A DNA stretch of 36,794 nucleotides, taken from positions 1 through 36,794 of the forward strand of contig JALXBF010000170.1 of the NCBI GenBank assembly GCA_026991575.1. The letters are read 5' to 3'. The position numbers were made by a program, and so were the translations under genes. How positions within the stretch are numbered: position 1 is the stretch's first letter; every line of letters begins with the position of its first letter. This stretch comes from Planctomycetota bacterium (GTDB lineage: Bacteria; Planctomycetota; Planctomycetia; JALXBF01). The notes below the pieces were generated by a model. That model did no database searches. It had not been told where the DNA came from and worked only from the letters and a program-made list of their open reading frames with translations. Below, one piece after another: positions 1 through 36,794 of this stretch.

Positions 1-148
1 CTGCTGGGGCAATTCGCCCATCCCCTCGGCAGGGGTGCTGCACTCCATGCCCCCTCGCGAGAACGTAGGCTACCTTCGACTAACAGGGTCCAGGCCAAAC
101 CGTGGTGACGACTTCCACCTCGCTGATCCAACGCGCTCCGACGCGCAC

Positions 149-178
149 CGGGCGGGGGGGCATAAAGCCCCCCGCCCG
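149..178. repeat. GC-rich hairpin (REP-like or terminator-like)
   Basis: CGGGCGGGGGGGC-ATAAA-GCCCCCCGCCCG inverted repeat with one bulged G, in non-coding DNA. Confidence 0.4.
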
Positions 179-495
179 CCGATTGGAGCAGGCTGCCGTG
201 TTGATTTGGCAGTGCCGGACGCAGCTGGAGTTTATCGCTGACGCAAGCGGCAGGAGCGAGTTTGCGCCCGGCTGGGCGGGGAGCGAGCACGCGCGAGACA
301 CTGCTCATCGGGGTGCCAGCGTGTGGACGGGGTGCGCTCCGTAGGCTCCGGTGCCGAAGGGGACGCTCTCGCACCGTGGGCGACACCGGCGCGCGATAGC
401 TCCCTGTCGTGCACACGGTGCGTCGCGACCACGCCCTGCGGCCAGTGTGCACCTCGTCCGTGAGCAGACAGAGGTGGGTTTCCGCGGGCACCCGC

Positions 496-1713
496 TCAGG
501 GCCCCCCTGGCATGTACCCCGCCGACGGTCGATCCTCACGCAGGATCGAGTGGCAGAACGCGTAGAAGAGCCACTCAGGCTCCTCGCTCAGGTACCCCTT
601 CTTCCGCAGCTCCGACATCACGACCGCCTTCTGCTCGGCCGCGAACCAACTGATCCAGAACAACACCATCGCACACAGCCAGATCAGCTGCTCAATCGCC
701 ACCCACGTGCGGACCAGAAACTTCTCCAAGTCGAACAGCTGCTTCAGCCCCCGATTCAGCTGCTCCGCCGCCCAGCGCTTCCTGTAGCGCTTCACCCACC
801 ACTGCGGTGTACGACCCCTACCACGCGCCGCCGGAGAAACCAGCACATACAGCGGATCACGACCAGGCAACAACGCCACCACGCACAGACACTCGTACCC
901 CTCTAGCCCAGGCAGCCTCACCCGAAAGCGTCCAATCCGACGAACGCCTTGCGCCCCCTCCGACAATCGTTTCGCAAGTTCCGAAATCCTCACCACTTCC
1001 CCGTCCGCCAGCACCACATGCCGGTCCCCGCGTGAACGCACCGCAAACGGACACCCCGCCGCCAGCAACGCCCGAAGAATCGCCACCCGGTCAAACCCAC
1101 GGTCCATCAGAAACAACGGCTCCTTGCCCGCCTCCCTCAGCCACTCCAGCACGCCAAGCACAAACGCAATCATCTCCCGGTTCTCGCTGTCCCCTCGACC
1201 CGAATACACCGCCAACAAAGCCAGATCCAGCGGCGTCAGACGACCATGCTCCACGGCTGTTGCCGGCACTGCCATGTACCCAGGACGCAGCACGCCCGCC
1301 GGATCACTGTGGTCCTTCACCTTGCCCAACCCCTCCAGACGCCTCGCCCACGGCTTCGACAGATCCGTCTCATCCACCGCCACCAGCACCTGCTCACGTA
1401 AGTGCTTCAGCACCCGCTTCTTGTAACGATCAGTCACCAGGTCGACGTACGGCTCCGGCACCCGATCACTTGGCTGCTGACGGAGCAGACGGGAGGCTCG
1501 ATTCTCCAAACGCATCAAGTCCTCATCGCTCCACGCAGTGCGGGCACGCAACGCTCTCGTCAGGTGAGGTGCACCGGCAAGGCCAAGCCCAAGCATCAGC
1601 CTCGCTACCAGCCAACGTGCCTTCTCCCTCAGAATTGGCCTTGCCAGATCCGCCGCGAACTGCCACAATTACTCGCAACAGGCGTCCGAAAATTTCCAGT
1701 TTTCTCTTGCCAT
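496..1713 (-). mobile_element. IS4-family DDE transposase, probably inactivated by an in-frame TAA at codon 15
   Basis: DDE motifs VAVDETD and MDRGFD plus the IS4 Y-2-R-3-E-6-K signature (YRKRWAAEQLNRGLK). GGAGG RBS (1724-1720) and ATG at 1713 give MARENWKFSDACCE-TAA(1671-1669), in frame with ORF 1668-496. Confidence 0.85.
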
Positions 1714-1717
1714 TGCT

Positions 1718-1771
1718 CGCCTCCGTGCTCTTGGTTTGGTTTTCCTAACCTATGGCACGGAGGCGTTTTTT
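1718..1771. promoter_or_regulatory. Inverted repeat covering the transposase RBS; also terminator-like on + strand
   Basis: CGCCTCCGTGC (1718-1728) pairs perfectly with GCACGGAGGCG (1755-1765); inner GGTT/AACC pairing; followed by TTTTTT on +. Confidence 0.6.
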
Positions 1772-1780
1772 GTGCAAGAT

Positions 1781-1822
1781 CTCTTCAGCGATAGACTCCA
1801 GCTCTTCAGCGATAAACTCCAG
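1781..1822 (+). repeat. 21-bp tandem direct repeat (2 copies, 1 mismatch)
   Basis: CTCTTCAGCGATAGACTCCAG / CTCTTCAGCGATAAACTCCAG. Confidence 0.9.
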
Positions 1823-2045
1823 CCAGTTGGCGTTGTCGGGACAGGACTTCTTGTCGTACAGTGCGGCCTAGCACGATGCCTGTCCTCTGGTTGTGACAGG
1901 CTCCGACGGGCTTGACCGAACCGGGGTGGACAGCACCTGCAAACCGAGCAGGTGGCCCATCGGTGCCTCGTGCGGGGCCTCATCCGACTGTCTCTCGGCG
2001 TTGCCGGCGGCGGGGCTGCTACGGGGCTGAACGCGGGCGAGCACG

Positions 2046-3005
2046 ATGCCTGGTTTGCAGGTTAGCGCCGAAACTGTGGTCGAAAGGCACATAGGGTGGC
2101 TGGAGCAACGGCTGCGGGGCTGGTGCGGAGCGGAGGACGGTCGCCTGGGTAGGCTGGGCCACTGGCTCCTGCGCTGTCCTCATGGCCCGGCCGTGCTGAT
2201 CCGGTTTACTGCAGGCTCGGGCGAGACCGGTGGCCTGCTAGTTGCGCTGCCGAAGCGGCTGCGGGTAGCCGACGAAGCGCTGACTGCTCTCGACCCGGTC
2301 ATCGTTGCGGTACACCCTGCCTACCGCACGCTCGGTCCGCTGGCACGGATGCACCGGGCGCTGGAGCAATGGGCCACAGAGGTGGGCATCCCGCTGCTGC
2401 TTGCGACGCCTCCGCGTCCGCATGCCACGATCTACCGATGGCTCGGCTATCGGCGGGTTGGGGCCATTGAGCGGTGGAGGCTGCGGGTCTTCCGGGACGG
2501 GACGCGCCAAGCAGAAGAAGCGTATGACTGCACAGCAGACGACTGCATGTGTCTGGCGGTGCACGGGACAGTCTTCCCCGCTGTGGTGGCTTACGACTGG
2601 GGATCCGGTGGCCTGCTTAGTTGGCGTTTCACGTCGCGGGCCGTAGATGCGTTCGAGGTTGCAGATCCCAGCGGAGGGAGGGCTGCTTGGGGCATTGTCA
2701 CGGCACGCGGGCGTGTTGGTGTGGTCGAAGCCTGCGGCGGCTCGGCGACAGCGGACGGGCGGTGGCTGGAGCAACTGGTGCAGGCAGTCGGGAGTTGGGC
2801 GGCTTCGCGGTCGTTGTTGCGTATCCGATTCCTTGCCTTGGAGGGCTCTCCCGCATCGGCGACCTTTGAGCGGATGGGGCTGAGCCAGGTGCCCGCTACG
2901 CGCGAGCTGTGGCTAAAGCCGCTGGCGCGGACTGACACGCTTTCGGCGGTGCTGTCGGCCCGAAAATGGCACTTTGATCGCGGTCTCTGTGGTGCCGCTG
3001 GCTGA
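2046..3005 (+). CDS. GNAT-family N-acyltransferase-like protein
   Basis: Motif A-like VAVHPAYRTLG followed by IYRWLGY; length fits a two-domain GNAT; lies upstream of an ACP. Confidence 0.55.
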   Translation: MPGLQVSAETVVERHIGWLEQRLRGWCGAEDGRLGRLGHWLLRCPHGPAVLIRFTAGSGETGGLLVALPKRLRVADEALTALDPVIVAVHPAYRTLGPLARMHRALEQWATEVGIPLLLATPPRPHATIYRWLGYRRVGAIERWRLRVFRDGTRQAEEAYDCTADDCMCLAVHGTVFPAVVAYDWGSGGLLSWRFTSRAVDAFEVADPSGGRAAWGIVTARGRVGVVEACGGSATADGRWLEQLVQAVGSWAASRSLLRIRFLALEGSPASATFERMGLSQVPATRELWLKPLARTDTLSAVLSARKWHFDRGLCGAAG

Positions 3006-3604
3006 GGGGACTGACCAGAAGCGCCCCAAGAATGAGCTTGAGTTTGCCGATGGGAGGAAAGGGAGGGGGCAGAGGGACTGACAGCGGGTTTCGCGACTCC
3101 TGTGCGCCGCGGTGTCGGCGGCCTCCTCTTGACGACCGCTGTGCCGCGGCGCGGCAGGATGGTTCTCTATGCTTCGTGTGCCCGTGCGGGCGACGCAGCA
3201 GCTGCGAGATCAGACGCCCACAGTGCTCGTCGCACATAAGGCCCACTGCCCAGCTCATAATGGCCTGCCGTTCAGTCTGCCTGCACGCGGCACGCGATCG
3301 AGTAGCAAGCAATTCCCGGGCCGCCACGCGCGGGTGAGTGTTCTGGCGAGGCAGGCGCGCGCAGACTGCGGACGCCCGCTCCCTGCCCACGCTGGCCTTG
3401 GGGTCGCTCGGCCATACCTTTCCAGGACGTGGGGGATATCGCTGACTCCGGAGTTCCTATCGCGGTGATGAGCTTTTCACCCGCAGGGACCTGGCGGCCA
3501 GCCCGGCCGATCCGCGGTCCATCTGCAAGGCGGCTCTTTGCGTCCAAATCTCCAGCTATGATTGAGCAGGGGCCAAATCGCGGTTGCAATCAGAGGACCG
3601 TGCC

Positions 3605-3859
3605 ATGCAGGAGATCGAATGGGCCATTCGCGAGTACCTTGCTACGCACACCGGTCGCGACGACGTGCGAACGCTCGGGGCCAACGAGTCGTTGCTTGAA
3701 TCGGGCATCATCGATTCGGCCACCATGGTCGGCCTGATCAGTTTTATCGAAGAGCAGTACGGCTTTGCCGTCGACGAGGAGGACATGGTGCCGGAAAACT
3801 TCGAGACACTGGCCGCGATCGCCCGTTACATTTCGGAGTCGCGTTCGGCTCGGCCCTGA
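3605..3859 (+). CDS. Acyl/peptidyl carrier protein
   Basis: 84 aa acidic protein with phosphopantetheine site GIIDS and PENFETL tail; GAGGA RBS upstream of ATG 3605. Confidence 0.9.
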   Translation: MQEIEWAIREYLATHTGRDDVRTLGANESLLESGIIDSATMVGLISFIEEQYGFAVDEEDMVPENFETLAAIARYISESRSARP

Positions 3860-4280
3860 AGAGCCGGTCACGTGCCTGGCGAACTGAGGACTTGCCCCCG
3901 TCGCTTCTGCCGTTGCGGGTACCCCGGACCGTGCTTGCGAAGCGCAGCGAAACATTCATGGTCACGTCGCAGGTAACGCTGCGCGGGGGCATGGACAACC
4001 TTTGGTCCGGGGACAAGTCCTGTTGGCCTACTCGTCGGAGCGGCGCGGCAGGGGAGGGCCACATGGTTCGATCCGCCCGGGAAACGTCCGTCCGCCGGCG
4101 CCCCGGCTCGCAGCCGCCTGTTCCGGGCACACGTGCAAGAGCGGAATCTTACCTGCCGCCGGTTTCGTTCTGCCGCACGGAGCTACCATCCGTTATCATG
4201 CTCTGCTGCCTGAGGCATGCACGTGTTGTGGAAGCAGGCCTGACCGAGTAGCCGCCCGCACTGACAGGGAGCCGCGTTCC

Positions 4281-5723
4281 GTGCACTGGTCCACCGCGCT
4301 CGCAGAACAAGCCGCGACCACGACAGCTGCCACGGCGTCGTTCTTGCCGCTCATCGCCCTGGGGCTCGGCATCGTCTGCGTGCTGGGCATGATCATTTTC
4401 CTGCGGATCAACGCGTTCATCTCGTTGATCACCGCAGCCATGCTCGTCAGCCTCTTCGTGCCCGTCACACCGGAGATGCCGCCCCGTTTTACTCTGGTGG
4501 CCCAGGCGTTCGGGGAGGCGGCGGGTAAGATCGGCGTGGTGATTGCACTGGCGGCGGTCATCGGCAAGTGCATGATGGACAGCGGGGCGGCCGATCGAAT
4601 CGTTCGTGCCTTCCTGCGGCTGCTGGGAGAGCGTCAGGCTGCTACGGGGCTGCTGTGCAGTGGCTTCGTCCTGGCCGTTCCGGTCTTCTTCGACACGGTC
4701 TTCTACCTGCTCGTGCCTCTGGCTCGTTCGCTGTTCCGGCGCACTCGCCGCGATTACGTGCTCTATGTGCTGGCGATTGCAGCCGGCGGGGCGATCACGC
4801 ATACCCTGGTGCCGCCAACGCCGGGACCGCTGGCGATGGCTGCCGAGCTCGGCGTTGACCTCGGGGTGATGATCCTCATGGGTACGGTGGTGGCGGTGCC
4901 GGCAGCGGCCGCGGGCCTGGTTACCGCCCGGTTCATGAACCGCTGGTGGCCTGTTCCCATGAGGCCGTTGCCCGGGGAGCGGGACGAACCAGCCATGCTG
5001 GATGACGAGGCACTGCCAGGGCTGTTCGTCTCAGCGCTCCCGATCGTGTTGCCCGTCGTACTAATCACGGCGAATACGGTTACGAAGACGCTGGCGGCGC
5101 AGGCGGGACCGGACTCCTTGTGGCAGGCGCTGTTGCCCTGGACTCAGCTGTTTGGCGACGCGAACTTCGCGCTGTGGGCATCCGCTGCGATCGCGCTTGG
5201 GGTCTATGTCAAGCAGCGTCGGCCCAGTTTGGCAGAGATGGCCGAGAACGTGGAACTGGCCCTGATGAGCGGCGGAGTAATTATCCTGATCACTGCTGCG
5301 GGTGGCGCGTTCGGCGCGATGCTGAAAGCGGCCCAGGTCGGCGATGCGATCCAGGGCCTCTTTGCCACCGGGGCCCGGCTCGACGGCCTGCTGCTGCTGT
5401 CGCTTGGTTTTGCGATCGCGGCCGTCCTGAAAGTTGCCCAGGGCTCCAGCACCGTGGCGATGATCACGACGGCCAGCATGGTGGCGGCTATGCTCGGAGA
5501 CACCGGCCAGCTTTCTTTCCACCCCGTCTACCTGTGCACGGCCATCGGAGCCGGCTCGCTGGTCGGCTCGTGGATGAACGACAGCGGGTTCTGGATCTTT
5601 GCGAAGATGAGCGGTTTTACGGAAACGGAAAGCCTACGCACCTGGACCGTCATGCTGCTGGTTCTTGCCATCGTCAGCTTTGCCGTCAGCGTTTTGCTGG
5701 TCACCGTCATGCCGTTGCGTTGA
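4281..5723 (+). CDS. GntP-family gluconate/sugar-acid:H+ symporter
   Basis: Polytopic membrane protein with PVFFD, HTLVPPTPGP, AQGSSTVA and SWMNDSGFW motifs; start moved to GTG 4281 (AGGGAG RBS). Confidence 0.88.
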   Translation: MHWSTALAEQAATTTAATASFLPLIALGLGIVCVLGMIIFLRINAFISLITAAMLVSLFVPVTPEMPPRFTLVAQAFGEAAGKIGVVIALAAVIGKCMMDSGAADRIVRAFLRLLGERQAATGLLCSGFVLAVPVFFDTVFYLLVPLARSLFRRTRRDYVLYVLAIAAGGAITHTLVPPTPGPLAMAAELGVDLGVMILMGTVVAVPAAAAGLVTARFMNRWWPVPMRPLPGERDEPAMLDDEALPGLFVSALPIVLPVVLITANTVTKTLAAQAGPDSLWQALLPWTQLFGDANFALWASAAIALGVYVKQRRPSLAEMAENVELALMSGGVIILITAAGGAFGAMLKAAQVGDAIQGLFATGARLDGLLLLSLGFAIAAVLKVAQGSSTVAMITTASMVAAMLGDTGQLSFHPVYLCTAIGAGSLVGSWMNDSGFWIFAKMSGFTETESLRTWTVMLLVLAIVSFAVSVLLVTVMPLR

Positions 5724-5754
5724 GTTGGACCACGCGACCTGACACACCGTGGTC

Positions 5755-7542
5755 ATGAACCCACCGATGAGTGTTGCTGCTGCCGCCGCGTTGCCCCCCG
5801 AGGCCCCGGTCCGCCGCTGGGAGCGACTTGCTCTGCTGGTCCTGGCCCTGGTTGTCGTTCTGCTTCGAGTGCATACCCTGCGCGAACCGCTGGACTGCGA
5901 CGAGGCGGCTTACGGGTATGTGGCGTACCGCCTGCTGCGGGGTGACCGGCTGTACGTGGACGTCTTCGAGAACAAGCCCCCGATGGCATACCTGCCCTAC
6001 GCCGCGGCCATTGCGATTGGGGGCTATACGGAGCGCGCCATCCGGTGGTTACCGGTACCGTTCTGCCTGGTAACGCTGTGGGCGGTGTGGCGAGCGGCAC
6101 GCCTGCTTGGGCCGCCGCCTATAGCGATGCTCGCCGCCGCCCTGTACGCCGTGTTGCAGGCGGATCCGCACGTCTTTGGCAACGGTGCCAACCTCGAGAT
6201 CTACATGAACGCCCTCCTGACCTGTGCCTTGTGGTTAGGGCTCCGCGCGTGGCTGAAGCGGCCGCTCAGCGGGCCGCTCTTGGTGACGATCGGAGCGCTG
6301 CTCGGTGCCGCGGCGGGCATCAAGCAAGTGGCCGGTTTGTACGCCGGGTATGCGATGCTGACGCTTGTCGTGTTGCCGGTCCTGCGCGGTGCGGGTTGGA
6401 AAGCCGGCCTACAAGGCCTGGGCGCGCTTTGCGTGGGCTTGGTCATGCCCTGGCTGGCGATGGCGGGCTACTGCTTCTTCAAGGGGGAAATTGATGCGTT
6501 TTGGCACGCTGTCTTCGTCTACGCCCCGGAAGTGGCCCGCGAGGCGTCCGCGTCTCTGTACCGGACGTATGCCCACGCCTACTGGCTCAGCAGCTTCCCC
6601 AGTTCGGCAAGCGACGGCTTATCCTGGCCCGGCAGCATGGTCGTCCAGGTTCCGCTAGGTTCAGCCACTCGGATCAACGCGCGCTTACTGGTCCTGGCCC
6701 AGTGGCTGCTGCTGGGCAACCCGATGGCTAATGCCTGGTGGGGGACGGTCATCTGGCCAGTACTGCTGCTGGCGATCCGCCAGGCCCTGCGCGCAGCGGT
6801 TGCGCCGCACCGCATTCCGGGGTCGGCCTTCGTCGCAGGCTGGTTTGCCGTGACCGTGGCGGCCATCGCCTGGCCCGGCCTCTTCTGGCAGCACTACTAC
6901 ATGTTGCTCGTGCCCGTGGTCGCCGTGCTTGCCGGCCGGCTGGTCGGTGAACTTTGGCTGGTGCCGGATCCGTGGCGCCGGCTGCGACGGGCGACGGCCG
7001 ATCGCTGGATCGCCGCGGCGCTGGTGCTGGCCGTGCCTGCGCTGCAGGCGTGGCGATACGCCCCGCTTAGCCCTGAGGCGGTCACGATCCAGTACAAAGG
7101 AGGCCTGCAGTGGGTTGCGCTACGCAACCTGGGCTACAAGCTGCGTAAGGCGTTCGATCCGAACACGAAGCTGTTCGTCTGGGGCTGGCAGAGCCCGCTG
7201 CATCTGTATACTGGCTTTGATTCCGTGACCCCATATTTCTTCACGGATCCGCTCATGCAGGCGTACGTGGACCGAAGCCACCCACTAGTGAATGAGCGGA
7301 AGCAGCGGATCATTACAGACCTGATGGCGCACCGCCCCGGTTTGATCTTCGTCGGCGAGCGGCCGTTCCGGGAACTACAGCGATTGCTCGGAAATGAGTA
7401 CCTGCCGGTCAACCGTTTGCCCCTGCAGGAGCGCGGACTGTACGTGCGGATCGATCTGGCGATACAGGTCCTCCGGCAGCGGGGTCCGGCGGTGCTGCCC
7501 GGACCTCGACCGCTGTCACCGTGGGGGATGGAGCGTGAGTGA
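5755..7542 (+). CDS. GT-C (GT39/ArnT-like) membrane glycosyltransferase
   Basis: DEAAY...LYVDVFENKPP first-loop motif, IKQ, HYY, many TM helices and a soluble C-terminal domain; start uncertain (5749/5755/5767). Confidence 0.8.
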   Translation: MNPPMSVAAAAALPPEAPVRRWERLALLVLALVVVLLRVHTLREPLDCDEAAYGYVAYRLLRGDRLYVDVFENKPPMAYLPYAAAIAIGGYTERAIRWLPVPFCLVTLWAVWRAARLLGPPPIAMLAAALYAVLQADPHVFGNGANLEIYMNALLTCALWLGLRAWLKRPLSGPLLVTIGALLGAAAGIKQVAGLYAGYAMLTLVVLPVLRGAGWKAGLQGLGALCVGLVMPWLAMAGYCFFKGEIDAFWHAVFVYAPEVAREASASLYRTYAHAYWLSSFPSSASDGLSWPGSMVVQVPLGSATRINARLLVLAQWLLLGNPMANAWWGTVIWPVLLLAIRQALRAAVAPHRIPGSAFVAGWFAVTVAAIAWPGLFWQHYYMLLVPVVAVLAGRLVGELWLVPDPWRRLRRATADRWIAAALVLAVPALQAWRYAPLSPEAVTIQYKGGLQWVALRNLGYKLRKAFDPNTKLFVWGWQSPLHLYTGFDSVTPYFFTDPLMQAYVDRSHPLVNERKQRIITDLMAHRPGLIFVGERPFRELQRLLGNEYLPVNRLPLQERGLYVRIDLAIQVLRQRGPAVLPGPRPLSPWGMERE

Positions 7543-7966
7543 GTTCCGTCGCTGGCTGTACTGGTCGTACCTAGCGGGATTGACGCTGCTGCTGATCGTG
7601 CCGTTGGATCCGGTTCTGGCGCCGACGACAGCTAGCCGTCAGCATGCCCGAGTGGTGATGACTGCCGGGCACGCTCTAGGCTACCTGGTGGCCGGCGTGC
7701 TAGCGGTGGGTAGCGGACTGTCGAGCCGCATGGCCCTGGCAGTAGCCACGGCGCACGGCCCGCTGATGGAAGCGATTCAGGGGCTATTACCGTCGCGAAC
7801 CTGTGAATTGTCGGACATGGTGGTCGACGTGTTGGGGGTGGCCGCGGGAGCGGTGCTGGCCGGGAGCCTGGCACGCTGTCGGAAGCGGCTCGAGCACGCT
7901 CCAGGCGGCCTCGGCAACTCTTCCCCTAAACCGGCCGACCTTCGGACAACCCGTTTGCCTGCTTAG
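7535..7966 (+). CDS. VanZ-family membrane protein
   Basis: HALGY and EAIQGLLPSRTCELSDMVVDVLG motifs; GTG start overlaps the upstream gene end. Confidence 0.75.
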   Translation: MSEFRRWLYWSYLAGLTLLLIVPLDPVLAPTTASRQHARVVMTAGHALGYLVAGVLAVGSGLSSRMALAVATAHGPLMEAIQGLLPSRTCELSDMVVDVLGVAAGAVLAGSLARCRKRLEHAPGGLGNSSPKPADLRTTRLPA

Positions 7967-9032
7967 CGGTTGGTGGCGTGGACCAGAGCCACAGTGCCAG
8001 CAGCGCGCCGGTGGCAATCAGTACCAGGCTGATCCATTGTGCAATGGTCAGGCCGAGAGCCAGTGGGGGCAGGTCGTCGCGCAAGATTTCGATCAGGAAG
8101 CGCTGGCAGCCATAGGCGACCATCAGGGCGACGGCGCCCAGACCGCTGCGCCAACGTTCCGGTTGGCTCCAGGTCAGCCAGCACGCGATGATTACGCCGC
8201 CAAGCGTGCTGTAGAGCTGGGTTGGATGCACGGGCAGGCTGCCCGGCGGGCGCGGATCGAACCGGCCGGTTAGCGTGGTGCGTGTCCGTCCACGACGGAC
8301 AAGGAAGTGCACGTCCCGTCCGCTACCGATTTCGCGCAGGGTTGCGAAGAAAGCGGTCACCGTCGGCGTTGGCAGCGACCGTTGCGCGCCGGACGCACGT
8401 ACGCTCACGATGCGATCGCCCGGCTGCAGCCCGACCCGTTCGGCCCACGAGCCGGGCTGAATGTCCGTGACCACCACGCCTTCTGGCCCGGGCGCCAGAT
8501 CGAGTCCGGCGGAGACCAGGCCTTGCCGTAGGTGATGCATATAGGGGGGACTGCCGAAGGGAAACTGAACGGCCCAGGGTAGCAGTGTGGGATCGCCCCA
8601 GCAGCAGCCGTTCATGAAGCAGCCGATCCGGCCAACTGCGACGCCGGCGATTACGGCCGGAGCCAACAGGTCCAGCAGCTTGCGCCTGGGCAGTTTCTGG
8701 CGGGCAGTGTACCAGAAGAACGCTGCCACCGCACCGGCGACGCCGCCGTACAGAACAAGGCCTCCTTTCCATAGGGCGATTAGATCCAGCCAGCTGTGCA
8801 TCTGGTCCCAGAACATCGCTATGAAAAACAGCCTGCCCCCGATGACTCCGGCCAGCAGCATCCAGAGGCCGAGGTCCAGCAGGTTGCCCGGGGCAATGCC
8901 GAATCGGGAAGCACGCCGGCCGGCAATCCACAGGGCAACCACGAAACCCAGGAAGACGAACACGCCATAGCCGAACACGGGCAGTTCCATTCCCGTGCCC
9001 GGAATCGGGATGCGCAACAGAATCGGTCGCAT
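7926..9032 (-). CDS. lgt: Prolipoprotein diacylglyceryl transferase with PDZ-domain insertion
   Basis: GYG N-terminus, GGRLFF, GGLVLYGG, GRIGCFMNGCCWG, HPTQLY, RFLIEILRDD. Confidence 0.9.
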   Translation of the reverse strand: MRPILLRIPIPGTGMELPVFGYGVFVFLGFVVALWIAGRRASRFGIAPGNLLDLGLWMLLAGVIGGRLFFIAMFWDQMHSWLDLIALWKGGLVLYGGVAGAVAAFFWYTARQKLPRRKLLDLLAPAVIAGVAVGRIGCFMNGCCWGDPTLLPWAVQFPFGSPPYMHHLRQGLVSAGLDLAPGPEGVVVTDIQPGSWAERVGLQPGDRIVSVRASGAQRSLPTPTVTAFFATLREIGSGRDVHFLVRRGRTRTTLTGRFDPRPPGSLPVHPTQLYSTLGGVIIACWLTWSQPERWRSGLGAVALMVAYGCQRFLIEILRDDLPPLALGLTIAQWISLVLIATGALLALWLWSTPPTAKQANGLSEGRPV

Positions 9033-9045
9033 GGGTGGTCCTTTG

Positions 9046-9909
9046 CTAGTGTGTCGGTTCGGGAGGGGGCGTCCAAAGGGGTAAGTTATCGATCAGCCGG
9101 GTCTGACCGACGCGGCCGGCCACGATCAGCAGTGCCTGTTCCGTTGCCGGATCGACGGGCTCGAACGATTCGGGGTCCACGACGTCGGCGTAGTCGACGG
9201 CAATGCCAGACTGTTCCATGATGCGTCGCATCAGGGTGCCGAGCGCCTCACGGCTTCGCTCGCCGGCCTGGAACCTTCTTCGCGCCTCGAACAGTGCCCG
9301 GGACAGTCCCAGTGCGCTGCGTCGCTGCTGAGGGTCGAGATACACGTTTCGCGAGCTCACGGCTAAGCCGTCCGGGTCGCGTACCGTGTCGCAGGCGACG
9401 ATCTCCAGCGGGAAGTTCAGATCTGCCACCATGCGGCGGATCACGGCGAGTTGCTGAGCATCCTTTTGTCCGAAGTAGGCGACGTCGGCAGGGATGATGT
9501 GGAAGAGCTTCGTGACAACGGTCGCAACCCCGCGAAAATGGCCCGGGCGGCAAGCCCCCTCGTACCGTTCCGTAATGCCCTCGACGTCCACATACGTGGA
9601 ATACCCGGCCGGGTACATCGCCTCCGGGCTTGGTGCGAACACCAGATCGACGCCTTCACGGGCGCAGAGCTGGACGTCGCGCTGGAAAGGGCGTGGGTAG
9701 CGGTCCAGGTCCTCGTTCGGGCCGAACTGCGTGGGGTTGACGAAGATCGAGACGACAACGAAGCTACATTCGCGCCGCGCGCGACGGATGAGGCTCAGGT
9801 GGCCCTCGTGCAACGCACCCATTGTCGGCACGAAGCCAACGCGTTTACCCGCCGCCCTGGCGGTCAGTACCGCCTGGCGGGCCCGCTGAAGGTCCCGTAC
9901 AACCTCCAC
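9046..9909 (-). CDS. panC: Pantoate--beta-alanine ligase
   Basis: GFVPTMGALHEGH, FVNPTQF, RPGHFRGV, FGQKDAQQ, SSRN, RLIDN; start GTG 9909 preferred (ORF opens at 9945). Confidence 0.96.
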   Translation of the reverse strand: MEVVRDLQRARQAVLTARAAGKRVGFVPTMGALHEGHLSLIRRARRECSFVVVSIFVNPTQFGPNEDLDRYPRPFQRDVQLCAREGVDLVFAPSPEAMYPAGYSTYVDVEGITERYEGACRPGHFRGVATVVTKLFHIIPADVAYFGQKDAQQLAVIRRMVADLNFPLEIVACDTVRDPDGLAVSSRNVYLDPQQRRSALGLSRALFEARRRFQAGERSREALGTLMRRIMEQSGIAVDYADVVDPESFEPVDPATEQALLIVAGRVGQTRLIDNLPLWTPPPEPTH

Positions 9910-9961
9910 GACTGCACCCCCGTAGACAGTGTGAAACTGTTGCATTGTACCGGTGGCCTGA

Positions 9962-10717
9962 ATGGAACCCTATGAGTACGAAGCTCTCGCGCGTGTCGAA
10001 GCGAACCATCCGTGGTTCGTTGGCCGCCGCAGGCTGCTGGAGCAACTGGCCCGTCGGCTGGCACTACGCTGGCCGCCACGTTCCGTTCTGGACGCAGGTT
10101 GCGGAACCGGCACGAACCTCGCGCAGTGGGCGAGCTGGTCGCCGCAGCGACTGGTCGCCGTCGACCTGGCACCCGCGGCGCTGCAGCACGCCAGACGCCG
10201 CGTTGCGAACGCGTGCTTTCTTGCCGGGGACCTGAGCCGCCTGCCGTTGCGTCCCGCGGCGTTCGATCTGATCATCAGCTCCGATGTCATCGAGCACATC
10301 CAGGATGACGCTGCGGTGCTGAACGAATTGGCCCGCGTGCTGGCGCCTGAGGGGCTCTTGCTGTTGACCACCCCGGCCTATAGCTGGGCGTACACCTACC
10401 ACGACGAACATCTGCATCACTGCCGTCGCTATGACGCACCGGTCCTGCAACGTTTGTTCCGCGCCGCAGGCCTGCGCATCGTGCACTGGTCGCACTACAA
10501 CGTGCTTCCCGGTGGCCCGCTGTGGCTGTACCGCCGCTGGTTCGCCGACCGCTCACGCAGCGACGTCGGCAAGCCGTTGCCGCGCGTCGCCGAAGTCGTG
10601 CTCGATCGGATCTGGCGCACCGAGCAGACGCTGGCCGGTCGCCTACAGCTGCCCTTCGGCATGACCCATGTGATCGCGGCGGTTCATCGATCCTGTGACT
10701 CGAACCCGAGCGTCTGA
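9962..10717 (+). CDS. Class I SAM-dependent methyltransferase
   Basis: VLDAGCGTG motif I, DVIEH, HDEHLHHCRRY. Confidence 0.88.
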   Translation: MEPYEYEALARVEANHPWFVGRRRLLEQLARRLALRWPPRSVLDAGCGTGTNLAQWASWSPQRLVAVDLAPAALQHARRRVANACFLAGDLSRLPLRPAAFDLIISSDVIEHIQDDAAVLNELARVLAPEGLLLLTTPAYSWAYTYHDEHLHHCRRYDAPVLQRLFRAAGLRIVHWSHYNVLPGGPLWLYRRWFADRSRSDVGKPLPRVAEVVLDRIWRTEQTLAGRLQLPFGMTHVIAAVHRSCDSNPSV

Positions 10718-11619
10718 CTGACGATGTAAATCGGCCTGCCTTTCACCTCCTCGTAAATCCGGCCCACGTACTCCCCGATGATGCCCAGCGCGACCAGTTG
10801 GAGCCCGCCGAGGAACAGGATCGCAACGGCCACCGTGGTGAAGCCAGGAACGACCCACAGTCCCAGCAAACGGACAACGAAGAGGAAAGCCGCGTAGCCG
10901 ATGCAGAGCAGGCTGATGATCGAGCCCAGGATCAAGGCCAACCGCAGTGGGGCGTAGCTGAACGAGAACAGTGCGTCACCGGCCAGCTTCAGCAGCTTAG
11001 CCAGACTCTGGCGGGGTCGGCCTTCGCGCTCAGGACGGTCGTACCACACCTCTGCCCGTTCGAATCCGGCGTAGGCTCGCAGGCCACGGAAGTACCGGTG
11101 GTACTCGCCCATGCCGCGCAGGATCTGGGCGACGGTGCGGTCCACCAGGCAGAACAGGCCGGCATCCGGGGCGTCGTCCACGGAGGAGAAGCGGCGGAAC
11201 AACCAGTGGAACAGGCCGGTTGCCAGGCGGCGGGGTAACGACTCACCGCGGCGGCGGCGGCGGGCAACGACGACCCTGGCTCCCGCCTGCCAGCGGCTCA
11301 CCAGTTCGGGGATCAGTTCGGGAGGGTCTTGGAGGTCGGCATCGCAGACGATGACTGCCTGGCCGGTGGCGTGGCACAGTCCAGCGTGGACGGCAGCCTC
11401 CTGGCCAAAGTTTCGGCTGAGCCGGATTGCCTTCAACTCGGGGAATTGCTCCCTGAGTTCGGCCAGCTTCAGGAATGTAGTGTCGTGGCTGCCGTCGTCC
11501 ACGACGATGATCTCGAACGACTTCCCAGTGCTTTTCAGCGCCGCGTGGGTCCGTTGGACGAAAGCCTCGATGAGTTCGGCTTCGTTGTAGGCGGGGGCGA
11601 CGACGGACAGCTCAGGCAT
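10684..11619 (-). CDS. GT2 polyprenol-phosphate glycosyltransferase (GtrB/ArnC-like)
   Basis: PAYNE, VDDGS, SRNFG, DADLQDPP, two C-terminal TMs, GEYVGRIYEEVKGRP. Confidence 0.92.
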   Translation of the reverse strand: MPELSVVAPAYNEAELIEAFVQRTHAALKSTGKSFEIIVVDDGSHDTTFLKLAELREQFPELKAIRLSRNFGQEAAVHAGLCHATGQAVIVCDADLQDPPELIPELVSRWQAGARVVVARRRRRGESLPRRLATGLFHWLFRRFSSVDDAPDAGLFCLVDRTVAQILRGMGEYHRYFRGLRAYAGFERAEVWYDRPEREGRPRQSLAKLLKLAGDALFSFSYAPLRLALILGSIISLLCIGYAAFLFVVRLLGLWVVPGFTTVAVAILFLGGLQLVALGIIGEYVGRIYEEVKGRPIYIVSQTLGFESQDR

Positions 11620-11782
11620 CGGCTTGTTGGGGCGTTACGTCCTGTACGGCTCGTGCGTTGCGCTCAGGCGCATGGCGAACGCTCTGTCAGTGATTATGCT
11701 TCGGGCGATAGAATAGGCAAGGTGAACCGGTCAGCCCGATCGGCTCCGGCCCGGGACCATTGCTCAGCCCATCACGGAACCA

Positions 11783-13213
11783 GTGCTCGACACGTGGCTT
11801 AAGTCAAGACAAGCCCCGGCGGCACCGCCATGCGACGGCGGCGACGAGGACGTGTCTGCCAGCAGCGCCTGGCTGGACCTGGCGGCCGAGAGCATTGCGG
11901 TCAAGGTCCGTTGGATGGGAGTGGTGTTAGGCGTTGCGCTGGTTGAGCTGCGTGCTGCTCAGGGAGCGAGCGGCGGCAACGTGGCTGCCCTGCGGCTGTT
12001 GCTGGCACTGGGGGCCCTGTACGCTCTGGTGGACACGTCGTTCAGCTTACGAGGCAGGGTGCTGCTGCAGCGTAGCCCGCTGGTGATCTCGGTGCTGGAG
12101 AGCGTCTTCATCGGGCTGCTGTGCCACTTCGACTTCGGCAGCGGCATCACCAGTCCGTTCCGCTACTACTATGTGCTATCGCTCGTTTCTTGCGCTATCC
12201 GCCACGATCGTCGCACAACGTACGCCACATGGCTGCTGCATTGCTTGAGCTACAGCACCGTGCCGTTCACCGAGCCGCTGGGGTGGGCTGCCTTTGGCTG
12301 GGAGTATGCGATCACGATGGTGTTGTTGTTCTGGGTCACGTGGGCGAGTACGGCGCTGGCCGAGTTGCTGAAGCGAGCCCGGCGGGATTTGCAAATCCTG
12401 AACGCTCGTCTGCAGAGCTCGCACGACCTGCTGGAACAGCGCATCGCGGCGCGGACGCGTGAGCTGGAGGAGATGCAGGCGACGTTGTTACACCAGGAAA
12501 AGATGGCCGCATTCGGTCTCCTGGCTGCCGGCATTGCGCACGAGGTGGGCAACCCGTTGGCCTCGATCAGTTCACTGGTGCAACTGCTACAACGCCGCGA
12601 GCAGGACAGCTATACGCGAGACAAGCTCCAGTTGATCGAGCAGCAACTGCGTCGGATCCAGACAATCCTGCGAGAATTGGTTGATTTTTCTCGGCCATCG
12701 ACGCGCCAGATCGAACGGGTGCAGCTGAATCGTGTGCTCGACGAAGCACTCAGCATTGCCAGGTACTACAAGGGCGGCAAGCAACGGAATCTTGTGGTTG
12801 AGCTGGAGCCGGATCTGCCGACGTTCACGGCGAACCGAGACCAGCTCGTGCAGTTGTTCCTGAACCTGGTTCTCAACGCGATCGATGCTACCGAGCGAGG
12901 CGGTACGGTGCGCGTGCGAGCCTTCCGGACGGAGGACGCGGTAGAGATCTGCGTTGAGGACGACGGGCCGGGTGTGCCGCAGGAGTTAGCGGCGAAGGTA
13001 TTCGAGCCGTTCTTCACGACGAAGCGGACCGGCACCGGGCTGGGGCTGTTCGTGTGCCGCAAGATTGTCGAGCAACTGGATGGCACGTTACGGTTGCACC
13101 GTTCTGAGCTTGGTGGGGCAGCCTTCTGCGTGCAATTGCCCGTTGCCCGTGAGCAGCGGGCGGTCCGGCAAGCGGATACCCGGGTCGGGGCGATAGCCGG
13201 CGCAGACTCATAG
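11783..13213 (+). CDS. Membrane-bound sensor histidine kinase
   Basis: About 5-6 N-terminal TM helices; H-box GIAHEVGNPL, N-box NLVLNAIDA, DDGPG, FEPFFTTK, GTGLGL. Confidence 0.93.
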   Translation: MLDTWLKSRQAPAAPPCDGGDEDVSASSAWLDLAAESIAVKVRWMGVVLGVALVELRAAQGASGGNVAALRLLLALGALYALVDTSFSLRGRVLLQRSPLVISVLESVFIGLLCHFDFGSGITSPFRYYYVLSLVSCAIRHDRRTTYATWLLHCLSYSTVPFTEPLGWAAFGWEYAITMVLLFWVTWASTALAELLKRARRDLQILNARLQSSHDLLEQRIAARTRELEEMQATLLHQEKMAAFGLLAAGIAHEVGNPLASISSLVQLLQRREQDSYTRDKLQLIEQQLRRIQTILRELVDFSRPSTRQIERVQLNRVLDEALSIARYYKGGKQRNLVVELEPDLPTFTANRDQLVQLFLNLVLNAIDATERGGTVRVRAFRTEDAVEICVEDDGPGVPQELAAKVFEPFFTTKRTGTGLGLFVCRKIVEQLDGTLRLHRSELGGAAFCVQLPVAREQRAVRQADTRVGAIAGADS

Positions 13214-13227
13214 CTCCAGAGAGCCAC

Positions 13228-14691
13228 ATGGCGCGTGTGAGCGGATCTGCGGGACAAGCCGAGCAAGATACCGTGAGGCGATCGCCAGGCAGCGTGCGCG
13301 GCCGAATCCTGGTCGTCGACGACGAGATCATCATTCGCGAGTCGCTGGCGGAGTTCTTGCAAAACGAGGGCTACGCGGTAGCCACCGCCTCGACGGCCGA
13401 GGAGGCACTGGCGCTGCTGCGTGAGGCCGACGGTGACATCGACGTTGCGCTCTGTGACGTGCAGCTTCCGGGCATGGACGGTCTGGAGCTGTTGCGCGCC
13501 ATCAAGCAGGAATCGCCCGACACGTTCGTGTTGATGATCACCGCGTTCGCAACGGTGGAGAACGCGGTTGCGTGTTTCAAGGCAGGGGCGCACGACTACT
13601 TGATGAAGCCGATCCTGTTCGAGGATGTGCTCCACAAGGTGCGGCACCTGACGGAGTACCGCAACCTGTGCCGGGAGAACGAACGGCTTCGCCAGCTCGC
13701 TGCGCGCATGCAGGAGGACGACATGGAGATCGTCGCGTGCAGTGAGGCGATGAAGCTGGTGCTGCGGCAAGTGCGCAAAGTTGCCCCGACGCCGTCCAAT
13801 GTGCTGATCATCGGCGAGAGCGGCACGGGCAAGGAGCTGGTGGCGCGGGCGATCCACCGCTACAGTCATGCACGCGACAAGAAGTTCGTGGCCATCAACT
13901 GTGCGGCGCTGCCGCGGGAACTGCTGGAGAGCCAGCTCTTCGGCCATCGCCGTGGTGCGTTCACCGGTGCAGACCGGAACCATGAGGGGCTGTTCCAGGC
14001 GGCGGGCGACGGTACGGTTTTTCTGGATGAGATTGCCGAACTGGACGTCGCGCTGCAGGCGAAGCTGCTGCGCGCGATTGAGCAGAAGGAGGTCTTGCCC
14101 GTAGGAGCGACGGATCCGGTCGCGGTGAACTGCCGCATCATCGCCGCCTCAAATCAGGACCTGGCCCAGGCGGTTGAGGAGGGGCGGTTCCGGCGCGACC
14201 TTTATTACCGACTCAACGTGGTCACGATCCACGTGCCGCCGCTGCGCGAGCGGCGGGAGGACATCCCGTGCCTGGTCGAACACTTCGTGGCGAAGCACTG
14301 CCGGGCGATGGGACGCAAACCGGTCACGGTCGACAACGCGACCATGCGCGTGCTGATGGCCGCGCCATGGAAAGGCAACGTACGCGAGCTGGAGAACGCG
14401 ATCCAGCGCGCGCTGGTCATGTGCGAGGGCGATCGGATTCGACCCGAAGATCTGCCGCCGTACCTGGGCGGTGGCAACACCGAGCGGTTGCCCCATGTGG
14501 CCGACGACCTGAGAACAGCGCTGAAAGCGTACGAGCGGATGCACATTCAGCGGGTGCTGGCCGATTCGAAGGACAAGCGGGAGGCGGCCCGACGGCTCGG
14601 TCTGAGCATCTCCTCGCTTTACCGCCGCTTGGACGAGCTGGGGCTGAAGGGTGAGGATGCCGCAACGGGAACGAACGGTTCTCAAGGATGA
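13228..14691 (+). CDS. NtrC-family sigma54-dependent response regulator (REC-AAA+-HTH)
   Basis: ILVVDDE receiver, GESGTGKE Walker A, GAFTGA loop, FLDEI, WKGNVRELEN, C-terminal HTH. Confidence 0.95.
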   Translation: MARVSGSAGQAEQDTVRRSPGSVRGRILVVDDEIIIRESLAEFLQNEGYAVATASTAEEALALLREADGDIDVALCDVQLPGMDGLELLRAIKQESPDTFVLMITAFATVENAVACFKAGAHDYLMKPILFEDVLHKVRHLTEYRNLCRENERLRQLAARMQEDDMEIVACSEAMKLVLRQVRKVAPTPSNVLIIGESGTGKELVARAIHRYSHARDKKFVAINCAALPRELLESQLFGHRRGAFTGADRNHEGLFQAAGDGTVFLDEIAELDVALQAKLLRAIEQKEVLPVGATDPVAVNCRIIAASNQDLAQAVEEGRFRRDLYYRLNVVTIHVPPLRERREDIPCLVEHFVAKHCRAMGRKPVTVDNATMRVLMAAPWKGNVRELENAIQRALVMCEGDRIRPEDLPPYLGGGNTERLPHVADDLRTALKAYERMHIQRVLADSKDKREAARRLGLSISSLYRRLDELGLKGEDAATGTNGSQG

Positions 14692-14726
14692 GCCGCGCCT
14701 TCGTGGCAGATTCTCACTTCTGAAGC
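14679..14726 (+). promoter_or_regulatory. Candidate tandem enhancer (UAS) sites for the sigma54 activator
   Basis: TTCTCA-AGGA-TGAG (14679) and TTCTCA-CTTC-TGAA (14711), imperfect palindromes 32 bp apart; weaker TTCTCT at 14750. Confidence 0.4.
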
Positions 14727-14768
14727 GCCTGGCGCAGCGCACTGCCCAATTCTCTTCCTGCGGCAGTT

Positions 14769-14783
14769 TGGCACGGTCCGTGC
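14769..14783 (+). promoter_or_regulatory. Candidate sigma54 (-24/-12) promoter of the respiratory cluster
   Basis: TGGCACGGTCCGTGC = TGGCACG-N4-(T/G)TGC with exact GG-N10-GC spacing. Confidence 0.55.
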
Positions 14784-15024
14784 GGGCCAGATCCTGCGGC
14801 TCGCGGTGGGCGGAACGGGTCTGCCTAGCGGGCGGCTGGCGGGGCACAGCCCGGTTGGCGGCCCGCCGGGCGTGGCAGAGCGCTTCAATTCTGCAAATCC
14901 CACCGTGCCGCCGGCAGCGTACGAAGGGTTCGCGCCAGTTGACAAACGCTGGCGATCGTGATTTACTTTTAGCTTCCCGCGACCTGTGGCTGGTCGGGAC
15001 TGCTCAGCCGTCTGGAGGTGTGCA

Positions 15025-15600
15025 ATGGCCACGGCCAATGCTGGGAAACAGGATGCCGGTGCTGCAGATCGGCCGTCGCGGCGCCGTGCACTGGCCGAGC
15101 TGTTGACCGCGCCGTTTAAGGCGATCTTCGGCTCGTGGTTCGCCGCGGGCTGGATCTCCTTCACCGTGGGCACCGTCTCGGCCGTGCTCAGTTGCGTCCG
15201 CTTCCTGTACCCAAACGCCCTGCGCGAACCACCGATGACCTTTAAGGTCGGGCCGCCGGAGGCGTTCGAAGAAGGCGTGGTTCGCACGGACTGGAAAGTG
15301 AAGTTCGGCGTCTGGATCGTGCGGTACCGCAACCGAATCTACGCGCTCCGCTCCGTCTGTACCCACCTTGGCTGCACGCCAAACTGGTTGCCCTCCGAGC
15401 TGAAGTTCAAGTGCCCCTGCCACGGCAGTGGCTTCCGCATCACGGGTATCAACTTCGAAGGCCCCGCACCCCGGCCGCTGGAACGCTACGCAGTCCGGCT
15501 GGCCGAAGACGGTCAGATTGAGGTGGACCGTAGCCGCATTCTCCGGGAAGATCTCGGACAGTGGACCGAAGAGAACGGGGCGTGGATCAGCGTGGTCTAG
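15025..15600 (+). CDS. qcrA: Rieske [2Fe-2S] subunit of Rieske/cytochrome b complex
   Basis: Twin-arginine SRRR plus TM anchor; CTHLGC and CPCHGS boxes; GPAPRPL; GGAGG RBS. Confidence 0.95.
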   Translation: MATANAGKQDAGAADRPSRRRALAELLTAPFKAIFGSWFAAGWISFTVGTVSAVLSCVRFLYPNALREPPMTFKVGPPEAFEEGVVRTDWKVKFGVWIVRYRNRIYALRSVCTHLGCTPNWLPSELKFKCPCHGSGFRITGINFEGPAPRPLERYAVRLAEDGQIEVDRSRILREDLGQWTEENGAWISVV

Positions 15601-15732
15601 GCAGTGGGCAATGCCCCAGGGCCGTGGGCCACGTCCGACGGTATAACCGACCGAACAGGCCGCTCGGCCCAGAGCCGGACGCAAACCATCGCCCGATACG
15701 ACAGCTGACGGCGCTCTCGTACGAGGATACGC

Positions 15733-16506
15733 ATGGCACTGGGAGATTACATCCGTAGCACGCAGGTGTGGAAATCGATCTTCCGACACCCGGCCCCGGT
15801 GGACCGGCGCAACCGGGTTGTCGTGGTGCTGACCAACTTCGTCCTGCACCTGCACCCGGTCAACATCCGCAAGAGCGGCTTAGATCTGTCCTATACCTGG
15901 TGCATGGGCGGGCTGACGTTCTTTCTGTTCCTGATCGAGACCATTACCGGCACGCTCTTGATGTTTTACTACCGCCCCACGGCGATGCACGCGTACCGGG
16001 ATATCCTCGACCTGCGCGACGTCGTGACGCTGGGCATCCTGCGTGAAATGCACCGCTGGGGGGCGCACTGCATGGTGCTGGCCGTATGGTTACACATGTA
16101 CCGGGTGTTCTTGACCGGGAGCTACAAGCCGCCGCGTGAGTTCAACTGGGTGGTCGGCGTCCTGCTGTTGGTGCTCACGCTGCTGCTGAGCTTCACGGGT
16201 TACCTTCTGCCCTGGGACCAGCTCGCCGTCTGGGCGATCACGGTCGGTTCGAACATGGCACGAGCCACGCCGTTACTCGGCCATGAAGGCCCGTTACATA
16301 GCGTCCTGAAGATCGGCGAAGTCGGCCTGATCCACTCCGGAAGCGACGCACGCTTCCTGCTGATCGCCGGCCGTACGATCGGCGAGATGACGTTGAACCG
16401 CTTCTACATCCTTCACTGCATTGCTATCCCGCTCGTGGTGACTAGCTTGATCATGATCCACTTTTGGCGGGTGCGCAAAGACGGCGGCATCAGCGGGCCG
16501 CTCTAA
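15733..16506 (+). CDS. qcrB: Cytochrome b6-type N-terminal cytochrome b subunit
   Basis: WCMGG (heme ci Cys position), [34 protein letters not shown]-terminal GISGPL. Confidence 0.95.
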
Positions 16507-16589
16507 GCGGTGGTGGTTTTCTGCGGCCTGTGATGTGGTGATCGAGCTAGTTTAGCCGGGCCCGACCGGAAGGAGGCAAGAGGCGGACC

Positions 16590-18056
16590 ATGCACGGCCC
16601 CGACATGACGCTGGCAGTAAAGATCGGCCTTTCCTGGTGCTTCGCCTTCCTTGCGGCCATGAACCTGACGGCCATCGTCTTCTGGGTGTTCCGCAAGGAA
16701 GACGGCAAGCTGGAACTGCCTGAGAACTTCGGCCTGGTTGCAACCCTGTGTGGCCTGGTCTTCGGCGTCGGTCTTGTTCTGGCCCACACCAGCGTGCCGG
16801 CCCCGGTGAGCTATTCCATCGGCCTGGTCGGGCTATTGGCTTTCGGGGCCTACCTGGTAGCAGTCGGTCTGCTGCGGGCCGGCTCCGCTGCCGCCTGGAC
16901 CTGGCTTGTTTTCGCACTCGTCTACCTAGGCCTTTCGGCTGCCTATGGCTACCTGCCAGTGTCGGCGGCTCCGGTGCTGCCGGAAGCGTTCCGCGACACG
17001 GTTGATGCTGTGTCCGGCCCGGTGAGTTTCTTCTTCGGGTCGGTCATCGGACTGGCGGTGATCATTTGGTTCCGGGAGTTCATCACTCGACCGGCGGTCG
17101 GCTGGATCGCCCTGAACATCTTCCTGGCGTTCTACGCGCTCAGCATGACGGACTGGGATTTCCGTCAGATCGTCGCCAAGCCGGACAACATCCCGATCAC
17201 GATGATGCTGCTGACGGTCGGCTTCTTCACGTGGCTGGCACTGCGTCGTGCCGTGGAGAACGACCGGAGGATTGCTGAAGGAAAGCCGGTGGTTGAGAAG
17301 GAGCGAGAGGAGAAGGTTCTGGTCTGGCCCGATCTCGTCTACGTCGAGCTGATCTGCATGATCATTTTCACCGTTGGGCTCGTGCTGTGGAGCATCTACC
17401 TGAAGGCCCCCATTGAGCAGCCTGCGAACCTGACCGAAACCCCAAACCCGTCCAAGGCTCCGTGGTACTTCCTCGGGCTCCAGGAGATGCTGGTCTACTA
17501 CGATCCCTGGCTGGCCGGTGTGGTGTTCCCGGGCCTGATTATCCTGGGCCTGATGGCCATGCCCTACATTGACGTCAACGTCAAGGGAGCTGGCTACTAC
17601 ACGTTCCGCGAGCGCAGCTTCGCAATCACCACGTTCCTGTTTGGCTTCATCGTGCTCTGGGTGCTGATGGTGACGTTGGGCACGTTCCTGCGCGGTCCCG
17701 GCTGGAACTTCTACGGGCCTTATCAGTACTGGGATCCGCACCTGGTGCTGCCTCTGGTGAACGTAGACTTCTCGGACTACTTCTGGCTGTACTGGCTGGG
17801 GGTCGCCAAACCGGAACATTGGGCTTTGCGTGAGCTGCCTGGTATCATCGCCGTGCTGCTGTACTTCCTGATCCTGCCACCACTGCTGGCACGTACGGTG
17901 TTCCGGCGGCTTTACCTGCAGATGGGCTTCGCACGCTATATGGTGTTCAGCTTTCTGTTCCTGATGATGGCCGCACTGCCGCTGAAGATGTTGCTTCGCT
18001 GGACGTTCAATCTGAAGTACATCGTGCACATAGGCGAGTACTTCTTCAACATCTAG
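16590..18056 (+). CDS. Cytochrome b subunit IV (PetD-like) with large N-terminal polytopic extension
   Basis: VWPDLV, PANLTETPNPSKAPWYFLGLQE (PEWY-equivalent), PYID; position after cyt b6. Confidence 0.85.
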   Translation: MHGPDMTLAVKIGLSWCFAFLAAMNLTAIVFWVFRKEDGKLELPENFGLVATLCGLVFGVGLVLAHTSVPAPVSYSIGLVGLLAFGAYLVAVGLLRAGSAAAWTWLVFALVYLGLSAAYGYLPVSAAPVLPEAFRDTVDAVSGPVSFFFGSVIGLAVIIWFREFITRPAVGWIALNIFLAFYALSMTDWDFRQIVAKPDNIPITMMLLTVGFFTWLALRRAVENDRRIAEGKPVVEKEREEKVLVWPDLVYVELICMIIFTVGLVLWSIYLKAPIEQPANLTETPNPSKAPWYFLGLQEMLVYYDPWLAGVVFPGLIILGLMAMPYIDVNVKGAGYYTFRERSFAITTFLFGFIVLWVLMVTLGTFLRGPGWNFYGPYQYWDPHLVLPLVNVDFSDYFWLYWLGVAKPEHWALRELPGIIAVLLYFLILPPLLARTVFRRLYLQMGFARYMVFSFLFLMMAALPLKMLLRWTFNLKYIVHIGEYFFNI

Positions 18057-18135
18057 CCGCGACCAAGACCGGAGGGCGGAAGGCTGCGCAGCTACGGTGC
18101 GGCTAGCAGCGAGGCCTGATGAGACGAGGAGATCG

Positions 18136-21100
18136 ATGCCAGCAACCGAGGCTACGTACCGGAACCTGAAGAAGCTGCACGTGGTGTTCGGCGTATCCAG
18201 CCTTGCCATGCTGCTGGCGATCCTGTGGATGATCGCCGCGGATCACATGCGCGAATGGAAGCGCGTCCAGCGGGACTTTCTTGTTGTTGATGCCCGCCGC
18301 CTCCAGTATGAACTCCAGCAGCGCGAGCAGGCGCTGGACCAGCAGAAGCTGGCTGAACTGGAACAGAAGCGGCAACAGGCCCTGCAGCGGGTGAATCAGC
18401 GGCGCGACGAGATCGCAGCGATCGAGCAAGAGCTAGAGCACCTGCGCGGACAGGCTCAGCTGGCCCGGCAGCGCCGGCTGATTGTCCAGGCCGAGCGCGA
18501 TTCGATCGCTAGCTTGATCGAGATTGCGAAAGAGGAGCGTGACGAAGAGAAACTCCAACAGCTGCGTGCCCAGTTGCAGCAGGTGCTGAAGCAGCTCGAG
18601 GAGCTCCGCCGTCAGGAGGAAGAAGCGCAGCAGGCGGTCGAAGCGAAGCAGAGGGAACTGGAGCAAAAGCAGAAAGAACTGCTCGAGGTGGAAAAGGAGC
18701 GCAAGCAGCTACTGCGTGATATCGAGCGGCTCCGCGAAGCGCTGGAAGCGAAGAAGTGGGAGTGGGACGAGACGGTCCGATCCTGGCCCATCCTGGATGC
18801 TTTCGCCTCACCAGTACGCATCGAACAGACCGTCCATGACGATCTGCAGATGGACTTCCACTTCACCGGGGTGCCACGCACTGACCGCTGCGTCACGTGT
18901 CACAAAGGAATCGACATGGTGCGAGCCGATGGTTCCCCAATCTACACGGAGCAGTTGCTCGAGCAGCTCAACGCTAAACAGAGCCCCTACTGGCGAGCAT
19001 TCCTGACGCATCCGAAACCGGAACTGTACGTCACTGCCAACAGCCCGCACCCGCGCGAAACATTCGGTTGCACCGTCTGCCACTCGGGGCAGGGGTCGGG
19101 GACCACGTTCACGTACGCCTCGCATTCGCCGAACACGCTTCGTGAGGAACATGAGTGGCAGGCGAAGTACGGCTGGCACGAGGTCCACTTCTGGGAAGAG
19201 CCGATGTTGCCGAGCCGGTTTTACGAGTCGTCTTGCCTGAAGTGCCACGTCCACGTGGTTGACCTGGAAAACCATCCAAAGTACGAGAATCCGGCTCCGA
19301 AGCTGCTGCGCGGCTATCACCTCGTTCGCCAATACGGCTGCTTCGGTTGCCACGAGATCAACGGCTACGTCGAAGGCAAACGGATCGGTCCGGACCTCAG
19401 GCTGGAGCCTCAGACGGAGCAGGAACGTAAACGGGCAGAAGCGGACCCAAGCCAGCCGCCTGGGACGATGCGGAAGGTTGGTCCGTCGCTACGGCATCTG
19501 GCGGAGAAGACGGTCGAGTCGTGGGTCCGCCGGTGGATCAAGCATCCGGCTGCGTTCCGTCCCACCACTCGGATGCCTCGGTTTTACGGCCTTTCCAACA
19601 ACGACGGGCAAACACCCGGGAGCGATCCGACCGATCTGCTTCGCAGCGACGTCGAGATCTATGCGATCACCTACTACCTGTTCCAGAAGAGTGAACCGTT
19701 GAACTTGCCGGATCCGCCGGTGAAGGTTGACCCGACGGACGCCGAACAGGTCGCTCGAGGCAAGACCAAGTTCATCGAACGCGGTTGCCTGGCCTGTCAT
19801 ACGCACGCCGGCGTGCAGGGGGAGCTGGAGCAGATTGAGGTTGAGGCGACAGCGGACTTCGGACCGGACCTCTCCGACTTGCGCCTGAAGCTGGTCGATG
19901 CAAACGGCCGGCCGAATACGAAATGGCTGTACCACTGGCTTAAGAACCCAAAGCGGATCAACCCACGCGGCTTTATGCCGGAACTGAAACTCAGTGACCA
20001 GGACGCTGCGGATATTGCTGCCTGGCTGCTAAGCCAGGATGCCCGGTGGCATGAGGAAGTGTCACTGAAGCCGCTGGAGTCGGCCGAGATCCAGCAGACT
20101 ATCGACGAGATGATCTACATGTACCTGGAGCGGAACTTCACGTTGGAGCAGTCGGAGCGGGCGGTGCGCGAGGGGCTGCGCGAGGATGAGCTGCCGCCGA
20201 GTGGCCCGGAGCGGCTGTTGGTCGCGCCGATCACGCCCGAAAAGAAGCTGCTGTACCTTGGGCAGAAAACCATTGGCCGCCTCGGCTGTTTTGGCTGCCA
20301 CGACATCCCCGGGTTCGAGACAGCTAAGCCGATCGGTACGCCGCTGAGTGATTGGGGCCGGAAGGCGTTCAAGGACCCGGAGAAACTGGAGTTCGTGCAC
20401 GTTGCGGAGTTCGCCGCCGAACGGGGGCCGGAGGGCTGGAGCGAAGAGGACTACGAGTACTTCCTGACAAAGCTGGAGCACCACACCGGTATCGGGTTTC
20501 TGTGGCAGAAGCTGCGCTACCCACGGAGCTTCGACTACAACCGCGATCGTCGCTGGGATGATAAGTTACGGATGCCGCGGTTCCCGTTCGCGAACAACCC
20601 TGAAGACGTCGAGGCTGTGATGACGTTTGTCCTCGGGCTGGTGCAGGACGCGATGATTGCACCGGCCAAGCGGGCGCTGCCCGGACCACGGGAGCTGGCC
20701 CGGATCGAGGGCTGGAAGGCGATCACGCGGTACAACTGCGCTGGCTGCCACGTGTTCCGGATGCCCGAGATCGCCTTCGACGCAACCAAGATGCTCATGG
20801 AGCAGCCCCTGACACGCCATGGCGAGGAGTTTCCCGAGGTGATCGAGGCTCAGAAGAAGATGGCGCGCGACGCTCGGGTGCCGCGGACCGAGCAGATCTA
20901 TCGGATTCAGGGGTTGTTGGTCGGTGAGGTGCCGCCGTTGAGCTTCCCGGATGAGGACGCGCTGGATGGGGTGGCGGCCATTGAGCTGTGGGAGCCGATG
21001 CGGTGGCAGGATACGGTCCTGCTGGTCGGGGACCGGATTCCGGTGGATGACCCGGAGGGGGTTCTGCTGGAGCGGTCCCGGCCGGCGGTGGGTGGGGAGT

Positions 21101-21816
21101 ATGCGGAGATTCTGGTTAAGTGGCTGGCCACGCAGCAGAACAAGCGTTACGAGGAGGTCTGGGGATTTGTGCCGCCGCCGCTGGTGCGTCAGGGGATGAA
21201 GACCCAGCCGGCCTGGACCCACCAGTTCTTGCTGGACCCGTTCCTAATCCGCCCAGCCGCGCGCCTCAGAATGCCCCGTTTCCACATGAGTGATGCTGAG
21301 GCGGCCGCGATCGCACGCTACTTTGCGCTGGTCGACGGTGTCGAGGAGCCTTACGACTACGTGCCGGAGCGTGAGGAGGAGTACCGCCGCCGGCGTGCTA
21401 GCGAACGACCTGACTACTGGCGCGCGGCATGGAATTTGCTCACCATGCGGCCCGAACCCCAGGCGGGCCAGGCCGGCCAGCAGGCCCGCCTGTGTGCGTC
21501 CTGCCACCGGATCGGCACTGTCTACCCGGCCGGCGGGCGCCCCGAGGACAGCGGGCCAGACCTGCACGTTGTGGCCCACCGGTTGCGTTCGGAATACCTG
21601 TGGCAATGGATTGCTTCGCCGAAACGGCTCCTGCCCTACACGGGCATGCCGGTGAACTTCGATCCCCAGAACCCACGGTATCAGGATGTCTTCCGGGGCA
21701 GGAGCATTGACCAGGTGATCGCCGTCAAGGACGTCCTGCTGAACTTTGACTACGTGGAGTATGACGTGGTGCGTCGCAGAGACGGTGAACAACCCGGTGC
21801 AACTGGAGGAGAGTGA
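18136..21816 (+). CDS. Membrane-anchored octaheme cytochrome c with long coiled coil (~1226 aa)
   Basis: N-terminal TM, Q/E/K-rich heptads, eight CxxCH (CVTCH, CTVCH, CLKCH, CFGCH, CLACH, CFGCH, CAGCH, CASCH), repeated GP.L...W...P...MP class-I cyt c folds; AGGAG RBS. Confidence 0.9.
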   Translation: MPATEATYRNLKKLHVVFGVSSLAMLLAILWMIAADHMREWKRVQRDFLVVDARRLQYELQQREQALDQQKLAELEQKRQQALQRVNQRRDEIAAIEQELEHLRGQAQLARQRRLIVQAERDSIASLIEIAKEERDEEKLQQLRAQLQQVLKQLEELRRQEEEAQQAVEAKQRELEQKQKELLEVEKERKQLLRDIERLREALEAKKWEWDETVRSWPILDAFASPVRIEQTVHDDLQMDFHFTGVPRTDRCVTCHKGIDMVRADGSPIYTEQLLEQLNAKQSPYWRAFLTHPKPELYVTANSPHPRETFGCTVCHSGQGSGTTFTYASHSPNTLREEHEWQAKYGWHEVHFWEEPMLPSRFYESSCLKCHVHVVDLENHPKYENPAPKLLRGYHLVRQYGCFGCHEINGYVEGKRIGPDLRLEPQTEQERKRAEADPSQPPGTMRKVGPSLRHLAEKTVESWVRRWIKHPAAFRPTTRMPRFYGLSNNDGQTPGSDPTDLLRSDVEIYAITYYLFQKSEPLNLPDPPVKVDPTDAEQVARGKTKFIERGCLACHTHAGVQGELEQIEVEATADFGPDLSDLRLKLVDANGRPNTKWLYHWLKNPKRINPRGFMPELKLSDQDAADIAAWLLSQDARWHEEVSLKPLESAEIQQTIDEMIYMYLERNFTLEQSERAVREGLREDELPPSGPERLLVAPITPEKKLLYLGQKTIGRLGCFGCHDIPGFETAKPIGTPLSDWGRKAFKDPEKLEFVHVAEFAAERGPEGWSEEDYEYFLTKLEHHTGIGFLWQKLRYPRSFDYNRDRRWDDKLRMPRFPFANNPEDVEAVMTFVLGLVQDAMIAPAKRALPGPRELARIEGWKAITRYNCAGCHVFRMPEIAFDATKMLMEQPLTRHGEEFPEVIEAQKKMARDARVPRTEQIYRIQGLLVGEVPPLSFPDEDALDGVAAIELWEPMRWQDTVLLVGDRIPVDDPEGVLLERSRPAVGGEYAEILVKWLATQQNKRYEEVWGFVPPPLVRQGMKTQPAWTHQFLLDPFLIRPAARLRMPRFHMSDAEAAAIARYFALVDGVEEPYDYVPEREEEYRRRRASERPDYWRAAWNLLTMRPEPQAGQAGQQARLCASCHRIGTVYPAGGRPEDSGPDLHVVAHRLRSEYLWQWIASPKRLLPYTGMPVNFDPQNPRYQDVFRGRSIDQVIAVKDVLLNFDYVEYDVVRRRDGEQPGATGGE

Positions 21817-21817
21817 C

Positions 21818-22726
21818 ATGCGGAGCTTCACGCTGTTGTCCGTGGTCGGTAGTCTGGTTGCCGGGCTTGCGCTGACGGCGTTGCCCGGCTGCGGTGGTGG
21901 TGGTGGCGGTTCCGAGTCAACGGCACCCAGTCCGACGACCACCTCCGGCCAGCAGGGGGCCGGGACCGAGGAGGCCAAGGGTGAGGAGAGCACAGCGGAG
22001 CCGAAGGACGAAGGGGCCGCCGCAGCACCCGAAGGGTGGGGCACGATCAAAGGCCGTGTGGTCTACGACGGTGACCCGCCGGAGCCGCGCGTGCTGGTCG
22101 AGCAGGGCGCGCCGGAGGAAAAGGTCCGCGACGCCAGCGTGTGCGCGAAACACACGATCTACAGCGAGGAGCTGGTCGTCGATAAGGAGACCAAGGGCAT
22201 CAAGTGGGCGGTGGTTTGGGTGAACCGTCCGCCAAAGGTCCATCCGGACCTTGAGCCGGTACCGTCGGAGCCTGCAGAGCTGAACCAGAAAGGCTGTGTT
22301 TACATCCCACACGTGCTGGCAATCCGCCAGGGACAGAAGCTGATCATCGCCAGCGAAGACCCGATTGCCCACAACACGAACATTCAGGGGTTCCGTAACA
22401 CGCCCTGGAACCGGGTGCTGCCCGAAGCGACCGAGGGTAAGCAGACCCTGGAAGGACCGCAGCTGGTGGCCGAGTCGGTGCCGCTGTCGGTGGCCTGCAA
22501 CATTCACCCGTGGATGAAGGCTTATATTGCCGTGTTCCGGCACCCCTACTTTGCGGTGACGAATGACAAGGGCGAGTTCGTCATCGAGAAGGTGCCGGCC
22601 GGCAAGGTCAACCTGGTCAGTTGGCAGGAGTCGCTCGGTCGCGGGCCCGGCGGCCGCAAGGGAATCGAGGTGGAAGTGAAGCCGGGTGAGACGACTGAGG
22701 TGACCATCACGTTCACTCCGAAATAG
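21818..22726 (+). CDS. Lipoprotein with cupredoxin-like domain inside a carboxypeptidase-regulatory-like beta fold
   Basis: Lipobox LPGC, Gly/Ser/Glu linker, GTIKGRV, AHNTN...CNIHPWM, HPYFAVT..GEF.I..VP.G. Confidence 0.8.
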   Translation: MRSFTLLSVVGSLVAGLALTALPGCGGGGGGSESTAPSPTTTSGQQGAGTEEAKGEESTAEPKDEGAAAAPEGWGTIKGRVVYDGDPPEPRVLVEQGAPEEKVRDASVCAKHTIYSEELVVDKETKGIKWAVVWVNRPPKVHPDLEPVPSEPAELNQKGCVYIPHVLAIRQGQKLIIASEDPIAHNTNIQGFRNTPWNRVLPEATEGKQTLEGPQLVAESVPLSVACNIHPWMKAYIAVFRHPYFAVTNDKGEFVIEKVPAGKVNLVSWQESLGRGPGGRKGIEVEVKPGETTEVTITFTPK

Positions 22727-22739
22727 CCGCGATCTGCCC

Positions 22740-22775
22740 GGTGGTGCCGGAGCAGTAGCTGCCTCCGGCACCACC
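22740..22775 (+). other. Intergenic stem-loop (13-bp perfect stem, no U tract)
   Basis: GGTGGTGCCGGAG (22740-22752) / CTCCGGCACCACC (22763-22775). Confidence 0.7.
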
Positions 22776-22818
22776 TAGCTGCTTGATCGTGGGAGCAGTG
22801 GGGTAGGAGCAGCCGAAG

Positions 22819-23859
22819 ATGAGAAGAAGTGTGCTCGTAGCGGTCATCGCCGGCGCTGTGCTGCCGGTGGTCGGCTGTGGCGGACCGCCGCTTCAGTTTC
22901 CGCTGCCCGATGCCGAGTTGTATGTCGGGCCGGACCAGGAGCCCCTGAAGCTGACCGCCGAACAGCGCCAGCAGATCTGGCGGATCCTGGATGCACAATT
23001 CGGGACTCCGGACCAGCCAAAGGTGCCCGACCCGATTAAGGAGATCCCGGGCTTTAAGACAGAACGGCTGGTGGAGGGTGGTCGGGCGTACCGCAAGCTC
23101 TGCATGCATTGTCACGGATTAGACGGCGATGGCGACGGTCCGACGGCCCCATTCCTGAATCCGCGGCCGCGCGACTATCGGCCCGGAGTCTTCAAGTTCA
23201 CCTCCACGGCGGTGGGAGCGAAACCGACCTGGGACGACCTTCATTACACGCTTGTGCGTGGTGCTCCGGGCACGGCCATGCCGTCGTTCCGTGCCTACCC
23301 GGAGGAAACGTTGGCTGCCCTGGTGGACTACGTGATTTACCTAAGCGTTCGTGGCCAGGTGGAGCGGTTGCTGGCCGCGACGCTTACCGAGTTCGATGAA
23401 CTGGCTGACGAGGACATCGAGGATGCGATCACCCTGGTGGCTGGCCAATGGAAGGCAGCTCCCGGGGCAGTCGTGCAACCCGATTCGGACAAGGCACCGT
23501 TTACAATGGAATCGGTGAAGCGGGGCCGTGAGTTGTTTCTCGCGTCTGACAAAGGTAACTGCGCTGCTTGTCACGGTGAGAGTGGCCGGGGTGATGGCCC
23601 CAGCGCCGAGGTGGATCCCAACACCGGGCAGCCGATGCGCGACTACTGGGGTTTCCGAATTCGTCCGACGGACTTGACGACTGGCCTGTTGCGCGGTGGT
23701 CGCCGGCCGATCGACATCTACCGTCGGATCCACACGGGCGTCAAGGGAACTCCGATGCCCGGCCAGGCGGGGAATCTTTCCTCGGACGAAATCTGGGACC
23801 TGGTCAACTTCGTGCTCTACCTGCCCTACCAGGGGGCTCAGGCGAGAGCGAGCGAATAG
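22819..23859 (+). CDS. Diheme cytochrome c lipoprotein
   Basis: Lipobox VVGC; CMHCH and CAACH each followed by a distal GT.MP Met. Confidence 0.9.
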   Translation: MRRSVLVAVIAGAVLPVVGCGGPPLQFPLPDAELYVGPDQEPLKLTAEQRQQIWRILDAQFGTPDQPKVPDPIKEIPGFKTERLVEGGRAYRKLCMHCHGLDGDGDGPTAPFLNPRPRDYRPGVFKFTSTAVGAKPTWDDLHYTLVRGAPGTAMPSFRAYPEETLAALVDYVIYLSVRGQVERLLAATLTEFDELADEDIEDAITLVAGQWKAAPGAVVQPDSDKAPFTMESVKRGRELFLASDKGNCAACHGESGRGDGPSAEVDPNTGQPMRDYWGFRIRPTDLTTGLLRGGRRPIDIYRRIHTGVKGTPMPGQAGNLSSDEIWDLVNFVLYLPYQGAQARASE

Positions 23860-23870
23860 GATGGCGGTAA

Positions 23871-23904
23871 GGCCGGACCCGGAAAGGGGCGCTCCGGGCC
23901 GGCC
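23871..23904 (+). other. Intergenic stem-loop
   Basis: GGCCGG-A-CCCGGA ... TCCGGG-CCGGCC. Confidence 0.55.
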
Positions 23905-23965
23905 TCGGCCGGTGCGGTGGTGGGGCTAAACGATTGGCGACTCGCTAACGCAGAGGGCTAGAGCC

Positions 23966-24784
23966 GTGCGTATCGTATGGACCGTGCTGTTCGTGACCGT
24001 GCCGGTGCTGTCCATCGGCTTCTTCGTGGCAGCACCATTCATGAACTGGTGGTTGCCGGAGAATCTGTCCACGATTGCCGGCGACATCGACCGGATGTTC
24101 TACGTGATCCTGGCGATCACCGGCGCGATCTTCGCGCTGACGCAGGCAGTGCTGATCTATGCCCTGGTACGGTACAGCCGCGAGGACACTAAACCAGTTT
24201 ATTTCCACGAAAACAACAAACTGGAGATTGCTTGGTCGGTGGTACCGGCCGGAATCCTTGTGTTCCTGGCGTTCTACCAGCTGCCTACCTGGGGCAAGGC
24301 GAAGTACGTCACCCAGATAGAAGGCAAGGACGCCCGATTTGTGGCCATGGTGGTGGGCACGCAGTTTGACTGGCGCGTCCGCTACGTTGGCTTGGACGGC
24401 CAGCCGGGTAAGGCGGGCGTGGATGACGACGGCGATGGGGTGGTCGATAACTGGACGGAATTGGGCTTTCCCGACACCGATGACGTGGAGACAGTTGCGG
24501 AGCTGCGTTTGCCTGCCAATGAGCTGGTCATCATCCGGCTCACCAGCAACGACGTGCTGCACAGCTTTTTCGTGCCGCAGTTCCGCATCAAACAGGATGC
24601 TGTGCCGGGCATGATGATCCCGGTCTGGTTCCAGGCCACCAAGCCGGGCGAATACGAGCTCGTGTGCGCGGAGCTCTGCGGCTGGGGCCATTACCGGATG
24701 CGGGGTAAGCTGATCGTTCAGGAGCGCGACAAGTTCAACCGGTGGCTTGAACAGCTCAACGCAGAGGAAGAGGCGGTGCGATGA
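23966..24784 (+). CDS. ctaC: Cytochrome c oxidase subunit II (CuA)
   Basis: LEIAWSVVP, DVLHSF, CAELCGWGHYRM CuA motif; no fused cytochrome c. Confidence 0.96.
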   Translation: MRIVWTVLFVTVPVLSIGFFVAAPFMNWWLPENLSTIAGDIDRMFYVILAITGAIFALTQAVLIYALVRYSREDTKPVYFHENNKLEIAWSVVPAGILVFLAFYQLPTWGKAKYVTQIEGKDARFVAMVVGTQFDWRVRYVGLDGQPGKAGVDDDGDGVVDNWTELGFPDTDDVETVAELRLPANELVIIRLTSNDVLHSFFVPQFRIKQDAVPGMMIPVWFQATKPGEYELVCAELCGWGHYRMRGKLIVQERDKFNRWLEQLNAEEEAVR

Positions 24785-26562
24785 GTACGGCAAGCGTTTC
24801 GGTCGAGCGCCCGCATGCGCATACGCATGAGCTGAGCTTTATACGAGCATACGTGTTCTCCGAGGACCACAAGGTCATCGGATTACAGTTTTTCTTTTCA
24901 GGCCTCGTGTTCTTCTTGATCGGAGGCCTGCTGGCGCTGGCGATCCGCTGGCAGCTCGCATGGCCGTGGACTCAGGTGCCGATCCTGTCGCAGGCGTTCA
25001 GCCTGACGGCAGGCCAGATGCCACCTGAGTTCTACACCATGCTGTTCACCATGCACGGGACGATCATGATCTTCTTCGTGATCATCCCGATGCTGAACGC
25101 GGCCTTCGGCAACTATCTGTTGCCGCTCATGATCGGGGCGCGCGACATGGCGTTCCCCAAACTGAACATGATGTCGTACTGGGTGATGTTCCTGGCGTTT
25201 CCGGTGATCTTGGCCAGCTTCTTCGTGGAAGGCGGTGCAGCGGCAGCTGGCTGGACTGCCTACCCGCCGCTGGCCAGCATTAAGGAAGCCGCACCTGGTT
25301 CCGGCCCGGGCCAGACCCTCTGGCTCTTGGCGCTTATCCTGGTCGGAACATCTTCGATGATGGGTTCGGTGAACTACATCACCACGGTGATCAAGTGCCG
25401 GGTCAAAGGCATGCACATGCTCCGCATGCCGCTAACGGTCTGGGCGCTCTTCATCACCGCGATCTTGCAGGCCTTCGCGCTGCCCGTGCTCACAGCCGCC
25501 CTGTTCATGCAACTCCTCGAGCGGACCCTGGGCATGAACTTTTTCGTGCCGCCCGGGTTGTTGATCAACGGTCGCACGATCGCCGAAGCTGGCGGCCACC
25601 CGCTGCTGTGGCAGCACCTGTTCTGGTTTTACTCCCACCCGGCCGTCTACATCATGATCCTGCCTGCCATGGGCATGGTCTCGGATATCATGTCGTGTTT
25701 TGCCCGGAAGCCCATTTTCGGTTACAAGGCCATGGTGTACGCCATTGCCGGTATCGCCGGGCTGGGCTTCATCGTCTGGGCGCACCACATGTTCGTCAGC
25801 GGCATGAATCCCTACCTTGGGGTCGCCTTCATGACCGCGACCATGCTCATTGCGCTGCCGTCGGGCGTAAAAGTGTTCAACTGGCTGGCGACGCTGGTCG
25901 GAGGAAAGATTGAGTTCAGCGTGCCGATGCTGCACGCGCTGGCGTTCGTTTCGTTGTTCATCATCGGCGGCTTGAGTGGGCTGTACATGGCTGCCACGCC
26001 AGTGGATATGCATATCCACGATACGTACTTCATCGTGGCCCACTTCCACTATGTTCTGTTCGGCGGGAGCACTTTTGCGATTTTCGGCGCGATCACGTAC
26101 TGGTTCCCGAAGATGTTTGGCCGGAAGATGAACGAGACGCTGGGCAAGATCCACTTCGCCCTCACGTTCATCTTCTTCAACGGCACCTTCTTCGTAATGC
26201 ACCTGCTGGGCATCCACGGTCATCCCCGACGGATTGCCGACCCGACGTTGTACGAGTTCCTGCACGACGTGCAGAGCCTGAACGTTTTCTCAACCGTCTG
26301 TGCCCTGGCGCTCGGTGCGACTCAGATTCTGTTCGTGATCAACATGTTTTACAGTTTGTTCTTTGGTGAGCGGGCCGAGCAGAACCCATGGCGTGCAAAC
26401 ACGCTGGAATGGCAGGCACCTACGCCGCCGCCGCACGGGAACTTCCCGGAACCGATTGAGGTTCACCGTTGGCCGTACGACTACAGTAAGCCTGGGTGCC
26501 CTGAAGACTACGCGCCGCAGACGCAGCCTCTTGCGGCTGCTGAGGCGGCGACTGCGCATTAG
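24781..26562 (+). CDS. ctaD: Cytochrome c oxidase subunit I, A2 type
   Basis: DHK, TMHG, DMAFP, WFYSHPAVY, VWAHHM, HDTYFIVAHFHY, PRR. Confidence 0.98.
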   Translation: MSTASVSVERPHAHTHELSFIRAYVFSEDHKVIGLQFFFSGLVFFLIGGLLALAIRWQLAWPWTQVPILSQAFSLTAGQMPPEFYTMLFTMHGTIMIFFVIIPMLNAAFGNYLLPLMIGARDMAFPKLNMMSYWVMFLAFPVILASFFVEGGAAAAGWTAYPPLASIKEAAPGSGPGQTLWLLALILVGTSSMMGSVNYITTVIKCRVKGMHMLRMPLTVWALFITAILQAFALPVLTAALFMQLLERTLGMNFFVPPGLLINGRTIAEAGGHPLLWQHLFWFYSHPAVYIMILPAMGMVSDIMSCFARKPIFGYKAMVYAIAGIAGLGFIVWAHHMFVSGMNPYLGVAFMTATMLIALPSGVKVFNWLATLVGGKIEFSVPMLHALAFVSLFIIGGLSGLYMAATPVDMHIHDTYFIVAHFHYVLFGGSTFAIFGAITYWFPKMFGRKMNETLGKIHFALTFIFFNGTFFVMHLLGIHGHPRRIADPTLYEFLHDVQSLNVFSTVCALALGATQILFVINMFYSLFFGERAEQNPWRANTLEWQAPTPPPHGNFPEPIEVHRWPYDYSKPGCPEDYAPQTQPLAAAEAATAH

Positions 26563-26582
26563 AGGATTACGAGGCGGAGCAT

Positions 26583-27560
26583 ATGGTGACAGCGGGAGCG
26601 AACAACCGCAAGGTGTGGCTGCTGCACTGGCTTGCCGTCGTCGCGACCGCTGCCACCTTCCTGCTCCTAGCCGCAGGCGGTGCGGTCACGAGCCTCGACG
26701 TGGGCATGGCCGACACGGTCTGGCCGACTCCTCCCTGGTACCTGCTCGTGCTGCTGCGGTCGGGCCGAGCGTTGGAGCGGGGGATTGGTTTCTTGGTTGA
26801 GCATGCGCACCGGCAGGTCGGCTGGATCGTGGGCATGATCGTGGTGGTCATGGCCGCAGCAGCGTGGTCGCGTGGCGTGCCCCGCTGGCTCCGCTGGTGG
26901 AGCCTGGCGCTGTTGGTGACCGTTTCCGTCCAGGGCGTGCTCGGTGGGCTGCGTGTGCTGGACGTGTCGCGTGAGCTGGCAGTCGTACACGGTATTACGG
27001 CGCATCTGTTCTTCGCGGCCTGCCTGCTCACGGCGCTGCTAACGCGTCCGGGCCGTTTCGAGCGTCTCCTAGCGCTGGAGGCCGACACGGCGACGCTCTA
27101 CCAGCGGATGCGCACGGCGGTCATTGCATCCGGACTGCTTTTCTTCCAGCTCGTCAGCGGCGCGATCCTCCGCCACCTCGGCATCTGGCTCGGTGTCCAC
27201 GTGCTCGGTGCGGTAGCTGCTGCGCTGGCAACCATGGCGCTGGGCTTCGGCTGCTTCTTCATGGGGGACCGGCCACTGTTCTCGGCCCGGTCCTGGCTGC
27301 TGATGATCGGTGCGTTTGGCCAGGTGTTGCTGGGGGCAAGTGCGTGGGTGAGTGCGGACGGGTTCGGCCCGTACGCTCTCGGACCGATTACCCGGACGCA
27401 TGCCTACAGCGCGACGGCTCACATGCTGCTGGGCAGTGCGCTATGGGCGACCACCGTCACCGTACTTGCCGACCTGTACCTCTGCCTCCGCGGCCGGTGG
27501 GCCGCCTCCGGTAGCAAAGCACACGTGGGGCTGCCGGGGCCGGTGGGGAATTCGGCATGA
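26583..27560 (+). CDS. ctaA: Heme A synthase (COX15/CtaA)
   Basis: EHAHR, QGVLGG, VVHG, GVHV, TAHM; about 8 TM helices. Confidence 0.85.
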   Translation: MVTAGANNRKVWLLHWLAVVATAATFLLLAAGGAVTSLDVGMADTVWPTPPWYLLVLLRSGRALERGIGFLVEHAHRQVGWIVGMIVVVMAAAAWSRGVPRWLRWWSLALLVTVSVQGVLGGLRVLDVSRELAVVHGITAHLFFAACLLTALLTRPGRFERLLALEADTATLYQRMRTAVIASGLLFFQLVSGAILRHLGIWLGVHVLGAVAAALATMALGFGCFFMGDRPLFSARSWLLMIGAFGQVLLGASAWVSADGFGPYALGPITRTHAYSATAHMLLGSALWATTVTVLADLYLCLRGRWAASGSKAHVGLPGPVGNSA

Positions 27561-28507
27561 GCCTGGTGAGAACCGAAAATTCGGCATTGGAGTGGCGCTC
27601 CCGTACCCCCTGGGACGGGACCGTGGTTCTTGGACCGACCGCGGGACGGCGCAGACTGCTAGCTGCGGCCGCGGCCCGCTGCCAGCTGCTTAAGCCCCGA
27701 GTGCTGGCGCTGGTGCTCGTGGTGTGTGCCTTCAGCGGTCTGCTGGCTCGGCCGGCCGAACCGACCGGCCTTCTCATCACGACGCTAGCCACCGCTTGCG
27801 TCGCAGGCGCCGGTCTGATCATCAACCAGATCATGGAACGGGACGTGGACGCGGTCATGATCCGAACACGGAGCCGGCCGCTGCCCAGTGGTGCGGTGTC
27901 GGTGGCGGAGGCCTGGGGCTGGGCCGTGGTGCTGATGGCCGGCGGCGTCGGTTGCTTCCTGCTTTCCGGCCAGGTGCTGGCCCTGGTGCTAAGCCTCCTG
28001 TCTGCGTTCCTCTACATTGCCGTGTACACGCCGTTGAAGCGGATCACACCGCTGAATACGCTCGTCGGAGCGGTCTCCGGAGCGATGCCGCCACTGATCG
28101 GCTGGGCCGGGGCATGCGGCACGCTTGAGCCGATCGCCTGGCTACTGTTCGCAGTCCTGTTCTTCTGGCAGTTTCCGCACTTCTTTGCTATCGCGTGGCT
28201 GTGGCGCGAAGAGTATCGGCGTGCGGGGCTGCGCATGATCACCGTGGCTGATCCTGACGGCCGCAGCACCGGGCGCCAGGCGCTTGCCTATTGCCTGCCG
28301 CTGGTGCCTCTGTCGTTCTTGGCGGTGCCCGGTGGGCCGATGACTACTGGGTATCGCTTGCTCGCATTGCTGTTGGGACTTGCGTTTCTGGGCTGCACCG
28401 TGGAGTTTTGGTGGCGGCCGTCGGACCGCTCTGCGCGCCAGCTACTGCGTGCATCGGTGCTGTACCTGCCGGTACTGTTGCTGTTGATGTTGATGGCTAC
28501 GTACTGA
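27557..28507 (+). CDS. ctaB: Protoheme IX farnesyltransferase (heme O synthase)
   Basis: [44 protein letters not shown]. Confidence 0.95.
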
Positions 28508-28545
28508 AGCGACGAGCAAAACGAGACCTGTTGGGGGAAATGGCG

Positions 28546-29178
28546 ATGGCAGAAGCGGCGAGCGTAGGTCATGCTCATCAGGAGTACGAGGTCGGCTTGC
28601 CGTTGAGCAACGCCAAGCTGGCCATGTGGCTGTTCCTGGCCACGGAAATCATGTTTTTCGCCGCCTTGATCAGCGCCTACGTCGTGCTCCGCTGGGGTTT
28701 GCCTGCCTGGCCCGAGCCGGACACGGTGCTTAAGGCCTGGATCGGTGCGGTGAACACGATGATCCTGCTTGCTTCCAGTGCCACGATGGCCTTCTCGCTC
28801 TGGTCCGTCGAACGGGGCGACGCGGCCAAGCAACGGCTCTTCCTGGCACTCACCCTCCTGTTGGGCTTCGCCTTCCTGGGGGTCAAGGCCTACGAGTACA
28901 GCGAGAAATTTGCCCACGGCTATTACCCAGGGGGGCCGGGCTTGAGCGAGATTCCTTCGGGACCGACCTTCGTCTCCTGCTATTTCACGCTCACCGGGTT
29001 CCACGCCCTGCACGTGATCGCTGGCCTAGTCATGCTGGCGTGGCTGCTGATCTGGAGCCTGGTTCGTACCGAAGGGATCCCGAAGCAGCGGTATGAGCGT
29101 GTTGAGCTCGTCGGCCTTTACTGGCACTTTGTCGACGTGGTGTGGATCTTCCTGTTTCCGTTGTTGTACCTTATCTAG
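28546..29178 (+). CDS. ctaE: Cytochrome c oxidase subunit III
   Basis: [32 protein letters not shown]. Confidence 0.95.
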
Positions 29179-29238
29179 CAGCAGGTATCAAGCATCAACA
29201 CCCGACCGATCGATTCGGTTAGCGAGAGGTCGTCTGCC

Positions 29239-29607
29239 ATGAGTAACGAGCACAGTGGCAACCACTTTAACGCATACCTGTACGTGGCCATTGCTCTGTT
29301 GATCCTGACCGTGGTCACATACTTCGTGGCCGAGAGTTTCGAGACGACGTTCCAACGGGCAGTCTCTGGCCTGTTGATCGCTGTGGCCAAGGCCATGTTG
29401 GTCGTCTCGATCTTCATGCACCTGAAGTGGGACTGGAAAAAGAAGACCTGGTTCATGATTGTCCCGGCATTGCTGCTCTCTGCGGTGCTGCTGGTGGGAC
29501 TGTTCCCGGACATTGCCAAGCGGGAGATTACGACCTCACCGTACAGCACCGCCGTTGCTGCCGAGGGCAGCACGGGCACAAGCCACGCCGGTGGCGCCAG
29601 CCATTGA
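29239..29607 (+). CDS. ctaF: Cytochrome c oxidase subunit IV
   Basis: 3 TM, IAVAKAMLVVSIFMHLKWD. Confidence 0.88.
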   Translation: MSNEHSGNHFNAYLYVAIALLILTVVTYFVAESFETTFQRAVSGLLIAVAKAMLVVSIFMHLKWDWKKKTWFMIVPALLLSAVLLVGLFPDIAKREITTSPYSTAVAAEGSTGTSHAGGASH

Positions 29608-30520
29608 ACTACACAATCTGGTGTGTCGGTATGGTGACCGGGTCGCGGTCGCAGGCATCAGCCTGGCCGTCGAGCCCGGTTCCATTTTCGGGGTACTCGG
29701 CCCCAACGGCGGCGGAAAGTCGACGACGTTTCGAGTGCTGGCGACTTTGAGGCCGCCGCAGGAGGGCAGCGCCCGAGTGGCGGGCTATGACGTGGTCCAA
29801 GACGCTGGGCAGGTGCGGCGGCGCATTGGGGTCGTTTTCCAGGAGGCCGCTTTGGATGATAAGCTCACCGTGCGTGAAAACCTTACCCATCACGGGCATC
29901 TCTACGGCCTCCGAGGTTCTGAGTTGCGGGCGCGCATCGAGCGGGTCCTGGAGAACGTCGCGCTCCTGGACCGAGCGGACGAGCTGGTCGAGAAACTTTC
30001 CGGAGGACTGAAACGACGCGCCGAGATTGCCAAGGTGTTGTTACACGAGCCTGAGGTCCTGCTGCTGGATGAGCCGACCACAGGGCTGGACCCGGGGGCT
30101 CGTGCCGCACTGTGGCAGCAACTTCGCCGACTCCGAGACGAACACGGCTGCACGGTGCTGATGGCCACCCACCTGTTCGAGGATGCCGAACAGTGCGACC
30201 AGATTGCCATTCTCGACCGAGGCAAGCTGGTCGGGCTTGGCACACCACAGCAATTGAAGCGACTCGTCGGGGGAGAGGTCCTGACCCTTGAGTGCGACGA
30301 TGCCGAGGGAGTGGTACGTGAGCTGCCCCGGATCGTGCCCGGAGCTGAACCGATGCGCGTGGGTGAGCAGATTCGGCTTGAGCATCCGGAAGCCCACCGG
30401 CTGGTGCCCCAGCTTGTCGAAGTTTTCGGCGAGCGGATCCGCGCGATCCGACTGGGGCAGCCAACGCTGGCCGATGTGTTCTTCAAGTTAGCGGGTCATG
30501 AGTTCGACGGTGTCGGTTGA
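29591..30520 (+). CDS. ABC transporter ATP-binding protein (DrrA-like)
   Basis: GPNGGGKST, LSGG, LLLDEPT, ATH; start estimated at GTG 29591. Confidence 0.93.
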   Translation: MAPAIELHNLVCRYGDRVAVAGISLAVEPGSIFGVLGPNGGGKSTTFRVLATLRPPQEGSARVAGYDVVQDAGQVRRRIGVVFQEAALDDKLTVRENLTHHGHLYGLRGSELRARIERVLENVALLDRADELVEKLSGGLKRRAEIAKVLLHEPEVLLLDEPTTGLDPGARAALWQQLRRLRDEHGCTVLMATHLFEDAEQCDQIAILDRGKLVGLGTPQQLKRLVGGEVLTLECDDAEGVVRELPRIVPGAEPMRVGEQIRLEHPEAHRLVPQLVEVFGERIRAIRLGQPTLADVFFKLAGHEFDGVG

Positions 30521-31308
30521 GCCGAGCGGAGCGATCGAGCGTGCAGGACGTACTGGTGGTCACAATCAGCCTGGCACGCCGCGAAGTGGTCCGCTTTTTG
30601 CGACAACGATCGCGGGTGATTGGCGGACTGCTGACGCCAGTCGTTTTCTGGTTGCTGCTCGGCTTCGGTATCGGCCGTTCGTTCCGGCCGCCGGGATGGG
30701 GTAACGACGTGGACTTTGCGGAATACTTCTTCCCGGGCACGCTCCTGCTGATCCTGCTGTTCACGGCGATTTTCTCGACGGTCTCCGTGATCGAAGATCG
30801 CCGGGCGGGCTTCCTGCAGGGCGTTCTGGTGTCACCTGCACCATTGCTAGCAGTGGTGCTTAGCAAAGTGCTGGGCGGGGCAGTGCTTGCACTGCTTCAC
30901 GGCGCGCTGTTCCTTTTGCTTGCCCCTGTGGCCGGCCTGGCAATTCCGGCGCAGGCGTTCGGCGCACTGGTCGCGTTCATGGTGCTGGACAGCCTGACGC
31001 TGACGGCCCTTGGGCTCGCGGTCGCCTGGCCCATGGAGTCAACGCAAGGGTTTCACGCCGTCATGAACCTCGTGCTTATCCCGCTATGGCTTTTGTCCGG
31101 AGCGCTGTTTCCGATGGAGGGGGCAGCCGCTTGGGTCCGCGTGCTCATGCGGCTTAATCCCGTGCACTATGCGTACGCAGGCTTACAGGCGGCGCTGTTA
31201 CCGGCAGCTCCTAGAATTCCAGTGAGCATTGCGGCCGGCGTGAACCTCGCCTTCCTGCTCCTGTTGATCGGGTGGGTGGTTCTGGTTGCTGGCCGAGCGA
31301 GGAATTGA
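30517..31308 (+). CDS. ABC-2 transporter permease
   Basis: 6 TM, YFFPG, IEDRRAGFLQGVLVSP, LSGALFP, NPVHY. Confidence 0.9.
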   Translation: MSRAERSSVQDVLVVTISLARREVVRFLRQRSRVIGGLLTPVVFWLLLGFGIGRSFRPPGWGNDVDFAEYFFPGTLLLILLFTAIFSTVSVIEDRRAGFLQGVLVSPAPLLAVVLSKVLGGAVLALLHGALFLLLAPVAGLAIPAQAFGALVAFMVLDSLTLTALGLAVAWPMESTQGFHAVMNLVLIPLWLLSGALFPMEGAAAWVRVLMRLNPVHYAYAGLQAALLPAAPRIPVSIAAGVNLAFLLLLIGWVVLVAGRARN

Positions 31309-31311
31309 GCG

Positions 31312-32004
31312 ATGTCGCAGTCGGTTGATGCGTCCCGTGCGAGCATGATGCGCTCGCTGGGCACGTACCTGGTGGTGCTGATGTTAGCCGGGGGTGGCTT
31401 GATCGCCGGCGGGGCGTTCCTTGGTCGCTTGCATGCATCGAACACGGCTTATCGGGAGGCGGTCCAGATGGTGCGGCAGCTGGCGCTGCCGCTGCCCTCG
31501 GTTGAGCTGGTGGATCACCACGGCAGGCCCTGGCGGCCGGAGATGCTCCGCGGGCAGGTCTGGGTGGCTGCCTGCTTCTTCACACGCTGCTCGACAGTCT
31601 GCCCCGCGCTGATGCACTCGCTGCAGAGTTTGGCCGAGGAGCTGAAAGGCCTGCAAGGGGTGCGCTTCCTGATCGTGACCGTTGATCCGACCCATGATCG
31701 ACCGGCGGTGCTGCGTGACTACGCCCGAGCGATCAAGGCGGATCAGCGGTGGCTGTTCGTCACAGGCGAAAAGGAGGCCGTGTATCGGTTGGTACGTGAG
31801 GGCTTTCGGCTGTCGGCTGCGGAAACTCCCCCCGAGGCACGCCGCCAGGGGGCTGATCCCGTGACACACAGCACCAGACTGGTACTCATTGGCAAACAGG
31901 CCCGCGTACGTGGCTACGCGGAGACGCGCGATCCGTGGCAGCTGACCAAGCTCCAACACGCGATCGACCTGTTACTGGCCGAACCCGAAGACGATGTCCG
32001 CTGA
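31312..32004 (+). CDS. sco: SCO1/SenC copper chaperone
   Basis: FFTRCSTVCP (CxxxC), VDPTHD, WLFVTG, THS. Confidence 0.92.
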   Translation: MSQSVDASRASMMRSLGTYLVVLMLAGGGLIAGGAFLGRLHASNTAYREAVQMVRQLALPLPSVELVDHHGRPWRPEMLRGQVWVAACFFTRCSTVCPALMHSLQSLAEELKGLQGVRFLIVTVDPTHDRPAVLRDYARAIKADQRWLFVTGEKEAVYRLVREGFRLSAAETPPEARRQGADPVTHSTRLVLIGKQARVRGYAETRDPWQLTKLQHAIDLLLAEPEDDVR

Positions 32005-32419
32005 AGGTCCGCCACTGCTTGCAACCATAGACGCGGCGCTCAACCTGACAGCCGCGGTGCTGATGACGGCCGGATATGCGGCCGTGCGCGCCGGTCGGAT
32101 CCTTCTGCATCGGCGGCTGATGCTCGCCGCAGTGGCGGTTTCGGCCTTGTTCCTGGTCTGTTACCTCTATTACCACGCCACCCACGAGCCAGTGCGGTAT
32201 CAGGGCAGCGGCTGGGCCCGTCTGCTCTATCTGCTGCTGCTCGGCAGCCACACGGTCCTCGCAGCAGCGACCGTACCGCTGGTGTTGACCAGCGTCTGGT
32301 TAGGGTTGCGTGACCGGATCGACCGACACCGGCAGCTTGTTCGCTATGCGCTGCCAATCTGGTGGTACGTCTCCGTTAGCGGAGTGGTTGTCTACATCGT
32401 GCTGTACCATCTGGGCTAG
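31994..32419 (+). CDS. DUF420 (CtaM/YozB-like) membrane protein
   Basis: 4 TM, HRRLM, FLVCYLYYH, SHTVLA, HRQ, WWYVSVSGVVVY. Confidence 0.88.
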   Translation: MSAEGPPLLATIDAALNLTAAVLMTAGYAAVRAGRILLHRRLMLAAVAVSALFLVCYLYYHATHEPVRYQGSGWARLLYLLLLGSHTVLAAATVPLVLTSVWLGLRDRIDRHRQLVRYALPIWWYVSVSGVVVYIVLYHLG

Positions 32420-32453
32420 TCCAGCGGTGGTGACCGGCAGAGGAGTCCTGGGC

Positions 32454-32759
32454 ATGAAGTGGTCAAACTGGCTTGCACGAACGGCTCTGGTGACGATGGG
32501 GCTGCTGTTGCTCCATGCGTCGTTGGTCTATGGCCAATGCGCGATGTGAAAGCAGACAGTGTCGGCCTCCGGTTCGGAGGACGCCGTCCGCTTTGCCAGC
32601 GCTCTGAACGCCGGTATCCTGCTTCTTCTCGGAGCCCCCTACCTGGTGCTTGGCGGCCTGGGCCTGATCTTCTACCGCGCCGTGCGCAAGGCACGCCGCC
32701 AGCAGCAAGAGGCCGCACTGAGCGAATCGAATGACACCGACCCGGTCGCGAATCGGTGA
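32454..32759 (+). CDS. Small exported membrane protein with in-frame UGA at codon 32; candidate CxxU selenoprotein (101 aa)
   Basis: AGGAG RBS and ATG 32454; signal peptide then QCAM-TGA(32547-32549)-KQTV..., frame continues through NAGILLLLGAPYLVLGGLGLIFY (TM) to TGA 32759; hairpin just after the UGA. Confidence 0.72.
32563..32586 (+). promoter_or_regulatory. Candidate bacterial SECIS element
   Basis: CCUCC-GGUUC-GGAGG apical stem-loop (32566-32580), G-first loop 21 nt after UGA, extendable by CGG/CCG pairing below a bulge. Confidence 0.6.
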
Positions 32760-32941
32760 GCGCGATGCGGTATCGGATCGGGCGTATGCTGCAGTTGGCG
32801 GGGCTGATCATTGTGCCGCAGGGGATCGTTGCCAACCTGGCGGCCGGAGCATCTCTCTGGACGACCTTTGCGATTGCAGGCGCTGGCTGCGCCGTCTTCT
32901 ACCTGGGCCGGGCCATTCAGGGCGATGCTGGCGGGCCCTAG
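32756..32941 (+). CDS. Small two-TM membrane protein
   Basis: GRMLQLAGLIIVP...VFYLGRAIQ; GTGA overlap with preceding stop (alternative ATG 32765). Confidence 0.7.
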   Translation: MSAMRYRIGRMLQLAGLIIVPQGIVANLAAGASLWTTFAIAGAGCAVFYLGRAIQGDAGGP

Positions 32942-33112
32942 TGCCCGGCGGTCTGCCGCCGGATGGCCTCGCTGGCTCCTGCTGCTCTGGCAGTCGGCCA
33001 CCGCGCAAGATCTGACCAGCCCGTGCGAATACCCTTCCGGAGCAACTTACCGCGGCGGTTACGTCAGCGGAGTCCGGTGGTAAGCAGTTTGCTTCGGGAG
33101 GAGTCTACCGCC

Positions 33113-33922
33113 ATGATCAAGCGCATACTCTACACCGTCGGGGCAATTACGGTACTGGGGCTCGTCGTCTTTGGTGCCGACCTCTGGAGTTACGTTCGGA
33201 CGGCGACGCGCGAGGTTGAGCAGACGGTGCGGTCGGCAGTGCCGTTGGAGTTTGAGTTGCGGCGGGCACGACAGATGGTCGAGGATCTGGTGCCTGAGAT
33301 CCGCAAGAACATGCACGTCATTGCTGAGCAAGAGGTCGAGATCGAGCGGCTGGAGTTGTCCATTGCTCGGCAAGAGGACGATCTGCGGCGCCAGCGGGCT
33401 GAAATGCTCGTGTTGCGATCGCGGTTGAAGGAGGGGCCCGGGCCGTATCGGTTCGCCGGTCGGACGTATAGCGCGGAAGAGATCAAGCGGGACCTGGCTC
33501 GTCGCTACGCGCGCTATAAGGCAGCGGAGGCGACGCTCGAGGCGAAGCGTGAGCTGTTGGCCGCGCGGAAACGCCAGCTGGACGAGTCGCGACGCAAGCT
33601 GGATGCGATGATCGCGGCCAAGCGCCAGCTAATGGTCAAGATCGAACAGCTTCGAGCCCGTCTCCAGACGATCCAGGCAGCTCAGGCAGCAAGCGAGATC
33701 CAGTTTGACGACAGCCAGCTTGCTCGGGCTAAGACGCTTGTGCGGCAGATCGAGAAACGTCTCGACGTGGCCGAACGCCTGCTGGCCGCCGAAGGAAAGC
33801 TGGACGGCGAAATCCCAGTTGAAGAGGACGCCGAGGCGGAAGACGTGGTGCGGAAGATCGACGAGGAGTTCGGTGTCATGGGCGGGGCCGCTGAGGACGG
33901 AGCAGACAGTAGCCAGTTGTAG
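33113..33922 (+). CDS. Signal-anchored PspA/IM30-like coiled-coil protein
   Basis: GGAGGAG RBS, N-terminal hydrophobic segment, long charged heptad helices, acidic tail. Confidence 0.65.
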   Translation: MIKRILYTVGAITVLGLVVFGADLWSYVRTATREVEQTVRSAVPLEFELRRARQMVEDLVPEIRKNMHVIAEQEVEIERLELSIARQEDDLRRQRAEMLVLRSRLKEGPGPYRFAGRTYSAEEIKRDLARRYARYKAAEATLEAKRELLAARKRQLDESRRKLDAMIAAKRQLMVKIEQLRARLQTIQAAQAASEIQFDDSQLARAKTLVRQIEKRLDVAERLLAAEGKLDGEIPVEEDAEAEDVVRKIDEEFGVMGGAAEDGADSSQL

Positions 33923-34115
33923 TGGGGCCCGTCGGGGAGCGGCCCGGCACCGACCGTCGGCGCGACGTGGACTGTGGCCCCGTCAGAGAGGCGCGGTGGC
34001 ACGCCGGGTTGGATCGACCAGCGTCCGCCGCGCCTTTGTGCCTTGCCTGAGCGTCCGAGCCAGTGCACGATGGAAGAAGAAGGTAATGCGTGCCACCAGG
34101 GAACGTGCTCGGCTT

Positions 34116-35480
34116 ATGTTCGGGAAATTCAAGCCGGTGCTGAAGCAGATCGCCACCTTGCTGCGGGATGGTCAGCTGGACGCGGCGGCCGCGCTGCTGT
34201 CCGACCCGGAGGTGGCCCAGCATCGAGAGGGGCGACGACTGAGCCAGCAACTGGGCCAGGCCCTTCTAGAGCGTGCCCGTCATCACCTCCAGGCACGCGC
34301 GCTGTTCCACGCCTGGGATGACCTTACCTGCGCGCGCCGCTTTGCTGGCAACGATCCGGAAACGGCCCGGCTGGAGCGGGACATCCTCGTGGCAGCCGTT
34401 GAACTGGCCCGGGACGAACTCCATGCCGGACGTCCTGATCTGGCAATACAGCTCATCGACGACCTGCGCCGCCGCGGTGCTCAGGACGTCTCGCTGAACG
34501 CCCTCGCCGACGTGGCCCGCAATTGGCACAAGGCGCGGCGGCTGGCACAGGGCGGTGACCTCTATGGCGCTGTCGACCTACTGCGACGGATCGAACCGAA
34601 GGCCAGCGGGCTGAAGGCCCTGTCGCGTGAACGAGATGAGTACGAGCAGCAGCTGGAACGGGTCCAGAAACTGGAAGGGGAACTAGCCGAGCAGATCGCC
34701 GCCGAGAACTGGCTCGAAGTCCTGCGTACGGCAGCAGCTCTCCTGGCCGAGCTGCCCGCCCATCGACTCGCCATGGCGGCACGGCGACGTGCCTGGCACG
34801 CACTGGGAGCAGGCAGCGTCAGCGCGGTCCAGACCCAGTCCCAGGTTGCACCTGCCGAAGCTCCGGCTGGGCCTGGCAAGCAGCCGCTTATGGAAGATCG
34901 CTGCATGCTCCATGTGGACGGCGGTGGTAGCTACTTGATCTGCGTCGCCGATCACGTCACGATCGGCAACCGCTCAAGCAACGCTACCGTGCCTCTTCTG
35001 GCCAACATTTCCTCGAGTCATGTGGAGATCGTTCGGGACCGGGGCGGCTACGTGATCTGGCCAAACCGGCCGGTGGCCATCAACGGCGTCCAGGTCTCGC
35101 GGCCGACCCCCATCAAACGCGATGCGCGCATCACGTTGGCGAGCGGCGTGGAGTTTCGGTTCCGGCTTCCGAGTCCCATGTCCATGACCGCCCTGCTCGA
35201 ACCATTGCACAGCAGCTATTTGGACCGACGCTTCGATGCGATCGTCCTGCTGGCGCGATTTTGCCTGGTCGGTGATGACCCCAGCTGCCACATCCATGCT
35301 CCCGATACGCCGCGCCACACACTCCTGGTGGAACGGCGCCATCCGCTTCAATTCCTGCTTCGTGGCCCCGGTCCGATCCGAGTCAACAACCTGCTTGCCG
35401 GCGCCGAGGCCTCTTTCCCGGTGCCTGCGAATGTCGAGCTGCCATCTGCCAAACTGACCATCCTTCCGTACGACCACTAG
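34116..35480 (+). CDS. TPR-like helical repeat plus FHA-like domain protein
   Basis: Helical repeats followed by VTIG..LANISSSHVEIVRD..GYVI..VAING..ITLA; start 34116 or 34086. Confidence 0.65.
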   Translation: MFGKFKPVLKQIATLLRDGQLDAAAALLSDPEVAQHREGRRLSQQLGQALLERARHHLQARALFHAWDDLTCARRFAGNDPETARLERDILVAAVELARDELHAGRPDLAIQLIDDLRRRGAQDVSLNALADVARNWHKARRLAQGGDLYGAVDLLRRIEPKASGLKALSRERDEYEQQLERVQKLEGELAEQIAAENWLEVLRTAAALLAELPAHRLAMAARRRAWHALGAGSVSAVQTQSQVAPAEAPAGPGKQPLMEDRCMLHVDGGGSYLICVADHVTIGNRSSNATVPLLANISSSHVEIVRDRGGYVIWPNRPVAINGVQVSRPTPIKRDARITLASGVEFRFRLPSPMSMTALLEPLHSSYLDRRFDAIVLLARFCLVGDDPSCHIHAPDTPRHTLLVERRHPLQFLLRGPGPIRVNNLLAGAEASFPVPANVELPSAKLTILPYDH

Positions 35481-36038
35481 CCTGTACGCGCGATGGCCTC
35501 GATCACAAGCCGATGGGTAGGTCTCCCGGTAGCGGCGTGCCCATCGGACGAGCCAGGGCACGTCCAGCGCCCGGCTTGGAGCCAGCTTCCCTGACGCGCG
35601 GCGCGGCCTTTGCTCGCCCCCCCTACCTCGCCGGGGTAGCAGGCCCAACGGAGGACCGCGGAAGCAACCGAGGCCGCTGGTCTGTCCGGACAGAGCAGGG
35701 CTACGAACACGCGAACCGCCGAACGCATGGCGTCGAGAACGGGGCGCATGTGCTGGAGGCGGTCAGGTACGTGTTGCCAGCAGCGGCGCAAGGTTTCTGT
35801 TCGACTTGTCCTTCTCCGGAGTATCAGTCACAGCAAGCCACGGGCCTCGGGGATCGGTCCCCAAACCCTTCCGCCGTGTGCCCGGTCGGCCCGACAAGGG
35901 GGACGATCGCGCCACTATGCCTCTGCGACCAGCCGACCGCTGGTTCGCGCGGCGGGGCCGTGGACACGATGCTGCGGGTGATCAGGTTACCGTCAGGTGG
36001 AAGGCCGGCTGCCGGTTGAACCGGCACTACGCCACGAG

Positions 36039-36752
36039 TCAGTTCACACGCGGGTCGTAGAGCAAACCTCGCGCCCTCAAACGGTCCTGCCTCCACTGCT
36101 CGTACGTGTACCGCCGGCCCAACGGCAGGTGGTCCTTGAGTAGGTAATAGTCGTTCGGGGTGGTCAGCGGCGTTTTCGGGGGTATGTACTGTGCCCGCCT
36201 CAAGAACCCGATCGCGGGGCGAAACGCGCGGTAGAACAGTCGCTGGGCATCGCACCAGGCCTGCTCCCGTGCCAGCCGACGCCGAACATCGGCGCGGTCC
36301 ACCCCCTGGCGCATCTGCGATCTCCGAATCGGTCCTTGGGGCTTGTCCAGTAAACCCGGCACAAATGCCGTGCGGACGGTGTTGTTGGCGACAACGACCA
36401 GGACGCCTGAGGTTCCAAAACAGAGCGATACGCGTGATGCCGCGCCCGTGTAGACCATCCAGTTCAGACGGCAGGCATCGGCAATGTTCAGGCAGATGCT
36501 CTCGCTGTACAAGCGATAGATGTCATGCCAGAGAGGCTCCCTGTTGCGGACTGCCTGATACAGCACGTGCTGAGCCGTTTCCGGGGATCCGTAGGCACTC
36601 AACGCCGGAATGATGATCCACCAGGCAGCCGCCTCCGGTTGCCTCAGCAAGTGACGATCCACATGCCGAACCAGAGCATTGTGGTCGGTGAAGACGCGTA
36701 TCCGACCGTGAGGCCAGCCACAGGGGGTGATCTCCCGCGCCGTCCAATTCAT
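36039..36752 (-). CDS. Hypothetical protein (frame open to window edge)
   Basis: Globular-looking composition with many W/Y; ATG at 36752, but the true start may lie upstream or outside the window. Confidence 0.55.
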   Translation of the reverse strand: MNWTAREITPCGWPHGRIRVFTDHNALVRHVDRHLLRQPEAAAWWIIIPALSAYGSPETAQHVLYQAVRNREPLWHDIYRLYSESICLNIADACRLNWMVYTGAASRVSLCFGTSGVLVVVANNTVRTAFVPGLLDKPQGPIRRSQMRQGVDRADVRRRLAREQAWCDAQRLFYRAFRPAIGFLRRAQYIPPKTPLTTPNDYYLLKDHLPLGRRYTYEQWRQDRLRARGLLYDPRVN

Positions 36753-36794
36753 GGTCGACGAACCAGTGCTTGCTGCGGGTTTACCCGTCACGAC

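What the first reader, a model, noticed from the sequence alone, without database searches (positions are those of the whole stretch)
32454..32759. Candidate new selenoprotein (CAM-U-K) in a cytochrome oxidase assembly operon
Seen: the ORF track splits this gene into 32310-32549 and 32559-32759, but both are one frame. AGGAG RBS and ATG 32454 give MKWSNWLARTALVTMGLLLLHASLVYG|QCAM-UGA-KQTVSASGSEDAVRFASALNAGILLLLGAPYLVLGGLGLIFYRAVRK..., and the final stop overlaps the next start. The UGA sits exactly where the second Cys of a CxxC would be, just after a predicted signal-peptide cleavage. From memory, not a search: small signal peptide-'QCAMC(K/R)'-'GI..L...PY' TM proteins occur next to SCO/DUF420 in oxidase loci of Bacteroidota and Planctomycetota. 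Established: Sec typically replaces Cys in CxxC redox/metal motifs. Inference: a periplasm-facing CxxU protein acting as a Cu chaperone or thiol reductant for SCO/CuA. I know of no described selenoprotein family in heme-copper oxidase assembly.
Basis: partly seen in the sequence, partly recalled or inferred. Interest (0 to 1): 0.92.

Follow-up and report, generated by a model that had tools for sequence, protein, structure and literature searches.

The report
New selenoprotein beside oxidase assembly genes
A small membrane-anchored protein encoded at the end of a respiratory oxidase operon very probably carries selenocysteine in its Cys-x-x-Cys motif, which marks that motif as the working part of a large family that nobody has studied.

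Summary
Window 32454-32759 is one reading frame, with a GAGGAG ribosome site and an in-frame TGA at 32547-32549.

The TGA is kept in 4 of 4 genomes of the order. It aligns with the second Cys of an invariant CxxC in homologues from Planctomycetia, Bacteroidota and other phyla.

A 6-bp hairpin, CCUCCG-GUU-CGGAGG, lies 13-16 nt downstream. It is nearly invariant in all four genomes, and synonymous sites are frozen only there.

A fifth genome, from another order, has TGA at the first Cys, with a different hairpin of its own.

All five genomes have selA and tRNA-Sec. Contigs from other samples keep the TGA.

The family has 4,619 representative clusters, no Pfam or NCBIfam model, and is named "hypothetical protein". 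It sits after SCO and DUF420/CtaM in several phyla.

It is absent from the published selenoprotein lists I read.

I judge it a genuine new selenoprotein family (about 0.9). Its role is inferred only: a periplasmic Cu(I) or thiol relay for building the aa3 oxidase.

The parts
32440..32445 (+). Ribosome-binding site GAGGAG, 8 nt upstream of the start codon
   Evidence: Read directly from the sequence
32454..32759 (+). Coding sequence of the 101-residue selenoprotein: ATG 32454, Sec codon 32547-32549, stop TGA 32757-32759
   Evidence: Orthologues with the same in-frame TGA are in G001, G002 and G003.
32454..32534 (+). Predicted signal peptide (residues 1-27, ending VYG; the mature protein would start QCAMUK)
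   Evidence: Hydropathy. In the 150 best family representatives the first Cys is directly preceded by AxA, or by xAQ/xSQ. Cleavage itself is inferred.
32538..32540 (+). Cys29 codon (TGC), the first position of the CxxU motif
   Evidence: Invariant column in alignments A1, A5 and A7. This is the position that is TGA in G004.
32547..32549 (+). In-frame TGA read as selenocysteine (residue 32), the second position of the motif
   Evidence: TGA in 4 of 4 genomes of the order, Cys in all other homologues examined. Unchanged in contigs of runs X2 and X3; X4 reaches it only at its contig end.
32566..32580 (+). SECIS-like hairpin CCUCCG-GUU-CGGAGG, starting 16 nt after the UGA. It encodes (A)SGSE.
   Evidence: Fold. 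The same 15 nt occur in all four Sec forms, with one U-A to U-G change. Synonymous sites are frozen at 3 of 3 invariant residues inside it against 1 of 17 outside. It is not seen at the matching place in 10 Cys forms. No difference inside it in X2 or X3 contigs.
32601..32675 (+). Transmembrane helix (about residues 50-74) with the conserved N52 and invariant P62-Y63, followed by a basic cytoplasmic tail
   Evidence: Hydropathy and charge count. AlphaFold2 helix 42-92, pLDDT 87. P62 is invariant.
31994..32419 (+). Context: upstream DUF420 (CtaM-type) membrane protein
   Evidence: Pfam PF04238, E 7e-38. It sits next to the family gene in 14 of 35 Planctomycetia genomes examined and in 9 of 10 loci from other phyla.
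31312..32004 (+). Context: SCO1/SenC copper chaperone
   Evidence: Pfam PF02630, E 5.5e-24
32756..32941 (+). Context: 61-residue ORF with two hydrophobic segments whose start overlaps the stop (GTGA). It follows the gene in all four Sec-form genomes.
   Evidence: phmmer hits directly downstream in G001, G002 and G003, E 2e-19 to 4e-13. No Pfam or NCBIfam match.

Best explanation
Window 32454-32759 encodes a genuine selenoprotein of 101 residues.

Architecture: a signal peptide, then a mature N-terminus Q-C-A-M-U-K facing the periplasm, a linker of about 20 residues, one transmembrane helix and a basic cytoplasmic tail.

Decoding: UGA 32547-32549 is read as selenocysteine by the genome's own SelA/SelB/SelD/tRNA-Sec system. 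The hairpin CCUCCG-GUU-CGGAGG, 16 nt downstream, would direct this.

Family: the protein belongs to a large unnamed family of small CxxC-K membrane proteins. Their genes travel with SCO and DUF420/CtaM at the end of aa3-type cytochrome c oxidase operons.

Most likely mechanism (inferred): the membrane-tethered C-x-x-U pair binds Cu(I) on the periplasmic face. It would take copper that CtaM brings across the membrane and pass it to SCO and the oxidase copper centres. The genome has no recognisable PCuAC or Cox11. The selenolate would make a softer, faster-exchanging ligand than a thiolate.

How sure I am of each layer:
- Selenoprotein: shown by comparative evidence, about 0.9.
- Tied to oxidase biogenesis: about 0.75.
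- Cu(I) relay rather than a thiol-disulfide reductant: about 0.4-0.45.
For: Recoding
- In-frame TGA with a ribosome site and a single frame.
- TGA in 4 of 4 genomes of the order, at 41-62% identity to the window protein.
- Among the 150 listed class matches, every row with a stop was inspected. Five have TGA at a Cys column; in the other stop-bearing rows the stop lies elsewhere, and in all but one (an internal TAG in G219) it is simply the gene's end.
- Cys stands at this column in the other 62 of 67 Planctomycetia genomes read residue by residue, in 10 of 10 loci from other phyla, in 78 of 80 metagenome loci and in 150 of 150 best representatives.
- G004, from another order, independently has TGA at the first Cys. 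Its hairpin is different: AGAGGC-AGUU-GCCUCU, 11 nt downstream.
- The hairpin is identical in the four Sec forms apart from one U-A to U-G change.
- Codons are identical at 3 of 3 invariant residues inside the hairpin against 1 of 17 outside it.
- Strain variants change 32582 and 32585 but not the TGA or the stem-loop.
- The selD(TGA)-selB-selA-tRNA-Sec cluster is on contig C184.
- selA scores 550-569 bits and tRNA-Sec 70-76 bits in G001-G004.

Topology
-.

Link to the oxidase
- The window operon runs CoxII-CoxI-CtaA-CtaB-CoxIII-CoxIV-ABC-SCO-DUF420-gene.
- SCO-DUF420-gene order occurs in 14 of 35 Planctomycetia genomes examined, and CoxIII-CoxIV-gene in G004.
- DUF420 is adjacent in 9 of 10 loci from Bacteroidota, Ca. 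Chrysopegis and a Planctomycetaceae MAG.
- None of the 20 listed genomes without DUF420 has the family. Within family f7, 31 of the 32 genomes that have the gene also have a strong DUF420 match.
- No PCuAC and no Cox11 were found in this 97.8%-complete genome.
- CtaM is proposed to traffic or export copper for haem-copper oxidases in Bacillus subtilis (PMC13344008, sections 10-11 read; PMC9145763, passages).
Against: - There is no direct evidence of selenium in the protein and none of expression.
- The hairpin shows no compensatory change: it is invariant apart from one wobble. Its region does not fold better than shuffled sequence, z = -0.84. Downstream folding energies of Sec and Cys forms overlap.
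- No Rfam family matched.
- All five Sec forms come from draft assemblies of two small orders. G003 is about 80% complete.
- 143 further class matches were not listed and so were not inspected.
- A genome that has selA (G026) keeps Cys, so Sec is optional for the family.
- In G002 and G003 the gene is not next to SCO or DUF420. In about half of the Planctomycetia loci it stands alone.
- Nothing tells copper binding from thiol-disulfide chemistry.
Confidence: 0.6

Rival explanations
1. It is the same selenoprotein in the same place, but it works as a thiol-disulfide (selenylsulfide) oxidoreductase. It would keep the CxxxC cysteines of SCO, or the CuA cysteines of CoxII, reduced in the periplasm, as TlpA does for ScoI/CoxB and CcmH does for apocytochrome c.
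For: CxxU and UxxC are the commonest motifs of redox selenoproteins (Table 1 of PMC9312934). The layout of signal peptide, periplasmic CxxC and one transmembrane helix is that of CcmH, and there is a weak Pfam PF03918 match (E 0.011, below cut-off, over the transmembrane part only). The motif CP[NTSGM]C recalls the CPHC and CPYC of thiol oxidoreductases; that resemblance is recalled, not tested.
Against: There is no thioredoxin or CcmH fold around the motif. The ectodomain is only about 22 residues, with one short helix. No source of reducing power is evident. Sec can replace either Cys in different lineages, which fits two equivalent ligands better than an attacking and a resolving Cys. That last point is an inference.
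Confidence: 0.25
2. It is a small structural subunit of the oxidase or of a CtaM complex. The N-terminal Cys pair would form a fixed metal site or a disulfide, with no transfer role.
For: The transmembrane helix carries conserved residues (N52, P62, [FY]63), which suggests specific helix packing. In G004 the gene directly follows CoxIV.
Against: Sec substitution is typical of reactive sites rather than structural ones (general knowledge). The gene is often unlinked from the oxidase genes.
Confidence: 0.08
3. The TGA is a real stop. Either the gene is a pseudogene made by a TGC-to-TGA mutation, or the locus makes two products: a 31-residue peptide and a 66-residue protein starting at GTG 32559.
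For: Gene callers split it this way: a protein database holds the 66-residue C-terminal piece as P0002. No expression data were available.
Against: The same TGA is kept in four species at 41-62% protein identity to the window protein, with both halves conserved in frame. A second lineage has TGA at the other Cys. Hairpins lie at SECIS distance, with frozen synonymous sites. All five genomes have the full Sec machinery. The 66-residue piece would lack both the signal peptide and the only invariant motif.
Confidence: 0.04
4. The TGA is an assembly or sequencing error, or it is read as Trp under a changed genetic code.
For: The genome is a draft of 191 contigs.
Against: The source-sample contig has depth 36. 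Contigs of runs X2 and X3 (X3 from another study) also carry the TGA, and X4 reaches it at its contig end. Three other species carry it too. TGA ends this very gene and many homologues. The aligned residue is Cys, never Trp.
Confidence: 0.01

Closest known systems
CxxU/UxxC bacterial selenoproteins with Cys homologues (for example SelW-like, AhpD-like, DsbA-like, thioredoxin-like families)
   Same: Sec replaces one Cys of a CxxC pair. Cys forms are far more common than Sec forms. A hairpin follows the UGA within about 11-16 nt. The trait depends on selA, selB, selD and tRNA-Sec.
   Different: No sequence match to any Pfam or NCBIfam model. There is no folded domain: the motif sits at residues 2-5 of the predicted mature protein, on a tethered peptide of about 22 residues. 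The gene context is haem-copper oxidase assembly. It is not in the family tables of PMC9312934, nor in the passages of PMC13188914 that I saw.
CcmH (cytochrome c maturation, PF03918)
   Same: Signal peptide, periplasmic CxxC, one transmembrane helix and a cytoplasmic tail. It acts on periplasmic cysteines of a respiratory protein.
   Different: CcmH has a helical periplasmic domain of about 90 residues with LRCxxC (recalled). Here the only match is E 0.011, 15 bits against a cut-off of 25, and it covers the transmembrane part alone.
PCuAC, Cox17 and CtaK: copper chaperones that feed SCO and CuA
   Same: The proposed role is the same: a periplasmic (or intermembrane-space) Cu(I) carrier working with SCO. 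The genome lacks PCuAC and Cox11, which leaves that role open.
   Different: No homology. PCuAC uses a His/Met site and Cox17 a CCxC in a helical hairpin (recalled). This protein is membrane-anchored and uses CxxC/CxxU-K at its N-terminus.
Metal-handling selenoproteins (MerT-like, P-type ATPase UxxC, CopZ-family, SaoB/SaoC)
   Same: Sec is proposed as a soft-metal ligand in transport or trafficking proteins (PMC13188914 passage; PMC9312934 Table 1).
   Different: Different families and different processes (mercury, arsenic and metal resistance). None is tied to respiratory oxidase assembly.

Membership tests
Bacterial selenoprotein gene (Sec decoded at UGA) | In-frame UGA aligned with Cys in homologues | tested here: met
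   TGA at column C32 in G000-G003. Cys in all other homologues examined.
Bacterial selenoprotein gene (Sec decoded at UGA) | UGA conserved in orthologues, with coding conservation on both sides | tested here: met
   4 of 4 genomes of the order, 41-62% identity to the window protein, 23 invariant residues spread on both sides of the TGA.
Bacterial selenoprotein gene (Sec decoded at UGA) | SECIS-type stem-loop shortly downstream of the UGA, with G/U in the apical loop | tested here: inconclusive
   A 6-bp stem with a GUU loop lies 13-16 nt after the UGA, is conserved, and has frozen synonymous sites. The genome's own selD has a GGU-loop hairpin after its UGA. Against this, there is no compensatory change, no better-than-shuffle energy and no Rfam match. 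SelB binding cannot be tested here.
Bacterial selenoprotein gene (Sec decoded at UGA) | Genome encodes selA, selB, selD and tRNA-Sec | tested here: met
   G000: tRNA-Sec 73 bits, confirmed by ARAGORN; selA 559, selB 383, selD 358 bits, all above cut-off and clustered. G001-G004: selA and tRNA-Sec above cut-off.
Bacterial selenoprotein gene (Sec decoded at UGA) | Selenium actually incorporated into the protein | not testable with these tools
   Needs 75Se labelling or mass spectrometry.
CcmH (PF03918) | Match to the family model above its cut-off, covering the periplasmic CxxC domain | tested here: not met
   15.4 bits against a cut-off of 25. Only residues 46-93 (transmembrane helix and tail) align.
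Thioredoxin-fold oxidoreductases (TlpA, DsbA, ResA) | Thioredoxin fold around the CxxC | tested here: not met
   No Pfam or NCBIfam match. The AlphaFold2 model is three helices with a short linker.
PCuAC (PF04314) and Cox11 (PF04442) | Match to the family model | tested here: not met
   No match for the protein and none anywhere in the genome.
Oxidase assembly factor working with SCO and CtaM (functional class) | Conserved gene neighbourhood and co-occurrence with oxidase assembly genes | tested here: met
   Related genomes are not independent, so this is a qualitative result.
Oxidase assembly factor working with SCO and CtaM (functional class) | Loss of the gene impairs oxidase activity, or the protein binds and transfers copper | not testable with these tools
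   Needs genetics and biochemistry.

The most novel reading that the evidence does not exclude
This would be the first selenoprotein of haem-copper oxidase biogenesis. A membrane-tethered peptide would use its N-terminal Cys/Sec pair as the periplasmic Cu(I) acceptor of the CtaM (DUF420) copper pathway, and would hand copper on to SCO and the oxidase. In that role it would replace PCuAC and Cox11 in Planctomycetota, Bacteroidota and other phyla. Selenium would have been recruited twice independently, once at each ligand position, to tune copper exchange.
Probability: 0.35. Interest if true: 0.85.

Novelty: new variant of a known kind. Interest (0 to 1): 0.72.

Why it matters
Three things follow if this holds.

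- **A new selenoprotein family in a new process.** The lists of prokaryotic selenoprotein families I read had 87 entries in 2022, updated in 2026. They contain no family of this kind.
- **A pointer to the active site of an unstudied family.** The two independent Cys-to-Sec swaps mark the N-terminal CxxC as the reactive site. The family has 4,619 representative clusters at 50% identity, and every source names it "hypothetical protein". It sits beside SCO and CtaM in several phyla.
- **A testable candidate for an open question.** How copper reaches CuA and CuB in bacteria without PCuAC or Cox11, and what CtaM hands copper to, is not known. This protein is a concrete candidate. It can be tested with knock-outs of the Cys forms in culturable Bacteroidota or Planctomycetia, and with synthetic ectodomain peptides.

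There is also a practical point. Gene callers split these genes at the TGA, so the Sec forms are missing from protein databases.

Tried and rejected
- **Complex prediction.** I sent DUF420 with the mature family protein, using the natural Cys-form pair of the Pirellula staleyi locus, each with an alignment. The answer was no verdict, score 0.00. It is neither for nor against binding.
- **Rfam.** A scan of 32400-32800 at E up to 10 gave only three chance-level matches and no SECIS family.
- **Folding energy.** The 86-nt region after the TGA folds no better than shuffles, z = -0.84. Sec and Cys forms overlap in energy. Stability alone therefore says nothing.
- **Word-indexed protein search.** With the read-through protein it found 2 proteins: the window's own C-terminal piece and one 92-residue hypothetical. 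It was too insensitive for this small protein.
- **The search for related loci with the 14-row alignment.** It failed for lack of a conserved stretch. I repeated it with the single protein.
- **Metagenome scan.** One of its two patterns required Cys at the Sec column, so it was biased against new Sec forms. It returned only two, with the same protein sequence as G001 and G002.
- **Pattern TGYSCNATGTGAAAR in 401 Bacteroidota genomes.** Hits in 89 genomes (about 100 sites), with a similar number for the reversed-pattern control. None of the 20 fetched loci holds a family member. The other hits were not inspected.
- **ESM Atlas.** A natural Cys homologue returned only "hypothetical protein" clusters without Pfam.
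- **Weak Pfam matches below cut-off.** DUF5472, Saf_2TM, CcmH and DUF898 are taken as hydrophobic-segment noise.
- **"Hypothetical protein 1" of the Sargasso Sea (CxxU).** I considered it as a possible earlier report. The 2026 review assigns it to an AhpD-related NCBIfam model, and the window protein matches no NCBIfam model.
- **Expression.** No RNA holder was listed among the sequencing runs.
- **Lipoprotein signal.** The residues before the first Cys are mostly AxA, not a lipobox.
Full report
**1. The observation**

- One search lists two + strand ORFs, 32310-32549 and 32559-32759. They share a frame and are separated only by TGA 32547-32549.
- One search shows GAGGAG at 32440-32445, ATG at 32454, and then CAA TGC GCG ATG TGA AAG. 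The final TGA (32757-32759) overlaps GTG 32756, the start of the next ORF.
- Read through, the product is 101 residues: MKWSNW...LVYG QCAMUK ....
- Hydropathy shows two hydrophobic segments, about residues 6-27 and 50-74. The second is followed by five basic residues within eight positions.
- That pattern predicts a cleaved signal peptide, a periplasmic stretch of about 22 residues that begins with the CxxU motif, one membrane helix and a cytoplasmic tail.
- An AlphaFold2 model built on a 19-row alignment (mean pLDDT 87) gives helices at 2-26, 30-39 and 42-92. The motif therefore sits at the start of a short helix.

**2. The machinery for selenocysteine**

- The window's genome has 191 contigs and is 97.8% complete.
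- On contig C184 it carries selD (358 bits, itself with one in-frame TGA), selB (383 bits), selA (559 bits) and a tRNA-Sec (73 bits). ARAGORN confirms the tRNA with anticodon TCA. All four lie within about 5 kb.

**3. Relatives carry either TGA or Cys**

- A six-frame search of 41 related genomes found the gene in 19. It has an in-frame TGA in G000, G001, G002 and G003 and nowhere else in that set.
- The order holds only these four species genomes, and all four have the TGA.
- In 401 genomes of the class, 289 have the family. The class is Planctomycetia, judged from the named homologues.
- Only 150 matches were listed. I read every listed row that contained a stop. Together with other loci this made 67 genomes read residue by residue.
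  - Four have TGA at the second Cys.
  - One (G004) has TGA at the first Cys.
  - 62 have Cys at both positions. In those, any stop the search flagged is the gene's natural end, apart from one internal TAG in G219.
- The other 143 matches were not listed and were not inspected.
- Alignments of 14 and 19 members have just three invariant columns: C29, C32 (the Sec position) and P62.
- A scan of named species genomes returned Cys forms from five sources.
  - Bacteroidota: Aureivirga, Wenyingzhuangia, Polaribacter, Vicingaceae, Crocinitomicaceae and Flavobacteriaceae.
  - Ca. Chrysopegis kryptomonas.
  - A Planctomycetaceae MAG.
  - A Gemmatimonadaceae MAG gave only a weak match, and the family profile did not confirm it.
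- Of 80 metagenome loci, 78 are Cys forms. The other two are Sec forms with the same protein sequence as G001 and G002. That scan was biased towards Cys.

**4. The hairpin**

- All four Sec forms share CCUCCG-GUU-CGG(A/G)GG. It starts 16 nt after the UGA in G000 and G001, and 13 nt after it in G002 and G003.
- The one difference turns a U-A pair into U-G. There is no compensatory change, so covariation offers no proof.
- The stronger argument comes from synonymous sites. Twenty residues are invariant in all four proteins and have degenerate codons.
  - The three inside the hairpin (Ser TCC, Gly GGT, Ser TCG) use identical codons in all four species.
  - Only 1 of the 17 outside it does.
- The hairpin also explains why SGSE is conserved in the Sec forms and absent from the Cys forms.
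- Ten Cys forms show no such hairpin at the matching place.
- The genome's own selD has a hairpin with a GGU loop after its UGA.
- Three results do not help. The region folds no better than shuffled sequence (z = -0.84). Energies of Sec and Cys forms overlap. Rfam has no match.

**5. Independent samples**

- The runs that hold this DNA are hydrothermal-vent metagenomes. Only assembled contigs could be laid on the window, not raw reads.
- The probable source sample covers the stretch at depth 36 with no difference.
- A contig from another sample covers 32541-32691 with no difference.
- A contig from a different study covers 32459-32609 with four differences, at 32511, 32513, 32582 and 32585. 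None falls in the TGA or in the stem-loop 32566-32580. The last two are third-codon positions just after the stem.

**6. A second, independent selenocysteine form**

- G004 is the only genome of its order. It encodes ...VSGFA-TGA-PGCKEAVASQ..., so the TGA replaces the first Cys.
- Eleven nucleotides later comes AGAGGC-AGUU-GCCUCU, a hairpin different from the one above.
- Its protein is of the Planctomycetia "CPxCK ... GYFWS" type, not the window's "QCAMUK ... ALNAGI" type.
- The gene follows CoxIII and CoxIV and precedes a cytochrome c.
- G001-G004 all have selA (550-569 bits) and tRNA-Sec (70-76 bits).
- Six Cys-form genomes were tested for selA.
  - Three have none.
  - One has only a sub-threshold relative and no tRNA-Sec above cut-off (G020).
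  - One has fragments at contig ends (G006).
  - One has a full selA (G026).
- Sec machinery therefore accompanies every TGA form, but having the machinery does not force Sec into this protein.

**7. The family**

- A profile search of 1.84 billion representative proteins found 4,619 at E ≤ 0.001 and 1,720 at E ≤ 1e-10.
- All 150 best carry CxxC. The commonest forms are CPTC, CPNC, CPGC, CAMC, CPMC and CPSC.
- The motif is followed by Lys in 131 of the 150. It is directly preceded by AxA or by xAQ/xSQ, which are signal-peptidase-type sites.
- No member matches any Pfam or NCBIfam model.
- Public records call the family "hypothetical protein" in Pirellula staleyi (Psta_2920), Gimesia aquarii, Paludisphaera borealis, Aureivirga, Wenyingzhuangia and Ca. 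Chrysopegis.
- The ESM Atlas clusters around a Cys form are likewise unnamed.

**8. Genomic context**

- The window's + strand carries, in order: a multihaem cytochrome c, a dihaem cytochrome c, CoxII, CoxI, CtaA, CtaB, CoxIII, CoxIV, an ABC-2 transporter pair, SCO, DUF420, the selenoprotein gene and a 61-residue ORF with two hydrophobic segments.
- The order SCO-DUF420-gene recurs in 14 of 35 Planctomycetia genomes examined. DUF420 is adjacent in 9 of 10 loci from other phyla.
- In G002 and G003 the gene is not near these genes. In roughly half of the Planctomycetia loci it stands alone.
- Across the same 401 genomes, DUF420 is found in 371.
  - None of the 20 listed genomes without DUF420 has the family.
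  - In family f9 neither gene was found (0 of 8 for each).
  - In family f7, 31 of the 32 genomes with the gene also have a strong DUF420 match.
  - Related genomes are not independent, so I treat this as qualitative support.
- The genome has no PCuAC and no Cox11.

**9. Mechanism**

- CtaM (DUF420) is required late in aa3 and caa3 assembly, possibly at CuB (PMC9145763, passages read).
- A 2026 study of Bacillus subtilis proposes that CtaM acts in copper export or trafficking that serves the oxidases (PMC13344008, abstract and sections 10-11 read).
- My preferred model puts these together. The protein has a Cys/Sec pair at the tip of a short membrane tether, on the same face as the SCO and CuA sites. 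It is encoded right after CtaM and SCO, in a genome without PCuAC or Cox11. It would be a periplasmic Cu(I) acceptor and donor.
- Sec can replace either Cys in different lineages. That fits two roughly equivalent ligands. This step is inference.
- The main rival keeps everything except the chemistry: a selenylsulfide/dithiol reductant for SCO or CoxII, with the same overall layout as CcmH.
- The data cannot separate the two.
- A complex prediction with DUF420 gave no verdict and counts for nothing either way.

**10. What is known already**

- The 2022 list of 87 prokaryotic selenoprotein families (PMC9312934, Table 1 read in full) has no such family.
- In the 2026 update (PMC13188914) I read only the passages around my search terms. 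The words "cytochrome c oxidase", "Planctomycet" and "transmembrane" do not occur in it. It assigns the one unplaced CxxU "hypothetical protein 1" of the Sargasso Sea to an AhpD-related model.
- The deep-Sep and BSepDB papers (passages read) do not mention it.
- The BSepDB supplement was held only in part, so I did not see its family table.
- A Planctomycetes genome paper lists selenoproteins in a supplementary table that I did not open.
- I ran five literature searches bearing on this.

**11. Verdict**

- This is a real and, as far as I could establish, undescribed selenoprotein family.
- It is a new variant of a known kind: Cys/Sec recoding, here applied to an unstudied putative oxidase-assembly factor.
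- The selenoprotein call is strong. The function is a reasoned hypothesis.

Noticed in passing
G004 locus L027 (G004:C165:1072-1326, - strand): In a different order, the same family has TGA at the first Cys (FA-U-PGCK). Its own hairpin, AGAGGC-AGUU-GCCUCU, lies 11 nt downstream. The gene sits between CoxIV and a cytochrome c.
   Followed up: yes
G000 contig C184:25019-29790 (loci L001, L009, L010, L017): selD, selB, selA and tRNA-Sec form one compact cluster. selD is itself a selenoprotein (SCAG-U-AGK), with a GGU-loop hairpin about 25 nt after its UGA.
   Followed up: partly
window 29600-31308: An ABC ATPase and an ABC-2 permease (best NCBIfam matches DrrA/DrrB-like, below cut-off) lie inside the oxidase operon, between CoxIV and SCO. 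A related permease also precedes SCO in G001 and G198. Their substrate is unknown.
   Followed up: partly
window 32756-32941: A 61-residue ORF with two hydrophobic segments starts on the stop codon of the selenoprotein gene. It follows that gene in all four Sec-form genomes, even where SCO and DUF420 are elsewhere. It matches no Pfam or NCBIfam model and was not detected next to the Cys forms.
   Followed up: partly
window 16590-21816: A 488-residue ORF has a sub-threshold match to ExtQ, the b-type cytochrome membrane protein of a selenite/tellurite reduction operon (E 1.6e-13, 51 bits against a cut-off of 150). It is followed by a 1,239-residue multihaem cytochrome c, upstream of the oxidase genes.
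   Followed up: no
alignment A6 (DUF420 of 10 loci): DUF420/CtaM proteins from Planctomycetia and Bacteroidota share four invariant histidines (H40, H62, H91, H117 in the Pirellula staleyi protein). These could be metal or haem ligands.
   Followed up: no
window protein compared with other phyla: The window's protein (QCAMUK ... ALNAGILLLL ... PY) is closer to the Bacteroidota and Chrysopegis type (up to 43-46% identity over the best segment) than to most Planctomycetia forms (21-29%). This hints at either an old subfamily split or gene transfer.
   Followed up: no
L102 (G219:C637:1070-1490): One Cys-form family gene carries an internal TAG (…GADGAV*ASS…). It is probably a pseudogene or a sequencing error.
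   Followed up: no
window 29239-29607 and 29459-30520: The longest ORF of the ABC ATPase overlaps CoxIV by about 150 nt in another frame. Its true start is probably near 29600.
   Followed up: no
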